64,000 nucleotides of DNA from an uncultured Arcobacteraceae bacterium (GCA_964022095.1 CAXHZO010000002.1:192001-256000); one strand, 5' to 3'; numbered from the stretch's first letter, positions 1 through 64,000 are shown. Notes: generated by a model not told the origin, from the sequence alone. Numbers and translations are program-made.

Positions 1-2
1 GA

Positions 3-1064
3 TATAAAAATAGTTCCTCTTCTAAAACAAGTGTATTTTCTAAATGGCATAGAAAAATATTTATTTGGATTTTTCCTCCATTTATAATAATTACACTAAC
101 AGGTGCATTGATGAATATTGGTTATAGTTCTTCATCTTTGATGACTTATATATCTTCAAAAGGACAAACCCATGAAACATGGAGTTTGGTTGGTCCCGTT
201 TTATATCCTCAAGATAAAATATTAGAAGAAAAAGGTATTAAAACAGATATGTTACCTATGAATGAACTTTTAAAAAAAGCAAAACAGATTAATCCAAATA
301 TAAATTTCCAAAGAATAAAGATAACTAACTGGAATGATATCTCTGCCTCTGCAAAATTTGAAGGATACAATCCTTATATGCCATTTTTAAATGGAATATC
401 AAATAAGCCAAGTGTTACATTAAGTGCAGTTGATGGAAGTTTAATTGAACAGAAAAAAGTATTAGATAAACACTGGTCTGGACTTTTCTATGATAGCATG
501 ATGTTCTTACATTTATTATTTGGTGTGGATACTTTCACAAGATTATTAATTGTTTTAATAATGATTGTTTCAGTATTTGCTATTGGATTTGGTGTTTTAT
601 TATGGTTAGAAAAAAAAGCGAGAAAATTCCCTGATAATATTCCGGTTTACCAAGGTATTGGTAAGTTTTCACTAGCAGTAATGATAGGGGTAATACCTGC
701 TACAGGACTCTTGTTTTTATTACAATGGGTATTGCCTTTTGATTTAGAAGATAGGTTTTTAATACAAAAATCTCTTTTTGCGATTATGTGGATTTCAACA
801 TTAACTTGGTCTTATTATAGATTAAACTCATATAAAACTGCAAAAGAGTTTTTATTTTTAGGAGGACTTTTATTTATACTTAGTCCTATTGCTCATTTTA
901 TTAATAGCGGTTTTTCACCCTTTGAGTTGCATTTTTTAAACATGACAAGTATATTAAGTGTAGATATCGGTCTATTTATTTTTGGTTTAATCTTATTAAT
1001 TGTTGCATATAAATTGCCTTACAATCCAGAAAAAATAAAACTATTTTGGACGAAAAATTTTTAA
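3..1064 (+). CDS. PepSY-associated TM helix iron-regulated membrane protein (5'-truncated by window edge)
   Basis: Frame is open from base 3 (YKNSSSSKTSVFSKWHRKIFIW...). Multiple TM helices with WHR and 'MFLH' His motifs typical of PepSY_TM; lies next to TonB receptors. Confidence 0.75.
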   Translation, partial: YKNSSSSKTSVFSKWHRKIFIWIFPPFIIITLTGALMNIGYSSSSLMTYISSKGQTHETWSLVGPVLYPQDKILEEKGIKTDMLPMNELLKKAKQINPNINFQRIKITNWNDISASAKFEGYNPYMPFLNGISNKPSVTLSAVDGSLIEQKKVLDKHWSGLFYDSMMFLHLLFGVDTFTRLLIVLIMIVSVFAIGFGVLLWLEKKARKFPDNIPVYQGIGKFSLAVMIGVIPATGLLFLLQWVLPFDLEDRFLIQKSLFAIMWISTLTWSYYRLNSYKTAKEFLFLGGLLFILSPIAHFINSGFSPFELHFLNMTSILSVDIGLFIFGLILLIVAYKLPYNPEKIKLFWTKNF

Positions 1065-1075
1065 AAGGAAAATAA

Positions 1076-1570
1076 ATGAAAAGTTTAATAATTATTCTTG
1101 TTTTTTTATCAAGTTTATCAAGTCATGAACTTATATTAAATGTAAAAAATAATAACAATAATACAATAACCATAGAAGGTAGATTTAGTACAGATGAGCA
1201 CGCTTCGGGCGCTATTGTAAGATTAGAGTCTTTAATTGATGCCAAAATTTTGTATGAAAAAAGATTACCTAAAAGTAGCCAATTAAATTTGGAAATACCA
1301 AAAGTTCCTTATCAAATTGTTTTAGATGGAAGTCCTGATGAAGATATTATTGTAAAAGAAGGTATAGCACCTTTAGAAGGATTTAAAATTATAGAGAAAA
1401 AAGAAAGCGAAAATATGAATAATAATTTATCAGTAAGCCAATCTAATAGTCAAGAGTGGAATGATATAAGTATATTATTTTTCATTATTTGCTTAATATT
1501 ACTTTTGTTAGCAATTTATTTTAGTAATAAAAATACTAATAAGATTTTGAATGAAATTAGAATTAAATGA
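1076..1570 (+). CDS. Hypothetical exported protein with C-terminal TM anchor
   Basis: Signal peptide, soluble domain and C-terminal hydrophobic helix; AAGGA RBS. Confidence 0.7.
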   Translation: MKSLIIILVFLSSLSSHELILNVKNNNNNTITIEGRFSTDEHASGAIVRLESLIDAKILYEKRLPKSSQLNLEIPKVPYQIVLDGSPDEDIIVKEGIAPLEGFKIIEKKESENMNNNLSVSQSNSQEWNDISILFFIICLILLLLAIYFSNKNTNKILNEIRIK

Positions 1571-1582
1571 TACTGATTATCA
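1568..1582. promoter_or_regulatory. Putative Fur box
   Basis: TGATACTGATTATCA (TGATA-N5-TATCA) about 190 bp upstream of a TonB receptor. Confidence 0.65.
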
Positions 1583-1690
1583 GTTTTAAATAAAAATTAA
1601 GCTTTTAATTGTTACTATTCTGACAATATTTTACATAGATAATAAATTAAATTATTGTGTTATGTAAATATACAAAACTTACAAATAAAA

Positions 1691-1735
1691 TAGCTAGCAA
1701 AAGATAAAATGTTCTCCTAAAATGTAGCCAGCCAA
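1691..1735 (+). promoter_or_regulatory. Paired TAGC(C/T)AGC leader motifs, putative HemP-responsive elements
   Basis: TAGCTAGCAAA at 1691 and TAGCCAGCCAA at 1725; the same pair occurs upstream of the second receptor. Confidence 0.55.
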
Positions 1736-1764
1736 ATATTTAATTATTTAAAACAAGGACATAA

Positions 1765-3759
1765 ATGAAATTAAAGATTGCAAAATCAGTTGCTATGTTA
1801 CTTTTAACTCAAGTTGCATTGTATGCAGAAGATACTCAATTAGATAATATAAGTGTAAACACTACAGCTTTCGATGCACAAGTAAAATCTATATCTGCAA
1901 AACAGCTAGAAGAAGAACAGGCTAGTGATGTAAAAGATATTTTAAAATCTTTACCAAGTGTTACAGTTGATGGAAATGCTAGGTATGGGCAAAAAGTATA
2001 TGTAAGAGGTTTAGAAGATAAGTTTGCAAATATAACAATTGACGGTGCTAAAATGAGTGGTCAATTATTTCATCATTCAGGTGATCAAACAATTGATGCC
2101 TCTTTATTAAAAATAAGTGAAGTTGAACTTGGACCAAACTCTGCATTAAGTGGACCAGGTGTTGTAAATGGTTCTTTTAAATATGAAACAAAAGATCCAA
2201 GTGACTTTTTAGAAGAGGGTGAAGTATTTGGTGGAAAGTTAAGTCTAGGTTATGAAACAGCAAGACATAGAGAAAAAGGTTCGATTGCATTATTTGGTAA
2301 AGTCTCTGATAAACTTGAACTAGTAGGTATTGGTTCAATTTCTGATGATGGTAATTTAGAATTAGGAAATGGTACTAAGATTGCGAATAAAGAGAGTCGA
2401 TTAGAAAGTGGGTTAATAAAAGCTGTTGTAAAACCTAATGATTATAATACATTTAAACTATCTTATAATAAATATGAAGATGGAGGTAACAGAAATATCT
2501 CTGGAGAAAAAGTTGGTAGTGATGTAAATGATGAAAACTATAATTCAATTTCAAGAGATACTTACACATTAAAGTATGATTATAAACCAGATAATGAATA
2601 TGTGAATATTGAAGCAAATATTTATACAAATGAACAATGGATGACTAGAGAAGATGCTACATCTACAAATAGAAGTGGAGATAGTATTACTTATCCAGAA
2701 AGAGAATATATAAACTCATCTAAGGGATATGATTTAAGAAATACATCTTTACTTGGTACTCATAAAGTTACATTTGGTACAGATTATAATCATGAAGAAC
2801 AAGAAATTGAAACTAGTGGGAATACAGTAAATAATACAACAGGAGAAATATCTAATTCTGCTTTCTCTGGTGGTGAAATTGACAACTATGGTTTATATAT
2901 ACAAGATGAGATGCAATTTGACAAGTTAACTTTAACTTTAGGATCTAGATATGATAAATATGAATTAGGTGGGATTTATTCTGGTGATTTTACTCAATTA
3001 TCTCCAAAATTAAAAGCTAAATATCAATTAACAGATAATTTATCATTAAGAACAGCTTATGGTAGAATTTTTAAAGGACCAGCTTTAGGTGAAACTTTAA
3101 TGATTGATTCAAGTGATACACAAGTTGCTGATACAACTGCTCAAGAAGGTAACAACTATGAAATTGGATTTGATTATGAATTAACTAATGCATTAAATGC
3201 TGATTATGCAATCATTGGATTTAATGCATATAAGTACGATTTAAGTGATTATGCACATCCAACAAAAAACAACTCTTTATCATCTCAAGGTGAAATGGAA
3301 ATTTGGGGACTTGAAACAATGTTTTCATATGATAAAGATAAATTTGGAACAACAATATCTCATACATATACTGATGGTGAACAAAAAAATACAGCAGGTA
3401 TTTCATATGACCCTAAAACAGCTAAAATTCATGTATTTAAATTGGGTGTAAATTATCAAGTTACAAAAGAATTGAAATTTAATTATAATTCACAATTTGT
3501 TCCTGGAAATAAATATACAACATACTCATCAAGAAGTGATAGCATGAATGAATATAAAAGAAGTGGATATGGTGTACATGATATTAATCTTACTTTAAAA
3601 CCTAGTGGTTTAAAAAATACTACATTTAATTTAGGTGTTGCAAATATTTTTGATAAAGCATATGTTAGACATACAGCATTTGGTTCTCAAACAACTAGTA
3701 CAAATAAAGCATATGAAATAGGAAGAAATATTAAACTTCAAGTAGCATATAAATTTTAG
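1765..3759 (+). CDS. TonB-dependent outer membrane receptor (FrpB/heme-receptor-like)
   Basis: Signal peptide, plug motifs (YVRG, IDG, GPNSAL) and C-terminal GRNIKLQVAYKF. Confidence 0.9.
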   Translation: MKLKIAKSVAMLLLTQVALYAEDTQLDNISVNTTAFDAQVKSISAKQLEEEQASDVKDILKSLPSVTVDGNARYGQKVYVRGLEDKFANITIDGAKMSGQLFHHSGDQTIDASLLKISEVELGPNSALSGPGVVNGSFKYETKDPSDFLEEGEVFGGKLSLGYETARHREKGSIALFGKVSDKLELVGIGSISDDGNLELGNGTKIANKESRLESGLIKAVVKPNDYNTFKLSYNKYEDGGNRNISGEKVGSDVNDENYNSISRDTYTLKYDYKPDNEYVNIEANIYTNEQWMTREDATSTNRSGDSITYPEREYINSSKGYDLRNTSLLGTHKVTFGTDYNHEEQEIETSGNTVNNTTGEISNSAFSGGEIDNYGLYIQDEMQFDKLTLTLGSRYDKYELGGIYSGDFTQLSPKLKAKYQLTDNLSLRTAYGRIFKGPALGETLMIDSSDTQVADTTAQEGNNYEIGFDYELTNALNADYAIIGFNAYKYDLSDYAHPTKNNSLSSQGEMEIWGLETMFSYDKDKFGTTISHTYTDGEQKNTAGISYDPKTAKIHVFKLGVNYQVTKELKFNYNSQFVPGNKYTTYSSRSDSMNEYKRSGYGVHDINLTLKPSGLKNTTFNLGVANIFDKAYVRHTAFGSQTTSTNKAYEIGRNIKLQVAYKF

Positions 3760-3764
3760 TAATT

Positions 3765-3790
3765 AAGAAAAGAGTTTAAACTCTTTTCTT
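3765..3790. terminator. Bidirectional terminator-like palindrome
   Basis: Perfect 26-bp palindrome AAGAAAAGAGTTTAAACTCTTTTCTT between convergent genes. Confidence 0.75.
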
Positions 3791-3791
3791 T

Positions 3792-4244
3792 TTATTGGCA
3801 GTCTTCACAAATACCATAGATAATCATAGTATGGTCTTTCAATAAAAAACCATTTTTCTTAGCAATTTTAACTTGAGCATCTTCTATAAAATCATCATTG
3901 AATTCTATGATTTTATGACAATTTGTACAAATCATATGATCATGGTGAGTTGATAAGTTAAGTTCATATTTTTTTGCACCGTCTCCAATATCAAGTGATG
4001 TAATAATATTTATGTCCTCAAAGAACTTTAGTGCTCTATAAACAGTTGCAATACCTATATCAATGTTATACTCATTTTTTACTTTTGCAGTAATCTCTTC
4101 AGCATTTAAATGTTCATCTTCAAAATATAATGCTTTTAAAATATAATCTTTTTGTAAAGAGTTCTTTAATTTTAGATTTGAAATATGTTTTTTGAAGTTT
4201 TTTAAAAATCTATCAAAATTCATATTGTTCTCAACTGCACTCAT
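3792..4244 (-). CDS. Fur family transcriptional regulator
   Basis: HLNAEEI, GIATVYRAL, HHDHMICTNC and C-terminal CEDC motifs. Confidence 0.92.
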   Translation of the reverse strand: MSAVENNMNFDRFLKNFKKHISNLKLKNSLQKDYILKALYFEDEHLNAEEITAKVKNEYNIDIGIATVYRALKFFEDINIITSLDIGDGAKKYELNLSTHHDHMICTNCHKIIEFNDDFIEDAQVKIAKKNGFLLKDHTMIIYGICEDCQ

Positions 4245-4360
4245 TAATTATAACCTTGAAAAAATACTAGTAGTACTCCTACAAAAAGTGTTGATGAGTA
4301 GATTTTCCATAAATTACTATGTATTTTCATATTTTTTTCAATCAGATTAAGCTTTTTCAT
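4244..4360 (-). CDS. Small hydrophobic peptide (38 aa), not in ORF track
   Basis: MKKLNLIEKNMKIHSNLWKIYSSTLFVGVLLVFFQGYN*; AGGG RBS upstream; its stop overlaps the Fur-family start (TAATG). Confidence 0.5.
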   Translation of the reverse strand: MKKLNLIEKNMKIHSNLWKIYSSTLFVGVLLVFFQGYN

Positions 4361-4425
4361 TTTTTTACCCTAAATTAATAATCATTATTAATATATTAAC
4401 AACTATGCACTTAAAATAATATTAA

Positions 4426-4440
4426 TGATAGTAGTTATCA
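4426..4440. promoter_or_regulatory. Putative Fur box in divergent promoter
   Basis: TGATAGTAGTTATCA; a second Fur-like site TAATAATCATTATTA lies at 4376-4390. Confidence 0.65.
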
Positions 4441-4517
4441 ATATTAATGTATATTTAAGTATTAACCTATTAATATTCCATTTACATTTTGTTAACAATT
4501 CATAAAGTAGGAAAGCT

Positions 4518-4649
4518 ATGAAAAATAAAAAAGAAAAAATTGATACAAAAGAGATATTTAGTGATTCAAATATAATAACTATTATTCATCAAGGACAAGA
4601 GTATCAATTAAGAATAACAAAATCAGATAAGTTAATTTTAACTAAATAA
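4518..4649 (+). CDS. hemP: Hemin uptake regulator HemP/HmuP (43 aa), not in ORF track
   Basis: MKNKKEKIDTKEIFSDSNIITIIHQGQEYQLRITKSDKLILTK with the family C-terminal YxLRxTxxxKLILTK signature; AGGA RBS. Confidence 0.9.
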   Translation: MKNKKEKIDTKEIFSDSNIITIIHQGQEYQLRITKSDKLILTK

Positions 4650-4659
4650 AAATATTAAA

Positions 4660-4697
4660 TAGCCAGCAAATACTATCTTCTAAAAGTAGCCAGCAAA
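4660..4697 (+). promoter_or_regulatory. Paired TAGCCAGCAAA direct repeats, putative HemP-responsive elements
   Basis: Identical 11-mers at 4660 and 4687, between hemP and the receptor start. Confidence 0.6.
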
Positions 4698-4728
4698 AAA
4701 TATAAATACAATTTACTAAGGATAAAAA

Positions 4729-6924
4729 TTGAAATTAAAAATTGCAAGTAGTGTGGCTATATTGTTGACTAGTCAAAGTTTATTAGGAAATGAAACATTG
4801 CTAGATGATGTTACGGTTACAACTGCATCAGGTTATGAACAAAAATTAGCAGATGCACCTGCTAGTATTTCTGTGATTTCTAAAGAGAATTTATCAAAAA
4901 AACCATATACAAATTTATTAGATGCTTTAAAAGATATAGAAGGTGTTGATATTGGTGAAACAAGAGATAAATCAGGGCAAGGAAGTATCAGTATTAGAGG
5001 TATGGGTGGTGATTATACTTTAATAATGATTGATGGTAAGAAACAAAACAATAATGGTGATATATATCCAAATAATTTTGGAGGATTCCAAAATGCAAAT
5101 TTACCACCTCTTGAAATGATAGAAAGAATTGAAGTTGTTAGAGGACCTATGTCTACACTTTATGGTGCAGATGCTATGGGTGGTGTTGTAAATATCATAA
5201 CTAAAAAAATTACTAGTGAATGGACAGGGGCTATAACACATGGTAAAACTTTTCAAAGTGATAGCCAGTTTGGAAATGATACAACTACAGATTTTGCTTT
5301 AATGGGGCCATTAGTAAAAGATAAATTAGGATTAAGTTTAAGGGGTAGTTATTATGATAAAGAGGCTTCAACTCCCATAACATCAAATGGTTCAACATTT
5401 GGAGGTGCTGGAAAGACTGTAGATAATCAAAATTGGAATTTTGGTACAAGTTTAACATTTACTCCCAATGAAAATCATACAATAAAAGCAGATTACGATA
5501 TTTCAAAACAAAAATATGACAACACGGGAAGTTCTGTAGGAACAGTTGATAGTTATGAGAATTTGTGGTATGAAAGAAGAGGTACTTATTCTCCAAGAGT
5601 TGGTTATGCAACGGTACAAAGAATGGAAAGAGAACAGTATTCAATTTCACATGAAGCACAGTGGGAAGTTGGAAAAAGTACTATTTCAGCACATTATATA
5701 AAAACAGGTAATTTAGGAAGAAGTTTACCTTTAAATGCTACACAAAGAGTATTTATGAATAGTTTATACTCTAACTATACAGATTTAGAAGACTTTAGAG
5801 CAAATGGAACTGCAGCAGAAATTGCTGAGTTTGAAGCACTTCTACCAAGACCAACTAGAACTTTAGAATCAAGAACTATGACTTATGATGCAAAGTATGA
5901 ATTACCATTAGAAGAACACTTTTTAGTAGTTGGAGCACAGTATGTTGATGCTGAATTAGAAGATGGAGTATTTGGTATGACAGATGCTGTACAAACTAAA
6001 TCAGGTGTAGTTCAAGATTATAAACAATGGGCTTTATTTGGAGAAGATACATGGGCTATTAGTGATAATTTATCATTTACAACAGGTCTTAGATATGATA
6101 ATCATGAATCTTTTGGAAGTAATTTAAGTCCAAGAGGGTATGCAATTTATAATTTAAATGACAATTGGACATTTAAAGGTGGTGTAGCAACAGGATATAA
6201 AACTCCAAAAACTACAGATTTATTTGATGGTGTTACTGGTTTTGGTGGGCAAGGAACTTCTCCATGGGTTGGTAATCCAAATTTAAATCCTGAAAAAAGT
6301 GTAAGTAGTGAAATAGCAGCTTACTACAGCCATGAATCTGGACATAATTTTAATATTACAATTTTTAATAATGATTTTGAAGATAAAATTGAAAGTGTTA
6401 CTTTAACTCAAAATCAATTACCTTCAGAGTGGGATGGAATAGCTACAAGTGCTAGACAAAAACAAAATGTTGGTGAAGCACAAATTAAAGGTATTGAATT
6501 AGCCGGTAAATATAAAATTACAAAAGATGTAACTTTTAAAGCAAACTATACATACACAGATTCACAAAGAGAAGATACAGGTAATCCATTGTCTTCAACT
6601 GCAAAACATTTATATAATGTTACTTTAGATTGGCAAATAAATAAAAAGTGGAACACATATATTAATATGAATGCAGAAAAAGATAGATGGAGAGGAGTTG
6701 AAGGTTTAGATTACTATGAAGATTATCAAGTATTTAATTTAGGTTCTTCATATAAAGTATCAAATGATGTTACTTTAAATGGAAGAGTAAATAATTTATT
6801 TGATAAAGATTTTAGTGGAACAACTGATTATACAGATGCCAATGGTGATGCTGCAACAGCATATAGTTATAACTTAGCCCAAAAAAGAAGAGAGTTTTGG
6901 ATAAGTATGAATGTTAAATTCTAA
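4729..6924 (+). CDS. TonB-dependent receptor (CirA/IrgA/CfrA-like siderophore receptor)
   Basis: TTG start with AAGGA RBS; IERIEVVRGPMSTLYGADAMGGVVNIITK plug motif; C-terminal Phe. Confidence 0.92.
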   Translation: MKLKIASSVAILLTSQSLLGNETLLDDVTVTTASGYEQKLADAPASISVISKENLSKKPYTNLLDALKDIEGVDIGETRDKSGQGSISIRGMGGDYTLIMIDGKKQNNNGDIYPNNFGGFQNANLPPLEMIERIEVVRGPMSTLYGADAMGGVVNIITKKITSEWTGAITHGKTFQSDSQFGNDTTTDFALMGPLVKDKLGLSLRGSYYDKEASTPITSNGSTFGGAGKTVDNQNWNFGTSLTFTPNENHTIKADYDISKQKYDNTGSSVGTVDSYENLWYERRGTYSPRVGYATVQRMEREQYSISHEAQWEVGKSTISAHYIKTGNLGRSLPLNATQRVFMNSLYSNYTDLEDFRANGTAAEIAEFEALLPRPTRTLESRTMTYDAKYELPLEEHFLVVGAQYVDAELEDGVFGMTDAVQTKSGVVQDYKQWALFGEDTWAISDNLSFTTGLRYDNHESFGSNLSPRGYAIYNLNDNWTFKGGVATGYKTPKTTDLFDGVTGFGGQGTSPWVGNPNLNPEKSVSSEIAAYYSHESGHNFNITIFNNDFEDKIESVTLTQNQLPSEWDGIATSARQKQNVGEAQIKGIELAGKYKITKDVTFKANYTYTDSQREDTGNPLSSTAKHLYNVTLDWQINKKWNTYINMNAEKDRWRGVEGLDYYEDYQVFNLGSSYKVSNDVTLNGRVNNLFDKDFSGTTDYTDANGDAATAYSYNLAQKRREFWISMNVKF

Positions 6925-6930
6925 TTAAAT

Positions 6931-7461
6931 TTATAATAGTGATTGAATAAAGCTTTTTATAGTTTTATCATCACTATAAAACTCGTAAAACTCTTCAATG
7001 CTATTAAAACTATTTATTGGCAGTTCATTATCTTTTTTTTCTAAGACTTCTTGTTCATTATTGTTATTGATTTTTTTTAAGTAAGTTTTTGTTTCAAAGT
7101 ATGCATTAGTAATAATCTCTATACAATCTTTATGTTCAAGTTTTGCTAATAGTTTTATTTCTTTTTGTTTTGCTTTTTTCTTATTGATTTTATCTTGAAA
7201 CTCTAAAATATTTAAATCAATTTCTTCACATTTTCTTTTAGTATATTTACTATCAAAAACTTCAATTTGAAATAAACCTTTTACTATTAAGAATTTTTTT
7301 AAAATATAAGTGTCTTTACCTATTATGATTTCTATTTCAAGGTTTGCTACACTATCTTCAAATCCCATCGCTTTGTATGCATTAGCATTATCATATTTAC
7401 CACCTAATTTAAACTTTTTGCAGTTTGGTATTAAGTTGAAACCAATATTTTGTATTTTCAT
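6931..7461 (-). CDS. Hypothetical protein
   Basis: 176-aa ORF with AAGGA RBS; no recognised motif. Confidence 0.6.
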   Translation of the reverse strand: MKIQNIGFNLIPNCKKFKLGGKYDNANAYKAMGFEDSVANLEIEIIIGKDTYILKKFLIVKGLFQIEVFDSKYTKRKCEEIDLNILEFQDKINKKKAKQKEIKLLAKLEHKDCIEIITNAYFETKTYLKKINNNNEQEVLEKKDNELPINSFNSIEEFYEFYSDDKTIKSFIQSLL

Positions 7462-7626
7462 TTAATCCTTTCTTTTGTTTTAAAAACGAAAGTATAATTG
7501 ATAAATATTACAAATTGGAAACGAAGTAAGTAAGTGTAAGTTTATGTATTAAAAAAGATTATGCAGGAGTATTTTTTAAAATGAAGTGCCAAATAGTTAA
7601 ATTTAACTATTTGACTTTAGTGATAA

Positions 7627-7845
7627 CTATAAAGTTTCTACACCTTTAGCTTGCTCACCTTTAAGACCTTCACCGATTTCGAATGAAACTTTTTGACCAT
7701 CTTCTAAAGAAACTCTACCGAAACCTTCTTTTTTGATTTCACTGTGATGTACAAAAATATCTTTGCTACCATCGTCTAATTGAATAAATCCAAAACCTTT
7801 TTCACTGTCGAACCATTTAATAGTTCCATTAATTCTATCTGCCAT
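7627..7845 (-). CDS. Cold shock protein (CspA family)
   Basis: [12 protein letters not shown] (RNP1) and DIFVHHS (RNP2). Confidence 0.95.
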
Positions 7846-8042
7846 AGAGTTTCCTTTGTTTGTTAAGCACTTCTTATATTGAAGTTTTGTATAAAGTCTA
7901 ATTAAGTCTTATCTTTTTGAAAGTTTTATATCAACCTGAAAGTTTTAATAAAAAGCATGTAAAATGAAAGCATGAAATTTTCTTTAAGTGCAAAATTGTA
8001 TCATAAAAAATCAATTTACACAAATAAGTTTTTTTAGATATA

Positions 8043-8071
8043 AAAAAAGGCCTATCAAAAGATAGACCTTT
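8043..8071 (-). terminator. Rho-independent terminator after HU gene
   Basis: AAAGGCCTATC-AAAA-GATAGACCTTT hairpin with U tract on the minus strand. Confidence 0.7.
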
Positions 8072-8093
8072 AAAGTTTTTTAAAGTAAAAAAA

Positions 8094-8369
8094 TTACTTA
8101 GCTACAGCTTCTTTTAAAGCTTTTCCAACTTTGAATTTAGCAACAGTAGTTGCAGGTACGTTAACAGTTTTATCAGTTCCTGGAACTTTTGCAGTTCTAG
8201 CAGCTCTATCAGCAGTTGTAAATGTACCAAATCCGATGAAACTTACAGATTCTCTTTTTACTAAAGTATCAGTAATAGTATCTAATACTGCATCAACAGC
8301 ACCTTTTGCATCTTTCTTCGATAATCCAGCCTTTGCAGCTACTGCGTCAATAAATTCAGCTTTGTTCAT
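8094..8369 (-). CDS. hup: DNA-binding protein HU
   Basis: MNKAEFIDAVA, GFGTF, KFKVGKALKEAV. Confidence 0.95.
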   Translation of the reverse strand: MNKAEFIDAVAAKAGLSKKDAKGAVDAVLDTITDTLVKRESVSFIGFGTFTTADRAARTAKVPGTDKTVNVPATTVAKFKVGKALKEAVAK

Positions 8370-8488
8370 TAAGAACTCCTTATGTAAAATTAAATTTATA
8401 AACTTTATAGTATTTAACCTTTAGAATAGCTAAAACTTGGGGCTTTATGCAAAAAAATAATTAAAAATATAATAAAATTTATGATTTT

Positions 8489-9067
8489 TTAGTCATAAGA
8501 AGCTTTTATACTTAATAATCTACAAGAATTCTCTAATATTGCGATTTTTTTCACAAGCTCATTTATGTCTCTATCGTAGACATAAGTTCCTACACCTTTT
8601 ACTATCATCACATTATTTTGAGATTCTTTTAAATATTTTGTAACTTCAAGAGCATTTCTTTGATACCAGCTAGAAAATTCACCTGGATCATACACTTTTA
8701 AACTTCCAAATGTTGTTTTTCCAAAGAAATCTTCAAACTCAATATAATCATGTTCAAATGTATAAGCAGTAGTATATATTGGCATACCAAAAGCTATATA
8801 TTTAGCTTCATGAATATTTGAGTAAATAGTTTGATGAATATGTGATTCGATACTTGCCATATTCCATCTATAATCTTTTTTATTCATATTAAGTGCACAA
8901 AAAGACTTTTCTCCCATTTCATCAAAAATTGCATCTGATGTATTTATCAAAAAATGGTTTTGGTCTAATTTTGCAGAAATTGCACCATGGTAGATACCAA
9001 AAAAGTTTTTTCTAAACATTGTTAGAGATAGTTTTGTTAATAGTTCTACTGTAGCTTTATCAATCAT
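8489..9067 (-). CDS. Class II aldolase/adducin family protein
   Basis: GAISAK and ASIESHIHQTIY (S-E-H motif); divergent from rsmH. Confidence 0.75.
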   Translation of the reverse strand: MIDKATVELLTKLSLTMFRKNFFGIYHGAISAKLDQNHFLINTSDAIFDEMGEKSFCALNMNKKDYRWNMASIESHIHQTIYSNIHEAKYIAFGMPIYTTAYTFEHDYIEFEDFFGKTTFGSLKVYDPGEFSSWYQRNALEVTKYLKESQNNVMIVKGVGTYVYDRDINELVKKIAILENSCRLLSIKASYD

Positions 9068-9127
9068 TTTAAAAGCCTTAAATCTTATTTTTGGTATTAT
9101 ATATTAATTTTTATAAGGACTATTTTA

Positions 9128-10030
9128 ATGGACATACCTCATATACCAGTATTGTACAAAGAGACACTACAAGCTTTTGAAGATATCAATAGTGGTTATA
9201 TCATTGATTGTACCACAGGTTTTGGTGGACACAGTAATGGAATACTAGAACAAAATGACAATATTAAGTTAATTTGTAATGATCAAGATGATGAAGCTTT
9301 AACTTTTTCTAAAAAAAGATTACAAGAGTACTCTTCTAGAATTACTTTTAATAAGGGTAATTTTGAAACGGTACTAGATACTTTCAAAGATTTTGATGTA
9401 AAAGGTGTCTTAGCTGATATTGGAGTATCTTCTTTACAACTTGATAAGCAAGAGCGTGGTTTTGGTTTTGAAAGTGAAATTTTAGATATGAGAATGAATC
9501 AAGAGAATCCTTTAGATGCCTCAATAGTTGTTAACACATATTCTCAAAATGATCTAGAAAGAGTTTTCAAAGAGTATGGAGAAGTAAGGGAATATAAAAA
9601 ACTTGCTTCAATTATAGTTAATAATAGACCTTTTAGTAGTGCAAAAGAGTTATCTGAATTTATTTCTAAAAATATGTCAAAGGGAAAAATACACCCAGCT
9701 ACTTTACCTTTTCAAGGAATTAGAATTGAAGTAAATGATGAGCTTGGAGTTTTAGAAAGACTTTTTGATTCATTAGAAAAAGCAAAATTAAAAGATTGCG
9801 TTGTTGCAATTATCTCTTTTCATTCGCTAGAAGACAGAATAGTAAAAAACTATTTTAAAAAATGGACAAAATCTTGTATCTGTCCAAAAGAAGTATTTAG
9901 ATGTGAGTGTGGGAATAATCACTCATTAGGTAAGATTATTACAAAAAAACCTATTATCCCAACAAAAGAAGAGATTAAGGTGAATCCAAGAAGTAGAAGC
10001 TCAAAATTAAGGATATTTAAATTTGATTAA
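9128..10030 (+). CDS. rsmH: 16S rRNA m4C1402 methyltransferase
   Basis: HIPVL, DCTTGFGGHS, DIGVSSLQLD, ISFHSLEDRIVK, NPRSRSSKLR. Confidence 0.97.
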   Translation: MDIPHIPVLYKETLQAFEDINSGYIIDCTTGFGGHSNGILEQNDNIKLICNDQDDEALTFSKKRLQEYSSRITFNKGNFETVLDTFKDFDVKGVLADIGVSSLQLDKQERGFGFESEILDMRMNQENPLDASIVVNTYSQNDLERVFKEYGEVREYKKLASIIVNNRPFSSAKELSEFISKNMSKGKIHPATLPFQGIRIEVNDELGVLERLFDSLEKAKLKDCVVAIISFHSLEDRIVKNYFKKWTKSCICPKEVFRCECGNNHSLGKIITKKPIIPTKEEIKVNPRSRSSKLRIFKFD

Positions 10031-10277
10031 AATTAATGCTCGAAATTCATTATTTATAGTATTAACTATTTTCATATTTGGCTTAGCCTTATTTATACCA
10101 AAAATATATCTAAGAAGTAATATTTATTATGTAAGTAAAGATATTAACAAACTTTATGCGCACTATATATCATTACAAGAAGAGAATAAGTTTTTGGTAC
10201 AACAATTAGAAGATATGAAATTTAAGAATCAAATTATAGATTCACTTCTTTTTAATCCTTTAAATCAGGAAAAATAA
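10023..10277 (+). CDS. FtsL-like small bitopic coiled-coil protein
   Basis: One TM helix plus coiled coil, directly after rsmH. Confidence 0.6.
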   Translation: MIKINARNSLFIVLTIFIFGLALFIPKIYLRSNIYYVSKDINKLYAHYISLQEENKFLVQQLEDMKFKNQIIDSLLFNPLNQEK

Positions 10278-13200
10278 ATGATAAAACCAATTATAGAGTT
10301 TTCTTTACGAAAACCAATTCTAAATCATTTTATATTAATCTTCGTTTTTTTATTAGCAATATTTGCATACTTTAAAATTCCAAAAGAGATATTTCCCCCA
10401 TCATCTTTAGATGCAGTTTCTATAAATGGTTTTTATACTGGTGCTAGTTCAGAGTTACTTGATAAAATAGCAGTTGCTGATATAGAAGATGAACTTCTAG
10501 GTCTTAGCAGTATTGATACAATCTCTTCAACTATTAAAAATGGTAGTTTTTCAATTAGAGCAGATTTAAAAGATGGTTACGAATCAAATATTGTTGTTGA
10601 TGATGTAAAAGATGTTGTTACAAAAATCAAATCAAATTTACCTAGTGATATGGATGAACCTACTGTAAAAGCAATAGAACATGCTTTTCCTTTAATAAAT
10701 GTTTCTGTTAGTTCGAAACAAAAAGAATCAAAAGAGTATTTAATTCAAATTGCAGATGAAGTGAAATCTAGGGTAATGCAACTAAAAGATTTATCTCAAG
10801 TATCTGTTTTTGGAAAAAGTGATAAAGAGCTATTAGTAAGTTTTAATGATGAAAAAATAGATGCCTATGGCCTTAGTAAGTTATCAGTGATAAATGCTGT
10901 ATCTTCAATTAGTACAATTTTCCCAATTGGTATGATTAAAGATAGTTCTAGGCACTATTACTTATCAACTTTCAATGGTGAAAAAAATATAGAAAACATT
11001 AGAAATACAAAACTTAGAATAAATAATACAAGTTTGTATTTAAAAGACATTGCAGATGTCAGATTTACCTTAGGTGATGTTGCTAATATCTCTCATTTTA
11101 ATGGCAAAACAAATATTTCTGTAGGTATTAATAAAGGTGAGAATGGAGATTCAATAGCTTTAGTAAAAGAGATAAAACAAATTACTAAAGAGTTTGCAGC
11201 TAAATATGAAAATTTAGAGTTTAATACTTATATTGATACTTCTGTATGGATTAAAAATAGATTAAATACTGTAACTTCAAATATTATATTTGGACTTATT
11301 TTACTTTTTATTGCTTTGTTTTTCTTTATAAATATTAGAATCGCAATTGTAATCGCAATTGGTATTCCAACATCATTTATGATAGGACTAATTGGTGCTG
11401 ATTATTTAGGATATAGTTTAAATATGCTTTCACTTCTTGGGGCTTTAATTGCCCTTGGAATGTTAGTTGATGAAGCCATTGTTGTGGGTGAAAATATCTA
11501 TAGGCATTTAGAAATGGGTAAAGATAGATTCACAGCAGCAAGGGATGGTGCCCTTGAAATGTATCCAGCAGTTTTAACAGCAACTGCAACAACAATTTTT
11601 GCATTTTTACCAATCTTAATGATGACTGGTGAAGTAGGGAAGTTTATGCAAATACTTCCAGTTATGATTACAATTTTACTTTTAAGTTCACTTGTTGAAG
11701 CATTTTTCTTTTTACCACTTCATGCACAAGAGATTTTAAAAGTAAGTAAAGATGAAAGAAAATCTCATAAGGTTTGGGATTTTAACTTTAGACTTTATGG
11801 CAATATTTTATCTTTTTTATTAAAAGGTAAGTATATTTCAATCGCTGCTATGATTGCTATTATTTTTGGACTTTCATATATTATTATGACTACACAAAAA
11901 TTCAAGTTTATGCCTTCTTTTGACTCTACTCAAATTTATATTACAGGTTCTGTAGGAGTTGGGAAAAAAATTGAACAAACTGAACAAATGGTATTTGATA
12001 TAGAAAACAAGATATTAAGTGCAGTTAATTTAGAAAATGTAGTTGATTCAATTAGTTCTGTTACAGGAATGAAACTTGATGGTAAAAACCAACCACACAA
12101 TGAAGAGTTTTATTTTCAAATATTTATTAATCTTTATGAAAGAGCACCTACTAATGTTTTTGAAGAGTATATAAATCCATATTTATCTCCAAAATATGAT
12201 GATACAAATATGATTAGAACTATTAGTGCCCAAGAAATGGAAGAGAAGTTAAAACAGATATTAAAAGATGAAGTTGCTTCAGGTGATTTTGAAGAGTTAA
12301 AGATATTTGTACCACAAGCAGGAATTATAAAAAATGATGTTGAAATTGCAATTAGTGGAGATAATAAGGAAAACGTAGCTAATGCTGTAAAAAAATTAAA
12401 GCAAAGCTTAGGAAGTATTAATGGCGTTTCAAATATTGCTGATGATTCTTTAATTGGAAATTATGAACTTAAATTTAAAGTAAACTCTTATGGGAATGAT
12501 CTAGGAATAACAGAAGAGAGTGTTTTAAATCAATTAAGACCTTTTTACTTAAAAGGAACATACTCAAAAATGTTTGATGAAAAAGGTATTGTTGATGTTG
12601 TTTTTGAAAGTAGACAAAAAGATATTTTAAGTAGTTTAGACAGTTTTGAAATAGTTACAAATGCTAATCAAAAAGTACTTTTAAAAGATGTAGTACAGTT
12701 TGTTAAGATTCCAGCATATTCTCAAATATTTAAAGAAAACAATCAACAAATTATTAGTGTAACAGCATCACTTAATAAAGTTACATCTACAGAAGTTTTT
12801 GAAAAAATTAATCCTGTAATACAAGAGCTTAGACAAAAAGTTACTCTACAGATTAAAGGTGAGCAAGAAGAGAATGAAAAAGTACAAAAAGAGATGGCCC
12901 AAGCTGCACTTATAGCTATTGTTCTAATCTTTATGTCTTTAGTTTGGATGTTTGATTCTATTGTTAAACCACTTATTATTATAAGTACGATTCCTTTATC
13001 AATATTAGGTGTATTAATAGGACATGTAATTATGGGGATAAATGTTTCAATGCCTAGTTTAATTGGAATGGTTGGACTTGCAGGTGTTATTGTAAATGAT
13101 GGAATTATTATGATGGATTTCATTAAAAAAGCAAAAGATTTAGACGATATGATTAAACTTGCTAAAATGAGATTAAGACCTATTTTACTCACATCTGTTA

Positions 13201-13364
13201 CAACGGTATTAGGATTAGCTAGTTTAATCTTCTTTGCTTCAGGACAAGCATTGATTTTACAACCAATGGCTATCTCTCTTGGATTTGGTATTTTATGGGC
13301 TACAGTTTTAAATTTATATTTTGTACCTATGATTTATAGAGTTATTTATTTAAGAAATAAATAG
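10278..13364 (+). CDS. RND efflux permease (AcrB/AcrD/AcrF family)
   Basis: 1028 aa; GMLVDEAIVVGENI and RLRPILLTSVTT motifs. Confidence 0.93.
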   Translation: MIKPIIEFSLRKPILNHFILIFVFLLAIFAYFKIPKEIFPPSSLDAVSINGFYTGASSELLDKIAVADIEDELLGLSSIDTISSTIKNGSFSIRADLKDGYESNIVVDDVKDVVTKIKSNLPSDMDEPTVKAIEHAFPLINVSVSSKQKESKEYLIQIADEVKSRVMQLKDLSQVSVFGKSDKELLVSFNDEKIDAYGLSKLSVINAVSSISTIFPIGMIKDSSRHYYLSTFNGEKNIENIRNTKLRINNTSLYLKDIADVRFTLGDVANISHFNGKTNISVGINKGENGDSIALVKEIKQITKEFAAKYENLEFNTYIDTSVWIKNRLNTVTSNIIFGLILLFIALFFFINIRIAIVIAIGIPTSFMIGLIGADYLGYSLNMLSLLGALIALGMLVDEAIVVGENIYRHLEMGKDRFTAARDGALEMYPAVLTATATTIFAFLPILMMTGEVGKFMQILPVMITILLLSSLVEAFFFLPLHAQEILKVSKDERKSHKVWDFNFRLYGNILSFLLKGKYISIAAMIAIIFGLSYIIMTTQKFKFMPSFDSTQIYITGSVGVGKKIEQTEQMVFDIENKILSAVNLENVVDSISSVTGMKLDGKNQPHNEEFYFQIFINLYERAPTNVFEEYINPYLSPKYDDTNMIRTISAQEMEEKLKQILKDEVASGDFEELKIFVPQAGIIKNDVEIAISGDNKENVANAVKKLKQSLGSINGVSNIADDSLIGNYELKFKVNSYGNDLGITEESVLNQLRPFYLKGTYSKMFDEKGIVDVVFESRQKDILSSLDSFEIVTNANQKVLLKDVVQFVKIPAYSQIFKENNQQIISVTASLNKVTSTEVFEKINPVIQELRQKVTLQIKGEQEENEKVQKEMAQAALIAIVLIFMSLVWMFDSIVKPLIIISTIPLSILGVLIGHVIMGINVSMPSLIGMVGLAGVIVNDGIIMMDFIKKAKDLDDMIKLAKMRLRPILLTSVTTVLGLASLIFFASGQALILQPMAISLGFGILWATVLNLYFVPMIYRVIYLRNK

Positions 13365-13366
13365 CT

Positions 13367-14788
13367 CTATAGTTTTGAAGCATTTTTAACAATACTTTTT
13401 ACCATATTATTAAAAACTAAATAGTGAATTGGTATTAATCCATACCAATATAATCTACCTAATAAACCTTTTGGATAAAAGTATGCAGATTGAATTAATT
13501 TATTATTCTCTATTTTAAACTCTAACCAAGCACTTCCTGGTACTTTCATTTGAGCAAAAAGTAAAAGTCTTTCATTCTCTTTAATATCAACTACTCTCCA
13601 AAAATCTAAACTCTCACCAATTCTAAGTTCATTTTGATTTCTTCTTCCTCTTTTTAATCCTACTCCTCCAATTATCTTATCAATGAAACCTCTAATTTCC
13701 CAAAGAAAATCATAATCGAACCAACCTTTATCTCCTCCAATACTCATAAAGCTTTTATAAACTTTTTCTTTTGAGATATTTGAAATATCAAGCTCTTTTC
13801 TATCAAAAAATATTGCACTGTTAATCTCTTTTGAGTGATCTTTATCCCAAATAATACCGCTATTATCACTCCATCTACTTATCACTTGATTTTGTTCTAT
13901 TTGTTTGATAGCTTTTTTTACACTATCATAAAATGATATTGGTTTTATTTGAGGAAAATATTTTTTGGCATTGTCATTTTGTATTATTACTTCAGATTTT
14001 AAACCTTCAATTAATGCTTTTGCAACTGTAAAAGGTACTGGCGTAAATAGATTTAGCCAATAAGATGAAAGGTTTATTGATAAAAAGGGTAGGGGTATTA
14101 AAACTCTTTTTAAATCTAATGCCTTAGCAGTTTGAAGCATCATTTCTTTATATCTTAACTGTTCACTTCCTATATCAACTATAAGATTTTCATCATATTT
14201 CAAATATAAGCTTTGTACCAAATATTGAATAACATCATCAACTCCAATTGGTTGAGCTTTTGTATTTACCCATTTAGGTGTAGTCATAATAGGAAGTTTT
14301 TCAGTTAAGTGTCTAATAATTTCAAAGCTAGTACTTCCAGAACCAATAATAACACCAGCTCTTAAATATACTGTTTGAACGCTTTGAGAAGAAGATAGGA
14401 TCTCACCAGTTTCAATTCTACTTAGAAGGTGCTCACTAGTATTTTCATCTTTAATACCAAGTCCACCTAGATATATAACTCTTTTTACCCCACATTGCTC
14501 TGCAACTTTTATAAAGTTTTCAGCTGAAATTTTGTCTAGATTTTTATAGTCATTACTATTTAGTGAGTGAATTAGATAGTATGCTGTATCAACTCCTGTT
14601 AGTGCAGCTTTTAAACTATCTATATCAAAAGTATTACCCTCAAATATTTCTATATCTGCGTTTTTAGTTGAAGATAATGTTTTTTTGTTTCTTACAAAAA
14701 GTCTTAGTTGTATATCTTTTTTTTCTAGAAGCTTTTGCTTAAGTCTTCTTCCAATGTATCCATTTGAACCTGTTAATAATACTTTCAT
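13367..14788 (-). CDS. SDR/NAD(P)-binding oxidoreductase with C-terminal DUF2867 (YbjT-like)
   Basis: LTGSNGYIG Rossmann motif, AYYLIHS, LDFWRV, GLLGRLYWY. Confidence 0.85.
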   Translation of the reverse strand: MKVLLTGSNGYIGRRLKQKLLEKKDIQLRLFVRNKKTLSSTKNADIEIFEGNTFDIDSLKAALTGVDTAYYLIHSLNSNDYKNLDKISAENFIKVAEQCGVKRVIYLGGLGIKDENTSEHLLSRIETGEILSSSQSVQTVYLRAGVIIGSGSTSFEIIRHLTEKLPIMTTPKWVNTKAQPIGVDDVIQYLVQSLYLKYDENLIVDIGSEQLRYKEMMLQTAKALDLKRVLIPLPFLSINLSSYWLNLFTPVPFTVAKALIEGLKSEVIIQNDNAKKYFPQIKPISFYDSVKKAIKQIEQNQVISRWSDNSGIIWDKDHSKEINSAIFFDRKELDISNISKEKVYKSFMSIGGDKGWFDYDFLWEIRGFIDKIIGGVGLKRGRRNQNELRIGESLDFWRVVDIKENERLLLFAQMKVPGSAWLEFKIENNKLIQSAYFYPKGLLGRLYWYGLIPIHYLVFNNMVKSIVKNASKL

Positions 14789-14853
14789 AATAGACTCTTT
14801 TTTTATTTATTTTAGCATATTAATAAGTTCATATATACATACAGAATTCCTTT

Positions 14854-16122
14854 TTATAGTATTACTATTCCTAAAACTCTATTTAAAATATTGTTATTTT
14901 CATCAAAATCTTTTAAGTGTTTTCCAGGTTCTAATGTAGTAATTGTAGCTTTTCCTACAATGTGTCTATACTTCTTCCCCCATTTGTTTTTTAGTCTTAC
15001 ACTCCACATATTGTGCATAACTAAGGGCTCATCTTCATTTTGACCAATATAAAGCATGATATGACCTTTTAAATAAACCAAAGTAGAAAAAGGAACACCA
15101 TGTTTTTTTATGAACTCTTTTTTTTCTTTTTTATTTAGTTTTGATACATCTAGATATTCACCATTTTTTATTTGTGCTTTTGAGTTTCTATGCAAATATT
15201 TACCAAAAGGAGTAAAAAAATCCTGAGTAAAACTTGAACAATCTCTGTTGTTTAGAAGTCCACCCCATCCATAAGGTTCATTCATCATCTCTTTTGCTAT
15301 TTTAACTCTATTATCTTTATTAAAAGCAATTGGCATTTTTTCAACTTCATTTGTTAAATCAACATGAATTAATTTGGCATTTTGATTAAAATCAGGTTTT
15401 GCAATCATATATCCATTTTCATCTTTTGGAAATATTGTTCCTATTTTTACATACTCTCTAAAGATTACATCATAAACTGGAAACTTTTCTTTTGTAGCTA
15501 CATAGTAATTATTATTTTTAAATTTAGAAATAAACTCTTCATTTACAAAAGCAATATCACTAATACTTACCCATCCTCCAACAATTGAAGCTTGAATGTA
15601 TGCCCAAGCTTTATCTTTTGAGAAGTGAGAAACAATAATAGGTGTGTTCATTTTTAAAAGAGAGTTTTGATTATAATCAAAAGGAAACCCTTCACCTGGC
15701 TTTTTAGGATTATAAAACATCACTGATTTTGTTGGTAAAACTCTAACATTACTATTTATTAGTGTAATTGCTTTTTTGTTTATAGTGTTATACTCTTCAA
15801 AATTTGAATTATCAATTTGTTTTTCAAACCACTTTTTGCTTGCAAGTTTATGGTTTTCTAAATAGATTTTTTTAAATTTATACCCATGTCCCCACATAGC
15901 ATCAGTTTTACTAGATGTAAGTTTACTTAAACTCCATGGAGCAAAATATTTTTTATAATAGTTATTTGCTTCTTTTTGTTGATTTAAAGTAGGTTCATCA
16001 ATGTTTTGATTAATTTTTCCTAAATCTTTTTTATTAAAATCATTTGGATTTTTTATTGAACAAGCTGTGAAAAAGACTGTTATTGTTAAAGCTAAAGTTA
16101 GTGCTTTGTAGTTAAATTTCAT
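14854..16122 (-). CDS. NlpC/P60 family SH3-domain lipoprotein (cell-wall peptidase)
   Basis: Lipobox FTAC; PYGWGG, DCSSF, GHIMLY. Confidence 0.88.
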   Translation of the reverse strand: MKFNYKALTLALTITVFFTACSIKNPNDFNKKDLGKINQNIDEPTLNQQKEANNYYKKYFAPWSLSKLTSSKTDAMWGHGYKFKKIYLENHKLASKKWFEKQIDNSNFEEYNTINKKAITLINSNVRVLPTKSVMFYNPKKPGEGFPFDYNQNSLLKMNTPIIVSHFSKDKAWAYIQASIVGGWVSISDIAFVNEEFISKFKNNNYYVATKEKFPVYDVIFREYVKIGTIFPKDENGYMIAKPDFNQNAKLIHVDLTNEVEKMPIAFNKDNRVKIAKEMMNEPYGWGGLLNNRDCSSFTQDFFTPFGKYLHRNSKAQIKNGEYLDVSKLNKKEKKEFIKKHGVPFSTLVYLKGHIMLYIGQNEDEPLVMHNMWSVRLKNKWGKKYRHIVGKATITTLEPGKHLKDFDENNNILNRVLGIVIL

Positions 16123-16180
16123 ATAAATACGACCTTCTAAAAATTTAGAAGATTGTATCTAAATATAATTATTTAAATAA

Positions 16181-17341
16181 TTAAAATTGAAATTTTTTAT
16201 TTAATTTGAAGAAATATAATACAGTTTTATATTGAACAAATATAAACGGTAACATTAAAGCAAAATAAGCAATAGAATATTTAGTTATAATTCCATTAAA
16301 TGTAAGTCCAAAGTTAATAAAAAACATTCCTAAAACCATAAAAGCAACACCTGGACAAATAAGTGCAAATGATATAGAAGATCTATCTTCAGAGTGAATA
16401 TATTTATCAAAATAACCAATGCTTTTCATGATTTTGTATCCAAGTAGTCCAAATAATATCTGTAAAGATAATATTGCTGATAATGTAATAAATAGATTTG
16501 TTTTTTGTATAGGGTCTTGGAAGTTATGATCTAATCCAAATGATAATCTTACAAATGTTATACCTAATAGTGTTAAAATAGGTATTATAATCCATAATGA
16601 AGGTGATGCTTCTATTGATATACCATTTTTAAATATACTTTTAATTCCAATAGTTAATTTAATAAATATTAATAAAATTGCTAATGAAGCAAAAAATATT
16701 GACCCAAAAAATGCAATGGCATTAATTACAATATTGTGACTCATCGCTGCAGGTGCTGCAAATCCAACTGCAACCATTGAAAAAGCGAAGATTGACATCA
16801 TTTGTGATAAGTTGTTATTTGTAGCAAAATCAAAATCACCTTTAATAATAAGTCTTGAAAAGTAATCAGAAAATATTTTTAAAGCAAAATACCCAGTTAC
16901 AATAAATCCAATAAGTGCAAATGGAAATAAAAATTGAACAATTCCCCATAATCCTGGAATAAATACAGCACCTAAAACAAAACAAACATTAATAGTCATT
17001 GTAAAAGTTAATGGAATAGCCATTAAACTTACCTGTGCATTTGAATTTTTCAAGTTTTCATATTCAACTGTTTTTTTATATTGATTAAACTGTTTTATAT
17101 TGAAAATTAATAGTTTAAAATGAAAAAATGCAAATGTTATTATAAATACAAGTGAAAAAGCAATTACATAAGATAACCAATCACCTTTTAATAGTGCTGG
17201 TAAAATTATATCAAACGTTGGCATCGGTGTTTTTGGATGAGGAACTAGGAACATTAAATACATAAAAAATGAAACACTTAATCCTCCTGCACCTAATGAA
17301 GCTAAGAAGCACATTGGTGAAAAGTTTTTTCTATAAGTCAT
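16181..17341 (-). CDS. tsoY: TsoY family multi-pass membrane protein (Cys form)
   Basis: N-terminal SPMCFLASLGAGGLSVSFFMYLMF, NNLSQ and FALICPGVA; about 10 TM helices. Confidence 0.7.
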   Translation of the reverse strand: MTYRKNFSPMCFLASLGAGGLSVSFFMYLMFLVPHPKTPMPTFDIILPALLKGDWLSYVIAFSLVFIITFAFFHFKLLIFNIKQFNQYKKTVEYENLKNSNAQVSLMAIPLTFTMTINVCFVLGAVFIPGLWGIVQFLFPFALIGFIVTGYFALKIFSDYFSRLIIKGDFDFATNNNLSQMMSIFAFSMVAVGFAAPAAMSHNIVINAIAFFGSIFFASLAILLIFIKLTIGIKSIFKNGISIEASPSLWIIIPILTLLGITFVRLSFGLDHNFQDPIQKTNLFITLSAILSLQILFGLLGYKIMKSIGYFDKYIHSEDRSSISFALICPGVAFMVLGMFFINFGLTFNGIITKYSIAYFALMLPFIFVQYKTVLYFFKLNKKFQF

Positions 17342-17503
17342 AAATTCTCCTTTTAATTTTTGAGATTGTACCTATTATTATTTTAAATACTTATAAATAT
17401 TATATAAGTATTAATTATAATAGTATTATTGAAACTTATCTCTTATATAAATTACTAAGTTATTTGTCGCTATAGTAAAAAATATTTTAACGGAAAAAGA
17501 TTT

Positions 17504-18346
17504 ATGCATAAAATTTCAGTCTCAAAAGAGCAGTTTGAAAACATATTGTTAAAAAAAACTAATCTTTTAAAAAAAGAGAATAGTAAGTACTGGAAAAAAG
17601 AATTAATAGATGCAAGAATCGTCAATAATAAACTCTCTTATAGTGTAAAGAAAGTTGATAAATTGACTCTTACAAACGGATTAGGTGACGATAAGCCATT
17701 AATGATTGTTGAGTGCTTAGATATTGTTTATGCTCCATCTAAGGAGTGTTTTGAATTTCATTTAGGAAAAGTTTTAGAGCAAAAGAACACTCAAATGCAA
17801 GAGGGATATAAAGATATATTAATTGAAAGATTAATAAAAGAGAAACTACAGTTAGAAAATAGTTTGAGTTTAGATCATTTGACTCAAGTATTTAATAGAA
17901 GAAAAATGGAAAGTGATTTAGATAGATTTATTAATCAAAAAAACTCTTTTATGTTAAGTGCTATATTTATTGATGTTGATAGATTCAAAGGGATAAATGA
18001 TAACTTTGGACATGATACAGGAGATAAAGTTTTAAAGCATATTGGTAAAAAATTAAAGTTTTATGCAAAAGAGTTAAATGGAGAAGTTTATCGATATGGA
18101 GGAGAAGAGTTTGTAATTTTTGCTTTTATTGCAAAAGATAGAATTCTTGATATTTTAAATAAACTTAGAATAGATATTAAATCTGAAAAAATATATCATC
18201 CTAAAAGAGATATTTCTATAAGTGTTAGTATGGGAATTTCATATTATGATAATTATAAAGATAAAAACCTATTTATCAAAAATGCTGATTTAGCTGTTTA
18301 TGAAGCTAAAAGAAATGGTAGAGATAGAATTGAATTTGCAATTTAG
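17504..18346 (+). CDS. GGDEF diguanylate cyclase with N-terminal ASCH/PUA-like domain
   Basis: DHLTQVFNRR, DVDRFKGINDNFGHDTGD, RYGGEEF. Confidence 0.9.
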   Translation: MHKISVSKEQFENILLKKTNLLKKENSKYWKKELIDARIVNNKLSYSVKKVDKLTLTNGLGDDKPLMIVECLDIVYAPSKECFEFHLGKVLEQKNTQMQEGYKDILIERLIKEKLQLENSLSLDHLTQVFNRRKMESDLDRFINQKNSFMLSAIFIDVDRFKGINDNFGHDTGDKVLKHIGKKLKFYAKELNGEVYRYGGEEFVIFAFIAKDRILDILNKLRIDIKSEKIYHPKRDISISVSMGISYYDNYKDKNLFIKNADLAVYEAKRNGRDRIEFAI

Positions 18347-18385
18347 TAGTTAAACATAATTAACTACTAAATTGACTACTTTTTA

Positions 18386-18661
18386 TTATTTGGCAATTTT
18401 ATCTGCAATAGCTTGCATAGTTGCTTCATCCATATTTTTAACTTGATTAATCATTAAAACTTTTTTTGCTCCACCATAAGTTCCATCTTTATAACCTTTT
18501 AATGCAGAAACAAATTGTTCTTTTGTTAATGTATTAATTGCAACTGGTGACATTCCTACTTTTTCACCTGCTGGACCATGACATGCTATACATTTACCAT
18601 AAGGGTTTGCAAATGCAACACAAGCTGTTAATAATGAAGTAGCTAAAATTATTTTTTTCAT
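18386..18661 (-). CDS. Monoheme cytochrome c553-like
   Basis: Signal peptide, CIACH, YKDGTYGG, distal Met. Confidence 0.92.
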   Translation of the reverse strand: MKKIILATSLLTACVAFANPYGKCIACHGPAGEKVGMSPVAINTLTKEQFVSALKGYKDGTYGGAKKVLMINQVKNMDEATMQAIADKIAK

Positions 18662-18756
18662 TTTTGATTTCCTTTTTATGAAATAGAATACACAATTTTA
18701 TAATAAAAAAGTTAAAATAATATTGATGTGGGTCAAATAAAGAGAAGTTATTCTCT

Positions 18757-20328
18757 TTATTTTGTAGTGATTTCTCTTTTTAATTCTTCTTTATTTATTC
18801 TATTTTTATCAGAAGGTATCAAAGGAAGTGATTTTTTATATACGATTTTAGAAGGGATCATATATGAAGCTAAATGCTTTTTTAATTCAAATAATATTTC
18901 ACTAGAGTTAAGTTCCGATAGTGCAGTATAAACTAAAACTATCTCTTCTTCAATCTCTTCATTTTCAATTGAGAATACTGCACATCTTTCAATTTGCTCA
19001 ATATTTGAATGTACAACTTCTTCAATTTCATATGGATTTACTCTAAATCCTCTTGTTTTAATCATATCATCATGTCTTGATACAAAGAAGAAATATCCCT
19101 CTTCATCTTTATAAACATAATCTCCAGTTTTTACAACAACTTCATCTCTTAGTTGTCCTTCAAGGTTGATTACATTTTTTAAAATATCAATTGACTTAAA
19201 TCTCTCTTGAGTCTCTTTAGGTGCATTCCAAAAACCTTTATAGATATAGCCACCTCTGTGAATTAACTCACCTACAACTCTAGGAGCACATTCCTTTCCA
19301 TTTTCATCTATTACATATAGTTCTACATCAGGAATTGCTTTTCCAATTGATTTTGGTCTAATTTTTAATTGTTCAGGATCTAAATAAGTTGATCTAAATG
19401 CTTCAGTTAAACCATGCATTGAATAAAATTTTGCACCTGTAAAGTATTTTTGTGTATCATCAATCATTTTTTGAGTTACATTTCCACCTGAAGAAGTTAT
19501 GGTTCTCACATTTTTAAGAAGTTCACTACTTGGTAATCTATGTTCATCTTCATCAAACATATCAGATATATTAATAGGCATTATAGGTAATACTGTAATA
19601 TTATCATTTATAATATGATTAAAGAAATCATTTGGTAAAACAAATCTATGAAGAGCTAAAGTTGCTCTTTTATAAAGGGAACAGAAAATTTGATTTAAAC
19701 CATAGTCTAAGTTAAAAATCAAAAGACCAGAAATTACATCTTCTTCTTTTAGCTCTAAATATTGAGATACAACTCTTGCACTGTCAATTAAATTTCTATG
19801 AGAAATTACAATTCCTTTTGGTTTTCCACTAAGTCCAAATGAGTAAGTAATAACTGCATTATCATGTCCATTTACATCACAAGAGTAGGGCTTATTATAA
19901 TATTTGTATATCTCTTCAAATGATGGCAAGTCTTTATGTGTAGTTTCATAAGATACTAAATGACCATCAAATTTAATCTCTTCGATTGATTCTATTTTGA
20001 TCTTATCAGTAATAATACACTTAATATCACAATCTTCAATTATATACTCAACTTGTTCTGGTTTTAGTAGTTTTGTTAGTGGCACTAATACATAATTCGT
20101 TGAAAGTATTGCTAAAATTGCAATTACTTGATCAACACATTTATTAGAGTAAATACCAATTCTACTACCACTTGGCAAATCAAGCTCATCTAAATAATAA
20201 GCAATTTGATTTACTTTAGTAAACAGTTCACTATAAGTTAATTTTTCATTCCCAAATACTAACGCAACTTTGTCTGGGTGCGATACATTTGCATCTTCTA
20301 TTAATGTTCTAATACAATTTATTGACAT
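18757..20328 (-). CDS. AMP-forming ligase (ANL superfamily; resembles exosortase A-associated acyl-CoA ligase family)
   Basis: GKPKG, GLTEAFRSTYL, SIGKAIP, GELIHRG, TGD, DDMIKTRGFRV. Confidence 0.85.
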   Translation of the reverse strand: MSINCIRTLIEDANVSHPDKVALVFGNEKLTYSELFTKVNQIAYYLDELDLPSGSRIGIYSNKCVDQVIAILAILSTNYVLVPLTKLLKPEQVEYIIEDCDIKCIITDKIKIESIEEIKFDGHLVSYETTHKDLPSFEEIYKYYNKPYSCDVNGHDNAVITYSFGLSGKPKGIVISHRNLIDSARVVSQYLELKEEDVISGLLIFNLDYGLNQIFCSLYKRATLALHRFVLPNDFFNHIINDNITVLPIMPINISDMFDEDEHRLPSSELLKNVRTITSSGGNVTQKMIDDTQKYFTGAKFYSMHGLTEAFRSTYLDPEQLKIRPKSIGKAIPDVELYVIDENGKECAPRVVGELIHRGGYIYKGFWNAPKETQERFKSIDILKNVINLEGQLRDEVVVKTGDYVYKDEEGYFFFVSRHDDMIKTRGFRVNPYEIEEVVHSNIEQIERCAVFSIENEEIEEEIVLVYTALSELNSSEILFELKKHLASYMIPSKIVYKKSLPLIPSDKNRINKEELKREITTK

Positions 20329-20338
20329 ATTATTCCCT

Positions 20339-21526
20339 TTATTGTTGTGTTATACCTAAAGTCCAAATATCATAATTTGAATCTAAGATAATTGATGGAT
20401 AAACATCTGAAGTTAAAATCTTTTTGTAGAAGAATGAGATAATATCTTCAGTTTCTTCAAAACTAAGTACTTTTGTTATTCCACCTGTTAATACTATTGA
20501 TTTTAGTAAATTTAACTTTAATTTTATATATAAAGGATGAGCTTCACTAACTTTATATAATACTAAGAAAATAGCAAGTTGCATTAATATTCTAGTTGCT
20601 TTTGGTGATTCTTCTTCAAAAATATTCTCTGTAACTTTTAGATGAGCTAATAGTTCATAAACAAACTCATTGTTTTTTGCTGCAAAGATTAATGATTCTT
20701 TAGATTTAAAAACTCCTAGTTTTTTAAATACTAATCTATCATATTCATTTTCAGTCACCATATTATTATCAATTGCTAAGTCTTTAGAGTAGTGAATATC
20801 AGTAGTAGCTCCACCAATATCAATTAGAATAAATGGATTAACTGCCGCAAACTTACTATCAATAAGAGGTAGTGTTTTATTTACAATATATGGAGTTGAG
20901 TATATTTGATTTGAAGTTAGTTCATATAAGTGTTTGATATCTTCTTTACCCATAATATCAGCTTGATAAAGATTAGTTAAGTAATCTTTTAAAGGCTCTT
21001 CAACTACATGAAGTTTATTATCAATAATATTATCAACAACACTTAAATTATCAATTTTTCCTTTTAAGTAATCTTCATCTTTAGATGAACCTGCAAATAC
21101 AATATTTGAGTAGTTTAAATTATCTAAGAAATTAAATAGTTTTTCATCAAATACATCACTAACACTATCAATACCACCAGCAATAATAACTACATCAATT
21201 AAATCACTAGGAATTGAAGCACTATTTATATCTTGATATAAAATAGTATTAATAATATTAATTCCAGAGTTATAAGCAATATTTGTTGCATATTTAAGTG
21301 AAAAAGAGTTTGTAACTCCAATAATAAGTGTTGTTAATCCACCATTTGCAGAAGAACAAATATATACATCTTCTTTTTCAAATTTTGAAATAGTGTCTCC
21401 ACATTTTGAAGTTAAATCTTCAAAGATATCTTTATTAAAATCTCTAAAGTGTTGCTCAACATTTCCATTTGCACAAACTTTAAAGTATGTACTTCCTACA
21501 TCTACTAATAGTTTATTCTCTATCAT
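20339..21526 (-). CDS. glmL: Glutamate mutase reactivase GlmL/MutL-like (actin-like ATPase fold)
   Basis: VDVGSTYFK, CSSANGGL, IDIGGATTDIH. Confidence 0.85.
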   Translation of the reverse strand: MIENKLLVDVGSTYFKVCANGNVEQHFRDFNKDIFEDLTSKCGDTISKFEKEDVYICSSANGGLTTLIIGVTNSFSLKYATNIAYNSGINIINTILYQDINSASIPSDLIDVVIIAGGIDSVSDVFDEKLFNFLDNLNYSNIVFAGSSKDEDYLKGKIDNLSVVDNIIDNKLHVVEEPLKDYLTNLYQADIMGKEDIKHLYELTSNQIYSTPYIVNKTLPLIDSKFAAVNPFILIDIGGATTDIHYSKDLAIDNNMVTENEYDRLVFKKLGVFKSKESLIFAAKNNEFVYELLAHLKVTENIFEEESPKATRILMQLAIFLVLYKVSEAHPLYIKLKLNLLKSIVLTGGITKVLSFEETEDIISFFYKKILTSDVYPSIILDSNYDIWTLGITQQ

Positions 21527-22887
21527 TGCATAATTCCTATATCATGAATAATATCATTTACGATTGATGAAGCATCTTTATTTAAGTCACATTGAGATTT
21601 CTCATACTTAAAACATCTATCACTTATTGGTAAATTACCTTTTTTGATGATTCTAATGTTTTTGTTTTTATCTCTAACTGTTACTACTTCATTGTGGTTG
21701 ATAATATGAGGAGAGTATGGACAGTCAATTATTCCTGATTTTATAGAGTTAAATACTTTTCTCCACAATGTATCAGCTTTATCATTGAATACAGCACTCA
21801 TAATACTCATAACTTCTTGAGTTAAAATTTCTTCTTCCATCTCATCTGTAATATCAGGAATCCCTTGAAGCATTCTAAGTGTATATTGAGTGTTTGCAAC
21901 TGTTTTTGCATTTGATTCTCTTGTTGGAATACCAAATGCTTCATCTCTAGTTTTTGTAATGATTTTGTCAGCTTTAACCATTGATGCAATTATTGTTGCA
22001 GTGTTAATTAGTGACTCAGAAAAATCTTTATTTGCAGGGAATGCTCCCATCCACTGATGATATACTAAGTGAATATCTGCATCAGCACAGTTGATTTGTT
22101 CTGCATAATGACGTGCTAGTTTTCTTAAAACTTTTGCTGTAACAATATCTTGAATCATTGATCCAGTTTGTGAAAATGATACAGAGAAAGATTTTACTCC
22201 CTCTTCAAGTGATAATAACATTTCACAAAGTTGAATGACAATAGTAACACAAGGTGGAACAAGTGTTGCAGTTAAAGGACCAAATGATTCTCTATTGATT
22301 GGTTCATTAAGTTTTGAGTAGTTTGCACAAACTCTCTCTACATATTTCCAATATAAAAATGCTTTATCAAGTGGAAAGTTTTTAGAGTATGGTAAAAGGT
22401 AAGTAATTGGACCACCTTCAATTTCAAAGATACCAGAAGCAATAGCAGTTTCAACTAATAGTCTTGCATCAGGAGTACCATGTCTTAATGATATTGGTTT
22501 ATTAAAGTTAGTCATCATTTTTCTAGTAGTTCTATATCCATGGTTAACTAGTGGATAACCATTTAACATATCTACATCATTTTCTTCACTAAGCTTAAGC
22601 ATCTTTGCTGCACTTGTATAGTCATTTAATCTTGTATTTGAATCAACTGTACAAGGTAAAACATCAACATCTGCATCAACGAAAAATTCGTAAAGTGAAA
22701 ACATCTTTTTATAAGTTGGGAATCCACCTCTTGGTTGAACCAACATTTTGTTTTTTGTTTTGAAATTGTGAGAAATAAATAAATCTTTTGAAGCGCCTTT
22801 TACGAACTCTTCAATCTCTGCAAAATCAAAATTATCTGCATATTTATTTTGAACGATTATATTTCGTTCTTCTTGAAGTAAACTCAA
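21523..22887 (-). CDS. glmE: Glutamate (methylaspartate) mutase E subunit
   Basis: QPRGG, DSNTRLN, LNGYPLVNHG, RHGTPDAR, EGGPITY, INRESFGPLT. Confidence 0.92.
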   Translation of the reverse strand: MSLLQEERNIIVQNKYADNFDFAEIEEFVKGASKDLFISHNFKTKNKMLVQPRGGFPTYKKMFSLYEFFVDADVDVLPCTVDSNTRLNDYTSAAKMLKLSEENDVDMLNGYPLVNHGYRTTRKMMTNFNKPISLRHGTPDARLLVETAIASGIFEIEGGPITYLLPYSKNFPLDKAFLYWKYVERVCANYSKLNEPINRESFGPLTATLVPPCVTIVIQLCEMLLSLEEGVKSFSVSFSQTGSMIQDIVTAKVLRKLARHYAEQINCADADIHLVYHQWMGAFPANKDFSESLINTATIIASMVKADKIITKTRDEAFGIPTRESNAKTVANTQYTLRMLQGIPDITDEMEEEILTQEVMSIMSAVFNDKADTLWRKVFNSIKSGIIDCPYSPHIINHNEVVTVRDKNKNIRIIKKGNLPISDRCFKYEKSQCDLNKDASSIVNDIIHDIGIMQ

Positions 22888-23291
22888 TTTCTCTCCTCCA
22901 AGTATTTTTCTAATTCATTTAGTCCTGTATTTAAATCTACTTGGTGAAATACTAAATCAAAACCATAGTTTTTAAATCTTGGTACGATTTCATCAGCATT
23001 TCCTTCACCAACGGCTAAGTTTCCACCTAGCATAAATACAACATCTTTTAAGTTTTTATATTTTGATTTTAGAATATTTAATTCTCTACACCAACCTTCG
23101 GCTTCCCCGTTAAGTGATGAGATTAACAGCACATCTGCATTTGTTTCAATTACAGCGTCTATAAACTCTTCTAAATAAGTGTTAACACCTAAATTAAATA
23201 CTTCAAATCCTCTTGCTTGTAGTGATATATCAATTAGTCTATTTGCAACTACATGAATATCATTACCAACTACTCCAGTAACTACTTTCAT
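22884..23291 (-). CDS. Glutamate mutase S subunit (B12-binding)
   Basis: GVVGNDIHVVANR (DxH), VFNLG, ISSLNG, LGGNL. Confidence 0.92.
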   Translation of the reverse strand: MKVVTGVVGNDIHVVANRLIDISLQARGFEVFNLGVNTYLEEFIDAVIETNADVLLISSLNGEAEGWCRELNILKSKYKNLKDVVFMLGGNLAVGEGNADEIVPRFKNYGFDLVFHQVDLNTGLNELEKYLEERN

Positions 23292-23408
23292 ATCTTTTAC
23301 CTAAATATTTATAATTTTTTTTATTGAAAAGTCAGCGATAATATCTAATTTTCGGTTAGAAAAAGATTAGAATTGAGGGTTTTAAGAGGTTTTAGAGATT
23401 TTCTAAGA

Positions 23409-24776
23409 CTAAATAGTCTTAGAAAATCTTCTTTTTTCTTCAGGAATTCTATTTAAATATGCATCAAATGGCATACAAATATTTCTAATAAGCATAGAAC
23501 CAGTTTGATTTACTTCAATTTTATCATCACTTAATGTTAAAAGTTCAGCTTCTTCGAACTCTTTTAAAGCTTCTAATGCATCACAGAAGTATTCTTTAAA
23601 GTTTACATTAAATTGTTCTTCAACTCTTGTGATGTTCAGTGAGAAATTACTCATAAGTTCCATGATAACAAATTGTCTTAATTGGTCATCATCACTTAGT
23701 CTGTACCCTTTAAATGTTGGTAAATTACCATTATCAATAGCATCTTCCCAAGGTTTTAAATCTTTGAAGTTTTGGGCATAGTAATCAACTCCATTACCAA
23801 TAGAAGTAAGACCAATTCCTATTAAATCAGCTCCACCTTTGGTAGTATAACCTTGGAAGTTTCTATGTAGTTCACCTTTTTTAATTGCTTTAAATAGTTC
23901 ATCTTGAGGTTTTGCAAAATGATCCATTCCTACCATTTCATAACCATTTGATGTAAAGAAATCAATTGTATCTTTTAACATCTCAAGTTTTTCTTGAGGT
24001 TGAGGAAATGTTGTTTCATCAAACTTTCTCATTGTTTTCATAAGCCATGGAACATGAGCATAGTTAAATACTGCAAATCTATCAGTATCTAGTGTAATCA
24101 TTTTTTCTAAAGTCTTTTTAAATGATTCTTTAGTTTGATGTGGTAATCCATAAATTAAGTCCGTATTAATAGAGTGAATTCCAGCTTCTCTAGCTATTTT
24201 AATTACATTTTGAGTTAATTCAAATGGTTGAATTCTATGAATAGTTTTTTGAACAGTCTCATCTAAGTCTTGAACACCAAAACTTAGTCTATTACATCCA
24301 CCTTTTTTAAGAACATCCATGTGTTCTTTAGTGAAAAATCTAGGATCAACTTCACACGAAATTTCAGCATCATCGCTAAAGTTTGGAAAAATTTCTTTTA
24401 TTGCTACAATTACTTCATTTAATTGTTCTGGTGAAAAAAATGTTGGAGTTCCTCCACCAAAGTGCATTTGAGTAACTGTTCTTTGAGTATTAAGATGTTG
24501 TTTTAATATATTTAGCTCTTTTTTTAAATACTCTATATATCTTACTTTTTTATCTTCTTTAGAAGTAAAGATTGTATTACATCCACAAAAATAACAAGCA
24601 CTTCTACAAAATGGCATATGTATATAAAGTGATATTGCCCTATCATCACTTTGATTTTTATAGTAATCTTTTAAATCTTCTTGTGTGAATTGTTCACTAA
24701 ATTCAGGTGCTGTAGGATATGAAGTATATCTTGGACCTGGTTTAGAATATTTTACAAATTTATTAAAGTCAATCAT
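23409..24776 (-). CDS. hemN: Oxygen-independent coproporphyrinogen III oxidase
   Basis: [32 protein letters not shown]. Confidence 0.96.
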
Positions 24777-25705
24777 TTATTTTTATCTCTTTTTTGATCT
24801 AGCCATACCATTACACCTTTTTGCGCGTGTAATCTATTTTCTGCTTCTTCAAAAACAAGACTTTGTTCACTTTCAAATACTTCTTCAGACACTTCGTAAC
24901 CTCTATAAGCTGGTAAACAATGTAGGAAAATGGCATTTGATTGTGCTAGTTTCATAGCTTCAGAGTCTACAATATATCCATCAAACTCTTTAACTCTTTT
25001 TTCTTTCTCTTCTTCTTGACCCATTGATACCCAAGTATCAGTAGTCACAACCGTTGATCCTTTGATTGCTTCTTTTGGATCATTCCCAATTATGATTTTA
25101 GCATCACTTTCTTTTGCCATTTCTTGTGCAGTAGCTAAAATCTGTGCATCTACTTCATAACCTTTTGGTGTTGCAATTCTTAGCTCAAAACCTAATTTCG
25201 CTGCCATATTTAGCCAAGAGTGTGCCATGTTATTTCCATCACCAACATATGCTACAACTAAGTTTTTATCTAAACCTGCTTCTTGTATAGTCATATAATC
25301 TGCCATTAATTGAACTGGATGATATTCGTTTGTAAGACCATTTATAACTGGAACTTTTGAGTATTTTGCAAATTCTTCTAATTTTGATTGCTCAAATGTT
25401 CTAATCATTACCATATCTACCATTCTTGATATTACTCTTGATGTATCACTCATAGGTTCACCTCGTCCTAATTGGATATCGTTAGAAGATAAGAAAAGTC
25501 CTATTCCACCAAGTTGGTAAATACCAGTTTCAAAAGATACTCTAGTTCTTGTACTACTTTTTTCAAAAATCATACCTAATGTTTGATTAGGCATATAATT
25601 TTTAAAGTTTCTTTGTTTTGTTTCGTCTTTGATCTTTTTTGCTAGCTCTAGGATTTCTAAAATCTCTTCTTTAGAGTAGTTGGCTAATGTTAAGAAATGT
25701 CTCAT
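24773..25705 (-). CDS. argF: Ornithine carbamoyltransferase
   Basis: STRTR, HPVQ, WVSMG, HCLP. Confidence 0.96.
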
Positions 25706-25876
25706 TATATTTCCTCAATAAATTTATAAAAAACAAATATTCTATATAATTAAACTTTGAAAAAACTTAAAAATACTTAAAAATGTCTATTTTATGACAC
25801 TTTTGTGACAAAAACACTTATTTCGTGTTAAGAGGAACTAGCTTAAAATAACGAAAAAAAATTGAAGGATTTATTA

Positions 25877-27994
25877 ATGATTGATGAGATTCTAAAGCGT
25901 GATGGTACAAAACAGAAATTTGAGTCATTTAAGATAGAAGATGCAATTAAAAAAGCATTTAAAAGTGTAAATATAAGGTATGACATATCTATATTTTTTA
26001 ATGTTTTATTTGAAGTAAAGCAAAAAAGACTAGCTGCAGTTGAAGATATTCAGGATATTATTGAAAAAGAGTTATATAAAGGAAGATATTTTGAGGCAAT
26101 GAAATCCTTTATGCTTTATAGACATTTTCATAAAATACAAAGAGAACAGGTTTTACAAATAGTTACTGATACAACGTATATAAATTCAACTCAAACAATT
26201 GATGAGTATATAAATGGAACAGACTGGAGAATAAAAGCAAATTCAAATACTGGATATTCCCATGCTGGGCTTATCAATAATAGTGCAGGAAAAGTAATAG
26301 CAAATTATTGGCTTGATAAAGTATATTCAAAAGAAGAGGGTTATGCCCATAGAAATGCTGATTATCACATACATGATTTAGATTGTTTAAGTGGATATTG
26401 CGCTGGTTGGAGTTTAAGAGTATTATTAGATGAAGGTTTTAATGGTGTGAGGGGTAGAGTTGAGAGTAATCCTGCTAATCATTTTAGAGAAGCGCTTGGT
26501 CAAATGGCAAATTTTTTAGGGATATTGCAAAGTGAATGGGCTGGTGCTCAAGCTTTTAGTAGTTTTGATACTTATTTGGCACCTTATGTTTTTAAAGATA
26601 AACTAAAATATCCTGAAGTAAAAAAAGCAATAAGAAGTTTTATATATAATTTAAATGTTCCTGCAAGATGGGGACAAAGTCCTTTTACAAATATTACTAT
26701 TGATTGGACTGTTCCAAGTGATTTAAAAGATCAAATACCTACAAGAAATCAAAAACATCTATTAAAAGACTTTTACGATGAAGAGTTAATGGAAGTAGTT
26801 AGAAAAAAAGGTTTTGACTCTTTTGAGCAGCTTACTTATAAAGACTTTCAAAAACAAATGAATTTAATAAACAAAGCCTATTATGAAGTAATGACTCAAG
26901 GAGATAAAACTGGTCAGCCTTTTACTTTTCCTATTCCTACAGTTAATATTACAGAAGATTTTGATTGGTATGGAGAAAATACAGATTTACTTTTTGAAAA
27001 TACTGCAAAAATAGGTAGCTCATATTTTCAAAATTTTATTGGAAGTCAATATATAAAAGATAAAAACGGAGATTTATTGCCAAATGAAAATGCATATAAA
27101 CCAGGTCATGTACGTAGTATGTGTTGTAGATTGCAACTTGACTTAAGAGAATTACTTAAGCGAGGTGGTGGACTTTTTGGAAGTGCAGAATTAACTGGAA
27201 GTATTGGTGTAGTTACGATTAATATGGCTAGGCTTGGATATCTACATTGTGGAGATAAAAAAGCTTTGTTTAAACGTCTAGAAGAGCTTATGAATTTAGC
27301 TAAATCAACTTTGGAAAAAAAAAGAGTTTTTATTCAAACACTTTTTGACAGGGGATTATTCCCTTACAGTAAAAGATACTTAAAAGGCTTTAATAATCAT
27401 TTCTCAACAATTGGGGTAAATGGAATAAATGAGATGATTGAAAATTTTTATGGAAAGAATATAGATATTTCTTCTAATCAAGGTTCTAAGTTTAGCTTGG
27501 AAATCTTAGATTTTATGAGAGAAAAAATGCTTACATATCAAGAGCAAACAGGAAACTTGTACAATCTTGAAGCAACTCCTGCTGAAGGAACAACTTACAG
27601 ATTTGCAAAAGAAGATAAGAAAAGATATCGAGATATTATTCAAGGAGGAAGTGAAAAAAATATTTATTATACAAACTCTTCTCAACTACCAGTTGATTAT
27701 ACAGATGATCCATTTGAAGCTTTAAGTTTACAAGATGAATTACAATGTAAATATACAGGTGGTACAGTATTGCACTTATATATGAGAGAGAGAATAACTT
27801 CAATAGAAGCTTGTAGAAAATTTGTAAAAAATAGTATTAGTAATTTTAGATTACCATATATTACTATTACACCAGTTTTTTCTATTTGTGAAATACATGG
27901 ATACATTAATGGTGAATATGAATATTGTCCTAAGTGTGATGAAGAAATTTTAAAACAGGAGAAAAATAATTATGACAAAACAAGAACTGCTTGA
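25877..27994 (+). CDS. nrdD: Anaerobic (class III) ribonucleoside-triphosphate reductase, large part
   Basis: ATP-cone N-terminus, HIHDL, RSMCCRL, EATPAEG, C-terminal CxxH..CPKC. ATG at 25877 follows an AAGGA RBS. No glycyl-radical loop in this ORF. Confidence 0.93.
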   Translation: MIDEILKRDGTKQKFESFKIEDAIKKAFKSVNIRYDISIFFNVLFEVKQKRLAAVEDIQDIIEKELYKGRYFEAMKSFMLYRHFHKIQREQVLQIVTDTTYINSTQTIDEYINGTDWRIKANSNTGYSHAGLINNSAGKVIANYWLDKVYSKEEGYAHRNADYHIHDLDCLSGYCAGWSLRVLLDEGFNGVRGRVESNPANHFREALGQMANFLGILQSEWAGAQAFSSFDTYLAPYVFKDKLKYPEVKKAIRSFIYNLNVPARWGQSPFTNITIDWTVPSDLKDQIPTRNQKHLLKDFYDEELMEVVRKKGFDSFEQLTYKDFQKQMNLINKAYYEVMTQGDKTGQPFTFPIPTVNITEDFDWYGENTDLLFENTAKIGSSYFQNFIGSQYIKDKNGDLLPNENAYKPGHVRSMCCRLQLDLRELLKRGGGLFGSAELTGSIGVVTINMARLGYLHCGDKKALFKRLEELMNLAKSTLEKKRVFIQTLFDRGLFPYSKRYLKGFNNHFSTIGVNGINEMIENFYGKNIDISSNQGSKFSLEILDFMREKMLTYQEQTGNLYNLEATPAEGTTYRFAKEDKKRYRDIIQGGSEKNIYYTNSSQLPVDYTDDPFEALSLQDELQCKYTGGTVLHLYMRERITSIEACRKFVKNSISNFRLPYITITPVFSICEIHGYINGEYEYCPKCDEEILKQEKNNYDKTRTA

Positions 27995-28145
27995 GAAAAA
28001 TGCTGAGAAAAGATCAAAATGTATTGTCTATACAAGAGTTATGGGGTATCACAGACCAGTTGAGAGTTTTAATATAGGAAAAAAAAGTGAACATATTCAA
28101 AGAAAAAAATTCAATGAATCAAAAGATTGTACACTCTTTAACTAG
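27972..28145 (+). CDS. Standalone NrdD glycyl-radical domain (57 aa), not in ORF track
   Basis: MTKQELLEKNAEKRSKCIVYTRVMGYHRPVESFNIGKKSEHIQRKKF...; RVMGY glycyl motif; AGGAG RBS inside the end of nrdD. Confidence 0.9.
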   Translation: MTKQELLEKNAEKRSKCIVYTRVMGYHRPVESFNIGKKSEHIQRKKFNESKDCTLFN

Positions 28146-28791
28146 ATGTACAACAACAGACTATGAAGATCATTTATCTTGTATAGTTTGGTTTATTAGT
28201 TGTAATTTAAGATGTGTGTACTGTTATAATGATAGCTTAGTTTATTCAAAAAATGGTAATTTCTCATTAAATGATATTTTAGCTTTTTTAGAAAAAAGAG
28301 TAGGTTTATTAGATGCTGTTGTACTAAGTGGTGGTGAATCTACAGTCCATGATTTAATTAGATTTTGTAAAAAAATTAAAGAAATGGGTTTTAAAATAAA
28401 ACTTGATACAAATGGCTTAAATCTAAATCAAATAAAACAGCTAGTAAAGAATAATTTAGTAGATTTTATTGCTTTAGATTTTAAATCAAATAAAAAGAAA
28501 TTTTATTCAATAACTAAAACATATAGTTACAATAGATGGCTTGATACATTAAAGTATTTAGTAGGTGTTAAATTTGATTTTGAAGTTAGAACTACAATAA
28601 ATACTAAGTTGTTAAATGAAATGGATATAAATGAAATGATTGATGTGTTATATAAAAATAACTACAAAAAGAAATACTACATCCAAAATTTTATTCAAAC
28701 CTCATCAAATATTGGAAACATAAAATATAATGATTATATAGATATTTTTAAATTAGATTCAAGCAAAGTATCCTTAGAGTTTAGAAATTAA
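28114..28791 (+). CDS. nrdG: Anaerobic RNR activating enzyme (radical SAM)
   Basis: CNLRCVYC, SGGE, KLDTNG, EVRTT; start at MNQKIV is inferred. Confidence 0.88.
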   Translation: MNQKIVHSLTRCTTTDYEDHLSCIVWFISCNLRCVYCYNDSLVYSKNGNFSLNDILAFLEKRVGLLDAVVLSGGESTVHDLIRFCKKIKEMGFKIKLDTNGLNLNQIKQLVKNNLVDFIALDFKSNKKKFYSITKTYSYNRWLDTLKYLVGVKFDFEVRTTINTKLLNEMDINEMIDVLYKNNYKKKYYIQNFIQTSSNIGNIKYNDYIDIFKLDSSKVSLEFRN

Positions 28792-29442
28792 GTAACCTTG
28801 CGAAGATATATTTTGAATTAAATCTCTTGAAGTTTTAACTCTAAGTCTTTTAATAAATGTTCTAAGTCTTTCATCATTTACTTCTTCATTCCATAGGCTT
28901 TGTTTTATTACTTTTGTAGGCACTATTTTTTTATCATCTTTCATTAAAAGGTAAATGAACTCTTTTTCTCTTTTTGTAAGAGTTATTAGTACATCATTTT
29001 TATATAGTGACCTAGAGTTATTGACATATACAAATCCATCTTTAAGGTGTATAGTTTTTTTCTTTTCAAGTTTATTGGCAAGTTGTTCTAAGAATTCTAT
29101 TACTTCATCTGGATCAAATGGTTTTATAAAGTATTTTGTAATCCCTAGGTCAATAGCTTTTAAAAGTTTTTCTTTGTCAGAATGTGCACTTAAAATTATG
29201 ATAGGTATTTCACTATTTATCTCTTTTATTTTCTGAGTCATTTCTAAACCATTGCAATTTGGCATCATAATATCAGTTATTATAATATCTGGTTTTACAC
29301 TTTTGATTTTTTTGAATCCTTCATTCCCATCTTTTGCAGTAGTTACTGAAAAAAATAAATTATTGACAGCTTCTTTTAACAGTTTCGAAAGTTTTTGTTC
29401 ATCTTCAACAATTAGTAGTCTTAAGTTTTTTAGATTTTTCAT
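28774..29442 (-). CDS. OmpR-family response regulator
   Basis: VEDE, TDIMMP and KP receiver motifs plus winged-helix LTKRE...GY. Confidence 0.92.
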   Translation of the reverse strand: MKNLKNLRLLIVEDEQKLSKLLKEAVNNLFFSVTTAKDGNEGFKKIKSVKPDIIITDIMMPNCNGLEMTQKIKEINSEIPIIILSAHSDKEKLLKAIDLGITKYFIKPFDPDEVIEFLEQLANKLEKKKTIHLKDGFVYVNNSRSLYKNDVLITLTKREKEFIYLLMKDDKKIVPTKVIKQSLWNEEVNDERLRTFIKRLRVKTSRDLIQNISSQGYLISKL

Positions 29443-29452
29443 ATATTAACTC

Positions 29453-30535
29453 CTAAATTGGAATAGATATAGTAAATAATGAACCTTGTGTAGTTTTTTG
29501 GTAGTTTAAGTTTCCATCTAAACTTTTTTCTATGATCATTTTAGACATAAATAAACCAAGTCCCGTTCCTTGAGAACTATGTTTAGTTGTAAAGTATGGT
29601 TCAAATATTTTTTCAACTATATCTTCATCAATTCCTTGTGCATTATCTTGTATTTGCAATAATACATATTTCTTATCATCAATTATACTCTGATTTAGTG
29701 TGATTTTTATCTCTTTTTGAACTATATCTTTATAAATAAAGGCATCTTTTGCATTTTGTATTAGATTTATTAAAACTTGTGAAAGTTCATTTGATATACC
29801 TAAAACCTCATAGTCTTTTGGTACTTCTATTTTAATATTGATATTCTCTTTTTCAATTGCTTTTTTTAATATTAATAAAGCTTCATTTATTGCATCTTTA
29901 ATTTTAAAAGGTCTTCTCTGTTTTTGTGGATTAAAGAAATTTGAAAAATCATCAATTGTTTTTGACATATTTGCAATAATAAACTTACTATCTTCATACA
30001 ATTGTTTTGCATTTTTTTCATCATTTTTTAAATGAGCTTTTTTCATATTAAATAAAGTTAATGATAGTTCAGTTAATGGTTGTCTCCATTGATGGGCAAT
30101 ATTTCCAATCATTTGACCTAAACTTGCCATTCTTGACTGCCAAACTAATATTTTTTGTTTTTCTTCTAAACTCTTTTTTAACTCAACTTCAGAAGTTACA
30201 TCATATCTAATAGCTATAAACTCTTTGATATTTCCACTATCATCTAAAATTGGGGTAATTGTAGTGTTTAAATAGACTGTTTTTCTATCTTTTGTTAGAT
30301 TTTTTACTGTAGTTTTAAAAGGTTTTTTATCTAAGATAGTTTCCCATAATTCCTCAAAGTTAGAAGAGGGTACTTCTGGATGTCTAACGATGTTATGGTT
30401 TTTACCAATTAACTCATCATAAGAGTATCCAGAGATTTTACAAAACTCATCATTTACAAAAGTGATAATCCCATTAATATCAGTTTTTGATACTATATTT
30501 GAATTTTCGATTGCTTTTTGATAAGGATTACTCAT
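29453..30535 (-). CDS. Cytoplasmic PAS-domain sensor histidine kinase
   Basis: Aer-like PAS (NHNIVRHP), IAHQWRQPL H-box, and N, G1, F, G2 boxes. Confidence 0.93.
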   Translation of the reverse strand: MSNPYQKAIENSNIVSKTDINGIITFVNDEFCKISGYSYDELIGKNHNIVRHPEVPSSNFEELWETILDKKPFKTTVKNLTKDRKTVYLNTTITPILDDSGNIKEFIAIRYDVTSEVELKKSLEEKQKILVWQSRMASLGQMIGNIAHQWRQPLTELSLTLFNMKKAHLKNDEKNAKQLYEDSKFIIANMSKTIDDFSNFFNPQKQRRPFKIKDAINEALLILKKAIEKENINIKIEVPKDYEVLGISNELSQVLINLIQNAKDAFIYKDIVQKEIKITLNQSIIDDKKYVLLQIQDNAQGIDEDIVEKIFEPYFTTKHSSQGTGLGLFMSKMIIEKSLDGNLNYQKTTQGSLFTISIPI

Positions 30536-30630
30536 TTGTTTACTTTCTTAAAATATGAAACATGTTATATAATTTACCATTATTATTTACTTAAATCATA
30601 TATATTAAGTATCAAGCAATTTAAGACTAT

Positions 30631-30678
30631 ATTGTTTAATTAAACTTAAGAAAAATTGTTTAATTAAACTTAAGAAAA
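30631..30678 (+). repeat. Perfect 24-bp tandem duplication
   Basis: ATTGTTTAATTAAACTTAAGAAAA twice (30631-30654, 30655-30678). Confidence 0.95.
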
Positions 30679-30748
30679 GTAGAAGAAAGAATCTTAATTA
30701 AAAAATAATTATCTGTAGTTTTCATCTCAGCCTTATTATTCTATTTTT

Positions 30749-31402
30749 TTATTTTCTTGGTAACATTTGATCTAAAATACTATCATAAACAAAATTTGAG
30801 TTTTCTTCTACTTTCATAAATGAAGTATTGATTTTTTGCTTTTGTTCACTTGTTAATGGAACTATTGCTAATAGTTTTCCTGGATAATTTAAATCTTCTC
30901 TTTGATAAAACATCTCTTTAAACTTTTGAATCCTTACTTTAATATTACCAAAACTAGGATCAGCTAAGTATACATAGTGTTCATTTTTTCTAATCTTTAC
31001 ATATAAGATTACAGGAGCTTTTAATTTAGAAAGAGATTCAAAATCAAGAGCTAGCCCTATTGATTTAAAGCCTTTTTGATTTGAATAATTAGCAAGGTCT
31101 AAAAAAGACAAACTAAAGTCTTCTTCCTCAAGCTCTTCTAATTTTTTTTTATTTATACCTTTAGCTTCTAAAATTGAATTTAAAATATCTTTTTCTCCAA
31201 TATCTAAATTATAATAGTACTTTAAAATTGTTGAAAGTGATGCACTTCCACAACTATAATCATATTTTTGTCTGGTAAGATTCTTGTTTTTTATTTCTAT
31301 CCAAGAGTTAATAGGTTTTTCTACAATAAAATCTTCTTGTACAATATGTACTTTTGCGAATAAAAAACTAGTTAATGAAAATATTATTAATAGTATTTTC
31401 AT
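30749..31402 (-). CDS. Standalone exported C39 family peptidase (FapD-like), apparent internal deletion
   Basis: Signal peptide, QKYDYSCG, H...LADPSFG; His-Asp spacing is abnormally short. Confidence 0.85.
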   Translation of the reverse strand: MKILLIIFSLTSFLFAKVHIVQEDFIVEKPINSWIEIKNKNLTRQKYDYSCGSASLSTILKYYYNLDIGEKDILNSILEAKGINKKKLEELEEEDFSLSFLDLANYSNQKGFKSIGLALDFESLSKLKAPVILYVKIRKNEHYVYLADPSFGNIKVRIQKFKEMFYQREDLNYPGKLLAIVPLTSEQKQKINTSFMKVEENSNFVYDSILDQMLPRK

Positions 31403-31403
31403 T

Positions 31404-32260
31404 TTAAAACTTATATGATAAAGATAGGTTTATATTATTAGAAGAATATTCATTAGTATCTTTTTTACTTGTACTAAAATTTAATAAATTTTTTGAATTT
31501 AATTCATAGTTTACTCCAAAGTGATAAGATACTCAAGATTGGTTATTTGATACAACTTTATTATTGATTTTATCTTTTGTTTTATATTCATAAGATATCC
31601 CCCAACTTAAAGAAGTATAAGGGTTAACTACAAATACTATACTAGGACTTAAGCTAAATATATTACCATTTTGTATACTTTGGTTTTCAAATTCTTTTTT
31701 TAAACTAAATCTATATTTTGCATTAAGTAAAAATACAATTGGATCTACTGTATAGTAACTAGTGGCAAATAAAGAGTAGGTTTTAATGAAAAAGTAACCC
31801 TTTCTAATAAATCTACACTTCCTCCAATTAAAAGAGATGGAGTATCATCTTCTTTTTTTACTTTATAAACTAAACCTAAGTTTAGATTATTAAATCCTTG
31901 ATTATTCTCATTATTAAATGATGTATCTGTTGTTCTTATAGTATTTGTGTAAAAATTAGTATTTGTAAATAGTTCTAAATCTTTATTTAGACCATATTTT
32001 AATTGAAATCTATAATTTACATAATCTTGATTTGTACTAGAATTTCCAAGATATGTTGGTATATTTACATGATCACCATGTTCTGTATGATAACTTATTG
32101 GAACAATTACATTTTCTTTTTTATTTATATTTGCATATGAAATTGAAATTCCTGCTTGTATTTTATTCTGTTCAACTAATATTTTATCTATTTTCAGTGG
32201 TTTTGCAAATAAAAATAGTGGCATTGATACTAAAATAAGTAATATTTCTTTTTTCATCAT
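31404..32260 (-). pseudogene. FapF-like / COG4313-type outer membrane beta-barrel 'transporter', disrupted
   Basis: Signal peptide and amphipathic strands. After about 31785 a second frame reads KTYSLFATSYYTVDPIVF..., hits an in-frame TGA at 31533-31535, and ends in the beta-signal LSLSYKF* at 31404. Confidence 0.8.
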
Positions 32261-32517
32261 TTTTCATCTTCTCCCCATAAGCCTGCTTCGTCTATCCATC
32301 GAGTAGTATAAGCATAAGAATAAGCCGTTAGAGGAAAAATAGCAGCAAACCCTATAAAACCTCTATCTACAAAAAAAAACATTATTAATGCAATAATACC
32401 TAAAATTATAAACGAATACTCACGTCGTAATGCATTCTTTCTTGATGTTTCTCCTAGCATACTTAATTTAATCCAAAAAGGTACACTTTTCCATTCTTTC
32501 GAATTTTTGTCTATCAT
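32257..32517 (-). CDS. Small two-TM membrane protein, candidate immunity protein
   Basis: 86 aa with two hydrophobic helices; lies between the precursor and the barrel, with an ATGA overlap on the barrel start. Confidence 0.7.
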   Translation of the reverse strand: MIDKNSKEWKSVPFWIKLSMLGETSRKNALRREYSFIILGIIALIMFFFVDRGFIGFAAIFPLTAYSYAYTTRWIDEAGLWGEDEK

Positions 32518-32553
32518 AAAATTTCCTAAAATTTATTTTTAAATATAATAATG

Positions 32554-32579
32554 AATGGTAAGCCTTATAGCTTACCATT
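32554..32579 (-). terminator. Stem-loop after the precursor peptide gene
   Basis: AATGGTAAGC-CTTATA-GCTTACCATT, perfect 10-bp stem. Confidence 0.7.
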
Positions 32580-32981
32580 TAAAAAGGACAACAATCTAAT
32601 TCATTATAACCACTTATATAAGCTGTCGCAGCCATACCCCAAGTGTTCTAATCGAATTTATGGGACTAATAAATCCTCCAACAGCCCCACCTATAAACGC
32701 AGTCTGTAAACCACTAGATGTCAGATTACCTTCAGCCCCCGCTAAATAACCAGCTCCACTTACATAAGCACCAACAATTGCACCAGCTACATTCACCCAA
32801 ACCTCACCTTTCGTATTTTGCATCTCTTCACTATTTAATGAAATAGTATTTACTGAACTATCAAATAAAAACTCTGTATCTGATTTACTTACACTTAGCA
32901 AATTCTTATCTACAGATTGATTAGCATTGGCAACACTTGTAAATAAGAAAGTTATGCTAAGAGCTAATAATATTTTTTCAC
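32579..32981 (-). pseudogene. Secreted Gly/Ala-rich microcin/bacteriocin-like precursor, frameshifted
   Basis: AAGGAG RBS then GTG at 32981, out of frame at an A6 run with the signal peptide KILLALSITFLFTSVANA. Leader LNSEEMQNTKG, then a glycine-zipper body; a second shift at G4 (32637-32640) is likely. Confidence 0.7.
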
Positions 32982-33240
32982 TTTTTCTCCTTAAAATTTA
33001 TCTTTTTAACCAGAAATGGCACCTTTCACTTTAAGTTAAAAAATATTAACTTATTTAAAAAAACTGATACTTTATTTATTATAATTATAATAATCATTAT
33101 TATAAATAAAATATTATTAATTTATTATGACTACTAGAATTTATATGTATTAATTTTAATTAGAATTGTATAGGAAAATGGGAATGTATAAATCTTAGGT
33201 AGTTTTAATACTCCTAAGATTTCTATTTAGTTAAGTTGTT

Positions 33241-34212
33241 TTATTTTTTTAAAAGCTCACAAGCTTCTTTAGCATGATATGTAATAATGATATCTGCACC
33301 AGCTCTTTTGAAACTTAAAAGTGTTTCCATCATTACTCTTTCATAATCAATTAATCCAGCAGCACCTGCATTTTTAAGCATTGCATACTCACCACTTACG
33401 TTATAAACACATAGTGGTAATTTTGTTTCATTTCTAATATCTCTAATAATATCCATATATGATAGTGCTGGTTTTACCATAAGTATATCAGCACCTTGTC
33501 TTTCATCTTCAAGTGACTCTTCAATAGCTTCTAATCTATTTGCTGGATTCATTTGGTATGATCTTCTGTCTCCAAAAGATGGTGTTGATTCTGCAACATC
33601 TCTAAATGGTCCATAATATGCACTTGCAAATTTTGTTGAATATGCCATAATAGGTAAGTTTTCATAACCATTCTCATCAAGGGCTGTTCTTAATGTTTCA
33701 ATAATCCCATCCATCATTCCAGAAGGTGCAATCATATCTGCACCTGCTTTTGCATGTACAATTGCTTGTTGCGCAGAAATCTCTAGTGTCTTATCATTAT
33801 CAACTGTTTCAGTTTTTGGATCTAAGATACCACAGTGGCCATGGTCAGTATATTCACAAAAACATAAATCAGTTACTATAAACATATCTGGAAATTTTGC
33901 TTTAATTGCTTTAATTGTTCTTGAAATAATGCTTTCATCACATAAACATTCACTACCAACAGAGTCTTTAACATCAGGAATAGCAAAAAGTATGATTGAT
34001 TTTAAATCAATACTTTGTAAATATTCACACTCTTTTAATATTTCATCAATACTCATTTGAAATACACCTGGCATAGATGAAACTTCAGTTTTTATACCAG
34101 TTCCTTCTTTTACAAACAATGGATAGATAAAATCATCAGTGCTTAATTTTGTTTCTTGAACTAAGTTTCTTAATGTTTTATTTATTCTCAATCTTCTATA
34201 TCGTTTAAACAT
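33241..34212 (-). CDS. hemB: Porphobilinogen synthase
   Basis: [30 protein letters not shown]. Confidence 0.97.
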
Positions 34213-34271
34213 AATATTTACCTCTTTTGGTTATAATCACGGAATTCTAACAATTTAAGGTTTAAATACAA

Positions 34272-34847
34272 ATGAATATTATCCAATCAAATATTGCCAA
34301 TTTGCCTACAAAATATGGAAAATTTAGAATAAAAGCTTATAAACAAGACAATCAAGAACATTTAGCAATCATGAGTGAAGATTTTGAAAATATCGAAGCA
34401 CCTTATGTAAGAATTCACTCAGAGTGCTTAACTGGAGACACTTTAGGAAGCTTAAAGTGTGATTGTCAAAACCAACTTGATTTAGCATTAAAATTTATTG
34501 CGCAAGAAGGTGGTTTAGTAATTTACCATAGACAAGAAGGTAGAAATATTGGTTTACTTAATAAAGTAAATGCTTATGCATTGCAAGACCAAGGTAGAAA
34601 TACAATTGAGGCGAACCTAGAATTAGGTTTTAAAGAAGATGAGAGAGATTACTCTGTTGTTGGTTTTATTTTTGAAGATTTAGGTGTGAAAAAATTAAAA
34701 CTAATTACAAATAATCCTACAAAAATAGAATATGTAGAGAGTTTAGGTGTAGAAATAGTTGAGAGAATTCCTGCTATTACTAAATCAAACAAGTATAATG
34801 AAGGTTATTTATCTACTAAAAAAGAAAAAATGGGACATATGCTTTAA
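34272..34847 (+). CDS. ribA: GTP cyclohydrolase II
   Basis: RIHSECLTGD, KCDC, QEGRNIGL, TNNP. Confidence 0.96.
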   Translation: MNIIQSNIANLPTKYGKFRIKAYKQDNQEHLAIMSEDFENIEAPYVRIHSECLTGDTLGSLKCDCQNQLDLALKFIAQEGGLVIYHRQEGRNIGLLNKVNAYALQDQGRNTIEANLELGFKEDERDYSVVGFIFEDLGVKKLKLITNNPTKIEYVESLGVEIVERIPAITKSNKYNEGYLSTKKEKMGHML

Positions 34848-35431
34848 TGAGTTTAAAATATTTACTTGAATCAAATGGCTTATCTTTTGATGAAAAGTTT
34901 TATGAAGACTGTCAAGTTTTTGTAGAACTTCTTCAACAATGGGGAAAGATACATAATTTAAGTGGTAGATTAAGTGATACTGATATTCATGAGAATATTT
35001 TAGATTCACTTTATCCTCTTAAATTCATTGATAAGTATGACTCTTTTGCAGATATTGGAACAGGTGCTGGGTATCCTGGGCTTGTTTTAGCAATAGCTTT
35101 AAAAGATGTAAAATCATATTTAATAGAACCAAGAATAAAAAGAGTCTCTTTTTTAAATTTTGTAAAAGCAAGTTTAAAATTAGAAAATCTTACTGTTATT
35201 TGTGATAGAGTTGAAAAAGTAAAAGATATTCAAGTGGATTTAATTACTTCAAGAGCGGTAACGAATACTTCACTATTACTTGATATAACATCAAATATTA
35301 AAAAAGAGACTAGCTCTTATCTTTTCTATAAGGGAAGTTTATTACAAAGTGAATTAGAAGTAGCTAGTGTAAATGATTATAAAATAGTAAATAGAAATGA
35401 TAGAAACTATTTATATATAAAAGGTAAATAA
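34847..35431 (+). CDS. rsmG: 16S rRNA m7G527 methyltransferase
   Basis: HNLSG, DIGTGAGYPG, SRAV. Confidence 0.94.
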   Translation: MSLKYLLESNGLSFDEKFYEDCQVFVELLQQWGKIHNLSGRLSDTDIHENILDSLYPLKFIDKYDSFADIGTGAGYPGLVLAIALKDVKSYLIEPRIKRVSFLNFVKASLKLENLTVICDRVEKVKDIQVDLITSRAVTNTSLLLDITSNIKKETSSYLFYKGSLLQSELEVASVNDYKIVNRNDRNYLYIKGK

Positions 35432-35664
35432 TGGTATTAAAAGTTTTAGCAATATTAGTTGTGCTAGTTTTAGTGTATATTCTTTTTTTCAAAAAAAATA
35501 GAGAACAAGAAATAGGTGTAAAAAGCAATAAGAAGAATAAAAAACACGAGATTGAAGATGAATTAGTAGAGTGTCCTACTTGTAAAACTTATGTTTCTAA
35601 TAAAGAATCAATTTTAAGTAATGGAAAATACTATTGCTCAAAAGAGTGTTTAGTAAATAAATAG
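35431..35664 (+). CDS. PP0621-family small membrane Zn-finger protein
   Basis: N-terminal TM helix plus CPTC...YYCSKEC. Confidence 0.75.
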   Translation: MVLKVLAILVVLVLVYILFFKKNREQEIGVKSNKKNKKHEIEDELVECPTCKTYVSNKESILSNGKYYCSKECLVNK

Positions 35665-35673
35665 GAAAATTTA

Positions 35674-36042
35674 ATGATACTTATAGGTGATGAATTAGTT
35701 CCTTTTGAAACTATTTCAAAAATAAAAGATATAGAAGATATTAAATCAACAAAATCTAATAGTACAGTTTTATTTAATTTTGATGAAGCAATTTTAAAGT
35801 ATTGTTTTGAAAATGAATTATCAAGTGCAGTTACTATTAATTGTATAAAAGAAGCAATATATGCAAATAGTTTAAATGCTAAATATATAATTTGTGATAC
35901 AAGTCTTGCACTTAAAGTTCAAAAAATTGCAGATAATTATATGTTTGATACTAGAATTTTAGCGATTATTGAGTCAAGCGATGAAATAGAAAAAATTGCA
36001 TTAAATGAAATTGATGGAGCAATTTATAAAAATCTAATATGA
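35674..36042 (+). CDS. Conserved hypothetical protein
   Basis: 122 aa, operonic; ADNYMFD and IDG motifs resemble epsilonproteobacterial hypothetical proteins. Confidence 0.7.
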   Translation: MILIGDELVPFETISKIKDIEDIKSTKSNSTVLFNFDEAILKYCFENELSSAVTINCIKEAIYANSLNAKYIICDTSLALKVQKIADNYMFDTRILAIIESSDEIEKIALNEIDGAIYKNLI

Positions 36043-36383
36043 AATATTTAGTTTTTTTAACTTTTTTTATTACTTCATTATTTTCATGTAGTGGAGATTG
36101 TATGTCGTGTCATCCTGTACTTAAACAAAGTATAGATAAGCCTCATCATATTATGTTAATTAGTTGTATAAAGTGCCATACGAAACTTCCTGAAGGAATG
36201 ACTAGTTGTGGAGGTGATTGCTTTGAGTGTCACTCTCAAAATAAACTTATAAACTTAAATACTATACCTGAACACACAAAACTAGAAACATGTAAACAGT
36301 GTCATATAAACAAAGAGGATTTATTTAATACTCCATCTTTGAATGACTCAACAAATCTAATGAATTTACTTAAAAATAAGTAA
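36039..36383 (+). CDS. Small exported tetraheme c-type cytochrome
   Basis: Signal peptide and four CxxCH motifs (CMSCH, CIKCH, CFECH, CKQCH). Confidence 0.8.
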   Translation: MKYLVFLTFFITSLFSCSGDCMSCHPVLKQSIDKPHHIMLISCIKCHTKLPEGMTSCGGDCFECHSQNKLINLNTIPEHTKLETCKQCHINKEDLFNTPSLNDSTNLMNLLKNK

Positions 36384-36430
36384 TTATTAGATAATATAAT
36401 TACCTTTAATAAGAAACAAATAGGAATATT

Positions 36431-36586
36431 GTGAAAGAAATATTAGATATTATCATTTTGATTATGTTCGTTATCATGGTTGCATTATTTATAATTAATT
36501 TTAACAAGCAACAGATAAAAAAATTTACAGACAAAATAGATAAAAATGAAAAAAAGAATTCAAGCAAGGATACAATAGATGAATAA
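36431..36586 (+). CDS. Small single-TM protein (51 aa), not in ORF track
   Basis: GTG after AGGA RBS: MKEILDIIILIMFVIMVALFIINFNKQQIKKF...; overlaps the glyS start by 8 nt. Confidence 0.65.
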   Translation: MKEILDIIILIMFVIMVALFIINFNKQQIKKFTDKIDKNEKKNSSKDTIDE

Positions 36587-38594
36587 ACCATTATTAATTG
36601 AAATTGGTGTAGAAGAATTACCAGCAATTCCATTTTTAAAAGAGTTACCAAACATTGAGAAAAAATGGACAGATATTTTAGAAAAAAATAGATTACTATG
36701 TGATTTTGAATTTTTCTATACACCAAGAAGATTAGTATTATGGCACAGAGAATTTCAAGTTAAACAAGAAGATTCAGTTGTTGAACAATTTGGAGCTCCT
36801 GTTAAAATTGCATTTAAAGATGGACAACCAACTGGTGCTGCCATTGGTTTTGCAAAAAAATGTGGTGTAAGTGTTGATGAACTTGAAAAAATTGACCAAG
36901 GTAGAGGGGAAGTTCTATATTTCAAACAAGAAGTAGTAGGAACTAAAGCTAGTGATTTATTAAATGAAATGGTAAATGAATTTATTAATTCACTAAACTT
37001 TGGGAAATCAATGAGATGGGCAAGTAGAACTGATAGTTTTATTAGACCTATTAGAAGTTTATCTATTATTCATGGTGAAGAAATAGTTGAGGGTGAATTA
37101 TATGGTGTAAAATCATCTAATTTCTCATTTGCTCACAGAATGGTTTCTTATGAACCATTTACTTACTCTTTTGCAGGGGATTACTTCTGTAAACTTGATA
37201 AAAATGGAGTAATTTTATATCCAGATGAAAGAAGAAAAATCATATTAGATCAAATGAAAACAATAGAGCAAAGAGAAAATGTATCTATTGAAATTGATCA
37301 AGAATTACTTGAAGAAGTTGTAGCAATAACTGAGTACCCAACTGCATTAATTGGAAGATTTGATGAAGAGTTCTTAGAATTACCAGAAGAGGTTATTGTA
37401 ACTTCAATGAAAGAACACCAAAGATATTTTGCTGTTTATAAAGATGGTAAATTAACAAATAATTTTATTGTTGTATCAAACTCTAAAACTGATGATTTTG
37501 GTTATATTATCTCAGGAAATGAAAAAGTACTAAGACCTAGACTTGCTGATGGTATGTTCTTTTATAAAAATGATATCAATAATGGTTTATCAAATGAAGG
37601 ACTTAAAAAATTAACATTTGTTGAAGGTTTAGGTTCAATGTATGAAAAATGTGAGAGAGAAACTAAAATAGCTGAATATCTTGCAACTGAATTTAGTGTT
37701 GAACAAAAAGAGTTATTACAAAAAGCTGTAATGTTAAGTAAAGCTGATCTTATGTCTGAAATGGTCTTTGAGTTTACAGAACTTCAAGGGCTTATGGGAT
37801 ACTACTATGCAAAACTTGCAGGAGAAGATGAATTAGTATATACAGCATTAAAAGAGCAATACCTACCAGATGGTGAAGATTCTGAACTTCCATCAACTTC
37901 ATTCTCATCAATTGTTGCATTATCTTATAAGTTAGATAACTTAATGGGTTTATTTAGTGTTGGTAAGATTCCAACTGGTTCTAAAGATCCATTTGGATTA
38001 AGAAGAGCTGCAGCTGGTATTGTAAAAATTGCAATGGAGCATAAACTTCCAATTGATTTTAATGATATTATTGATGCTTTAATCTCTAATTATCCAGGCT
38101 TAGATAAAAAAGCTTTAATTGAGTTCTTTAATGAAAGATTATTTAAAATTTTTGATGTTAATCCAACAGTTCTAAAAGCAGTACTTGGTAGTGGTGAAAC
38201 AAATATTTATGAAATTTCACAAAAACTTTGCGCACTTAACCCTATTGTTTTAAGTGATAATTTCAAAGAATATACTGCTACATTTAAAAGAGTTGCAAAT
38301 ATCATTAAAGATGTGGACACTAATTCTAAATTAGTTATTGATGAAGCATTATTTGAAGATATTGAAGAAAAAGCTTTATTTGCTAAATATAGTGAAATTA
38401 CTTCTAAATCATATAGTGATTATGAAGTAGAATTAGATGCATTATTTAGTATGAAAGAACAGTTAGATAACTTCTTTGATAATGTATTTGTAAATCATGA
38501 AAATGAAGCAATTAAAACAAATAGAAAAAATTTAATTGGATTAGTATATCAAGCATTTAAGAAAATTGCTGATATCAAAGAAATTACAATATAA
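36579..38594 (+). CDS. glyS: Glycine--tRNA ligase beta subunit
   Basis: LLIEIGVEELP, TPRRL, KSMRW, GSKDPFGLRR. Confidence 0.97.
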   Translation: MNKPLLIEIGVEELPAIPFLKELPNIEKKWTDILEKNRLLCDFEFFYTPRRLVLWHREFQVKQEDSVVEQFGAPVKIAFKDGQPTGAAIGFAKKCGVSVDELEKIDQGRGEVLYFKQEVVGTKASDLLNEMVNEFINSLNFGKSMRWASRTDSFIRPIRSLSIIHGEEIVEGELYGVKSSNFSFAHRMVSYEPFTYSFAGDYFCKLDKNGVILYPDERRKIILDQMKTIEQRENVSIEIDQELLEEVVAITEYPTALIGRFDEEFLELPEEVIVTSMKEHQRYFAVYKDGKLTNNFIVVSNSKTDDFGYIISGNEKVLRPRLADGMFFYKNDINNGLSNEGLKKLTFVEGLGSMYEKCERETKIAEYLATEFSVEQKELLQKAVMLSKADLMSEMVFEFTELQGLMGYYYAKLAGEDELVYTALKEQYLPDGEDSELPSTSFSSIVALSYKLDNLMGLFSVGKIPTGSKDPFGLRRAAAGIVKIAMEHKLPIDFNDIIDALISNYPGLDKKALIEFFNERLFKIFDVNPTVLKAVLGSGETNIYEISQKLCALNPIVLSDNFKEYTATFKRVANIIKDVDTNSKLVIDEALFEDIEEKALFAKYSEITSKSYSDYEVELDALFSMKEQLDNFFDNVFVNHENEAIKTNRKNLIGLVYQAFKKIADIKEITI

Positions 38595-38603
38595 GGAAGA
38601 AGT

Positions 38604-38954
38604 ATGAAAAAAACACTATTAATAGGTTCATCAATTTTATTAGCATTTCTAGTTAGTGGTTGTGAAGAAAAACAGAATAAGATCAATAGATATATTCAAA
38701 ATTGGACAGGGGTTAATGGTGTTTTAGAAGTATATGCAGGTGATAAGCTTGTAAAGAGATTCATTAAAATAGATAAGCTTTCTACTGCTGTTGCAACAGA
38801 AGGAAGTAGAAATAGACCATATAGATATGGTTATGGAGTTTTAGATGAGAATCTAAACTTCAAAAAAGATGTAGGGGAAAATAAAGTATATTTTGAGTTT
38901 TCTGATTACTCAACTAGTTATATCTTTTTTGAAAACCCTAATCCAAAAAATTAA
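38604..38954 (+). CDS. Hypothetical lipoprotein
   Basis: Lipobox VSGC. Confidence 0.7.
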   Translation: MKKTLLIGSSILLAFLVSGCEEKQNKINRYIQNWTGVNGVLEVYAGDKLVKRFIKIDKLSTAVATEGSRNRPYRYGYGVLDENLNFKKDVGENKVYFEFSDYSTSYIFFENPNPKN

Positions 38955-38966
38955 TAAGGATCAAAT

Positions 38967-39167
38967 ATGTTTAAGAGTTTAGTTCTTATTGCTATTGTTG
39001 CATTTTCTTTTAGTGGATGTGCTACATGGGAAGGTATGAAAAAAGACGCTTCTTCAATATGGGAAGTTGTTAGTAATAAAAGTTCAGATGCATGGGAAGT
39101 AACAAAAGAGAGTAGTTCTGAAGCATATGATGTAACTAAAGAAAAAGTACAAGAAATAGTAGAATAA
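38967..39167 (+). CDS. Small entericidin-like lipoprotein
   Basis: FSGCATWEGMKKD, amphipathic helix. Confidence 0.65.
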   Translation: MFKSLVLIAIVAFSFSGCATWEGMKKDASSIWEVVSNKSSDAWEVTKESSSEAYDVTKEKVQEIVE

Positions 39168-39169
39168 AA

Positions 39170-39223
39170 TTATATAGCTGTAATTTCAAAGTTCGCAGAT
39201 ATAAAAATATTACAGCTATATAA
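39170..39223. repeat. 15-bp inverted repeat with 24-nt spacer (probable bidirectional terminator)
   Basis: TTATATAGCTGTAAT ... ATTACAGCTATATAA between the lipoprotein gene and the convergent tRNA operon. Confidence 0.7.
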
Positions 39224-39281
39224 ATATAATAAATTTTGTAAAAAAATTGGTATTTATTAAATAAAGATTTAGAAATTTTAG

Positions 39282-39358
39282 TGGAGCTGATGAAGGGAGT
39301 CGAACCCCCGACCTGCTGATTACAAATCAGCTGCTCTAGCCAACTGAGCTACATCAGC
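39282..39358 (-). tRNA. tRNA-Thr (TGT)
   Basis: GCTGATG acceptor stem, loop TTTGTAA, TTCGA, CCA end. Confidence 0.95.
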
Positions 39359-39380
39359 ATCCAAAATTGAAAAAGTGTTA

Positions 39381-39457
39381 TGGTGTCAAGAGAGAGACTT
39401 GAACTCTCGACCTCCGGCTTATGAGACCAGCGCTCTAGCCAGCTGAGCTACCTTGAC
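39381..39457 (-). tRNA. tRNA with CAT anticodon (elongator Met; Ile2 not excluded)
   Basis: GTCAAGG...CTCATAA...TTCAAG...ACCA. Confidence 0.9.
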
Positions 39458-39469
39458 ATCCTGACTAAT

Positions 39470-39546
<77 letters not shown>

Positions 39547-39699
39547 GTTTGATTCTTAAGGACTTGAATGAACCCAAGCTTTAAGAGGGTGGAATTATAG
39601 TTAAAATTCTAAATTATGTCAAGGGTTTTTTATATTAAATTTTAAATATTTCGATATAATTTCAAATATATTAAAACTAATTATACAAAAGAAGATTTT

Positions 39700-40731
39700 A
39701 TGAACGCAATACAAAGAGTAAAAGAAGCAATAGAAGAGATACAAAAAGGTAACATGGTTATCATGTTAGATGATGAAGATAGAGAGAATGAAGGTGATTT
39801 AGTTTATGCAGCGCCTCTTAGTACTCCACAGAAAGTAAACTTTATGGCAACACATGCAAAAGGTTTGATTTGTGTGTCAGTTACTAAAGAGACTGCTAAT
39901 AGATTAGAATTAAACCCTATGGTTAGTTCAAACACTTCATCTTATGAAACAGCATTTACTGTTTCAGTTGATGCAGCTGATGCATCTACAGGAATTAGTG
40001 CAGGGGAGAGAGATGATACAATTAAAATATTAGCTAATCCAATCTCAAAAGAACAAGAGTTAGTAAAACCTGGGCATATATTTCCTTTAATAGCAAAAGA
40101 TGGTGGTGTATTAGTAAGAACTGGTCATACAGAAGGAAGTGTCGATTTATGTAAATTAGCAGGTCTTAATGGAGAAGCAGTTATTTGTGAAATCATGAAA
40201 GAAGATGGAACAATGGCAAGAAGAGATGATTTAGATATTTTTGCACAAAAACATGATTTAAAACAAATTTATATTTCTGATCTAGTAGAATATAGATTAT
40301 CTCATGAAAAATTAGTTGAAGAGATTAGTTCAACTGAAACAACTTTTTTTAATACAGATGTAAAGAAAAAAGAGTTCAAAGATCATTTAGGAAATGTTCA
40401 CACTGCAATTGTATTTAAAGAGTTTGAAGAAGTAACTCATGTAAAGTTTCACTCAGTAATCCCTGATATAAATTTATTTTTAAATGATAATAAATTACAC
40501 TCTATGCTAAAAACAATTAACTTTTTACAAGCAAAAGGTGGAATATTAATATTTTTAACAGGTTCTGAAATGGCTAAAGATAGTCAAAAAGATTATGGAG
40601 TAGGGGCGCAAATACTTAATTGTTTAAATATTAAGAAAATTAAATTAATGACAAGTGGTGGTAAACACTCATTTGTTGGTTTAAATGGATTTGGTTTAGA
40701 AATAACAGAAGAGATTCAAATAGAGTGTTAA
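39700..40731 (+). CDS. ribB: DHBP synthase with degenerate GTP cyclohydrolase II domain (RibBX type)
   Basis: DDEDRENEGDL, PGHIFPL, RTGHTE; the C-terminal domain lacks the Zn-binding cysteines. Confidence 0.9.
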   Translation: MNAIQRVKEAIEEIQKGNMVIMLDDEDRENEGDLVYAAPLSTPQKVNFMATHAKGLICVSVTKETANRLELNPMVSSNTSSYETAFTVSVDAADASTGISAGERDDTIKILANPISKEQELVKPGHIFPLIAKDGGVLVRTGHTEGSVDLCKLAGLNGEAVICEIMKEDGTMARRDDLDIFAQKHDLKQIYISDLVEYRLSHEKLVEEISSTETTFFNTDVKKKEFKDHLGNVHTAIVFKEFEEVTHVKFHSVIPDINLFLNDNKLHSMLKTINFLQAKGGILIFLTGSEMAKDSQKDYGVGAQILNCLNIKKIKLMTSGGKHSFVGLNGFGLEITEEIQIEC

Positions 40732-40750
40732 TACACTCTATTTAAATAAA

Positions 40751-41245
40751 TTAAACTAGTCCAGCTGCAGATTTAATTAATTCAAGAGTTTTTTGAGGGA
40801 TAATCATTTCATTTGATAGTCTATTTTCATTGTTTTTGTAATATTTTGAATTTAAAATTATATTTATTTTATCTTCAAATTTTTGAATAACTGTTTCTTG
40901 AGTGTCTTTATCTTCAATATCTAAAAACTGTCTTGGTTCTTGATTTTGAACTCTTGCAAGTCTATGATTAAATAAATATTTATTGTCAAAGTCTTCATTT
41001 AATAGTTCACATAAAGTTTTATATACATCATCTAGTTCTGCTTCATATTTTCTATAAATGATACCTGTACTGTCATTTAAAGCTTTTGTGAAATTATCAT
41101 AATCTACAAAAAGTTCTTTTAATGTATCTTCATCAATAGAATCATTTTCAACATCAAATTTTTTTGATAGTAAATGATTACAACAATAAAAAACAACTTC
41201 TTCTTGATTTTTTTTGATATCTTCTAAGAACTTAGAAATTTGCAT
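40751..41245 (-). CDS. Hypothetical protein
   Basis: 164-aa acidic ORF with AGGAG RBS. Confidence 0.7.
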   Translation of the reverse strand: MQISKFLEDIKKNQEEVVFYCCNHLLSKKFDVENDSIDEDTLKELFVDYDNFTKALNDSTGIIYRKYEAELDDVYKTLCELLNEDFDNKYLFNHRLARVQNQEPRQFLDIEDKDTQETVIQKFEDKINIILNSKYYKNNENRLSNEMIIPQKTLELIKSAAGLV

Positions 41246-41272
41246 AGTTTTCTCCTATATTTTATATGTAAA

Positions 41273-41300
41273 AAAAGGAGTGAAAAAACTTCACTCCTTT
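41273..41300 (-). terminator. Rho-independent terminator after pckA
   Basis: AAAGGAGTGAA-AAAAC-TTCACTCCTTT with U tract. Confidence 0.75.
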
Positions 41301-41331
41301 ATTAATAAATCTTTTATAGGATAATTATATC

Positions 41332-42912
41332 TTAAATTTGAGGTCCTGCAGCTGTAAAATCATATTCACTCTCTAAAGTTAAGTACTTTTTAAAGTTTTC
41401 AATATACATACCTGCAAGTTTTTTTCTTGTCTCATCATAAGAAGCTTTATCTTCCCATGTATTTCTTGGGTTTAGAACTTCAGTGTCAACACCACTTAAA
41501 GTTTTTGGTATATCTAAATTGAAGATTGGTAATGTCTCAAACTCAGAAGATTCGATTGAACCGTCTAATATACCATTAATACAAGCTCTAGTATTTTTAA
41601 TACTCATTCTTGAGCCAATACCATATGGACCACCAGTCCATCCAGTGTTAACTAAGTATACATTAACATTGTGCTTGTCGATTTTTTGACCTAATAATTC
41701 TGCATATACTGTTGGGTTAAGCGGTAGGAATGCTTCACCAAAACAAGATGAGAATGTAGCAACAGGTTCAGTAATACCTCTTTCAGTACCTGCAACTTTT
41801 GCAGTATACCCACTTAAGAAGTAGTACATAGCTTGTTGTTTGTCAAGTTTTGCAACAGGAGGTAGTACTCCAAATGCATCAGCACATAAGAAAATGATAT
41901 TAGTAGGATGTCCACCTCTCATATCTTTTTTATGATTTTCAATATGGTCTAATGGGTAAGAAACTCTTGTATTTTCTGTTTTAGAGCCATCTGTGTAATC
42001 AACAACTCCATTTTCATCATATACAACGTTTTCTAAGATAGCACCTTTTTTAATAGCACCAAAAATTTCTGGTTCACTACTTTCATCAAGGTTAATTACT
42101 TTTGCGTAACATCCACCTTCGAAATTAAATATACCATTATCATCCCAACCGTGTTCATCATCACCAATTAATGCTCTATTTGGATCAGTAGATAAAGTTG
42201 TCTTACCAGTTCCTGATAATCCAAAGAATAGTGCAGTATCACCATCTTTACCAATATTAGCTGAACAGTGCATAGGAAGTTTATTCTCTAATGGAAGCCA
42301 GTAGTTCATCATTGAGAACACACCCTTTTTCATCTCACCAGCGTACCAAGTACCACCAATGATTGCAGTGTTTTCTTCAACATTAAATACTACATAAACT
42401 TCAGAATGTAAACCATGACTTGCATAAGACATATCTACAGTTTTACAACCATTGTATACTGTAAATTCTGGTTCAAAGTTATCTAACTCTTCTTGAGTTT
42501 GAGGAACGATAAACATATTTTGTATAAAATGTGCTTGCCATGCAACTTCTGTGATAAATCTAACAGATTTTCTAGAATCTAATGAAGAACCACAATACAC
42601 ATCAGTAACATAAACATCTTTATTGCTTAGTTGTTTTTTAGTGTTTTTTAATAAGTCCCCGTAAACTTCATTAGATACTTTTTGGTTAATATCTCCCCAT
42701 GCAATATATTTATTTGATGGATCTTGGTTCACAAAGAATTTATCTTTTGGACTTCTACCTGTAAAAATACCAGTATCGATCATTAAAGCGCCAGTTGAAG
42801 AGACTTTCGCCCCTTCATTTTTAACTGCATGTTGAATTAATGTATCAACGTCTGAATTTCTTCTAACTTCACCTACGTTTTCTAAACCTAATGTGTCTTT
42901 GATTTGAGACAT
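41332..42912 (-). CDS. pckA: Phosphoenolpyruvate carboxykinase (ATP)
   Basis: [26 protein letters not shown]. Confidence 0.97.
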
Positions 42913-42955
42913 AATTTAATTTTCCTACCTAATTTTTTTGTAATTCTATTCAAAT

Positions 42956-44290
42956 TTATTTAAAAATGGATAAAAGAACACCTGCAGCAACTGCAGAGCC
43001 GATTACACCGGCAACATTTGGACCCATCGCATGCATCAATAAAATGTTCGATTGGTCATATTTTTGTCCTTCTTTACTAACAACTCTTGCTGCCATTGGT
43101 ACAGCTGATACTCCAGCTGCACCAATTAGAGGATTAATTTGGTTCTCTTTTGAACTTAATAAGTTCATAATTTTTGCCATAATTACACCCATAGCAGTTC
43201 CTGCAGCAAATGCTAATAATCCAATTGCCATAATACCTAAAGTTTCAGCTACTAAGAATTGCTCTGAAGCTAACTTAGAACCAACACCTAAACCTAAAAA
43301 TATTGTAACAACATTAATTAATGCATTTTGCATAGTATCTGAAAGTCTATCTACAACTCCAGATTCTTTTGCAAAATTACCGAAACATAAAGCACCAATA
43401 AGTGGTGATGCATCAGGTAAGATTAATAAAGTTAATACAATAACAACTAATGGAAAAATGATTTTTTCTAACTTAGAAACTTTTCTAGTAGATTTCATTC
43501 TTCTTTTTCTCTCTTCTGTTGTAGTAAGAGCTCTCATAATTGGTGGTTGAATTACAGGCACAAGTGCCATGTAAGAATATGCTGCAACAGCAATTGCACC
43601 TAATAATTCAGGAGCAAGGGCAGAAGCAATAAATATTGATGTTGGACCATCAGCTCCACCAATAATCGAAATAGCTGCAGATTGTTGTAATGTAAAATCA
43701 ATACCTGGAAGATATTGAGATAAAACAACTGCACCAACTAATGAACCAAAAATACCAAATTGTGCTGCACCACCAAGTAGCGCAGTTTTAGGATTTGCTA
43801 ATAGTGGACCAAAGTCTGTCATAGCTCCCACTCCCATAAAAATAAGAAGTGGGAAGAACTCATTTGCTATACCCATATTATAAATAATACCTAACATTCC
43901 ATGGTCACTTGCCATGTTTGCTATTGGAATATTTGCTAATAGTCCACCAAAACCAATTGGAATTAAAAGTAGTGGTTCAAAACCTTTTTTAATTGCTAAA
44001 TAAAATAGTATAAAACAAATAATGATCATAATAACTCTACCACTACTTTGAGCAAATAGAGACATTTCATTACCATGAGCGTCTTTTACACCTTCTTGTG
44101 GATTAATAATTGCATTTAATCCCGTTGTTAAATAAAATGAATGAATAAGTTCAGTCATTGTTTTTGAATGATACTCTTTTGGTTCTGCATCAACAGGCGC
44201 TGCTGTTGATGCAAAAGTATTTGTTGATAAAATACTTAAAAACAGAAAAAGAGAAATAAAAATACTTTTTTTCATCATAACTCTAGTCAC
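42956..44290 (-). CDS. oadB: Na+-translocating decarboxylase beta subunit
   Basis: [29 protein letters not shown]. Confidence 0.94.
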
Positions 44291-44298
44291 CTTTACAA

Positions 44299-46095
44299 TT
44301 AACCAATTAAGGCTAATGTTTGACCTTCATCAACAGCATCTGCTGGATTTACTAAAATTTTAGTAATAGTACCTGCAACTGGAGCGTTAATGTCAATTTC
44401 CATTTTCATAGCTTCTAAGATCATAATTTGTTGATCTTGTTCAACTTTATCACCTTCTTTAACTAAAATTTTCCATACAGCACCATTTACTGCTGCAGGA
44501 ACTTCAGTTTTTCCTCCATTTAATGCAGGAGCTGCTACTGGTGCAGATTCATTTGAAGCTGCCGGTGTTACTTGAATATCAGCATTTCCTTCTGCTACAG
44601 TTACATTGAATTTTTGTCCATCTACAACTACTGTATAGTTTCCATTTGCATTTGCCATAGTGCTATTTTCTCCTTGAGTATTATTATCTTGACCTTTTCT
44701 AACATTAAGAGGTGATTCACCTTTTAAGAAAGCAATTCCTTTTTCATCACAAGCTGCAGCTATAAAGATATTTTCTTCTGAAGTTTCAATACCTTCATGT
44801 TCTAATCTTTCTTTCCATACAGAGATTTTCTTCTTTTCATCTCTATCAGCTATATCTAAAGGATTTTCTTTTGTTGGTTCTAGTTTTAGTTTTTCAGCTG
44901 CTAATGCAACTACTTCACTATCTGGCTCAACAGGAGTTTTACCAAAATATCCTAGAACCATTTTTCCATAACCAGGAGCAATCTGCTTCCATGGTCCAAA
45001 CATTACGTTTGCATAAGCTTGTTGCCAATAGAATTGTGAAACTGGAGTTACAGATGTTCCATAACCACCTTTTTCAACAACTTCTCTCATTGCTTTAATA
45101 ACTTCTGGGAATTTGTCTAATGTTCCATTGTCTCTCATCATTTGAGTGTTAGCAGTTAATGCTCCACCTGGCATTGGTGAGAATGGGATTAAAGGAGAAA
45201 CTTGTGTAGCTTCTGGTGGAATGAAATAATCACTTAAACAATCATTTAATACCTCCTGGTATTTTAAGATTTTTTCAAGTTCTAAACCACCTAAGTCATA
45301 ATTCTTGCCTTTTACAGCATGAAGCATAGTTAAGATATCTGGTTGAGATGTTCCTCCTGAAACAGGAGATGCAGCTAAATCAATACCATCAGCTCCTGCT
45401 TCTAAAGCTGCAAGATAGCATGCAACAGAAACTCCCGCAGTTTCATGTGTATGTAATCTAATATGAGTGTCATCACCAACTAGCTTTCTAGCCATTTGGA
45501 TAGTTTCATATACTTTTTGAGGAGATGATGTTCCTGATGCATCTTTGAAACAAATTGAATCATGTGGTACACCACTGTCTAAAATTTGTCTTAAAGTTTT
45601 TTCATAGAATGGTACATCATGTGCACCAACACAACCTGGAGGTAAATCCATTAGTGTTACTACAACTTCATGGTTTAATCCATATTTTTTGATACATTCA
45701 GCAGAATATTCAAGATTTTGAACATCATTTAAAGCATCAAAGTTTCTGATTGTTGTAGTTCCATGTTTTGCAAACATTTTAGCATGTAAGTCGATTAGTT
45801 CTCTAGAACCAGTATCAAGCATAACAGTGTTGATACCCCGTGCTAGGGTTTGTAGGTTTGCATCTGGACCAACAATTTCTCTGAATTTGTCCATCATCTC
45901 AAATGCATTTTCTTGTAGGTAGAAGAATAAAGATTGAAATCTTGCTCCTCCACCAAACTCAAAGTGAGTTATTCCCGCATCTTTCGCAGCTTCAACAGCT
46001 GGAAAGAAATCGTCCATTAAAACTCTACCTCCAAAGACAGATTGAAATCCATCCCTAAAAGTAGTATCCATGACGTCGATATACTTTTTAGCCAT
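44299..46095 (-). CDS. oadA: Oxaloacetate decarboxylase alpha / biotin carboxyltransferase subunit
   Basis: RDGFQS, HTH, EAMKME biotin motif; lies between oadG and oadB. Confidence 0.88.
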
Positions 46096-46100
46096 AACAA

Positions 46101-46364
46101 TTAACCTTTAAGATTTTTATGATGTTGCACGGCAGCTACAATAGCAGCTACTTTTGTAGTTTGATTAGATGCAGAAGAATTCTGCGGCTTCCTAGTAGTT
46201 TCTTTTCCCTTTTGAGGAAAATACTTCGATAATAGCGCACCTTGCGCTTTTAGCACGAAAATTAAAATAATTAAAAATGAGAATACAACTCCCATTCCTA
46301 ACATCATAAATTTAAATGCTTCTGTAGTTAAGTTTACTTCCATAATACTCTCCGTGGTTACCAC
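46101..46364 (-). CDS. oadG: Oxaloacetate decarboxylase gamma subunit
   Basis: MLGMGVVFSFL TM helix, VAAIVAAVQHH. Confidence 0.9.
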   Translation of the reverse strand: MVTTESIMEVNLTTEAFKFMMLGMGVVFSFLIILIFVLKAQGALLSKYFPQKGKETTRKPQNSSASNQTTKVAAIVAAVQHHKNLKG

Positions 46365-46672
46365 CTGAAATATTAATGATATGATATATAAAACTAGCTT
46401 TATTAATTGTTATATTATTACTATTTTTGATTAAATTTGGGAAATTTAAAATAAATATTTATATTTATAAAACTTTATCACCAAATTCATATATTAAAGT
46501 GTCAATCTTTTGGAAAAAATCAATTACATTATTTTTAGTTTTTTTAATTTTCTGTGCCATTTTGATTCCTTTTAATTTAAATATGTCAAATTTTATACTT
46601 TTTTTGAAATACTCTTGAAAAATATGTCAAAATGTAATATAATTATAAAAAATCATAACTAAAAGGACTTTT

Positions 46673-47329
46673 ATGTTAATTGTTGATGAAATTATTGAAA
46701 AGTTAAAAGACATACTTAGTGCAGATGGGAAAAATGGCAAAGTTTTTGATAAAGACGTGGCTACATCTTTGAGTTTATCTCAAGCAAATTTCGCAACTAT
46801 GAAAAATAGAGGAAAAATACCTTATTCTAATATTTTAGATTTTTGTGCAAGAAAAAAAATATCGATTAACTGGTTACTATACAATCAAAATCCAGGTTCA
46901 TTAGTAGATACTACTGACAGATATTGGATTAAATACTATCCTGATGTAAATGTAAGTGCAGGGGGAGGTGCTTATGAAGCAGAAGATGAATATGAGTCAT
47001 TAGAAGTTCCTCCATATTTTATTGATGCACTTGGTGGAAAAGAAAATCTAAAAAATATTGATGCAATTAATGTTGTAGGTGATTCAATGGAGCCTACCCT
47101 TAATAGTGATAATATAATATTTGTTGATAAAACAAAAAGTGATGTAGCAAGAGATGGAATCTATGCTTTTACTACAACTCATGGTCTTTTTGTTAAAAGA
47201 ATACAAAGAAGAGTAGATGGTCATCTTGATATAATCTCTGATAATAAAGATTATCCTTCTCAGGTTTTAAGTAAAGGAGATATTTCTGTTTTAGGAAAAG
47301 TAGTAAGCTCTTTTGGAATGGTTTATTAA
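46673..47329 (+). CDS. CI/LexA-like S24 autocleaving repressor
   Basis: N-terminal HTH ending SINWLL, VSAGGG cleavage site, GDSMEP Ser, VKR Lys. Confidence 0.88.
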   Translation: MLIVDEIIEKLKDILSADGKNGKVFDKDVATSLSLSQANFATMKNRGKIPYSNILDFCARKKISINWLLYNQNPGSLVDTTDRYWIKYYPDVNVSAGGGAYEAEDEYESLEVPPYFIDALGGKENLKNIDAINVVGDSMEPTLNSDNIIFVDKTKSDVARDGIYAFTTTHGLFVKRIQRRVDGHLDIISDNKDYPSQVLSKGDISVLGKVVSSFGMVY

Positions 47330-47333
47330 TATT

Positions 47334-48326
47334 TTAAAAAAGTGTAAGCTCTTTTTCTTGTTTTGTTAAACTAGAGTGAATATCTTTATACTCAAAGCCT
47401 ACAAGATATACTGCATTAAAGTCAACTTTTTTTAAAGTTGACTTTAAATCTTCAATATTTTTAAGTACTAATTGATTCTTCTTTATAAAATCTAGTTTAT
47501 GTGAAGTGATAAATAGTGTCTTTGCATATTTATATTTTTTATCTAAAAAATTTATTTCATTTTTAACTAAAAAGTCACTATTTTGACAAAGTACAAACTT
47601 ATCACTTTTACCAAAATCTACTAGATTTAAATTTTTATCTAAAAATAGAGGTTTAAAGTTATAGAAAGACTTTAATTTACTCATATCTAATTCATAGTTC
47701 AAAAAATTATATACAGTTATTAATTGTTGTACATAAATACTAGGTATTTTAAGTTTTGAATAGAACTGTTCATTGTAAGAAAAAGAAGTTTCAAATAGTG
47801 AGTGTTCTATTAAGTTTTGTACTTTAAATTTTTTTGTAGTATTTAAATTTTTATTATTTGGATAAATTTTATCTAATACCCCTTTATGATGGTAAACTAA
47901 AATATCATCATGGGTAATATCATTTAAAATTTTAAAGAATTTATTTAAATCATTTGGAATTAAAACAATACTTTTCTCTGAATTCGGTGCATAGATTTTC
48001 AATAAATCATATGTAGCTTTATCACAATAGTATGCTTCAAGATTTGATACAGCAAGTTTATATCTAATAAGTTTTATTAATGCAGTCTCTATATTTTCTA
48101 CTTTTATCCAAGCAATTTCTTCATCTATTATGGGATAGTCTTTATCAATTAAAATTGCGAAAGCACCATTTGAAACAGCAGCTTTTATGTCTTCATGATT
48201 TTTAGCAATAAATAAATCGCCTTCTTTGACTTTCTTTACATTAGTTTTAAAAGCGTAGATAAAAGATATAAATGGTGAATTTAATAATTCCCCATTTATA
48301 ATATCTATTATAGAAGAGATTTGCAC
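47334..48326 (-). CDS. Conserved hypothetical protein with Mur-ligase-like N-terminal domain
   Basis: KEGDLFIA...AVSNGAFAIL resembles the MurE/F N-domain; no P-loop seen. Confidence 0.65.
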   Translation of the reverse strand: MQISSIIDIINGELLNSPFISFIYAFKTNVKKVKEGDLFIAKNHEDIKAAVSNGAFAILIDKDYPIIDEEIAWIKVENIETALIKLIRYKLAVSNLEAYYCDKATYDLLKIYAPNSEKSIVLIPNDLNKFFKILNDITHDDILVYHHKGVLDKIYPNNKNLNTTKKFKVQNLIEHSLFETSFSYNEQFYSKLKIPSIYVQQLITVYNFLNYELDMSKLKSFYNFKPLFLDKNLNLVDFGKSDKFVLCQNSDFLVKNEINFLDKKYKYAKTLFITSHKLDFIKKNQLVLKNIEDLKSTLKKVDFNAVYLVGFEYKDIHSSLTKQEKELTLF

Positions 48327-50281
48327 TAGCTTATTTTTGTTCCAGTAGTTTTTTGAGTTTCTGGTCTAATTAAAGATAAACCATTTTCATCTTTTGCAGC
48401 TAAAAGCATACCTTCACTTAGCATACCCATTAGTTTTGCAGGTTTTAAATTTGCAACAACACATGCTTGTGTTCCTACTAAATCATCTGCATTGTAGAAC
48501 TCTTTAATTCCAGCTAATATTTGTCTATTTTTACCTTCACCTAAGTCAACTTGTAATTTTAAAAGTTTCTTAGATTTTGGAACTTCTTCAGCTTGTACAA
48601 TAGTTCCAATTTTTAAAGTAGTTTCAAAAAACTTATCAATAGTAATTAAATTATCTTCTTCAACTTTTTCTTCTTTTTTCTCTTTATTTTTAACTTCACA
48701 CTCAGCTTTTGTTTCATCACCAACTTCTGGTTGAACTAAAAGCAACTCTTCTATTCTTGGGAATAATTGATCTACTTTTGTAATAGTAGTTTGTGAAACT
48801 AATTCTTTGTTTTTAATTAATGAGTTATAAGTATCTGTATTTATTTTGATACCTAAAGATTGCGCAATTTTAGAGATCTTTTCAGGCATAACAGAATCTA
48901 AAAGTAGGGCAACTTTTGCAACAATATTTGTAATAAGTGCAACTAAAGCCATAGCTTCATCAGTTTTTCCTTCTTTCATTTTTGCCCAAGGTTCATAATC
49001 TCCAATTGCTTTATTTGCAATAGTTAATACTTTCCAAATTTCTTCTAAGTATCTATTGATTTGCATATTATAAAGTAAAGTTTCTAATCCATCTAAAATT
49101 ATATTTACTTCATCAAGCTCTTTCTTATGGAATTTCTCAACATCTTTTGAATCTATTTTAAAGTCAAAATATTTTCCACTCATCCCAGAGATTCTATTTA
49201 ACAAGTTTCCTAAATCATTTCCTAAATCTGAATTGATTCTATCCATTAGTGCTTTTTGTGAAAAGTCACCATCTTGACCAAAAGGAACTTCTCTTAACAT
49301 GAAATATCTAAATGCATCTAATCCATAAGCATCTGCTACTTCTTTAGGATTTACAACATTTCCTTTTGATTTTGACATTTTTTCACCATCTCTAGTCCAC
49401 CAACCATGAGCTGCAATATGTTTTGGTAGGGGTAAATCTAAAGACATTAAGAATGCTGGCCAATAAATAGCATGGAATCTTAAAATATCTTTTCCAACTA
49501 ATTGAACACTTGCTGGCCAAAAGTCCATATTATTTTCATCACTTCCATATCCAAGTGCAGTGATATAGTTCATTAGCGCATCTAACCAAACATACATTAC
49601 GTGTCTTGGTTCATTCATGTTTTCAGGAAGTTTTACACCCCAATCAAATGAAGTTCTTGAAATAGATAAATCTCTTAATCCACCTTTTACAAAGTTTACA
49701 ATTTCATTTTTCTTACTTCTTGGTAAAATGCAGTCTGGATTTTCTTCATACCATTTAATTAATTTATCTTCATATGCAGACAATTTAAAAAAGTAACTCT
49801 CTTCTTTTACAATTTGAGTTGGTCTTCCACATTCTGGACAGAATTGTTCATCAACTAATTGTTTTTCAGTAAAAAATGTCTCACAAGGAACACAGTAGAA
49901 TCCTTCATACTCACCTTTATAAATATCACCTTTTGCATGCATTTTTTCAAATGCTTGTTGTACACCAATTTTATGTTCATCATCAGTTGTTCTAATAAAC
50001 TTGTCATAAGTGATATCAAAATCATCCCATAAAGTTCTAAATTTACCTGATACTTCATCTGCATACTCTTTTGCAGTTTTTCCTCTCTGCTCTGCACTTT
50101 GAGCAATTTTTTGTCCATGCTCATCAGTTCCAGTTAGGAAATAAGTATTTGCACCTGTTAATCTAGAATATCTAGCTAACATATCGGCAATAATTGTAGT
50201 ATAAGCATGACCAATATGAGCCACATCATTTACATAATAAATTGGTGTTGTAATATAAACATTTTTACAAGATTCTTGCAT
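48326..50281 (-). CDS. metG: Methionine--tRNA ligase
   Basis: HIGH, KMSKS and C-terminal tRNA-binding domain. Confidence 0.97.
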   Translation of the reverse strand: MQESCKNVYITTPIYYVNDVAHIGHAYTTIIADMLARYSRLTGANTYFLTGTDEHGQKIAQSAEQRGKTAKEYADEVSGKFRTLWDDFDITYDKFIRTTDDEHKIGVQQAFEKMHAKGDIYKGEYEGFYCVPCETFFTEKQLVDEQFCPECGRPTQIVKEESYFFKLSAYEDKLIKWYEENPDCILPRSKKNEIVNFVKGGLRDLSISRTSFDWGVKLPENMNEPRHVMYVWLDALMNYITALGYGSDENNMDFWPASVQLVGKDILRFHAIYWPAFLMSLDLPLPKHIAAHGWWTRDGEKMSKSKGNVVNPKEVADAYGLDAFRYFMLREVPFGQDGDFSQKALMDRINSDLGNDLGNLLNRISGMSGKYFDFKIDSKDVEKFHKKELDEVNIILDGLETLLYNMQINRYLEEIWKVLTIANKAIGDYEPWAKMKEGKTDEAMALVALITNIVAKVALLLDSVMPEKISKIAQSLGIKINTDTYNSLIKNKELVSQTTITKVDQLFPRIEELLLVQPEVGDETKAECEVKNKEKKEEKVEEDNLITIDKFFETTLKIGTIVQAEEVPKSKKLLKLQVDLGEGKNRQILAGIKEFYNADDLVGTQACVVANLKPAKLMGMLSEGMLLAAKDENGLSLIRPETQKTTGTKIS

Positions 50282-50301
50282 TCTTTACCTCTTTTATTTA
50301 A

Positions 50302-50505
50302 TTAAAATTCAAATCCACCACCAGAACCTTTGTTCATAGATTCATAGGCAGCTAGTACATATTTTTTTCTTAAGTCACATTCAAAAAAATTATCACAAGG
50401 GGTACATGACTTCAGATTATTTGATTCTTGACAATTTTTTAATTCAACTAGTTTATTATCTAGTTTTATTTGCCATTCATCAATAACTATCTCTTTATTA
50501 GACAT
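50302..50505 (-). CDS. Small Cys-rich conserved hypothetical protein
   Basis: CQ...SCTPC...C, YESMNKG...GFEF; overlaps the fbp stop. Confidence 0.75.
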
Positions 50506-51340
50506 TTTTTGCGTAAACTTCTAATACTCTATTTATTTCAGTTTTAGACCCAAAGAAACAAGGTGTTGTATCATGAATATGAGTTGTTTCAACTTCAAGG
50601 GCTCTTTTAAAGCCATCAACTGCACCACCACCAGCTTTTTCATAAGTTAAAGCAAATGGGAAAACTTCAAATAGTTGTCTTAATTTACCTTTTGGTTTAT
50701 CAGTAGTTCCCGGGTATGAAAATAATCCACCACCTTTTAATAAAATTTGGTGTAAATCAGGAACCATACCACCTGAGTATCTTAATCTATATCCATCATT
50801 AAAAATATCATCAATTAGTTGTTTATGAAATGGTGCCCAACAGTTTTGAGTAGAACCAGGAGCATTTAGCTTACCTTTTTCTTGTAGCTGTAGGTTTTGG
50901 ATAAATTCAAATTTACCATTTAAAAGTCTATACATTTTTACATCATCAGTTGCTATTACCATTTCAACTCTTGGTCCAAATACTACATAAACTGAAGCTA
51001 TAATATTTTGTGCATTAAATTCATTTTTATAAATACCATAAATAGAACCAACAGATAAGTTTACATCAACTAGTGAAGAACCATCTAATGGATCATATGC
51101 AATTAAATATTCACCATCTTCATTTAAATCTACAATTGCTTCTTGCTCTTCACTTACGATTGATTTAATTGAAGGAATAGTTTTGAAAATATCTTCAATA
51201 ATTTCATCACTTGCAATGTCAAGTTTTAATTGAGTGTCACCAGTTGAGTTCTCTTGGTCACTTTTACCTGTATCACCAGTTTCAATTAAGTGTTTAATTT
51301 TTATTGATGCTTCTTCGATAGCTTTTATAATTTCTTGCAT
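50498..51340 (-). CDS. fbp: Class 1 fructose-1,6-bisphosphatase
   Basis: [23 protein letters not shown]. Confidence 0.95.
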
Positions 51341-51342
51341 AT

Positions 51343-51840
51343 TTATACTCTTTTCGCGTTTTTTTCTATCCAGTTGATTAAATCTTCTGGATTGTTTAAG
51401 TCTAATTTTTCAATATGATTAGGTATTTCATTATCATCTATAGTTTCATCACTTGCAATTGCATTAGTAACTTTGTAATAACTCTCATCAAGTTTATTTC
51501 TAAAAATAGAAATTCTTGGTAAATCTAAAGTTTTTAATCCTTCTACAAGTAAATAGTCAAAATCTTTAAACAATTCTATTATTTCATCAATTGTTGAAGA
51601 ATTTTTTTTCATTAATGTAGTTTTATTAGGACTTACAACTGCCACATCTGCACCTGTTTGAGAGAATTTGTGAGAATCTTTACCTGGTGTGTCAAAGTTT
51701 GCTTTATCTTTAGGGTCGTGTTTGATTATACAAACTTTAAAACCTCTATCTTGTAAGATATTAGATACTTTAACAATAGCAGTAGTTTTTCCACTATTTG
51801 ATGGTCCTGAAAAGGCAACGGCTAATCTTTTTGTATTCAT
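51343..51840 (-). CDS. mobB: Molybdopterin-guanine dinucleotide biosynthesis protein B
   Basis: [22 protein letters not shown]. Confidence 0.92.
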
Positions 51841-51975
51841 AAAATGGATTTTATCTAAATGATTGTTAAAGTATATTTAGAAAGCTGATATATTCATATT
51901 TGCTGAATAATCTGATAAATTTAGGTCAAAGTAAATTTAATGTAAAATTCCAAATATTCAAAGCTTGGAGAGTAT

Positions 51976-52452
51976 ATGTATAAAAATTTATCCCTTTTAA
52001 TTCTTGTTGTGATATTTACTTCTTGTAGTAATAAAAATAGTGCATTTGAGCATTTTGAAAATCTTTCACAAAAATCTGAAACTATACAGTTTACAAAGAA
52101 AAAAGATATACTAATTGATAATAAACCTAAAGTTTTATTTTGGGCTACACATTTAAATAAGCTAGAAAAAAATAAAGAGCTAGAAAAAGAGAGTTTTTTA
52201 GTTACAGTTTATTTTGTTGATAAAAAGTTTGATGATTTGAAAGATAGTAAATATCAACTTCTTTTAAATGATAATAAAAGTTTAAGTTTAGAAAAATTAT
52301 CTCAAGATAGTGATTATAAAGATCTTTTTATTGATAATAAGTGGGCTAGCAAGTATTTAGTTCAATTTAATAAAACAGATGATGATGTTTTTAAATTAGA
52401 ACTAAAACTTACTAATAATACTAATTGGGCGCAACTAGAGTTTGAAAAATAG
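51976..52452 (+). CDS. Hypothetical lipoprotein
   Basis: Lipobox FTSC. Confidence 0.7.
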   Translation: MYKNLSLLILVVIFTSCSNKNSAFEHFENLSQKSETIQFTKKKDILIDNKPKVLFWATHLNKLEKNKELEKESFLVTVYFVDKKFDDLKDSKYQLLLNDNKSLSLEKLSQDSDYKDLFIDNKWASKYLVQFNKTDDDVFKLELKLTNNTNWAQLEFEK

Positions 52453-54085
52453 TTGATAGCCTAATTTTATTTTTTGGGTTTAAATAGTTATTATATACAT
52501 AATAATTTGTTAAAACTTTTTTCCCATATTTTTTAGTTTCTGGATATGAAATCATTTCCATGCTTAAAAATGGTTCATACTTTTTATCTATTCTTTTAAA
52601 TAAACCTTTTTTAAATTGACTTTTTGTATATCCAGCACCACCATTATATGCATATGCAATAAATAATGGATTATTATTAAACTGTTTCATTAAAGTATTT
52701 AAGTGAAAACTTCCATATTTTATATTTGTTTTTGGATCAAATTGTTCATAAATATTATAGTCTTCATCTAGTTTTTTTGCAATATCTTTTGATAGAAATG
52801 GCATGATTTGCATAATACCTTGAGCTGTTGAAAATGATATTGATGATGGAATAAATAGACTCTCTTGTCTTGCAATTGAGTATAAAAGTACTTTTTTATA
52901 AGTTGTATAATCTTTTGTGAAATTCTCATAAGGTGTTATGTAATAGTGTTTTGTATATTTATTAAATCTATTTAATACATAAGCTAAATGAGGTTTTGTA
53001 TCTTCATGTGTGAAAATAGATTCGTATTTTTTCATTTTATCTTCTGTTAGATTCTTTTTTGTATCATCTAAAACTTTAATCCAAGAAAATTGATCATGAA
53101 TATCATATTTTGTTGGAGTATTTGGAATTTCAATATCATAAATGATATTTTCTAATGGTATTTCAAGTAACTCTTTTGCATAAGCAGAATAGATATTTAT
53201 ATCCCAACTTTTTGTTAATGCATATAAAAACGATTTATTATCTGTTACTAAATATGACCAAAAAAGAGCTTTATCTTTGTCTCTTCTTAGGTATGATTTA
53301 GAATACGATTTTTGAAAGAAATAGTATGCTTTTTGTTCATTATTATGATTTACTGCATTAATACCTAATAAAAATAGAGCATTAGGTGTTAGATTTTTAT
53401 TGTCTTTTGTATTTAATAGAGATTTTTGAAGTTTTTGTAATATGTTTTTTTTGTAAATAGTGTATCTAATTAGCATTTCAAACTGTTTTTGAGATGCAAG
53501 TTTATTTATAAACTCATCTGAGTAATTTCTATTGTAATTTTTGTTTCTAAAAGATGTGCCAATTTTAAAAAAGTATTTAAAAAAGTTACTATAACCATAA
53601 TTTAATGATTCACTACCAATATCGCCATTATATAAAATCCTTAAATCTTTTTTAAAAGTAGCGTAGTTATTGATTTTTTCAATAAACTTTAAAAGTCTTT
53701 TTTTAGATATCTTTGAAGCTTCTTTTAAACTTAATCCTAAAGCAACACATTTTTCATTATTCATGTTTAAAAGTTTATTAATACTTGCTTTGTAACACTC
53801 TAAGTTTTTAGTAGTAATTTTCCTATATTTTTTATAGGCTTGTTTAGTATATCTACTTTTACGTTTTACCATACTATAGGCTTTTTTGGCATCTTCTAAA
53901 GAGATATTATCTTGATTCAAGTATTGAATTATAAAAAAGTCTTTTGAGTAACTTTTAGGTTTTTGTTCAAGCCACTGTAAAGTGACTTGAAAATCATTTT
54001 TTAAGATTTCACTTTTTGCTTCTTGTGCAAAAGATGAAGTAGTTATTATAAATGCACTAAATAGTGCAATAAGTATTTTTTTCAT
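52421..54085 (-). CDS. slt: Soluble lytic transglycosylase
   Basis: IARQES, GIMQIMP, AYNGG, ET..Y motifs. Confidence 0.9.
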   Translation of the reverse strand: MKKILIALFSAFIITTSSFAQEAKSEILKNDFQVTLQWLEQKPKSYSKDFFIIQYLNQDNISLEDAKKAYSMVKRKSRYTKQAYKKYRKITTKNLECYKASINKLLNMNNEKCVALGLSLKEASKISKKRLLKFIEKINNYATFKKDLRILYNGDIGSESLNYGYSNFFKYFFKIGTSFRNKNYNRNYSDEFINKLASQKQFEMLIRYTIYKKNILQKLQKSLLNTKDNKNLTPNALFLLGINAVNHNNEQKAYYFFQKSYSKSYLRRDKDKALFWSYLVTDNKSFLYALTKSWDINIYSAYAKELLEIPLENIIYDIEIPNTPTKYDIHDQFSWIKVLDDTKKNLTEDKMKKYESIFTHEDTKPHLAYVLNRFNKYTKHYYITPYENFTKDYTTYKKVLLYSIARQESLFIPSSISFSTAQGIMQIMPFLSKDIAKKLDEDYNIYEQFDPKTNIKYGSFHLNTLMKQFNNNPLFIAYAYNGGAGYTKSQFKKGLFKRIDKKYEPFLSMEMISYPETKKYGKKVLTNYYVYNNYLNPKNKIRLSTIFQTLVAPN

Positions 54086-54093
54086 TTTAATTA

Positions 54094-54366
54094 TTAATAA
54101 AATAGATTTCTTAAAAAAGTTTCTAAAAATATTAATGCAAAAATTAAAATAATTGGAGCTAAATCCATTCCACCAAAAATTGTTGGTATATATCTTCTTA
54201 CAAAAGCATATGCAGGTTCTGTTAGCCTATATAGCATTTGAACTATTGGATTATTAGGATCTGGTCTAACCCATGATAAAATTGCAGATATAATTATAAC
54301 CCATTTATATAAAAATATAATACCAAGAACAACCGTGATTACTGAAGAAAACAGTGCATCTATCAT
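54094..54366 (-). CDS. YggT family membrane protein
   Basis: LSWV.PDP.NP, LTEP, GMDLAP. Confidence 0.92.
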
Positions 54367-55631
54367 TTTACAATTTCTCCTATATAGTTTTTAATTAATG
54401 GATAGATATGTGAAATATCAGGTCCATTTTGTGTTTTTGTTAATATGTATTTTAAAGGTTTAGATAATTGTTCATTATCTAAATTTGTTTCTTTTGATAA
54501 ATACTCTTCTAAATCTTTTAAATTTTCAAAATAGGGTGCTTTTTTTAGAGACTCTTTGATCTTATTAAATTCATCATTTGAACCTTTATAATCATACTTG
54601 TCTGAGAATATTAAATCAATTTTTTCTTTTATTTGTTTAATCGTACTAACTTCATTTAAAAATAGTTTACCAAGTTTACCAATATCAGTATCTGCAAAAC
54701 CTAATATTTTTGATAATCTCATATCTTCAATCATTTCTAAATGTTTTTGATTAATTGCTTTTAGTTCTTCTAAATCGAATTCAACACGAGCTTGAGAAAT
54801 CTTTTTTATATCAAACCATTGAATTGCTTCTTCAAGTGAAAAAATCTCTTTAGGTGTTTCATTTCCAAGTAAAACAAGATAGTTTGCAATTGCACTAGGT
54901 AAAAATCCATCATCAATTAGCTGTTTTACTGATTTGATTGTACTATTTACTTTAGGTAAATGAATATAGTTGATTTGTTTGTCATATCCCAAAGAATCTC
55001 TAACATGAATCTGTTTAGGTGTATTTTCAAGATATTGTTCATCTCTAATAATTGTTGAAATATTCATAATCATATCATCAACTGCACAAGCATAGTTATA
55101 TGTTGGAGTTTTATCATGATTTAATATCTCAAAATAATCAACTTCAAAATGTTTAAAGCTAAAGTCACCTTTTAAAGAATCTGTAAATTTTATACTATCT
55201 TCAGGCTTTTTTATTCTTACACAAAATGGGGCATTTGTATTTAAAACTGTCTCATCAGAAAGAGTTTCACAAAACCCATCATAGCTATATACTTTGCCTT
55301 TTTTTTCTGCTTTATCTTTTAATTCTTGAATTTTATCTTCACTACAAAAACATGAAAAAGCTTTTTTTTGAGCCATTAACTGCATTGCTAATTTTTGATG
55401 ATATTTTAATGATTCATTTTGGTAAATAACACCTTTATATTCAATTGAAAAAAGATTTAAAATTTCTAAAATCTCTTTGTCTTTTCCTTCAATTATATTA
55501 TCTTTATCTATATCTTCAATTCTAATAACTAAATCTTCATTTAATTTTTTTGAAATTATGTAGTTAAAAATAGCTACTCTTAGGCCACTTAAATCTATAC
55601 TTTTTGTTTGACTAGGTGCAAATCTTAACAA
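54363..55631 (-). CDS. Glutamate--tRNA ligase paralog (GluRS2-like) with degenerate active-site motifs
   Basis: [24 protein letters not shown] and G.LP.AI.NYL are present; HIGH reads DLSG and KMSKR is absent. Confidence 0.85.
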
Positions 55632-55633
55632 AT

Positions 55634-56926
55634 CTATTTCCTTACTATTGCAAAAGTGATATTTTTTATTTCTTTGTGAGATTTAATATAATCATTTAAA
55701 TCTTCAACTGTAAGGTTTTGAATCTTTTCTAACTCTTTTTTAGAGTAATCTAAACCTAAACCTTTGTAATAAAGCATATATGCTCTGTGCAGTCTTTGAG
55801 AAAGTGTTTCATTTCTTAAAGGCTCACTACCACTTAAGAAGTTTTTTGCTGCTTTTAGTTCATCTTTTGTAATTCCATTTTTAACAAAATCTTTAACAAT
55901 ATCTTCTACTAGTTTTTGAGCTTCTTTTGCATTTTCATTTTTAGTTTGTAAATAACCATTAAAGTATGAATGAGATTTATTTATAGAAACATATCCATAT
56001 GCGCTATATGCTAATCCTCTTTTAACTCTAATCTCTTCCATAAGTCTTGAACCAAATCCAGAACCACCTAAAATAAATGATGCAACTTTTGCTTTGTAGT
56101 TATCTTCATCTTTTGAGTCAACATTAAAAGAACTACCAAAGTAAATATAAGCTTGTTGAGTATCTTTTATTAGAGTTTTTTCTTCTTTTTTAGAGTTGAT
56201 TTCTATAGACTTAAGTGGTAGTTTTTGTCCTTTTCTTATCTCTTTTAAAACAGGAGTAATTAGTTTTTCAAACTCTTTAAAAGTATAATCTCCACCTGCA
56301 ACTAATATAAGATTATTAAGCACTAAAGTTTTGTTTAAAAACTCTTTTATATCTTCAATTTTTATTTTTGATATTGAATCAATAGTTCCAGAACTAGAGT
56401 TTTCTAATGGTGTATCTTTAAATAGTAATGATTTTAAAAGGTTTTTAGCAACATAATCATAATCATTTTCTTTTCTTTTTAATGCACCAGTTTGTATAGT
56501 TTTGATTTTCTCTAAAGAATCTTTTGAATAGTTTGGTGATTTCAATAAATCAGTTAAAAGCTTAATTGCTTTTGGCGATATATCCTTTAGATTTGACAAT
56601 TCTATAATAAATGTTTCAAATCCATTTGAAGCATTTAAAGAGATTGCATTCTCTTCTAATTGTTGTGCAAATTTAATTGAACCCAGCTCTTTTGTACCTT
56701 CATTTAAAATCTTTGAAGATATGTTTGCTAAGCCACTTTTTTCTCCATCTTGAATATATCCAGAGTTTTGAAAAACCATCTGTAAATTTAAAATTGGTAA
56801 ACTTTTTTGTTCTTCAAATATCACTGGTATTTTGATATCATCTATTTTTATGTGCTTTAATTCAGCAGCCATTAAACTCCCTTGTATAATTGCTAATATT
56901 AATAAAATTTTTAGTTTTATTTTCAT
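55634..56926 (-). CDS. M16 family peptidase-like protein (no HxxEH)
   Basis: [19 protein letters not shown]; the Zn-motif position reads [11 protein letters not shown]. Confidence 0.85.
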
Positions 56927-56943
56927 TGTAGCTTGAACCTCTC

Positions 56944-58032
56944 TTAGAATTTTTCTAAAATCTCGTAAGCTGTATTTCTTTTTGCTGGATATTCTCCAAC
57001 ATCTTTAATCAATCTAATCATTTCACCTTGATTCATTCTGTTTGCAGCACCTGCAGCTTTTACTACGTTTTCTTCCATCATTGTACTACCTAAGTCATTT
57101 GCACCAAATTTAAGTGCTAGTTGGCCTACATATGAACCTTGAGTTACCCAAGAACTTTGCATATTCCTAAAATTATCTAAATAAAGTCTAGAAACTGCTA
57201 ATAATCTTAAATATCTATTAGATGATTGTGGTTTAATTTCAGGATGTTCTTCCATTAGTTTTGTATTTTGACCTTGGAATGACCACATAATAAATGCTCT
57301 AAATCCACCTGATTTATCTTGTAGTTTTCTTAATAACTCCCAATGTTCAATTATCTCTTCATCTGTTTCAACTGTACCAAACATCATTGTTGCAGTTGTT
57401 TTCATCCCAATTGAATGAGCAAGTTCATGAACTTCAATCCACTCTAAGCTATCCATTTTATTTGGTGCAATAACATCTCTAACTCTATCAGATAAAATTT
57501 CTGCACCAGCACCTGGAATTGAACTTAAACCTTTATCTTGTAGTCTTTTTAAAACCTCTAAAATAGAGATTTTTGAAACCTTCGCAATATATTTAATTTC
57601 AATTGCAGAAAAACCATGAATAGTGATTTGAGGATATTTTGTATGAATATGAGATACTAACTCTTCATAATAATCAATTTTTAGTTTTGGGTGAACTCCA
57701 CCTTGGAATAAAATTTGTGTTCCACCAATTTCTAATAATTCATCAATCTTTTGATCAATTTCATCAAACTTTAATACATAAGAATCATCATCTCTTCCAT
57801 GTCTATAAAAAGCACAGAATTTACAATCTACCCAACACACATTTGTATAGTTAATATTTCTATCAACTATAAAAGATGTAATTTTTTCAGGATGTAATTG
57901 ATCTTTTTTTAAACTTGCTAATTCACCTAATTCTAATAAAGATGCATTTTTAATTAAATCTAATGCTTCTTCATTTGTAATTCTTCTATTGATAATATCT
58001 TTATCAATTTTATTTTCTATTTTCTTAACCAT
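56944..58032 (-). CDS. mqnC: Cyclic dehypoxanthine futalosine synthase
   Basis: DRNINYTNVCWVDCKFCAF, PGAGAEIL, QSSWVTQG, MMEENVV. Confidence 0.93.
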   Translation of the reverse strand: MVKKIENKIDKDIINRRITNEEALDLIKNASLLELGELASLKKDQLHPEKITSFIVDRNINYTNVCWVDCKFCAFYRHGRDDDSYVLKFDEIDQKIDELLEIGGTQILFQGGVHPKLKIDYYEELVSHIHTKYPQITIHGFSAIEIKYIAKVSKISILEVLKRLQDKGLSSIPGAGAEILSDRVRDVIAPNKMDSLEWIEVHELAHSIGMKTTATMMFGTVETDEEIIEHWELLRKLQDKSGGFRAFIMWSFQGQNTKLMEEHPEIKPQSSNRYLRLLAVSRLYLDNFRNMQSSWVTQGSYVGQLALKFGANDLGSTMMEENVVKAAGAANRMNQGEMIRLIKDVGEYPAKRNTAYEILEKF

Positions 58033-60284
58033 TAGAATGCCGCTCCTAGTGAGAATTCAAATGATGAAGTTTCATCATCTGGTTTATCATTTAAAGGTTT
58101 TGCAAAAATTAATTGAAGTGGACCAAATGGTGAAATCCACTCAAATAAAGCACCGGTACTTGCTCTTGAGTCTTTTGTAATACCTTCTATACCAATCATT
58201 CCGTAATCTGCAAACACTGCCCATCTCATATTAGCTGATGGAATTAAAGGAAAACTCATTTCTACAGAGTTTGCTAACATATTTTTATAAGGTCTTTCTA
58301 TCTCTCCATCTTCATTATTTGGACCAAATGCGTAAGATTTAAACCCTCTTAATGTTCTAGGACCTCCAAGGTATAAAGAATCCCCTTGATTAATTTGACC
58401 ATTGTCTACTAAAATTTTTAATTGAGTTTTAAATCTTAAAATCCAATCAAGTTCCGCTAAGTCTTCAAGTGAATAAAAATATTTTAAATATGAATTATAT
58501 TTTAAGTATTTTGAGTCTCCACCAACTCCTGCATACTCAACAGATGCTCCAACTTTGAAACCTTCTCTTGGTAAATAAAAGTCATCTGTATTATCAAAGT
58601 TAATATAAGGTGTAATAGAACTTGTAATATAATCTGTGTTTTCAAGATAGTTTTTTGTTGGATCTTTTGTAAATGTACTATCCCAATTATACTTCTCTTT
58701 AATAAAATCAAGTCTATATTTAGCTCCAGCATATAAGTTTCTAACAATCTCTCTACCAGCACTTACAGAAAAACCTTTTACAGTTTTTGTAGCTTCATAG
58801 TTATCTCTATCAATTTCACTTTCACTACTGTGAATATCAATAGAAGCATTGTATTTACTATCAAAAACTGCAGGATTTGAAAGTTTTAAAGAAAAGTCAC
58901 TTTGATGTGCTGATAATTCAGTACTAAGTGATGTACTAATACCTGAACCAAAAACATTTTTATCAGATACTGCTGCATTTACCATAAGTTTGTCATATGA
59001 ACCATATCCTCCACCTAGCATAAGTGAACCAGTAGCGGCTTCTGTAACTTTTACTAAAATATCAATTTTATCTTCACTAACTCTTTTTTCTTCTATTTTT
59101 ATATCTTCAAAAAAACCTGATCTTTTTAATTTATTTCTAGAGTCCTTAAAATCAGTTAAGTTGTATAAATCGCCAGGTGCTAAATATACATTTCTTCTAA
59201 TTACTCTATCTAATGTTCTTACATTTCCAGAGATCTTAACATCATTTATATAAACTTTTTTACCAGGGATTACATTAAATATAATATCTACTTTTGAATT
59301 CTCTGTATCTTTTTTAATATCAAATTTTACATTTGCAAAAGCATAACCTTTGTTTGCTACTTGTGTTTTAATGTAGTCTTGATCTAATCTTAATTTTTTG
59401 ATATTAAATGTATTCCCAACAATTAGTTTTAATTCTGGGTATAAATCTTCTGCTTTAACAATAGATTCATCTACATATATTTTTATATCATTAGTTCTAT
59501 ATTTAGTTCCTTCAGTAATAAAAAAATCAATTTTTGCTTGATTTGATGCAAAGTCAATATCTAAATAAGGTTCTTTAACTTTTGCGTCTAAATATCCTTT
59601 TTCAAAATAAAGTTCATTTATTCTTCTTGCATCATATTTTAATTGATCTGATTTAACTTCTCCATCATTTTGGCCAAACCACCAAGATGCGAACTCTTTT
59701 TCTTTATTCGCTGTTACATGATCAAAGTCATCTTGGTCAAGTTCATTTGCTCCATAGTAATTAGCTTTTTTGATAATTATCTCATCACCTTTATTTACAT
59801 TAAAAGTAAGAGATACTGAGTGTTTGTTTAACTCTTCAACTTCTATTTCAACAACAGAGTTAATGTATCCTTCATTTTCTAAAAGATCTAATAAAACTTT
59901 TTTTGCTTCATCTGCTCTTTTTTCAGTATACATTGAGCCTTTATTTAATTTTATCATTGTTTTTAAAGAATCGATATCTTCAGCTCTAGTTTTATACCCT
60001 TTGATATCTATTTTTGCAATAGAGGGTTTTTCTGTAAATAGAATTTCTACGTTCCCATTTTCATTTTTTACTAAGATATCCGTAAAATATCCGTAGCTGT
60101 AAAAGGTTTTAATTGCTTTATTAAGCTTTTCAGGGTTTAATTCATCACCAACTTTTAAATCTAAAGTTTCATTAATTATTTTTGGTGAAATTTTATTAAG
60201 ATTCACATAATCAATTGACTTAATTGTTTGGGCATAAAGTGCAGTGGCACTCGCAAGAGAAAATAGTATTACTTTATTTTTCAC
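58032..60284 (-). CDS. bamA: Outer membrane protein assembly factor BamA
   Basis: POTRA repeats, LRGF, SPFGPL, C-terminal Phe. Confidence 0.95.
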   Translation of the reverse strand: MKNKVILFSLASATALYAQTIKSIDYVNLNKISPKIINETLDLKVGDELNPEKLNKAIKTFYSYGYFTDILVKNENGNVEILFTEKPSIAKIDIKGYKTRAEDIDSLKTMIKLNKGSMYTEKRADEAKKVLLDLLENEGYINSVVEIEVEELNKHSVSLTFNVNKGDEIIIKKANYYGANELDQDDFDHVTANKEKEFASWWFGQNDGEVKSDQLKYDARRINELYFEKGYLDAKVKEPYLDIDFASNQAKIDFFITEGTKYRTNDIKIYVDESIVKAEDLYPELKLIVGNTFNIKKLRLDQDYIKTQVANKGYAFANVKFDIKKDTENSKVDIIFNVIPGKKVYINDVKISGNVRTLDRVIRRNVYLAPGDLYNLTDFKDSRNKLKRSGFFEDIKIEEKRVSEDKIDILVKVTEAATGSLMLGGGYGSYDKLMVNAAVSDKNVFGSGISTSLSTELSAHQSDFSLKLSNPAVFDSKYNASIDIHSSESEIDRDNYEATKTVKGFSVSAGREIVRNLYAGAKYRLDFIKEKYNWDSTFTKDPTKNYLENTDYITSSITPYINFDNTDDFYLPREGFKVGASVEYAGVGGDSKYLKYNSYLKYFYSLEDLAELDWILRFKTQLKILVDNGQINQGDSLYLGGPRTLRGFKSYAFGPNNEDGEIERPYKNMLANSVEMSFPLIPSANMRWAVFADYGMIGIEGITKDSRASTGALFEWISPFGPLQLIFAKPLNDKPDDETSSFEFSLGAAF

Positions 60285-60385
60285 AACTATCCTTAATATA
60301 TATTAATAGGTTGATAATATAACCAAATTAAGTTTATATGATTATTAAGATATAATTACTTTTTAATTTAAACAAGGACAGAGAT

Positions 60386-61216
60386 TTGAACGTAGGAATT
60401 ATTGGTTTAGGCCTTATGGGTGGTTCACTTGCAAAAGCATTAAAAAGATATGGAATAGCTACAAAAATTTATGGATATGCAAGAAGTGAAAAATCTAAAA
60501 AAGAGATATTAGAATTAAATTTAGTTGATGAACTTACAAGTATAGAAACAATAAAACAAAACTGTGATTTAATAGTACTAGCAACTCCTGTTGATAATAT
60601 TATTGGAATTTTACCTGAACTATTAGATATAAAAAATGAAACAACTATTATGGATTTAGGTTCGACAAAAGAGTTTATTGTTAAAAATATTCCAGCTTCT
60701 ATTAGACGAAACTTCATTGCTGCCCATCCTATGTGTGGTAGTGAAAAGTTTGGACCAAAAGCAGCTATGGATAACCTATATGAGGGGAAAACAGTTGTTT
60801 TATGTGATTTAGAAGAAAATGATAATGTACATAAAAATAGAGCTATAAGACTATTCCAAGATATTGGTATGAGGCTAGTATTTATGAACTCACATGATCA
60901 TGATGTACATGCTTGTTATATGTCACATTTACCCCATGCAATTTCTTATTCTTTAGCTAATACAGTTATGGGACATGAAGATCCAAAATCTATTATTGCA
61001 CTTGCTGCTGGAGGTTTTAAAGATATGAGTAGAATTGCAAAATCTAGCCCTGATATGTGGACTGATATTTTTAGACAAAATAGAGAAAATCTTTTGGATT
61101 CTATAGATTTATTTAACAAACAGATGGATGATGTTAGAAAAATGGTAGAAAAAGAGGATTATGAAGGATTAAAAAACTGGATGCATAAAGCAACAAGTTT
61201 ACATGAGATACTTTAG
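60386..61216 (+). CDS. tyrA: Prephenate dehydrogenase
   Basis: GLGLMGGS, DLGSTK, HPMCG, SHLPH. Confidence 0.92.
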   Translation: MNVGIIGLGLMGGSLAKALKRYGIATKIYGYARSEKSKKEILELNLVDELTSIETIKQNCDLIVLATPVDNIIGILPELLDIKNETTIMDLGSTKEFIVKNIPASIRRNFIAAHPMCGSEKFGPKAAMDNLYEGKTVVLCDLEENDNVHKNRAIRLFQDIGMRLVFMNSHDHDVHACYMSHLPHAISYSLANTVMGHEDPKSIIALAAGGFKDMSRIAKSSPDMWTDIFRQNRENLLDSIDLFNKQMDDVRKMVEKEDYEGLKNWMHKATSLHEIL

Positions 61217-61228
61217 TATCTCTTGTTT

Positions 61229-62029
61229 TTATATGTTTTTAATTGCTTCAAAAACTTTTATTGCTTGAAAATGCTCTTTTACATCGTGACATCTTATAAT
61301 ACTAGCACCATTATCAATAGCTTTTAAATGTATTGCTAAAGTTCCAGGAAGTCGCTGCTCAATACTACTTGGTACAATTTTATCAATCATTGATTTTCTA
61401 CTTGCCCCAATTAAAAGTTCACATCCAAAATGTTTAAAATGTTCTAATTGGTTTAGTAATTTTAAATTATGATTCAAATTTTTCCCAAAACCAATACCAA
61501 CATCTAATACAATATCTTTTATTCCATAGCTATTTGCTTTTGCTATTTGTTTTTTGAAATACTCATCAATATCACTTACTACATCATCATATTCTGGATT
61601 ATCTTGCATTATAGTAGGATCATTTTGCATATGCATTATTATTACTTGTGCATTATATTTTGAAGCTATTTTGCACACTTCATCATTTTTTAAACCTGTA
61701 ATATCATTTACTATTTTAAAGCCTTTATTTAAAACAAAGTCTATAACTTTTGGAGCATATGAATCAATTGAAAAATCAACCTTTTCATAATATTTGTTTT
61801 CATATATTGTATTTACAATACCTTTTATTCGTGATAACTCAATATCTTCTTGTACTGGAATACTTCCAGGTCTTGATGAAACTGCACCAATATCAATAAT
61901 ATCAGCACCATCATCAATCATTTTTTCTATTTTAATATTAGCTTGAGATGAATCAAATCTACTTCCACTAAAAAATGAGTCTTCATTTGCATTTAATACA
62001 CCCATAATTTTTGTTTTATAAGTTTGCAT
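61229..62029 (-). CDS. folP: Dihydropteroate synthase
   Basis: MGVLN...DSF, SSRPG, GIGFGK, SRKS, RCHDV. Confidence 0.94.
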   Translation of the reverse strand: MQTYKTKIMGVLNANEDSFFSGSRFDSSQANIKIEKMIDDGADIIDIGAVSSRPGSIPVQEDIELSRIKGIVNTIYENKYYEKVDFSIDSYAPKVIDFVLNKGFKIVNDITGLKNDEVCKIASKYNAQVIIMHMQNDPTIMQDNPEYDDVVSDIDEYFKKQIAKANSYGIKDIVLDVGIGFGKNLNHNLKLLNQLEHFKHFGCELLIGASRKSMIDKIVPSSIEQRLPGTLAIHLKAIDNGASIIRCHDVKEHFQAIKVFEAIKNI

Positions 62030-62039
62030 TTATAAGCCT

Positions 62040-62663
62040 TTAGTTTTTTTTGTTAGTTAAAGATAAAAGGAGAGTAGTTAAAACATTTATTGGTTTTGAA
62101 TTTAAATCTATTAATTTTATAGATTTAGAAAATAGTTCAAGTTTATTTTGAGATAATTCTATATTTTGTTCTTTTACTTTTAGTAAAATTGATTCTACAA
62201 TCTCTTTTGCATCAGTTTTAGAGACTCTTTGATTCTCTTTTAAAAAGTTATAGATATCTTTTAAATCAAGTTTTGCAATATCTAAAGGGCTTGAGTTTTT
62301 TATAACTGAAGTCTTTAAGTATTTATATGGAATTCTTGAATAAATAGTTGGAAGAATTGATGATTTAGAGTTTGTAACAATTATAAATACTACATTTTTA
62401 GGAGGTTCCTCTAAAATTTTTAATAAAGAGTTTTGGGCCTCTTTTCTAAAAATAGTACCACATAAAAATATGTATTTTTTTTCATTTGAAGCAATATATG
62501 CCTCTTTTATAGTTTGGTTAGCTTGAGCTATTTGGAATTCATTTTTCTCTTCATTTTTTATAATTCTTGTAAAATGAGTTGGGTAGCTAGGTAATAATTC
62601 ATTTAATGTAGTTTCAATATCATTAACAATTAAAATACATGAACTATCTATAAAATTTGACAT
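62040..62663 (-). CDS. holB: DNA polymerase III delta' subunit (short epsilon type)
   Basis: AQNSLLKILEEPP, ILPTIYSR. Confidence 0.85.
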   Translation of the reverse strand: MSNFIDSSCILIVNDIETTLNELLPSYPTHFTRIIKNEEKNEFQIAQANQTIKEAYIASNEKKYIFLCGTIFRKEAQNSLLKILEEPPKNVVFIIVTNSKSSILPTIYSRIPYKYLKTSVIKNSSPLDIAKLDLKDIYNFLKENQRVSKTDAKEIVESILLKVKEQNIELSQNKLELFSKSIKLIDLNSKPINVLTTLLLSLTNKKN

Positions 62664-62664
62664 T

Positions 62665-63216
62665 TTAGTTTTCTACGTTTATTTCTGCAAAAAGTGATGC
62701 ACTAATAGTCTTATTGTAAAGTCTAAACATTTGCAATAGTTTCATATCTAAAGCTTCATCAGCACTTTTTAGGTTAAATGCATCTTGTTTATCTTCATCA
62801 AATAGCCATAAAAAAGAGTTTTTAGAAACTTTTGGAATAGTTGCCCTAATATCTTGACTTCTTCCTATATACCAAAAACAATAACCATTAGGAAAAGATA
62901 TTTTCAACATGTCTTTAATACATGAAATATCTTCATCTGATTTGATTGAGTCAATATTTTTAGAAAATGATTTAAAATCATAAAAAGGTAAATATGGTCT
63001 ATTTAATTTTGAAGAGTTAATATTTGTTAAAATATATTCTAAAAACCACTCTCTATCTTTGTCTGTAATAACAATAATAGAGCAACCTTTTTCCAATAGA
63101 TTATAAATATTTTTTGATACTAAAGGAGTCCATTCATATTTTTTTTCCTCTAACCAAGGAGATATTAATCTATCATCCCTAATTGTATCAACTGTCCAGT
63201 TTAAAAACTCTTGCAC
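62665..63216 (-). CDS. hobA: DnaA-binding replication regulator HobA
   Basis: WLEEKKYEWTPL, RP.LP, FWYIG; lysC-hobA-holB-folP synteny. Confidence 0.88.
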   Translation of the reverse strand: MQEFLNWTVDTIRDDRLISPWLEEKKYEWTPLVSKNIYNLLEKGCSIIVITDKDREWFLEYILTNINSSKLNRPYLPFYDFKSFSKNIDSIKSDEDISCIKDMLKISFPNGYCFWYIGRSQDIRATIPKVSKNSFLWLFDEDKQDAFNLKSADEALDMKLLQMFRLYNKTISASLFAEINVEN

Positions 63217-63218
63217 TT

Positions 63219-64000
63219 TTATTTATCCAGTTCGTAAATATCGTGAAGTGCTCTAACTGCTAGCTCAGCATATTTTTCTTCAATAATCATTGATATTTTT
63301 ATTTCACTAGTAGATATTATTCTTATATTGATATTTTCATTTGCTAATGCACTAAATGCTTTTGATGCAACACCAGTATGTGATTTCATACCAACACCTA
63401 CAACAGAAACTTTACAAATAGAATCATTATAATCAATATTTTTTGTTTCTGGTTCAAATTTTTGCATTACACTTTTACATGCTTCCCAATCAGTAATTGG
63501 AATAGTAAAGTCTAAGTCTGTTGTATCATCTAATCCTCTTGTTTGAACTATCATGTCAACATTTATATTTGCATCTGCAAGGGCAGTAAAAATTGCTGAA
63601 GCAATGCCAGGTCTATCTGTAACTCCATACATTCCAACTCTAACTTGATTTTTATCTAAAGCAATACCACTAACAACTGGTTGTTCCATTATATTCTCTT
63701 CCTTTGTGATTAATGTACCTTCAACTTCTGGCGTAAAGCTGCTTCTTGATACTAAATTTACATTTAATTTCTTCGCCATTTCAACAGATCTATTTTGTAA
63801 CACTTTTGCACCTAAACTTGCAAGTTCTAGCATTTCATCGTATGAAATTTTATCTAGTTTTTTAGCTTTTGGTTCAATTCTAGGATCCGTTGTATAAATA
63901 CCATCAACATCAGTATATATCTCACATACATCAGCTTCAATAGCACCTGCAATTGCAACAGCAGTTAAATCACTTCCACCTCTACCTAGAGTTGATACTC
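63219..64000 (-). CDS. lysC: Aspartate kinase (5'-truncated by window edge)
   Basis: [11 protein letters not shown] and [13 protein letters not shown] lie in frame upstream of the listed ORF; two ACT domains; STSEIKIS. Confidence 0.95.

What the first reader, a model, noticed from the sequence alone, without database searches (positions are those of the whole stretch)
18757..23291. B12 glutamate mutase (S-E-L) coupled to an adenylating ligase with no methylaspartase: cryptic 3-methylaspartate biosynthetic pathway
Seen: a tight operon glmS-glmE-glmL-ligase (4-nt overlaps and a 10-nt gap). GlmE retains the arginine-claw and Glu motifs (QPR, TR, RHG, EGG). No methylaspartate ammonia-lyase gene is in the window. 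Known: fermentative mutase operons include the lyase. In vicenistatin biosynthesis the mutase VinHI feeds the adenylation enzyme VinN and a PLP decarboxylase. The ligase here has GLTEAFRSTYL, SIGKAIP and GELIHRG motifs like the exosortase A-associated ligases. Inference: 3-methylaspartate, or a related rearranged acid, is activated for incorporation into an unknown metabolite or envelope component rather than fermented.
Basis: partly seen in the sequence, partly recalled or inferred. Interest (0 to 1): 0.78.

Follow-up and report, generated by a model that had tools for sequence, protein, structure and literature searches.

The report
Glutamate mutase wired to a ligase
A four-gene cassette shared almost unchanged by many marine bacteria pairs a vitamin-B12 enzyme that rearranges glutamate with an enzyme that probably activates the rearranged amino acid for building an unknown product, not for fermentation.

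Summary
On the minus strand lie glmS-like (22884-23291), glmE-like (21523-22887), glmL-like (20339-21526) and an adenylating ligase (18757-20328), with two 4-nt overlaps and a 10-nt gap. GlmE keeps every glutamate- and adenosyl-contacting residue I checked. The 99.99%-complete genome gave no methylaspartase match.

The linkage is conserved. All four genes are present in 67 of 80 related loci, and the other 13 are cut by contig ends. The proteins are 70-86% identical between Campylobacterota and marine Gammaproteobacteria.

The ligase pocket region alone finds one solved structure, VinN, the 3-methylaspartate adenylating enzyme. It shares 4 of VinN's 5 named recognition residues.

A sister clade puts mutase and ligase beside a carrier protein and an N-acyltransferase inside pseudaminic-acid sugar clusters.

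Best reading, about 0.6: the cassette makes 3-methylaspartate and activates it for biosynthesis. The acceptor is unknown, because this genome lacks the sister clade's carrier and transferase.

Two things stay unexplained:
- Extra RraA-like and AspC-like paralogs sit beside the cassette in other genomes.
- No known cobalamin adenosyltransferase turned up in 151 Arcobacteraceae genomes, although 108 carry the mutase.

I rate it a new variant of a known kind.

The parts
22884..23291 (-). glmS-like B12-binding subunit (135 aa)
   Evidence: NF002612 scores 165.9 bits against a cutoff of 110, and PF02310 scores 49 bits. It aligns to MutS 1be1_A with Asp11-x-His13, SSL and GG conserved, and the Gly of DxHxxG is Ala here. 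D11, H13 and A16 are invariant in 76/76 clade members.
21523..22887 (-). glmE-like catalytic subunit (454 aa, TTG start, 4-nt overlap with S)
   Evidence: PF06368 scores 384 bits. TIGR01503 scores 368.5, under its cutoff of 390.1. It matches GlmE 6h9e_B at 273 bits with R53, R86, R135, H136, E157, Y163, Y167, K312 and E316 aligned to R66, R100, R149, H150, E171, Y177, Y181, K326 and E330. All are invariant in 79/79 clade members and in the sister E.
20339..21526 (-). glmL/mutL-like ASKHA-type accessory protein (395 aa, 4-nt overlap with E)
   Evidence: PF13941 MutL scores 100.6 bits. The GlmL equivalog scores only 80 against 475. There is no sequence match in the PDB. The AF2 model has pLDDT 83.2, and its Foldseek matches are ASKHA-fold kinases and ATPases at low TM, about 0.3.
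18757..20328 (-). stand-alone adenylating ligase (523 aa, 10-nt gap after L), with a VinN-like pocket
   Evidence: PF00501 scores 207 bits, and TIGR03098 scores 423, under its cutoff of 592. The best solved relatives are NRPS A-domains, and VinN 3wvn scores 126 bits. The pocket region (residues 196-330) finds only VinN 3wv4/3wv5. In that alignment D208=D230, Y209=F231, S280=S299, F311=K330 and R312=R331. These residues are invariant in 66/66 clade ligases and 2/2 sister ligases.
23395..23430 (.). perfect 16-bp-stem inverted repeat at the hemN stop, about 100 nt upstream of glmS
   Evidence: A T-run follows it only on the + strand, so its role (boundary of the hemN transcript or an operator) is not settled.
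18741..18756 (-). short stem-loop (6-bp stem) directly after the ligase stop codon, followed by a T-rich tail; a possible weak terminator
   Evidence: Read from the sequence. The scan did not call it because it has fewer than 3 G-C pairs. No conserved gene follows the ligase across phyla.

Best explanation
This is a biosynthetic cassette, not a fermentative one. GlmS and GlmE form an adenosylcobalamin-type glutamate mutase that converts L-glutamate to (2S,3S)-3-methylaspartate. The GlmL-like ASKHA protein probably serves it as an ATP-dependent chaperone or reactivase. The stand-alone ligase then adenylates 3-methylaspartate, probably in the VinN manner: as a beta-amino acid, at the C4 carboxyl. 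It passes the acyl group to an acceptor that is not encoded in the cassette.

Shown: gene order, conservation of the linkage, conservation of mutase active-site residues, and the VinN-like pocket of the ligase.

Inferred: the substrates, the order of the reactions, and the fate of the product. In the nearest sister clade the acceptor is evidently a small carrier protein. From there an AAC(3)-like N-acyltransferase or an alpha/beta-hydrolase would decorate a pseudaminic-acid-type sugar. In this clade that machinery is missing, so the acceptor may be CoA, the housekeeping ACP, or an amine.
For: - The operon is as described.
- GlmE substrate and adenosyl contacts are conserved, in 79/79 clade members and in the sister E. 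GlmS keeps Asp-x-His.
- There is no methylaspartase in a 99.99%-complete genome.
- All four genes are present in 67 of 80 related loci. The other 13 are cut by contig ends, and no locus with room lacks a gene.
- Window proteins against other loci: S 75-86%, E about 81%, L 71-74%, ligase 74-78% median identity across two phyla.
- The ligase's best solved relatives are amino-acid A-domains. D208 aligns to the FD Asp of the A4 motif.
- The pocket-only query finds VinN alone and without gaps. It shares D, an aromatic residue, S and R with VinN's D230, F231, S299 and R331. VinN's residues were taken from passages of PMC11253843.
- These pocket residues are invariant in 66/66 clade and 2/2 sister ligases.
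- Sister loci L086-L088 run S-E-L-ACP-hydrolase-ligase-AAC(3)-like NAT beside PseG, NeuB, a CMP-transferase, GNATs and a flippase. Their ligase is 41% and their E 46% identical to the window's.
Against: - tblastn at E<=1e-3 found no homolog of the sister clade's ACP, hydrolase or N-acyltransferase in this genome.
- Only one PP-binding gene was found in the genome. The best VinO/TIGR03099-type decarboxylase hit scores 228.6 bits, under the cutoff of 478, and lies elsewhere.
- VinN's K330 is Phe here. The VinN pocket hit is weak: 23 bits, E 8.5e-4.
- The cassette evolves slowly and is near-core in its family, in 108 of 151 genomes. That is unusual for surface decoration.
- In other genomes an RraA-like gene sits beside the cassette in 64 of 80 loci. 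An extra AspC-like aminotransferase does so in 24 gammaproteobacterial loci. This reading does not explain either.
- No known ATP:cob(I)alamin adenosyltransferase was found in this genome or its family, so the source of the cofactor is open.
- Nothing has been assayed.
Confidence: 0.6

Rival explanations
1. This is a route from glutamate (net, from 2-oxoglutarate) to 2-oxobutyrate. The mutase makes 3-methylaspartate. An AspC-like aminotransferase converts it to 3-methyloxaloacetate. The RraA-like class II aldolase/decarboxylase then removes CO2 to give 2-oxobutyrate for isoleucine or propionyl-CoA. This is the old 'glutamate mutase pathway' idea, recalled and not read here. The ligase would have a side or regulatory role.
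For: - An RraA-like gene lies divergently next to glmS in 34 of 44 Campylobacterota loci and 30 of 36 other loci.
- In 5 of 5 gammaproteobacterial genomes checked, a higher-scoring RraA-like gene (138-165 bits) lies elsewhere. The cassette-adjacent one is therefore an extra paralog, intact in 4 and fragmented in G153.
- An AspC/TyrB-type aminotransferase lies beside it in 24 loci. In 4 of 5 genomes it is an additional copy.
- The RraA-like protein keeps the Arg-Asp pair equivalent to catalytic Arg-123/Asp-124 (sequence; roles from passages of PMC5065237).
Against: - This genome has threonine dehydratase above its cutoff, 502.8 against 378.75 bits, so it does not need the route.
- It has no AspC-type homolog of that aminotransferase by tblastn.
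- Its RraA-like ortholog is about 141 kb from the cassette, in an operon with OvoA.
- The ligase is invariably linked (67 of 67 loci with room) and has an amino-acid pocket, which this pathway leaves without a task.
Confidence: 0.15
2. This is classical glutamate catabolism by the methylaspartate pathway, with a non-orthologous lyase. The ligase would act as a CoA ligase for mesaconate or a related acid.
For: GlmE active-site residues match those of the fermentative enzyme. ANL enzymes often make CoA thioesters, and the second-ranked NCBIfam hits are acyl-CoA ligases.
Against: - There is no MAAL_C match in the genome.
- The ligase carries the Asp that binds a substrate amino group and is nearest to amino-acid A-domains and VinN.
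- The sister clade couples the same ligase to a carrier protein in sugar clusters.
- I did not search for mesaconase or citramalate lyase.
Confidence: 0.04
3. The mutase acts on a substrate other than free glutamate, such as a glutamate analogue. The ligase would then activate that different rearranged acid.
For: E scores just below the TIGR01503 equivalog cutoff and L far below the GlmL cutoff. E is only about 27-36% identical over its length to most family representatives.
Against: Every residue aligned to the glutamate-binding set of the solved enzyme (three Arg, His, Glu, two Tyr) is invariant in 79/79 clade members.
Confidence: 0.06

Closest known systems
Vicenistatin starter-unit enzymes VinH/VinI (glutamate mutase), VinN (adenylation), VinL (ACP), VinO (PLP decarboxylase)
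   Same: A glutamate mutase supplies 3-methylaspartate to a stand-alone adenylating enzyme. The ligase pocket region finds VinN as its only solved match. It shares the equivalents of D230, the aromatic 231, S299 and R331, with no gap in the beta13-beta14 loop region.
   Different: No ACP, VinO-type decarboxylase, or PKS/NRPS lies near the cassette or was found in the genome. K330 is Phe. The hosts are Campylobacterota and marine Gammaproteobacteria, not actinomycetes. A GlmL-like gene is part of the cassette. That VinH/I, VinL and VinO have these roles is recalled, not read here.
Clostridial glutamate fermentation operon glmS-glmL-glmE-mal (solved GlmES: 1ccw, 1i9c, 6h9e)
   Same: The S and E subunits are homologous, with substrate, adenosyl and His-on residues conserved. 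An L-type accessory gene is present.
   Different: The gene order is S-E-L, not S-L-E (the clostridial order is recalled). There is no methylaspartase. E is about 30 residues shorter and L about 65 shorter. A ligase follows instead of a lyase. E and L fall below their equivalog cutoffs.
Exosortase A (EpsH1)-associated ligase family TIGR03098 with its decarboxylase TIGR03099
   Same: It is the best NCBIfam match of the ligase at 423 bits. The sister-clade ligases score higher, at 525 and 468 bits. The family description of a ligase next to a PLP decarboxylase is recalled, and it suggests the same logic of amino-acid activation.
   Different: All scores are under the cutoff of 592. No TIGR03099-type decarboxylase is adjacent, and the best genome hit is 228.6 bits against 478.
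Sister clade found here (metagenome loci L086-L088): S-E-L-ACP-hydrolase-ligase-AAC(3)-like N-acyltransferase in PseG/NeuB clusters
   Same: It has the same four proteins. Identity to the window's: E 46%, S 45%, L 31%, ligase 41%. The ligase pocket residues are identical.
   Different: It carries a carrier protein, an alpha/beta-hydrolase and an N-acyltransferase, and it sits in pseudaminic-acid-type sugar clusters. The window clade has none of these next to it. The sister clade itself is uncharacterised.

Membership tests
Glutamate (methylaspartate) mutase GlmES, EC 5.4.99.1 | E subunit homologous to Met_asp_mut_E / TIGR01503 | tested here: met
   PF06368 scores 384 bits against a cutoff of 26.6. 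TIGR01503 scores 368.5, just under the equivalog cutoff of 390.1. Solved GlmE matches at 273 bits.
Glutamate (methylaspartate) mutase GlmES, EC 5.4.99.1 | Substrate-binding 'arginine claw' with Glu and Tyr residues (R66, R100, R149, E171, Y177, Y181 of the solved enzyme; roles recalled) | tested here: met
   All align to identical residues. They are invariant in 79/79 clade members and in the sister clade.
Glutamate (methylaspartate) mutase GlmES, EC 5.4.99.1 | Small B12-binding subunit with the Asp-x-His-x-x-Gly base-off/His-on motif | tested here: met
   NF002612 scores 165.9 bits against 110. Asp11 and His13 are conserved, and the Gly is Ala in 76/76 members.
Glutamate (methylaspartate) mutase GlmES, EC 5.4.99.1 | AdoCbl-dependent interconversion of L-glutamate and 3-methylaspartate | not testable with these tools
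   This needs an enzyme assay. The K326 and E330 equivalents (adenosyl contacts, recalled) are conserved.
Fermentative methylaspartate pathway operon | Methylaspartate ammonia-lyase encoded with or near the mutase | tested here: not met
   There are 0 matches to PF07476 in the 99.99%-complete genome. No lyase appears in the 80 related loci.
VinN-type 3-methylaspartate (beta-amino acid) adenylation enzymes | ANL fold with adenylation core motifs, including the amino-group-binding Asp | tested here: met
   PF00501 and PF13193 both match. D208 aligns to the FD Asp of both LgrA A-domains and to VinN D230. The P-loop, TGD and hinge motifs can be read.
VinN-type 3-methylaspartate (beta-amino acid) adenylation enzymes | Recognition residues F231, S299, K330, R331 and a shortened beta13-beta14 loop (from PMC11253843 passages) | tested here: inconclusive
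   Y209, S280 and R312 match. K330 is F311. The alignment to VinN has no gap across the loop. The alignment is weak (23 bits, E 8.5e-4), though VinN is the only PDB hit for the pocket region.
VinN-type 3-methylaspartate (beta-amino acid) adenylation enzymes | Dedicated carrier protein and PLP decarboxylase partners | tested here: not met
   No ACP follows the ligase in any locus. The genome has only one PP-binding gene. No homolog of the sister ACPs was found. No TIGR03099-type decarboxylase scores above cutoff.
TIGR03098 exosortase A-associated ligase | Score above the curated cutoff, with an adjacent TIGR03099 decarboxylase | tested here: not met
   The score is 423 bits against a cutoff of 592.35. 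No such decarboxylase is adjacent.
GlmL/MutL accessory protein | MutL family match and ASKHA-type fold | tested here: met
   PF13941 scores 100.6 bits against 27. The GlmL equivalog scores only 80 against 475. The model has pLDDT 83, and its Foldseek matches are ASKHA kinases and ATPases.

The most novel reading that the evidence does not exclude
The cassette makes a previously unrecognised, B12-dependent, 3-methylaspartate-derived small molecule that is common in marine Arcobacteraceae, Sulfurimonas and several gammaproteobacterial orders. A carrier-independent VinN-like ligase would form it directly, as an amide, a CoA thioester, or even a beta-lactam by ring closure of the beta-amino acyl-adenylate. 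In Campylobacterota the mutase would work without any known cobalamin adenosyltransferase. That means either an unrecognised way of making or loading adenosylcobalamin, perhaps through the short GlmL-like protein, or strict dependence on imported AdoCbl.
Probability: 0.2. Interest if true: 0.85.

Novelty: new variant of a known kind. Interest (0 to 1): 0.62.

Why it matters
Glutamate mutase is usually counted as a fermentative enzyme of anaerobes or a part of actinomycete antibiotic pathways. Here it sits in a compact cassette with its own adenylating enzyme. That cassette occurs in most sampled Arcobacteraceae (108 of 151 genomes), in Sulfurimonas, and in many marine Gammaproteobacteria. Its sequence is conserved at about 75-80% across phyla.

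If the reading is right, three things follow:
- There is a widespread B12-dependent biosynthetic use of glutamate in the sea, which bears on why these bacteria need cobalamin.
- A new 3-methylaspartate-containing metabolite or glycan decoration remains to be found.
- It is an open question how an AdoCbl enzyme is supplied in lineages with no known adenosyltransferase.

All three are testable by simple enzyme assays and knockouts.

Tried and rejected
- **Riboswitches and RNA elements:** none near the operon or in seven related loci.
- **Isoleucine-pathway gap:** rejected as a driver. IlvA is present. Citramalate synthase scored below its cutoff.
- **Dedicated ACP after the ligase:** the next gene is variable and never a carrier.
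- **ESM Atlas on the ligase:** it returned only generic AMP-binding clusters.
- **Sequence search of the L protein against the PDB:** no hit. The fold search gave only the generic ASKHA fold at TM about 0.3.
- **Metagenome scan with P0121:** it did not return P0121's own contig, only four relatives at 45-51% identity. These nevertheless proved informative.
- **ORF clustering:** my filter missed genes in L044, L064 and L079. tblastn showed all four genes are there.
- **Position 301 of the A-domain code:** the two LgrA domains align it differently, as Ser or Gly. The VinN alignment gives Ser.
- **Literature:** five searches found no paper that treats this cassette. The searches were: glutamate mutase + methylaspartate + adenylation; methylaspartate mutase + Arcobacter; glutamate mutase with the host genera; methylaspartate mutase with nonulosonic-acid terms; Arcobacter + adenosylcobalamin. 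Subscription journals are mostly outside that library.
- **Not tried:** I did not search for an EutT-type adenosyltransferase, mesaconase or citramalate lyase. I ran no complex prediction and no read mapping.

Full report
**1. What is there**

The window has 24-35% G+C. Its best protein matches are to Arcobacter, Malaciobacter and Poseidonibacter. One search lists four consecutive minus-strand ORFs:

| Gene | Coordinates | Length |
|---|---|---|
| S | 22884-23291 | 135 aa |
| E | 21523-22887 | 454 aa |
| L | 20339-21526 | 395 aa |
| ligase | 18757-20328 | 523 aa |

S/E and E/L overlap by 4 nt, and a 10-nt gap precedes the ligase. Family scans gave:
- S: methylaspartate mutase S, 165.9 bits, above its cutoff.
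- E: PF06368, 384 bits. TIGR01503 scores 368.5, just under the equivalog cutoff of 390.1.
- L: PF13941 MutL, 100.6 bits, far below the GlmL equivalog cutoff.
- Ligase: an AMP-binding enzyme. Its best NCBIfam match is TIGR03098 at 423 bits, below the cutoff of 592.

Upstream on the same strand are argF and hemN. A perfect 16-bp inverted repeat sits at the hemN stop. A short stem-loop follows the ligase stop. Downstream are a 91-aa cytochrome c, a GGDEF protein, a TsoY-family protein and an NlpC/P60 protein.

**2. The mutase looks like a true glutamate mutase**

Aligned to solved GlmE (6h9e_B, 273 bits), the window protein has identical residues at R66, R100, R149, H150, E171, Y177, Y181, K326 and E330. 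The roles of these residues are recalled from the structural literature. All nine are invariant in 79/79 clade sequences and in a sister-clade E.

S aligns to MutS (1be1_A) with Asp-x-His, SSL and GG kept. The Gly of DxHxxG is Ala in 76/76 members.

The L protein has no sequence match in the PDB. Its AF2 model has pLDDT 83.2, and its Foldseek matches are ASKHA-fold kinases and ATPases at low TM. This fits the MutL family but adds nothing on function.

**3. It is not fermentative**

The genome is 2.57 Mb in 31 contigs and 99.99% complete. It has no match to the methylaspartase C-terminal domain and a single GlmE. I did not search for mesaconase or citramalate lyase.

**4. The linkage is conserved and unusually uniform**

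A scan of species-representative genomes found 438 stretches encoding a relative, and the best 80 were kept. ORF clustering found all four genes in 64 loci. tblastn recovered them in three more that my ORF filter had spoiled. The total is 67 of 80. The other 13 loci end within the cassette, and no locus with room lacks a gene.

Median identity of the window proteins to Campylobacterota and to other loci:

| Protein | To Campylobacterota loci | To other loci |
|---|---|---|
| S | 86% | 75% |
| E | 81.5% | 80.8% |
| L | 74% | 71% |
| ligase | 78% | 74% |

The carriers include Arcobacteraceae, Sulfurimonas, Sulfurovum, Colwelliaceae, Oceanospirillaceae, Cellvibrionales, a Vibrio and others.

In a quick E+ligase tree, the 36 Campylobacterota rows and the window form one clade (SH-aLRT 95) nested among gammaproteobacterial rows. 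The root rests on one very long outgroup branch, so the direction is unsure. That suggests one old transfer between phyla, followed by slow evolution.

In an even sample of the window's family, E is present in 108 of 151 genomes and 18 of 22 genera.

In the 50%-identity representative library, the nearest other clusters are only 53%, 48% and 40-43% identical. They are rare metagenome sequences.

**5. The ligase is an amino-acid adenylating enzyme with a VinN-like pocket**

Its best solved relatives are NRPS adenylation domains: LgrA at 220 bits, then TycA, GrsA and others. VinN (3wvn) scores 126 bits. In HMMER's alignments, D208 falls on the FD Asp of both LgrA domains.

I then queried with the pocket region alone, residues 196-330. 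The only PDB hit at E<=0.001 was VinN (3wv4/3wv5; 23 bits, E 8.5e-4), ungapped through the pocket motifs. After subtracting the 16-residue offset of the chain numbering, the mapping is:

| Window ligase | VinN |
|---|---|
| D208 | D230 |
| Y209 | F231 |
| S280 | S299 |
| F311 | K330 |
| R312 | R331 |

A review (PMC11253843, passages read) names exactly D230, F231, S299, K330, R331 and a one-residue-shorter beta13-beta14 loop. It describes these as the basis of VinN's recognition of (2S,3S)-3-methylaspartate as a beta-amino acid. Four of the five residues therefore agree in kind.

D208, Y209, N212, S279, S280, M304, R312 and S313 are invariant in 66/66 clade ligases and in 2/2 sister ligases. 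The pocket has been held fixed wherever the ligase travels with the mutase. The hit is weak and K330 differs, so I treat the substrate as likely, not shown.

**6. A sister clade shows what such a cassette can be for**

A metagenome scan with the nearest outgroup protein returned four loci. Three of them read S-E-L, then a small carrier protein, an alpha/beta-hydrolase, a ligase, and an AAC(3)-family N-acyltransferase. (In L088 the contig ends after the hydrolase.) These genes sit beside PseG (214.7 bits, above its cutoff), NeuB, a CMP-transferase-aminotransferase fusion, GNATs and a flippase.

The carrier protein matches PF00550 at 24.6 bits in L087 and gives DltC/AmcB-like NCBIfam hits.

Their E, S, L and ligase are 46%, 45%, 31% and 41% identical to the window's. 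Their ligases score 525 and 468 bits on TIGR03098.

The plain reading is that the rearranged amino acid is loaded on a carrier and transferred to an amino sugar of the pseudaminic-acid type.

The window genome has no homolog of that carrier, hydrolase or transferase (tblastn). It has only one PP-binding gene. Its best TIGR03099-type decarboxylase hit is 228.6 bits against a cutoff of 478, and it lies elsewhere. No locus has a carrier gene after the ligase. The acceptor in this clade is therefore open.

**7. Conserved neighbours that I cannot place**

An RraA-like gene (159 aa) lies divergently beside S in 34 of 44 Campylobacterota loci and 30 of 36 others.

In the five gammaproteobacterial genomes checked, a higher-scoring RraA-like gene lies elsewhere, so the adjacent one is an extra paralog. 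It is intact in four and fragmented in G153.

An AspC/TyrB-type aminotransferase lies next to it in 24 gammaproteobacterial loci. It is about 80% identical between orders. Four of the five genomes have further copies elsewhere.

In the window genome the RraA-like ortholog is about 141 kb away. It heads an operon that ends in OvoA, as in other Arcobacteraceae. No AspC-type homolog was found.

The RraA-like protein keeps the Arg-Asp pair equivalent to the catalytic Arg-123/Asp-124 of HMG/CHA aldolase (sequence; PMC5065237 passages). This supports a rival in which 3-methylaspartate is transaminated and decarboxylated to 2-oxobutyrate. That rival leaves the invariably linked ligase without a task, and this genome has IlvA.

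**8. The cofactor puzzle**

| Search | Result |
|---|---|
| Own genome, cobalamin riboswitch | none |
| Own genome, PduO-type adenosyltransferase | none |
| Own genome, CobA/BtuR-type adenosyltransferase | none |
| Own genome, B12-binding domains | only a MetH-sized ORF and GlmS |
| Own genome, best BtuB-like receptor | 268 bits, under its cutoff |
| Family sample, CobA-type | 0 of 151 |
| Family sample, PduO-type | 2 of 151, both marginal hits inside an ORF of about 685 aa |
| Two Sulfurimonas carriers | neither type |
| Three gammaproteobacterial carriers | all have a CobA-type |

I did not test EutT-type enzymes. Either these Campylobacterota import adenosylcobalamin intact, or an unrecognised adenosyltransferase exists.

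**9. Comparison, novelty and verdict**

In logic, the cassette works like the vicenistatin starter-unit enzymes: mutase, then VinN-type adenylation. It is not a member of that system, because the carrier, the decarboxylase and the assembly line are missing.

It also fails the tests for the fermentative operon (no lyase) and for TIGR03098 (below cutoff). Five literature searches found no paper on it.

I rate it a new variant of a known kind.

Noticed in passing
Own genome and family sample, outside the window: No CobA-type adenosyltransferase (0/151) and only two marginal PduO-type hits (2/151) in the Arcobacteraceae sample, and neither type in two Sulfurimonas carriers. Yet 108/151 of the family sample carry this AdoCbl-type mutase. 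Three gammaproteobacterial carriers all have a CobA-type enzyme.
   Followed up: partly
G000:C2:351679-357010 (about 95-101 kb beyond the window's end): The RraA-like ortholog heads a minus-strand operon with two proteins of no known family (181 and 754 aa) and OvoA (5-histidylcysteine sulfoxide synthase). In many Arcobacteraceae and a Sulfurovum this block lies directly beside glmS.
   Followed up: partly
L100 = G000:C4:57001-77000: This is a flagellin glycosylation island. It holds NeuB, three CMP-transferase-like genes, a Maf glycosyltransferase, a sulfotransferase, an ATP-grasp L-amino-acid ligase, a DegT aminotransferase, several methyltransferases and a fourth RraA-like gene. Three 282-aa ORFs follow on the opposite strand (not scanned against families). 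It is a possible destination for an amino-acid decoration, but I did not test that.
   Followed up: no
window 16181-17341 (-): A TsoY-family (seleno)protein scores 514.5 bits on NF047644. It is conserved downstream of the cassette in 22 other loci, together with a GGDEF protein and a YkfC-like NlpC/P60 endopeptidase.
   Followed up: no
window 18386-18661 (-) and related loci: The 91-aa signal-peptide cytochrome c (CxxCH) just after the ligase is present once, twice or three times in tandem in different Arcobacteraceae loci.
   Followed up: no
L077 (Cryomorphaceae MAG, Bacteroidota label): It carries the full gammaproteobacterial-type set (AspC-like, RraA-like, S, E, L, ligase) and branches among Gammaproteobacteria. 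This is either a binning error or a transfer.
   Followed up: no
G153 = genome of L042 (Colwellia maritima), C3:210389-210774: The cassette-adjacent RraA-like gene appears only as two short fragments here, while the four cassette genes are intact.
   Followed up: no
window 39285-39546 (-): Three tandem tRNA genes.
   Followed up: no
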